Positions 1-11,030 of a stretch of DNA of 11,030 bases are shown here, one piece after another. Below the pieces are notes generated by a model. That model ran no database searches, was not told where the DNA came from, and saw only the letters and a list, made by a program, of their open reading frames with translations. A program made the translations under genes and the position numbers. Position 1 is the first letter of the stretch. The number at the start of each line of letters is the position of its first letter. The stretch is from Nanobdellota archaeon (lineage in GTDB: Archaea > Nanobdellota > Nanobdellia > Woesearchaeales > JAHWHD01): assembly GCA_034722435.1 (NCBI GenBank), contig JAYENX010000059.1:1-11030 (forward strand). The letters run 5' to 3'.

Positions 1-28
1 GAATGAATATAATGAATTGGTGAAATAA
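1..28 (+). CDS. Possible 3' end of an upstream gene (...NEYNELVK*), truncated by the window edge
   Basis: Frame starting at base 2 reads aat gaa tat aat gaa ttg gtg aaa taa and is followed by an AT-rich intergenic stretch. Too short to verify. Confidence 0.3.
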
Positions 29-43
29 ATAATAGGCATTATT

Positions 44-55
44 AAAGTTTAAATA
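44..55 (+). promoter_or_regulatory. Putative archaeal TATA box upstream of the methyltransferase gene
   Basis: AAAGTTTAAATA (TTTAAATA at 48-55) lies about 40 nt upstream of ATG 94. The region is very AT-rich, so a chance match is possible. Confidence 0.35.
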
Positions 56-93
56 AATAATTAATAAAGATAAATAATTATGAGTAGTGAACC

Positions 94-942
94 ATGAAAA
101 TATATAATAAAGAGATAAATGAAGAGAACCTTGTTCAGTTATTGCACAAGATTAAGAATAAACCTATTGTGTATGTAGATGATTCTTTTCTACTTAAGCA
201 TGTGAAGTCGTATATTGAACAGAATGTTGCTTGTATTGATTTGATTAATAATGGGAATGTGAAAAATAAAAAGATTAAAGATCTTATCAAGCACGTGCGT
301 GCTAAAGTTAGAAAAGTGTACGGTCTTTTCCAGGATGATAGGATTCAGAAACGTGATTCTTTACTTGATGATTATGAGATGAATAAAAAACGCGAGTCGG
401 TAGTTAAGATATTGCAGTTGCACCTATCAACAAAAGAACGGATAAGTTATATGGAGGAGTTGTATGATAAAATATTTTCTGTAACTGGAAAGCCTAAGTC
501 TGTTTTAGATTTAGGAGCAGGTCTTAACCCTCTTACATATCCTTGGATGAATATAAATTCGAAATATTATGCGGTAGAGTTTAACAAAGGTGATGTAGAT
601 TTTATTAATCGTTTTTTTAAGATTGAGAAAATTAAAGGAGAGGCTGTGAAGTTTGATCTCCTTATAGAGTATAGTGAAATTAAGAAGTATAAGGTTGATA
701 TATGTTTTCTCTTTAAAGTATTGGACTCTCTGGAAAGAGTTCAGAGGTATATATCGTATGAGATTATGAGGGCTGTAGATGCTAAGTTTATAGTAGTAAG
801 TTTTCCTCTTCGGACTGTGACTGGAAGGACAATGAGGCAGGAGCAAAGAAATTGGTTTGAGAAGTTATTGGAGAGGCTTGATTTTAAATACGAAACTTTT
901 TCTTTTAAGAATGAAATATTTTATGTTTGTAGTAATAAGTAA
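94..942 (+). CDS. 16S rRNA (guanine(1405)-N7)-methyltransferase, FmrO/ArmA/RmtB/Sgm (aminoglycoside-resistance methyltransferase) family
   Basis: Family motifs appear in the right order: HLSTKERI (H-x-S-T-x-E-R), LYDKIF, SVLDLGAGLNPL (SAM-binding motif I; RmtB has VLDIACGLNPL), DICFLFKVLDSLE (D-x-x-L-x-F-K-x-L-x-x-L-E), VVSFPLRTVTGR (VSFPTRSLGGR), NWFE, and C-terminal NEIFYV (ELIY). Length of 282 aa fits the family. Confidence 0.88.
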   Translation: MKIYNKEINEENLVQLLHKIKNKPIVYVDDSFLLKHVKSYIEQNVACIDLINNGNVKNKKIKDLIKHVRAKVRKVYGLFQDDRIQKRDSLLDDYEMNKKRESVVKILQLHLSTKERISYMEELYDKIFSVTGKPKSVLDLGAGLNPLTYPWMNINSKYYAVEFNKGDVDFINRFFKIEKIKGEAVKFDLLIEYSEIKKYKVDICFLFKVLDSLERVQRYISYEIMRAVDAKFIVVSFPLRTVTGRTMRQEQRNWFEKLLERLDFKYETFSFKNEIFYVCSNK

Positions 943-943
943 A

Positions 944-951
944 TTATATAA
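944..951 (+). promoter_or_regulatory. Putative archaeal TATA box for a leaderless transcript of the sigma-70-like gene
   Basis: TTATATAA lies 25-32 nt upstream of ATG 976 in a 33-nt intergenic gap. There is no Shine-Dalgarno sequence before the ATG (TTTTTATTT-ATG). Confidence 0.45.
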
Positions 952-975
952 ATAAGTTTCTTTCGATTTTTATTT

Positions 976-3456
976 ATGGTATCTCCAAGGGCTTATGCTG
1001 AGCCTGTGAGTGGTAGAAAATACGTTCCTATGATTGATTTAGTAAAAATGCTAGATGAGCATTCAACTTCTATAGCAACTATTTGTGATGATTCTGATGT
1101 TGTTATTTATAAACAACCTGGTAGGAGGGATAGGTTAGTTGATGACGTGGATGTTTCTCGAGTTTCGTCTTTAGTGCAAAAAAGGCAGGAGATGAGGGAT
1201 AAATATGTCTCTGTTACAAAGATTGCAAAGGATAGAGGTAGGGATTTAAAGTATGTGAAACGTCTATGTAAAGATGCAAAGGTTGAAATTAAACGGTTAG
1301 GTAAGGGTAATTCTGTTAAGTATGGTTATGTTGCAAATTCTGATATTTCAAAATTAGATGCAGTTGAAGATGAAAGGGTGAAGATTGATAGGGGCTTTCA
1401 ATCATTATTTTATGTAGCTGATCAGTTAAATGTTGATCATAAAACATTAAGGCGAAAGTGTGTTAAAAATAGTATAGAAATACATAAGTTTAATGTTAAG
1501 TCTGGAGATTATATTTCTAATGGTGATGTGTGCGCTTTAGGTGGTGCTAATGTTGTGCATGAAAATATGCGGACGGGGTCAAGGTTTTTTGGGAAGTCTT
1601 CTTATAGTTATAAAATGTTAGGTTATCAAACTTTGAATTCTTTGGTGAGATCTTGGGGTGCAGTGTTTAATGTTTTGAAAAGTTATCTTGGACCTCTTAA
1701 TATTGATTTTAAGCAGAAAGGGAAAGTTTTGTATATTTCTGATAGACGGGTTGAAGATTTGCGTAAGTTGCATGATAAAGAAGAGAGAATAAAAAAAACG
1801 TGTAGGTCTTACGATTCTTTGGCTGTTGAATTGGGTTTGGGTAGGAAGAAAATAGTTAATCATTCTAAAAAATTTAATCTTAAAATTGAGAAGCTTGTAA
1901 ATGGGCGTGAGTTTTTAACGCCTGAATCTGTTTCTGCTCTTAAATTCTTTTTCAATGATTTGATGATATTTAATTCTCTTGCTGATGAGTTTGGGACTCA
2001 TTATAATTCTCTTGAAAATATTTGTGGCTTGGCAGGGATACCTGTGTTTAGTATTAAAAACTTTAAAGGAAGTTACATTTTAAAATCGCATGCTGATTTG
2101 TTAAGACAGTCTTGGGTTCCTTGTAAAGGTAATAAGGCTGGTTTTTTACAGGATGCTGCTAGTAGAGTTCTTTGTTTGGATTCTATTGTCGATTATGATG
2201 ATTTTTATTTTGATGAACTCAAGAGTCTTTACAGAAAAGAGTTTGATGTTGAAGCTCTGGCTGTCCCTGTTACGCCTGTTTTCGAGTTCGTTACGTCCGA
2301 GGTTGAATCTGAAGTTAGAAAGAAAAGGGTTGAATCAAGTGAAGTTAAATTATGTAAAATAGTTCAATCTAAAAAGTTGAGGGATGTTAATTTAGATATT
2401 GAATCTGTTGAAGAAGAAAAGAGGCTGGTGTTACGTTCTAAAGATTTGAATAAAAAAAGTCGAAGGTCTGTGAAAAGGAAGGGTTCTTCAAAGAAAAGGA
2501 ATTCAAAGAAACGGTTGAAAGAATTAAAAAGACCTGTAGAGCGTCCTGATTATAATCGGGCTTTTGATGTTAAAGCGAGAAATTTTGTTACAAGGTCATA
2601 TGTTGCGGATGTTAGAAAACAGAAGATTCCTACAATTGAAGAAGAACGAAATTTGGCAATGGCAGTTAAAGTTAAAGGTTCAGAAAGTGAAGAAGGGAAA
2701 AAGCTTGTGAGTTCAAATACTCCTTTTGCGATGAATATCGCGAGTCAGTTTTTTAGAAAGTTCAGACTTAATACGAATACTAAAGAGCATGCAACATATA
2801 CTTTGATGGATCTTGTTCAGGAGGCTAATATTGGTCTTTTGAATGCTGTGCCTAAATTTGATAGGGGTAAAGGAGTGAAGTTTGTTACATACGCGAAATG
2901 GTGGATAAATAAGAGATTGATTGCATATGGGGCTGAACATTATGATGTTATACGTCTTCCTAAGCGTAAGGGTGTTGAGGTGGTTAGGCTTGAGAATGCT
3001 GTTCGAAAGTTAAGAGCGCAAGGTGAAGTGGTAACTGAAGAAGTTCTTTCTGTATCTATGGGGATGCATAAGGATGAAGTGAAGGATTTGATGAAAGCTT
3101 CTAGAGCGAGAAAGTTGAAGTCTTTAGATTGTTTGGTTAAGAAAGGTGATTTTAAGTCTGCCACTTTTGGGGATACGATTCCTGATGAATCAATGAATGT
3201 TTATGATGTTGTTGAGGGGAAGAATAAGAATGAAGCTCTATTGAAAGTAGTTGAAAGTTTAGGTAATAAAAAACAGGAACTTGTAATGAGATTAAAATGG
3301 GGTCTTGATGATGGTATAATTAAAACTTTGCAGGAAGTAGGTGATGTGATGGGACTTACAAGAGAACGTATCAGGCAGATAGAGGTTGAAGCGCTTAAAA
3401 AACTTAGGCATCCGTCAAGAGTTCGTGGTTTAAGAGATTTTTATGAATCAGAGTGA
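976..3456 (+). CDS. RpoD-like sigma-70 family protein with a long N-terminal extension of tandem HTH-like repeats
   Basis: aa ~540-826 align by eye with RpoD. Region 1.2: RSYVADVRKQKIPTIEEERNLA. Region 2: LVSSN..., MDLVQEANIGLLNAVPKFDRGKGVKFVTYAKWWI...IRLP. Region 3: TEEVLSVSMGM...SLD...FGDTIPD. Region 4: RLKWGLDDGIIKTLQEVGDVMGLTRERIRQIEVEALKKLRHPSR. aa 16-380 contain about six degenerate 50-55-aa repeats. Confidence 0.9.
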   Translation: MVSPRAYAEPVSGRKYVPMIDLVKMLDEHSTSIATICDDSDVVIYKQPGRRDRLVDDVDVSRVSSLVQKRQEMRDKYVSVTKIAKDRGRDLKYVKRLCKDAKVEIKRLGKGNSVKYGYVANSDISKLDAVEDERVKIDRGFQSLFYVADQLNVDHKTLRRKCVKNSIEIHKFNVKSGDYISNGDVCALGGANVVHENMRTGSRFFGKSSYSYKMLGYQTLNSLVRSWGAVFNVLKSYLGPLNIDFKQKGKVLYISDRRVEDLRKLHDKEERIKKTCRSYDSLAVELGLGRKKIVNHSKKFNLKIEKLVNGREFLTPESVSALKFFFNDLMIFNSLADEFGTHYNSLENICGLAGIPVFSIKNFKGSYILKSHADLLRQSWVPCKGNKAGFLQDAASRVLCLDSIVDYDDFYFDELKSLYRKEFDVEALAVPVTPVFEFVTSEVESEVRKKRVESSEVKLCKIVQSKKLRDVNLDIESVEEEKRLVLRSKDLNKKSRRSVKRKGSSKKRNSKKRLKELKRPVERPDYNRAFDVKARNFVTRSYVADVRKQKIPTIEEERNLAMAVKVKGSESEEGKKLVSSNTPFAMNIASQFFRKFRLNTNTKEHATYTLMDLVQEANIGLLNAVPKFDRGKGVKFVTYAKWWINKRLIAYGAEHYDVIRLPKRKGVEVVRLENAVRKLRAQGEVVTEEVLSVSMGMHKDEVKDLMKASRARKLKSLDCLVKKGDFKSATFGDTIPDESMNVYDVVEGKNKNEALLKVVESLGNKKQELVMRLKWGLDDGIIKTLQEVGDVMGLTRERIRQIEVEALKKLRHPSRVRGLRDFYESE
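1021..2115 (+). repeat. About six degenerate protein-level repeats resembling MerR/excisionase-type winged HTH units
   Basis: Units begin at aa 16 (YVPMIDLVKMLDEHSTSIATICDDSDVVIYK), 77 (YVSVTKIAKDRGRDLKYVKRLCKDAKVEIKR), 141 (FQSLFYVADQLNVDHKTLRRKCVKNSIEIHK), 217 (YQTLNSLVRSWGAVFNVLKSYLGPLNIDFKQ), 276 (CRSYDSLAVELGLGRKKIVNHSKKFNLKIEK) and 329 (LMIFNSLADEFGTHYNSLENICGLAGIPVFS). Each is followed by a beta-hairpin-like Y/F-I/L-x-x-x-D/E-V-x-x-L segment. No nucleotide-level repeat is visible. Confidence 0.65.
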
Positions 3457-5139
3457 TTTGACCATGTATGGTCCTTGTTTTTTGTAGCCGTGTTTTTCCC
3501 GGTAATATCCTCTTACTCCGACACCTGAGATAATTACCATCTTTTTCTTTTTATTATCTTTGGCAATCTGTTCAGCCACTCTCAAGAGTTTTTTACCATA
3601 ACCTTTATGTTGGGTGGTGCCTGTTTTTCCTAGAGATGTAGCGATTCCGTAAACGTGAAGTTCTCTTATTAATGCGGAATCTTTTGTAATTTCTGGTCTT
3701 AATGATTGTGATGGAAAACGTAGTCTGCAGAAACCTAGCAGAATATCTTGCTCAGAGTCTTCAGCTGAGATAAAAAATTCTATCCCGTCAGAAGCTTCGT
3801 ATGGTTGAATCTTTATGTTAATATTTTTAGCAAGCTTTTTTTCTCTTCTATATACGTGCCCGGCTTCTCTGCAACGTATGCAACGACATTTAATGTCTAA
3901 AGCTTTACATTCTTTTTCAACATATTGTCTTAGATTAGTTCTGTCAACACCAGCTTCAGTTGCGTAGGTCGGGATATCGCGTTGGACGCGCATGATTCTT
4001 ACATATTCGGGTACGTGTTGTTTCATTTTTGCAATAAGCTTTGCACCTAAACTTGTTGTTAATGGGTTGAACCCTCCTTTTTTCCATAATGAATAAAGTT
4101 TAGATTGTTTAACTACCATGCACGGATATAGTTTTAGCATGTCAGGTTTGAAATCTTGTGATGTGAATAATTTTTTGAAACCTTCTAAATCTTTTTTTGG
4201 TGATGAACTTGGAAGGCCTAACATGTAATGTGCGTTTATTTTGAAACATAGATCTTTTAAAGTTTTGATTGCATCAATAGTTTGTTTAACTGAATGTCCT
4301 CTTTTAATTTGTGTTAAAACATCGTCGTATACTGATTGAACGCCTAATTCTACTCTTGTACAACCAAGTTTTAACATTTGGTTAGCTTCTTTTAAAGTTG
4401 CATAATCTGGGCGAGTTTCAATTGTCATACCAATGCAACGGACTTTTGCTTTTTCGTTTTTTCTTTGTTCAATTTCTAAAGAAGTTTTGTTTTTGGTTTT
4501 TAGTTTTCTTAGTTTTGATTGGATTGATTTTGTTCTTTTAGGGTTTCCGATTTCGCCAGGGAGTTCAAAGAATTTTTTGAATTTTGTTATATTTATTTTT
4601 CCTTTAGAGAAAAACATTGAAGAGAAATCGTTCATTGCTTTGAAACAAAGAGTTACAAATTTGTTTTGGTAAGATGTAGGGAATGCAGGGAATGTACCTC
4701 CCATTATTATTAGTTCAACTTTTTCAGGGACGTGCGCTGTTACTACGTATTGTTCCAGACGGTTAAATATTTGAAGATAGGGGTCGAAGTTGTTTCTTAT
4801 ACCTCTCATCGTGGCAGGTTCTTTACCTGTATAAGATTGTGGAACATTCTTTTTTGTCATTGAAGGGCACATGATGCAAGCGCCGTGTGGACATTTTTGT
4901 GGTTTTGACATTAAAGCTATAGGTGTAACTCCTGATATGGATCTTGTAGGTTTTGTTTGTAGATGTTTAAGCTTATCAAGATCAGTAGGTTTTGCGTGTA
5001 AAAGAATTTCAATATCTGTAGGAATTTTTTTAACTTTAAATTGTTTGCATAACTTTAGTTTAAGTTTTGCAATTTCATCTTTTGAAATTTTCTTTCTTTT
5101 CAGTATGGTAATCAATTCTTTGTAAAATTCTTTTGTCAT
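3448..5139 (-). CDS. elp3: Elp3 tRNA wobble-uridine (U34) carboxymethyltransferase, radical SAM plus GNAT/KAT domains
   Basis: CPHGACIMCP Fe-S motif, QSYTGKEPA, GGTFP, IETRPD, ELGVQS, RGH, HYMLGLP, PDMLKLYP, RVQRDIP, CRCIRCRE, RLRFP, RELHVYG, QHKGYGKKLL, ISGVGVRGYY. Full length at 563 aa. Confidence 0.97.
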   Translation of the reverse strand: MTKEFYKELITILKRKKISKDEIAKLKLKLCKQFKVKKIPTDIEILLHAKPTDLDKLKHLQTKPTRSISGVTPIALMSKPQKCPHGACIMCPSMTKKNVPQSYTGKEPATMRGIRNNFDPYLQIFNRLEQYVVTAHVPEKVELIIMGGTFPAFPTSYQNKFVTLCFKAMNDFSSMFFSKGKINITKFKKFFELPGEIGNPKRTKSIQSKLRKLKTKNKTSLEIEQRKNEKAKVRCIGMTIETRPDYATLKEANQMLKLGCTRVELGVQSVYDDVLTQIKRGHSVKQTIDAIKTLKDLCFKINAHYMLGLPSSSPKKDLEGFKKLFTSQDFKPDMLKLYPCMVVKQSKLYSLWKKGGFNPLTTSLGAKLIAKMKQHVPEYVRIMRVQRDIPTYATEAGVDRTNLRQYVEKECKALDIKCRCIRCREAGHVYRREKKLAKNINIKIQPYEASDGIEFFISAEDSEQDILLGFCRLRFPSQSLRPEITKDSALIRELHVYGIATSLGKTGTTQHKGYGKKLLRVAEQIAKDNKKKKMVIISGVGVRGYYREKHGYKKQGPYMVKSL

Positions 5140-5160
5140 GATGTTGATAAACTGTTCGGT

Positions 5161-5172
5161 ACTTTATAAAGT
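5161..5172 (-). promoter_or_regulatory. Palindromic TATA box (ACTTTATAAAGT), probably the elp3 promoter
   Basis: TTTATAAA core lies 24-31 nt upstream of the elp3 ATG (5139), the spacing expected for a leaderless archaeal transcript. The 12-mer is a perfect palindrome. Confidence 0.55.
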
Positions 5173-5198
5173 TTATTTATGTATGATTTAGGGAAATG

Positions 5199-5243
5199 TT
5201 TATATATTATAAACGCAGAAATTGCTTTAAAAGCTATATATAA
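5199..5243 (+). promoter_or_regulatory. Candidate TATA boxes for the pilin operon
   Basis: TTTATATA at 5199-5206 and TATATATAA at 5235-5243, upstream of the SD at 5272 and ATG 5285. The sequence alone cannot show which one is used. Confidence 0.35.
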
Positions 5244-5271
5244 TTATTATAGTAAGTTTATAGTAAAAAAA

Positions 5272-5277
5272 GGAGGT
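5272..5277 (+). promoter_or_regulatory. Shine-Dalgarno site for pilin 1
   Basis: GGAGGT, 7 nt before ATG 5285. Confidence 0.8.
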
Positions 5278-5284
5278 AGATAAG

Positions 5285-5749
5285 ATGAAAAGAGGTCAAG
5301 CAGCTTTAGAGTTCTTGATGACCTATGGTTGGGTAATTCTAATTGTAATCATTGTCATTGGAGCTTTAGCAGCGTTCGGAGTTTTTGATGTAGGAAGACT
5401 GATTCAGGATAAGTGTTTGTTACCTACTAGTTTGAGTTGTGACGAGTCAGGATATAGTACTGCTGATAGTGGTACGATTAGTTTGGTTTTGTTGAACAGT
5501 TTTGGTAGAGATGTAGAAATATCTGAGCTTACGTTTACAGATAAAGATAGTGATCAGGTATGTACTGAAACTTTTGCAACACCTGTAAAGATTTTAAATC
5601 AGAGGAAAGAACTTATTAATGTGACGAGTTGTAATTTAGCATCTAAATCTGGTAAGTATAGGATGGATATAGATCTTACTTACAAGTTTACAGATGGTCA
5701 GTTAACTAAGGTCTTGAAAGGAGATTTAACTTTGACAGTAGCTGAGTAA
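5285..5749 (+). CDS. Archaeal type IV pilin-like protein 1 (class III signal peptide)
   Basis: MKRG|QAALEFLMTYGWVILIVIIVIGAL: basic leader, G/Q cleavage site, Glu at +5, hydrophobic helix. The ALEFLMTYGW motif is typical of DPANN/euryarchaeal pilins. A Cys pair follows (C...LSC). Confidence 0.88.
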   Translation: MKRGQAALEFLMTYGWVILIVIIVIGALAAFGVFDVGRLIQDKCLLPTSLSCDESGYSTADSGTISLVLLNSFGRDVEISELTFTDKDSDQVCTETFATPVKILNQRKELINVTSCNLASKSGKYRMDIDLTYKFTDGQLTKVLKGDLTLTVAE

Positions 5750-5751
5750 AT

Positions 5752-5779
5752 TATTTTTTATTTTTTTATTTGTTTTTTT
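5752..5779 (+). terminator. Oligo-T tract, possible archaeal intrinsic terminator after pilin 1
   Basis: TTATTTTTTATTTTTTTATTTGTTTTTT immediately follows TAA 5749. Archaeal terminators are oligo-U runs without a required hairpin. Confidence 0.45.
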
Positions 5780-5811
5780 AATATAATATCGTGATATAAA
5801 GGTTTTAAATT

Positions 5812-6264
5812 ATGAAAAAGAGGGGTCAATTTTCATTAGAGTATTTGTTAGTGGTAGGTTTTGCACTAGTTATAATCATCCCTATAACGTATTGGGGGTA
5901 TACTTCTTTTCAAGAAAGTAGAGCTGAGATTAATGTTGCGGCAGTTAATAAGATAGGATATAGTATTGTTAATAATGCTAAAAATGTTTATTATCTTGGC
6001 AAACTTTCTAGGGTTACACTGGAACTTAACTTTCCTGAAGGTATAGAAAATATAACTGTGGTTACTGATGATCAGGTTGATGATTCAGGTGATCCGACCG
6101 GTGAAATATTATATTATTTAGAGATAGATGTTTTTGATTCTGAAATTTTGTTTAGGTCAGATGTACCATTATCTGGCGATTTTATCCCTGTTAATTATAA
6201 TCCGGGTATAAAGAATGTGAAGTTACAATATTTGACAACTGATGTGGAGATTGTGGTAACATGA
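5812..6264 (+). CDS. Archaeal type IV pilin-like protein 2 (class III signal peptide)
   Basis: MKKRG|QFSLEYLLVVGFALVIIIP: G/Q site, Glu at +5, hydrophobic helix. Confidence 0.85.
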   Translation: MKKRGQFSLEYLLVVGFALVIIIPITYWGYTSFQESRAEINVAAVNKIGYSIVNNAKNVYYLGKLSRVTLELNFPEGIENITVVTDDQVDDSGDPTGEILYYLEIDVFDSEILFRSDVPLSGDFIPVNYNPGIKNVKLQYLTTDVEIVVT

Positions 6265-6668
6265 GTAAAGGTCAGGCGGCTGTGGAGTTTGCAATGGGTT
6301 TGTCAATATTGATGACTATCTTTGTTGTTTTTATGGTTGTTATATCGCAGAGAACGGCTGATCAGACTGAAGAGAATTTTCAGTATTTAGTTGAAACTTT
6401 TGAAACGTTTTTAAGGTCTGAGGTTGATACTGCGATATCTGTTGAGGACGGATATGAACGGAATTTTACAGTACCGTACACTTTTTCAGGTGCTAATTAT
6501 TCAATTGAAACTCAACCTGATCCTGGTGCAAGACGTACATTTGTTACTTTGGATTTCGAGGGTGTTGATTATGTATATTCAATTAATATAGAGCATGATA
6601 TAAATGGGGATTTTAAGAAAGGTCTTAATACTATTAAAAAACGTGATGGAGAGGTTTCACTTGTTTAG
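6261..6668 (+). CDS. Archaeal type IV pilin-like protein 3 (class III signal peptide)
   Basis: MSKG|QAAVEFAMGLSILMTIFVVF, Glu at +5. ATGA overlap with the upstream stop suggests translational coupling. Confidence 0.85.
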   Translation: MSKGQAAVEFAMGLSILMTIFVVFMVVISQRTADQTEENFQYLVETFETFLRSEVDTAISVEDGYERNFTVPYTFSGANYSIETQPDPGARRTFVTLDFEGVDYVYSINIEHDINGDFKKGLNTIKKRDGEVSLV

Positions 6669-7056
6669 AAAAGGTCAGGTATTTACAGGGGATTTGTTAG
6701 TAGGTATTATGATATTTTTGATAGCTTTTGGAGGAATAGTAGTATTCCTTTATTATTCAGAGACTAAAGTTGCTCTTCCGAATCTTATAGATGATGGGAA
6801 ACTTGTATCAAGAACTGTTACCGGTGCAGGCGGTGTAGGTGTAAGGGGCGAAGAAGGAGAGATAGATCTTAACAAGTTAAGAGATCTTGGTGAAGATAAT
6901 TATACTGAATTGAAAAATGATCTAGGGGTGAGAAGTGATTTTTGTGTGTTCTTCCTCGATCTTGAGGGTAAAATGGTTGATGTTGGTGGAAAGTATACAA
7001 TCGGTTCAAATGGAACCGAAATTAATGTTTCAGGATTCAAATGTGGTGAGAGGTGA
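6661..7056 (+). CDS. Archaeal pilin-like protein 4 (class III signal peptide, no Glu at +5). Start is probably TTG 6661 or ATG 6646 rather than 6604
   Basis: (M)FRKG|QVFTGDLLVGIMIFLIAFGGIVVFLY. GGAGAGGT sits just upstream of TTG 6661 and gives a short basic leader like the other three pilins. Asp at +6. Confidence 0.75.
   Translation: MFRKGQVFTGDLLVGIMIFLIAFGGIVVFLYYSETKVALPNLIDDGKLVSRTVTGAGGVGVRGEEGEIDLNKLRDLGEDNYTELKNDLGVRSDFCVFFLDLEGKMVDVGGKYTIGSNGTEINVSGFKCGER
7050..7056 (+). promoter_or_regulatory. Shine-Dalgarno site for the fibre gene
   Basis: GAGGTGA, overlapping the upstream TGA stop, 7 nt before ATG 7064. Confidence 0.75.
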
Positions 7057-7063
7057 AGTTTAA

Positions 7064-9091
7064 ATGAAAAGAATAATTATATTTTTTACGGTGGTGTTGT
7101 TGTTAGCAGCTTTTATATCTGCAACAGGTTATACTCCTGATCAGGCAGCGCACGATACTTTATATGCAGATAATATTCGTAGTAAGAGTGCAAATATAGT
7201 AAACGTTGATGATGATTTTTGTGTTAAAGGTCAATGTATATCTACATGGGATGATGTAGATAAATGGGCTGGTGATAAACCAGGAAGTATTTTCTATTTA
7301 GATGGTAATGTTGGTATAGGTACTGAAACTCCTGAGACGTATCTTGATGTATATGGCGGTTTGATACAGACTAATGTCGGGGTTCGTATTAAACAAGGGA
7401 TGTCAATTTCATCACTTGGGTTTTCTGGAGTTAATGGTGGTTATTTATTATTAGAAGATCTTGCTGGTAATGTTGATGTACTTTTAACAGCGGATGGAGA
7501 TTCTACATTTAGTGGGAATGTCGGTATAGGAACTGAAATTCCTACTTCGAAATTAGAGGTAGTTGGTGGTCCGATTAAAGCCACAGGTGGTTTAGTTATG
7601 CAAACTTTAGGGTCACAAGCTGAAGAAGATGCTTTAGCAGCTTTAGAGGGACAAGTATGGTTAAGGACTGATGTTAGTGGTGGTGCTGCTGGTTCAGGTG
7701 CTTCGCTTCCTACATGTGCTGATGGTGAAGTTTTGAAGTATAATGTTGGTAGTAGTGCTTGGGAATGTGCTGTTGATGATGGTGGGAGTACATCTTTATC
7801 TGCTTGTTTAGATGGCGAAATCTTAGTTTATGATGATGTTGCAAGTGATTGGGTTTGTAGTGAATTAAATGCTGCTAGTGAAAGTTTACAAGTACTTTTA
7901 AAACAAGATGTTGTTGGAGATACGGGGGCAACACAAGGTGATGTTGCAAATCCTCGTTTTCAGAGTTTTGAGATTACTGAGTCAATGTTGGAAGAGTGTA
8001 GAGTAGATATTGGAGATAATTATTGTTATTTTAGAAATTATGCTTCGCCTTTTGATGCTGATTTTGCTACTGATCAAAATTCTAGGATTTTTAATTGGCC
8101 TTTTGCTACTAAGAAAGTTTTGGGTAATTGGGTAATATTATTAGGGGGAGATATTGAATCTGTGGATATGAATATTAAAATTGGTGACGGGAGTGTTCGA
8201 TATTTTTCTTCTTCAAAAGGTGATTGGACTGAGGGTTGTCGATGGTGGAATATTAATGATGGTCAGTTTAATGATAGAGACGGTTTTACAATTTGTGATA
8301 GGTCTACTTTGACAGATGGTACTTGGCCAAATTACGGTCTAGACGATACAGGATTGTGGTTAACTATAGATAGACAGGATCCGAGAATTAATCATTTTTC
8401 ATTGATTAAGTTAAGTAATGATACTACTGGTAGTAGTTCAGGTGCTTCACTTCCTACGTGTGCTGATGGTCAAGTTTTGAAGTATAATGTTGGCAATAGT
8501 GCTTGGGAATGTGCTGTTGATGATGGTGGTTTGGGTGCTGATACGGATTGGACAATGTCTGGAAGTGATATGTATTCAGGTGTTACAGGTAATGTTGGAA
8601 TTGGAACTTCTACTCCTTCGTCTAAGTTAGAGGTTAGAGATGGTAATTTTAAGTTATCTGCTTCGACTGATGATCCTGGAGATATTATTTTTGAAGATAG
8701 TGCAAGTGTTCAAAAGGCTAGAATTTGGTCTGAACCTACTGCAGTTTCGGGTTTACATTTGAGTAGCGGGGATAATACTCCTGATATTTCTATTGATTCT
8801 GCGGGTGATGTTCAGGTTTCTAATCAACTTATACTTGGAGGTACTGGAAGAAATAGTTGGCAAACTTTAGATTGTACTTATGTTGAGGGTTACGGTAATC
8901 CTGGAGATTCTACTGCTTATTGTTTGGCAGGATATGTGCGAACTGGTTGTAGTCTTCAATATAATGATTTTTATGGTGGTACTTGGGGTACTGCTGCTCA
9001 ACCGAGTGGTCTGAATGGCTGTGTATGTAGTGATGGAGTATCGTGGCAAGGAGAGGTAAGATGTTATGCTTACTGTTGTAGGTTGATATAA
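7064..9091 (+). CDS. Secreted fibre/adhesin-like protein (tail-fibre-like GNVGIGT repeats, Cys-paired connector repeats, Cys-rich C-terminal tip)
   Basis: Sec-type signal peptide MKRIIIFFTVVLLLAAFISA. Three GNVGIGT-x-x-P-x-x-x-L-[DE]-V-x-x-G motifs (nt 7304, 7514, 8588). Two near-identical SGASLPTCADG[EQ]VLKYNVG[SN]SAWECAVDDGG units plus one degenerate unit. C-terminal domain with 8 Cys ending AYCCRLI. Confidence 0.7.
   Translation: MKRIIIFFTVVLLLAAFISATGYTPDQAAHDTLYADNIRSKSANIVNVDDDFCVKGQCISTWDDVDKWAGDKPGSIFYLDGNVGIGTETPETYLDVYGGLIQTNVGVRIKQGMSISSLGFSGVNGGYLLLEDLAGNVDVLLTADGDSTFSGNVGIGTEIPTSKLEVVGGPIKATGGLVMQTLGSQAEEDALAALEGQVWLRTDVSGGAAGSGASLPTCADGEVLKYNVGSSAWECAVDDGGSTSLSACLDGEILVYDDVASDWVCSELNAASESLQVLLKQDVVGDTGATQGDVANPRFQSFEITESMLEECRVDIGDNYCYFRNYASPFDADFATDQNSRIFNWPFATKKVLGNWVILLGGDIESVDMNIKIGDGSVRYFSSSKGDWTEGCRWWNINDGQFNDRDGFTICDRSTLTDGTWPNYGLDDTGLWLTIDRQDPRINHFSLIKLSNDTTGSSSGASLPTCADGQVLKYNVGNSAWECAVDDGGLGADTDWTMSGSDMYSGVTGNVGIGTSTPSSKLEVRDGNFKLSASTDDPGDIIFEDSASVQKARIWSEPTAVSGLHLSSGDNTPDISIDSAGDVQVSNQLILGGTGRNSWQTLDCTYVEGYGNPGDSTAYCLAGYVRTGCSLQYNDFYGGTWGTAAQPSGLNGCVCSDGVSWQGEVRCYAYCCRLI
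7692..7785 (+). repeat. 94-bp direct repeat, copy 1 (copy 2 at 8436-8529)
   Basis: gttcaggtgcttcgcttcctacatgtgctgatggtgaagttttgaagtataatgttggtagtagtgcttgggaatgtgctgttgatgatggtgg; 89/94 identical to copy 2 by manual comparison. Confidence 0.95.
8436..8529 (+). repeat. 94-bp direct repeat, copy 2
   Basis: Five substitutions relative to copy 1 (g>a, a>g, g>c, t>c, g>a). The copies are 744 bp apart, a multiple of 3. Confidence 0.95.
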
Positions 9092-9462
9092 TGAAGTGGA
9101 TGTTTGTTTTTTTATTCATTATTTTAGCAATAGGGTGTAAACCTTCGTATGATATTACGCCTGAAGTTAATATCGATAAAGTAGTATTGTTAGATGGTGA
9201 AGTTATTACTTCAGAGATAAGTCGCGTTTCTCAAAATGTTGACTTAGATTCGTGTGAAACTCGGTCTTGTATTGATAATGTTGCTTTGCAGTTAGCTATG
9301 AGCAATTATGATATTTCATATTGTGAAATGATAAGTTCAGATTTTATGAAACTTGATGATTGTAAAACTACAGTCATAATGCGAAAAGTAGAAAATACTA
9401 ATGATACTGAGTTTTGTAATGAATTACAGGGAGAATTAAGAGGTGTATGTTTAGGTGAATAA
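9091..9462 (+). CDS. Putative lipoprotein with Cys-pair helical repeats
   Basis: MKWMFVFLFIILAIG|CKPS lipobox-like signal. Repeated D-x-x-x-C-x(10-12)-C units (DLDSC..SC, DISYCEMISSDFMKLDDC, DTEFCNELQGELRGVC). TAATG overlap with the upstream gene. Confidence 0.7.
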   Translation: MKWMFVFLFIILAIGCKPSYDITPEVNIDKVVLLDGEVITSEISRVSQNVDLDSCETRSCIDNVALQLAMSNYDISYCEMISSDFMKLDDCKTTVIMRKVENTNDTEFCNELQGELRGVCLGE

Positions 9463-9799
9463 AATAATTATTGCTCTGGTTGTTGTTGTAGTGGGTGTTT
9501 TAGTAGGGTTTAATATATTTTTATTTACTGAAATTAAAGAAATAAGAGGAGAACAATCTAATGGTTTGCGAGAGATGATTGGCGAGTTTGTAGTTGTAAA
9601 GGATAATTTACTTGTTATTGATAACGGTAATGAAGTCTCTGGAGACTTTTCAAATGCTATGTTTTATGAAGAATTTTCAGGAGAGGGAGTTCATAAGCAG
9701 CATCCAACTATATTTCATTTGAATTTAATACCAGGAGATAATGTTAAATTGATTTTTAATGAAGATGTATTACTTAATGTAATCAAGGTGGTTGGATGA
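9455..9799 (+). CDS. Hypothetical protein with an N-terminal membrane anchor (GTG start)
   Basis: Hydrophobic segment IIIALVVVVVGVLVGFNIFLF. GAGGTG SD upstream. Overlaps both neighbouring genes. Confidence 0.7.
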   Translation: MNKIIIALVVVVVGVLVGFNIFLFTEIKEIRGEQSNGLREMIGEFVVVKDNLLVIDNGNEVSGDFSNAMFYEEFSGEGVHKQHPTIFHLNLIPGDNVKLIFNEDVLLNVIKVVG

Positions 9800-11030
9800 G
9801 GAAGAGTTTGTTGATGGGATTGTGTATGGTGTTTTTAGTAGTTTTAGTAAGTAGTATTGTATCTGCAGAGGTTACTTTGGATGAACAGTGGCAGAAAGTT
9901 AATACTAATACTTTAAATTTAATAGTAGATGATTTAGGAAATACTTATGGTTTGGTGTGGACTTATGATTTTATTGATAATACATATTTCATTGTTAAAT
10001 ATGATGTTGATGGGAATCAATTATGGAATACTCCATTACCTGTTGATTCTAATAATTATTGGACTTCTATGCAGATTGATTCTAATGGTAATGTTTATGT
10101 TGCAGGACGTCGTTCTGATTCTAGATCAATTAGAGCAAAATTAAGTTCAAATGGTGTTCTTGAATGGAAAAAGACGGGTCCTATTAATTTTGAATCTCGA
10201 TTTGTAGTTCAGAATGATGTTCCTTATTTATTAAGGTATAGTCGGGCTTATCCTGTTATTCAACATGCTAGATTTTTTTTAGTAAATTCTGTTACAGGAG
10301 ATGTTAATAAGTTGTTTGATTTTGGATATATTGGTGATGATTTAAGAGTTTATTCTCGTTTTTTAACTGCGACTAACTCTGGGGATTTTTATGCTTTAAA
10401 TTATTTTTATGGTGGGCAAGTAGATAGGTTGATTAAATTTGATGTTGCTGGAAATATTCTATGGGATAATGTTTTAAGCCAGTTAAGCGAATATAGTTTT
10501 TATTCTATGGATGTAGATTCGCAAGATAATGTTTATATTGTGTATGATAATCTTGATGGGGTTAACGGTATGAATCTTGTTAAGTATGATTCAAATGGTA
10601 ACCAGTTATGGGTTAAAGAAAACGTTCTTTCTTCTGCTCATGTTGATGAAAATGATAATATTTTTACTTTTGATATGGACGATAATGTAGAAAAATATAA
10701 TTCTGATGGTGTCTTGTTATGGGAAACTTTAGTGCCTGAACCAATGCTTTCTACTTTGAATGCTTTACAAGCTGGTACTTATAATTATAATATTTATATT
10801 GGTCGAGCCATTTCTCATAATGGAGATTTATTATTTCATACAATAATGCATGATGATTTTGCAGGTTCTTATGTGGAAAGTAATATTATTAAATATAACA
10901 TATTAGGTGAATGTGTTTGTTCAGATACTTTTTGTAATCCTGTTCACGATGGGACAGTATGTGATGGTTGTAATTATGTTGCGGCGCCCGTAGAGGTTTG
11001 TGGTGATGGTGTTGATAATGATTGTGATGG
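9796..11030 (+). CDS. Secreted beta-propeller repeat protein followed by a Cys-rich/MopE-type metal-binding motif; 3'-truncated by the window and absent from the ORF track
   Basis: Manual translation from ATG 9796 (ATGA overlap, GGTGG SD) has no stop through 11030 (411 codons). Signal peptide MRKSLLMGLCMVFLVVLVSSIVSA. Blade motifs KYDVDGNQLW, KLSSNGVLEW, KFDVAGNILW, KYDSNGNQLW, KYNSDGVLLW, paired with IDSNGNVYV, VDSQDNVYI and VDENDNIF. Ends ...EVCGDGVDNDCDG. Confidence 0.9.
   Translation, partial: MRKSLLMGLCMVFLVVLVSSIVSAEVTLDEQWQKVNTNTLNLIVDDLGNTYGLVWTYDFIDNTYFIVKYDVDGNQLWNTPLPVDSNNYWTSMQIDSNGNVYVAGRRSDSRSIRAKLSSNGVLEWKKTGPINFESRFVVQNDVPYLLRYSRAYPVIQHARFFLVNSVTGDVNKLFDFGYIGDDLRVYSRFLTATNSGDFYALNYFYGGQVDRLIKFDVAGNILWDNVLSQLSEYSFYSMDVDSQDNVYIVYDNLDGVNGMNLVKYDSNGNQLWVKENVLSSAHVDENDNIFTFDMDDNVEKYNSDGVLLWETLVPEPMLSTLNALQAGTYNYNIYIGRAISHNGDLLFHTIMHDDFAGSYVESNIIKYNILGECVCSDTFCNPVHDGTVCDGCNYVAAPVEVCGDGVDNDCD

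Follow-up and report, generated by a model that had tools for sequence, protein, structure and literature searches.

What does a sigma-70 gene do in an archaeon? Sigma factors and TBP/TFB mark the textbook split between bacterial and archaeal/eukaryotic transcription initiation, and the sigma genes of a large archaeal class, often present in several copies, have been known for some years. The question is raised here by an ORF in an 11,030-nt stretch of the genome of a Nanobdellota archaeon (GenBank assembly GCA_034722435.1), the whole of which is referred to as the window. Castelle et al. (2021; Front Microbiol 12:660052; PMC8204110) have already described sigma-70 genes of DPANN archaea, especially Woesearchaeota (fam00359); they ruled out mis-binning and did not commit to a mechanism, so the novelty implied in a preliminary description of this locus does not hold. 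The archaeal sigma-70 as a phenomenon is known; what is new here is the fusion of a six-fold HTH array to sigma. Rinke and co-workers reportedly also mentioned “complete sigma factors in Archaea” in 2013.

The ORF is a single frame of 826 aa without interruption, and its sigma portion is confined to the last ~296 aa (residues ~531-826). The features of the locus are:

94..942, +, FmrO/Rmt-family 16S rRNA (G1405-N7) methyltransferase (MTase)-like gene, directly upstream of sigma (PF07091, 98.5 bits; NF000466, 155.9 bits, under its cut-off of 250)
944..952, +, TATA-box-like TTATATAAA, centre ~28 nt before the sigma ATG (read from the sequence)
976..3456, +, 826-aa ORF of HTH-repeat array, acidic segment, basic linker and sigma-70 module (translation, domain searches)
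1015..2130, +, six tandem repeats of ~55-65 aa, residues 14-385 (self-alignment, repeat HMM)
2131..2325, +, acidic/hydrophobic segment, residues 386-450, net charge -6, pI 4.4 (composition)
2326..2565, +, Lys/Arg-rich linker, residues 451-530, net charge +16, pI 10.6 (composition)
2566..2700, +, diverged region 1.2-like segment, residues ~531-575 (alignment to SigA 96-~140, without a Pfam call)
2701..2955, +, sigma region 2, residues ~576-660 (Pfam r2, SigA alignment)
2956..3231, +, diverged region 3 (3.0, 3.1, 3.2), residues ~661-752 (contiguous SigA and RpoD_Cterm alignment, without a Pfam r3 call)
3232..3447, +, sigma region 4, residues ~753-824 (Pfam r4; PDB fragments of sigma-4 alone align with residues 753-823)
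3448..5139, -, Elp3, tRNA U34 cm5 radical-SAM/GNAT enzyme (TIGR01211, 653.8 bits, cut-off 350)

The sigma gene is native to a Woesearchaeota (DPANN) archaeon and belongs to the reported DPANN sigma-70 homologues. The archaeal context given in the preliminary description is borne out: the genome (1.30 Mb, 94.5% complete, 33% G+C) encodes two copies each of TBP and TFB and a split Rpo1/Rpo2 (on C11), and the 80 best relatives of the adjoining Elp3 all lie in Woesearchaeota/Nanoarchaeia MAGs. A bacterial-type core RNAP, a chimeric junction and a viral contig had been named there as possible objections. Neither bacterial rpoB/rpoC above cut-offs nor an alpha-CTD was found in the 94.5%-complete genome, and no phage signal was found. 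As in the other DPANN cases (Castelle et al., 2021), the gene sits on a genuine Woesearchaeota chromosome with TBP, TFB and an archaeal RNAP, and no anti-sigma is known for them or for this copy. Both halves of the ORF have genome-like codon usage (r 0.78-0.79, vs 0.19-0.34 in wrong frames). The TATA-box-like element suggests a putative archaeal promoter, from which the sigma mRNA would be leaderless or near-leaderless. An Rfam search of the window gave no match.

An artefact, whether a mis-binned bacterial/CPR contig or a sigma/Elp3 assembly chimera, is essentially excluded. The sigma contig is just 25 kb long, in a MAG of 60 contigs with an estimated contamination of 2%. However, Elp3 and the sigma gene converge, their 3′ ends overlapping tail to tail by 9 nt, and an independent same-genus assembly has the identical MTase-sigma-Elp3 order, overlap included. 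The affiliation of the Elp3 relatives also stands against an artefact, as does the archaeal class-III-signal pilin and pilus ATPase/platform locus on the sigma contig itself, and in closed or near-closed relatives (single-contig and three-contig) sigma and TBP share one contig. The genome has a second sigma gene, which shares the 59-kb contig C56 with TFB and lies within ~5 kb of eIF-6; an upstream ORF on C56 is unrelated to the gene at the matching position in the relative, which is RsmB. Contigs C9 and C59 appear, by synteny only, to be adjacent, and no sequence overlap was found between the ends of C59 and those of C9 or C56.

The product of the ORF is a member of the sigma-70 family. Pfam Sigma70_r2 (residues 579-649, 43.6 bits, cut-off 24) and Sigma70_r4 (residues 783-812, 41 bits, cut-off 24.1) are matched above their curated cut-offs and in order, and the sigma-70 superfamily model TIGR02937 gives 79.2 bits (cut-off 42.9). 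The sigma-70 gene first described is thus real, and the two strings quoted at the time (DLVQEANIGL and TRERIRQIE...ALKKLRHPSR) are present in the translation. NCBIfam RpoD models align end to end over residues ~461-825 (E 1e-44), and in a phmmer search of the PDB residues 532-824 are colinear with residues 96-371 of B. subtilis SigA (7ckq_F, E 2.8e-38), with regions 1.2, 2, 3 and 4 in order. However, the module is diverged, and the RpoD/SigA equivalog cut-offs are all missed (NF006666, 152.9 vs 572; TIGR02393, RpoD_Cterm, 145.9 vs 354; NF004208, 139.7 vs 555). At E ≤ 0.01 Pfam calls neither region 1.2 nor region 3, though both lie in the contiguous SigA and RpoD_Cterm alignments. Region 1.1 is lacking, with no PF03979 match; the N-terminal side holds the basic linker and the HTH array, the linker occupying the place of the acidic, auto-inhibitory region 1.1 of bacterial primary sigmas.

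The pattern of regions kept (2.2, 2.3, 4.2) and lost (2.1, 2.4, 3.0) bears on which sigma activities selection still holds. Region 2.2 is retained, including what we take to correspond to E. coli Q406, E407 and N409, as are the melting aromatics of region 2.3 (TYAKWW), and region 4.2 is near-verbatim, with its DNA-reading residues intact. In contrast, region 2.1 has NTPFA instead of NLRLV, an 11-aa insert (residues 596-606) lies between 2.1 and 2.2, region 2.4 is rewritten (NKRLIAYG replaces RQAITR..), region 3 has KRK.V where bacterial sigmas have VHM.E, and regions 3.0, 3.1, 3.2 and 4.1 are also altered. The -10 duplex readers, presumably equivalent to E. coli Q437, T440 and R441, are replaced by K646, I649 and A650, and the extended -10 readers (H455 and E458 in E. 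coli, by the same assumption) by R664 and a V at the position aligned to E458. Of 111 positions with at least 90% conservation across 35 primary sigmas of bacteria, 43 are altered. Bacterial group 1 sigmas (SigA, 7ckq_F; E. coli RpoD, 4jk1_X) and this protein are therefore alike in the colinear 1.2-2-3-4 arrangement, region 2.2, the 2.3 aromatics and 4.2; they differ in its absent region 1.1, altered 2.1/2.4/3.0/3.1/4.1, insert and basic module, and in that its genome lacks a bacterial core RNAP. The net charge of the module is +14, compared with a median of 0 among bacterial primary sigmas. The genome is AT-rich and hence biased toward Lys, which may account for part of this basic charge.

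The six N-terminal repeats (residues 14-72, 74-138, 139-200, 212-275, 276-328 and 329-385) share the consensus Y.S...LA..LG...K.L...C....I.I.K......YI...DV..L, and a repeat HMM scores each copy at 61-80 bits. In an AF2 model built from the six-row alignment of the repeats, repeat 2 (pLDDT 81) has a strand-helix-helix-wing-helix topology. Its best structural match is the pSK1 Par DNA-binding domain (8csh; Z 7.7, rmsd 1.6 Å, 53/53 residues) and the second is RacA (Z 6.8; Foldseek TM 0.69/0.67), all Z-scores being below 8, hence middling, and Foldseek E-values at least 0.065; the rest of the top 25 are mostly MerR-family, Xis, BldC, TnrA and GlnR proteins. By predicted fold the repeats are MerR/Xis-type winged HTH (wHTH) domains, which is not proof of homology. 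The fold is shared with Par (8csh), RacA (5i41/5i44), BldC (6ama/6amk), Pukovnik Xis (4j2n) and TorI (1z4h); unlike these stand-alone MerR-superfamily binders, the present protein has six units, predicted to bind DNA, in one chain and joined to sigma. Par, RacA, BldC and Xis-type proteins bind repeated DNA sites, some as multimers.

Searched against PDB sequences, the repeat profile likewise has Par 8csh as its best match (E 0.064), and in the ESM Atlas the repeats lie nearest to HTH_17 clusters (0.83-0.84). No Pfam family reaches its cut-off on the repeats, the sub-threshold matches being DUF7198 (23 bits, cut-off 27) and HTH_58 (E 0.033). Modeling of residues 1-450 from the single sequence by AF2 gave pLDDT 36 and was usable for repeat 2 only. 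No sequence homologue of the repeats or the N-terminal part was found in 1.84 billion representative proteins, where the lone match, P0121, was spurious (a repetitive surface protein), and in a search of 5.8 billion proteins the sigma module alone was matched. The repeat HMM has no match in its own genome or in the loci compared, none of the N-terminal extensions and upstream neighbors of other archaeal sigmas resembles the array in an all-against-all comparison, and no homologue of the acidic segment was found in protein searches. Among the DPANN sigma-70 homologues, the six-fold wHTH array is private to this copy.

The sigma gene evolves very fast. Identity to the sigma of the same-genus positional orthologue is 31%, vs 76% (MTase) and 78% for the flanking genes, and in a phylogeny of the sigma module, which carries a long-branch warning on this protein, its terminal branch measures 2.58, the median for bacterial sigmas being 0.13. 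The closest relatives of the module are bacterial primary sigmas (35-43% identity), the best match being in a Chloroflexota-like context. The 5.8-billion-protein search yielded no close homologue of the protein, whose cluster has one member on one contig, and a whole-protein search of genome contigs yielded no related loci. Sigma70_r2 is found in 167/401 high-quality genomes of the phylum, all 167 within one order or class, and sigma genes are often multi-copy in the class. This copy ranks among the more degenerate archaeal members, keeping 73/125 near-invariant positions, vs 56-116 of 125 in 15 other archaeal sigmas; in the 2.2 motif of those 15, D and E are each present in 15/15 and N in 13/15. 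The positional orthologue in the same-genus genome also has an N-terminal HTH array, though of a different class, made up of three Xre-type HTH_3 (E 1e-31) and HTH_23; additions of MarR, HTH_17, HTH_23 or HTH_10 type occur on a few other archaeal sigmas, one of which has a C-terminal HTH_3. Among 80 Elp3 loci, sigma adjoins Elp3 in the same-genus locus only, and the RsmB-GCD14 interval holds two sigmas in the same-genus relative and one in this genome.

We propose as the most likely reading, tentatively and at somewhat under an even chance, that the protein is a fast-evolving regulator of transcription in the archaeal cell that binds DNA sequence-specifically. We infer its DNA binding, targets and regulatory role as follows: like Par, RacA, BldC and Xis, the HTH array would recognize an extended site on DNA, probably a repeated one, a -35-like hexamer would be read by region 4.2, and region 2 may grip single-stranded or distorted DNA. 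The wHTH repeats, the basic linker and module, the absence of region 1.1, the intact 4.2 readers and the HTH array of the orthologue all speak for such a binder, and the altered conserved positions (43/111), the long branch and the 31% orthologue identity for loosened holoenzyme constraints. A natural fusion of sigma with a DNA-binding array argues that being targeted to DNA by added HTH modules belongs to the function, and the other HTH class in the equivalent slot of the sister genome points to modular, fast-changing specificity. A stand-alone DNA binder was among the options of the preliminary description, and the fused array and basic linker lend it support. However, the 2.2 residues and melting aromatics are retained as if a coiled-coil partner and strand opening mattered. 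No convincing candidate for repeated DNA targets was found in the window or genome. Sigma-70-type sites (TTGACA-N16-18-TATAAT) upstream of 1,109 genes show no excess in the sense orientation over shuffled sequence (113 vs 117 at ≥10/12 and 13 vs 11 at ≥11/12), with low power for a small regulon.

The retained 2.2 helix is the starting point of a second explanation, which we consider rather unlikely: the protein would serve the archaeal RNAP as an alternative or auxiliary initiation factor, also an option of the preliminary description, with 2.2 docked on the coiled coil of the Rpo1 clamp, the homologue of the one in bacterial beta′, and RNAP brought to, or DNA opened at, promoters picked by 4.2 and the HTH array. 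Nowhere are this protein and the 15 other archaeal sigmas better conserved than in the 2.2 motif (D-L-x-Q-E-x-N-x-G-L), and the melting residues Y..WW are kept as well; across the class the family is widespread, often with several copies, and many of its members are near-complete at bacterial-invariant positions (up to 116/125). The clamp coiled coil of archaeal Rpo1 also resembles what we take to be the E. coli beta′ sequence around the tip. However, across 29 genomes of the order, with and without a sigma gene, this coiled coil (D235-H274) does not vary, and thus gives no sign of co-adaptation. In archaeal initiation TFB and TFE sit at the clamp region, and we know of no archaeal flap-tip helix for region 4, both of which count against docking, as does the lack of an excess of sigma-70-type promoters in the genome. 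Complex prediction for Rpo1N 1-420 with sigma module 530-826, run without controls, scored 0.31, 0.33 and 0.31 against a mark of 0.32, and we give it no weight on either side. This copy has, moreover, lost 2.1, acquired the insert beside 2.2 and altered 3.0/3.2/4.1. Because regions 2.1, 2.4, 3.0 and 4.1 have drifted, an RNAP-independent mode is more likely for this copy than RNAP tethering via the 2.2 helix. The bolder claim, that DPANN archaea turned a bacterial sigma into a modular recruiter of archaeal RNAP, in which 2.2 grips the Rpo1 clamp and interchangeable HTH arrays choose the targets, seems to us improbable; if true, it would mean a TBP/TFB-independent or TFB-assisting initiation route in an archaeon.

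The variability of the slot could instead reflect a gene carried by, or left over from, a virus, a defence island or a mobile element, with turnover driven by conflict with viruses or hosts. The single sigma-Elp3 adjacency among the 80 Elp3 loci, the differing N-terminal HTH classes and 31% sigma identity within one slot, and the differing sigma copy number in the RsmB-GCD14 interval are compatible with this, and rpoS-like genes have been reported on DPANN viruses or prophages (PMC12647753, 2025). The model of MzaA, from the bacterial MZA anti-phage system (NF041931, PDLC02203) and likewise a long, N-terminally extended sigma-70-family protein, matches the sigma module (E 9e-27 in PADLOC, 3.8e-38 in NCBIfam). 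However, this match involves the generic sigma module only (residues 609-824 in PADLOC; 131.8 bits, cut-off 800), the N-terminal part is unmatched, the host is archaeal, and MzaB-E neighbors are absent, PADLOC finding nothing further on two other window proteins. PHROG has no match on the N-terminal 530 residues, the MTase or the pilin neighbors, phage sigmas are no closer to the module than bacterial ones, the flanking genes are housekeeping RNA-modification genes, and codon usage is native; we regard a mobile origin as distinctly unlikely. Hardly better is the prospect of a functionless, decaying relic of horizontal transfer from bacteria. The very long branch, the many invariant positions gone and the one-member cluster would suit decay, but the 2,481-nt open frame at 33% G+C is presumably much longer than chance would give, codon usage is native in both halves, losses are patterned around near-verbatim 2.2, 2.3 and 4.2, the six repeats hold a common consensus and a confident predicted fold, and a promoter-like TATA box lies upstream. 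That the protein targets a bacterial partner's or host's RNA polymerase, another option of the preliminary description, is very improbable. The module is nearest to bacterial primary sigmas; nevertheless, the N-terminus is unlike an export signal, the protein is large, with six predicted DNA-binding modules, and changes affect both region 2.1 and the readers of the -10 duplex. To our knowledge, no bacterial host of this archaeal lineage has been demonstrated, and nothing else favors the option.

For the sigma genes of this archaeal class, the present copy offers three handles: the sigma-HTH fusion, the differing HTH class in the sister slot, and the pattern of kept and lost regions. Binding of the retained 2.2 helix to the archaeal clamp would mean that a hybrid initiation route exists; without such binding, a general factor would have been recycled into an ordinary regulator.

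The open reading frame at 976..3456 (+) runs unbroken for 826 aa, and its sigma-70 part occupies only the last ~296 residues, the first 530 being other sequence. Sigma70_r2 (residues 579-649) and Sigma70_r4 (residues 783-812) score above their Pfam cut-offs; the NCBIfam RpoD, SigA, and RpoS models align to residues ~461-825, and all miss their equivalog cut-offs by far. Among solved structures, residues 532-824 are colinear with B. subtilis SigA 96-371 (7ckq_F, E 2.8e-38), and E. coli RpoD 380-612 is likewise colinear with the sigma module. Regions 1.2, 2, 3, and 4 are therefore present in order, as the preliminary description had proposed, and the RpoD-like motifs that it quoted do occur in the translation. 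Codon usage in both halves of the ORF correlates with that of the genome (r 0.78-0.79), with no such correlation in the wrong frames. Upstream, TTATATAAA at 944-952, centred ~28 nt ahead of the ATG, has a spacing that would suit the TATA box of a leaderless archaeal gene.

The closest match of the sigma module lies in a bacterial genomic context, apparently Chloroflexota-like. For comparison, we used 35 bacterial primary sigmas, the proteins most closely related to the module (35-43% identity). Across regions 2-4, the module keeps 68 of the 111 positions that are at least 90% conserved in these proteins, distributed as follows.

Kept and changed elements of the sigma module
Region 2.1: changed, NLRLV to NTPFA
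Between regions 2.1 and 2.2: changed, 11-aa insert at residues 596-606
Region 2.2: kept, D612, L613, Q615, E616, N618, G620, L621
Region 2.3: kept, F636, T638, Y639, A640, W642, W643, I644
Region 2.4: changed, N/K/I/A at four positions
Region 3.0: changed, VHM.E to KRK.V
Regions 3.1, 3.2, 4.1: changed in parts of each
Region 4.2: kept, T795-E803, A806, L807, K809-R815

The residues kept in region 2.2 include what we take to be the equivalents of E. coli D403, Q406, E407, and N409, while the four changed positions of region 2.4 presumably correspond to R436/Q437/T440/R441. Both paralogues encoded by this genome come closer to the canonical pattern (94/125 and 79/125 positions kept, vs. 73/125 here). 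The module's net charge is +14, where bacterial primary sigmas have a median of 0; in the tree, its terminal branch is 2.58 substitutions per site long, compared with a median of 0.13.

Self-comparison of the N-terminal part reveals six tandem repeats of ~55-65 aa with a common consensus at residues 14-385, and a profile built on the repeat scores 61-80 bits on every copy. This profile matched nothing else in the genome or among the other loci compared by then. The N-terminal part had no homologue among 5.8 billion proteins, where its cluster is a singleton, or among 1.84 billion representatives, where the one match, to a repetitive surface protein, was spurious. Folded alone, 450 residues gave a pLDDT of 36; repeat 2, folded with the six repeats as alignment, reached 81 and adopted a strand-helix-helix-wing-helix arrangement, with the following neighbors.

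Structure matches to repeat 2
pSK1 Par DNA-binding domain on centromere DNA (8csh): Z 7.7, rmsd 1.6 A, 53/53 residues
RacA: Z 6.8, Foldseek TM 0.69
MerR-family regulators, BldC, TnrA/GlnR, and several excisionases: Z 5.1-5.9

The best sequence match of the repeat profile is the same Par protein (8csh, E 0.064), and the ESM Atlas gives a weak lead to HTH_17 repeat proteins. We accept the predicted fold of the repeat unit as that of the MerR/excisionase winged-HTH group; homology to this group and DNA binding by the repeats are inferred. An acidic stretch (residues 386-450, net -6) follows the array and leads into a Lys/Arg-rich linker (residues 451-530, net +16). Bacterial primary sigmas have an acidic, auto-inhibitory region 1.1 at the position held here by the linker, which is thus opposite to it in charge.

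The archaeal setting assumed at the outset was borne out. The genome (1.30 Mb, 60 contigs, 94.5% complete) encodes two TBPs, two TFBs, and one split archaeal-type Rpo2/Rpo1 operon on contig C11 that reaches neither the bacterial rpoB nor the rpoC cut-off; a bacterial alpha-CTD was not found in the genome. On the window's contig, C59 (25.3 kb), Elp3 is accompanied by four prepilins whose signal peptides are of class III (MKRGQ/AALEF and the like), two genes for T2SSF-type platform proteins, and one T2SSE ATPase. Of the best 80 Elp3 relatives, nearly all bear the label Woesearchaeota, Nanoarchaeia, Nanoarchaeota, or Pacearchaeota. Two other genomes of this order have TBP and sigma on one molecule: one, a single contig of 1.30 Mb, has sigma region 2 at 371 kb and TBP at 781 kb, and in the other, of three contigs, TBP and an 881-aa sigma-like gene share one 572-kb contig. 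This archaeal gene content, together with sigma and TBP on single molecules in relatives, therefore excludes a mis-binned contig, and that the ORF is an artefact is scarcely credible.

Three sigma-70 genes were found in this genome, the other two being as follows.

C56:57410-58960 (L016:9410-10960), minus strand: 516-aa sigma, the most canonical of the genome, r1.2-r4
C9:16114-17418, minus strand: 434-aa sigma, between RsmB and a GCD14-type tRNA methyltransferase

The 516-aa protein has all four Pfam sigma regions, and its contig (59 kb) also bears TFB, with eIF-6 ~5 kb from the sigma gene. The ORF upstream of it (L016:10957-11328), truncated by the contig end, overlaps the sigma ATG with its TGA (ATGA); inspected visually, it has HTH-like patterns, and MerR_1 matches it weakly (E 0.013).

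In the phylum, Sigma70_r2 occurs in 167 of 401 sampled high-quality genomes, all 167 in the same order or class. The gene is often present there in multiple copies per genome, sometimes in tandem, and many of the ORFs, with lengths of 600-1,760 aa, have their sigma module at the C-terminus. Complete sigma factors in Archaea were reportedly mentioned by Rinke et al. in 2013. Sigma-70 genes in DPANN, "particularly prevalent in Woesearchaeota," have been described by authors who ruled out mis-binning, detected no anti-sigma factors, and did not resolve the mechanism (Castelle et al., 2021; PMC8204110). The phenomenon is therefore known, if uncharacterised, and the novelty implied in the preliminary description is not supported. 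Among the N-termini of 28 other archaeal sigmas, region 1.2 was present in 14, so that in these a non-conserved insert comes before region 2, and region 1.1 in two; MarR_2, HTH_17, HTH_23, HTH_24, or HTH_10 were matched by single members, and one archaeal sigma has HTH_3 behind region 4. Extra DNA-binding domains on archaeal sigmas are recurrent, not universal. Long extensions were also seen in an 881-aa protein of a near-complete relative (L030:2981-5626; G030:C1:115981-118626), which has part of region 2 (1-45 of the 71 profile positions), region 4, and an N-terminal extension not related to that of the window protein, and in a 1,741-aa archaeal ORF (L062:2316-7541; G330:C5), where ~1,450 aa without Pfam match precede a full sigma module (r1.2-r4) at the extreme C-terminus.

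Synteny and rate were compared with one same-genus genome, G001 (JAHWHD010000015.1, locus L112), in which the order is HEAT-repeat gene, Elp3, sigma (578 aa), Rmt-like methyltransferase, RsmB, sigma (312 aa), sigma (398 aa), and GCD14, the 578-aa sigma being convergent with Elp3 with a 6-nt overlap. The methyltransferase and Elp3 are 76% and 78% identical between the two genomes, whereas the sigmas between them are 31% identical over 297 residues and their N-termini are not alignable. The G001 orthologue retains canonical regions 2.1 and 2.4 without the 11-aa insert, and its N-terminus comprises three Xre-type HTH_3 domains (E 1e-31) and one HTH_23; the same slot thus holds an HTH array plus sigma in both, with differing HTH superfamilies. 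In 80 Elp3 loci from related archaea, a sigma adjoins Elp3 only in the same-genus one. The slot is young. The window sigma sits in a fast-evolving, genus-specific slot.

The G001 layout implies that C9, with its GCD14, 434-aa sigma, and RsmB, abuts the start of C59; this adjacency is drawn from the layout because the two contig ends share no sequence. It also suggests a possible "sigma island" bordered by four RNA-modification genes (GCD14, RsmB, Rmt-like methyltransferase, and Elp3), with one sigma gene in the window's genome where G001 has two. Other features of the surroundings were as follows.

Window 94-942 (+): FmrO/Rmt-family 16S rRNA (G1405-N7) methyltransferase-like gene in an archaeal host
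Window 5285-7056 (+): four tandem prepilins, class-III signal peptides MKRGQ/A, MKKRGQ/F, MSKGQ/A, FRKGQ/V
After the prepilins, on to 11028: secreted or membrane proteins, family not recognised
C59:11931-13490 and 15929-19882 (L015:2232-3791 and 6230-10183): two large proteins, 519 and 1,317 aa
C59:~21.5-25 kb (L015:11886-15231): two T2SSF-type genes and T2SSE ATPase
C8:43053-43294, same genome: 70-bp tandem repeat, 3.5 copies, 99% matches

The methyltransferase-like gene matches PF07091 (98.5 bits) and NF000466 (155.9 bits, under the cut-off of 250); the bacterial family confers aminoglycoside resistance. Its 76% identity in the same-genus genome makes it a conserved resident gene. The prepilins, T2SSF, and T2SSE together look like an archaeal type-IV-pilus-like locus, and the 519- and 1,317-aa proteins contain up to four stretches of Cu-binding_MopE motifs (E 2.9e-35). 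Throughout the window, GC skew is very strong over plus-strand genes (about +0.4) and drops to ~0 across Elp3 on the minus strand, which reflects a purine-loaded coding strand.

We lean, tentatively, toward a stand-alone or mainly DNA-bound regulator, because the six winged-HTH modules belong to a class whose members bind repeated sites, a basic linker replaces the auto-inhibitory region 1.1, the 4.2 recognition helix is intact, the sigma module is itself basic, and constraints are loosened on the parts that work only in the holoenzyme. That the protein is instead a factor of the archaeal RNA polymerase is doubtful: region 2.2 and the melting aromatics are selectively retained, in this copy and in archaeal sigmas generally, but the Rpo1 clamp coiled coil does not vary among 29 genomes of the order, whether a sigma is present or absent, its surface is the one used by TFB and TFE, and -35/-10-type promoters are not enriched in the window's genome. 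A mobile or conflict-related role seems improbable, survival as a relic quite improbable, and action on the RNA polymerase of a bacterial partner, one of the options initially raised, highly improbable. What is new is a private six-fold array of MerR/Xis-type winged HTHs fused to a degenerate primary-like sigma, an architecture that favours a DNA-bound regulator.
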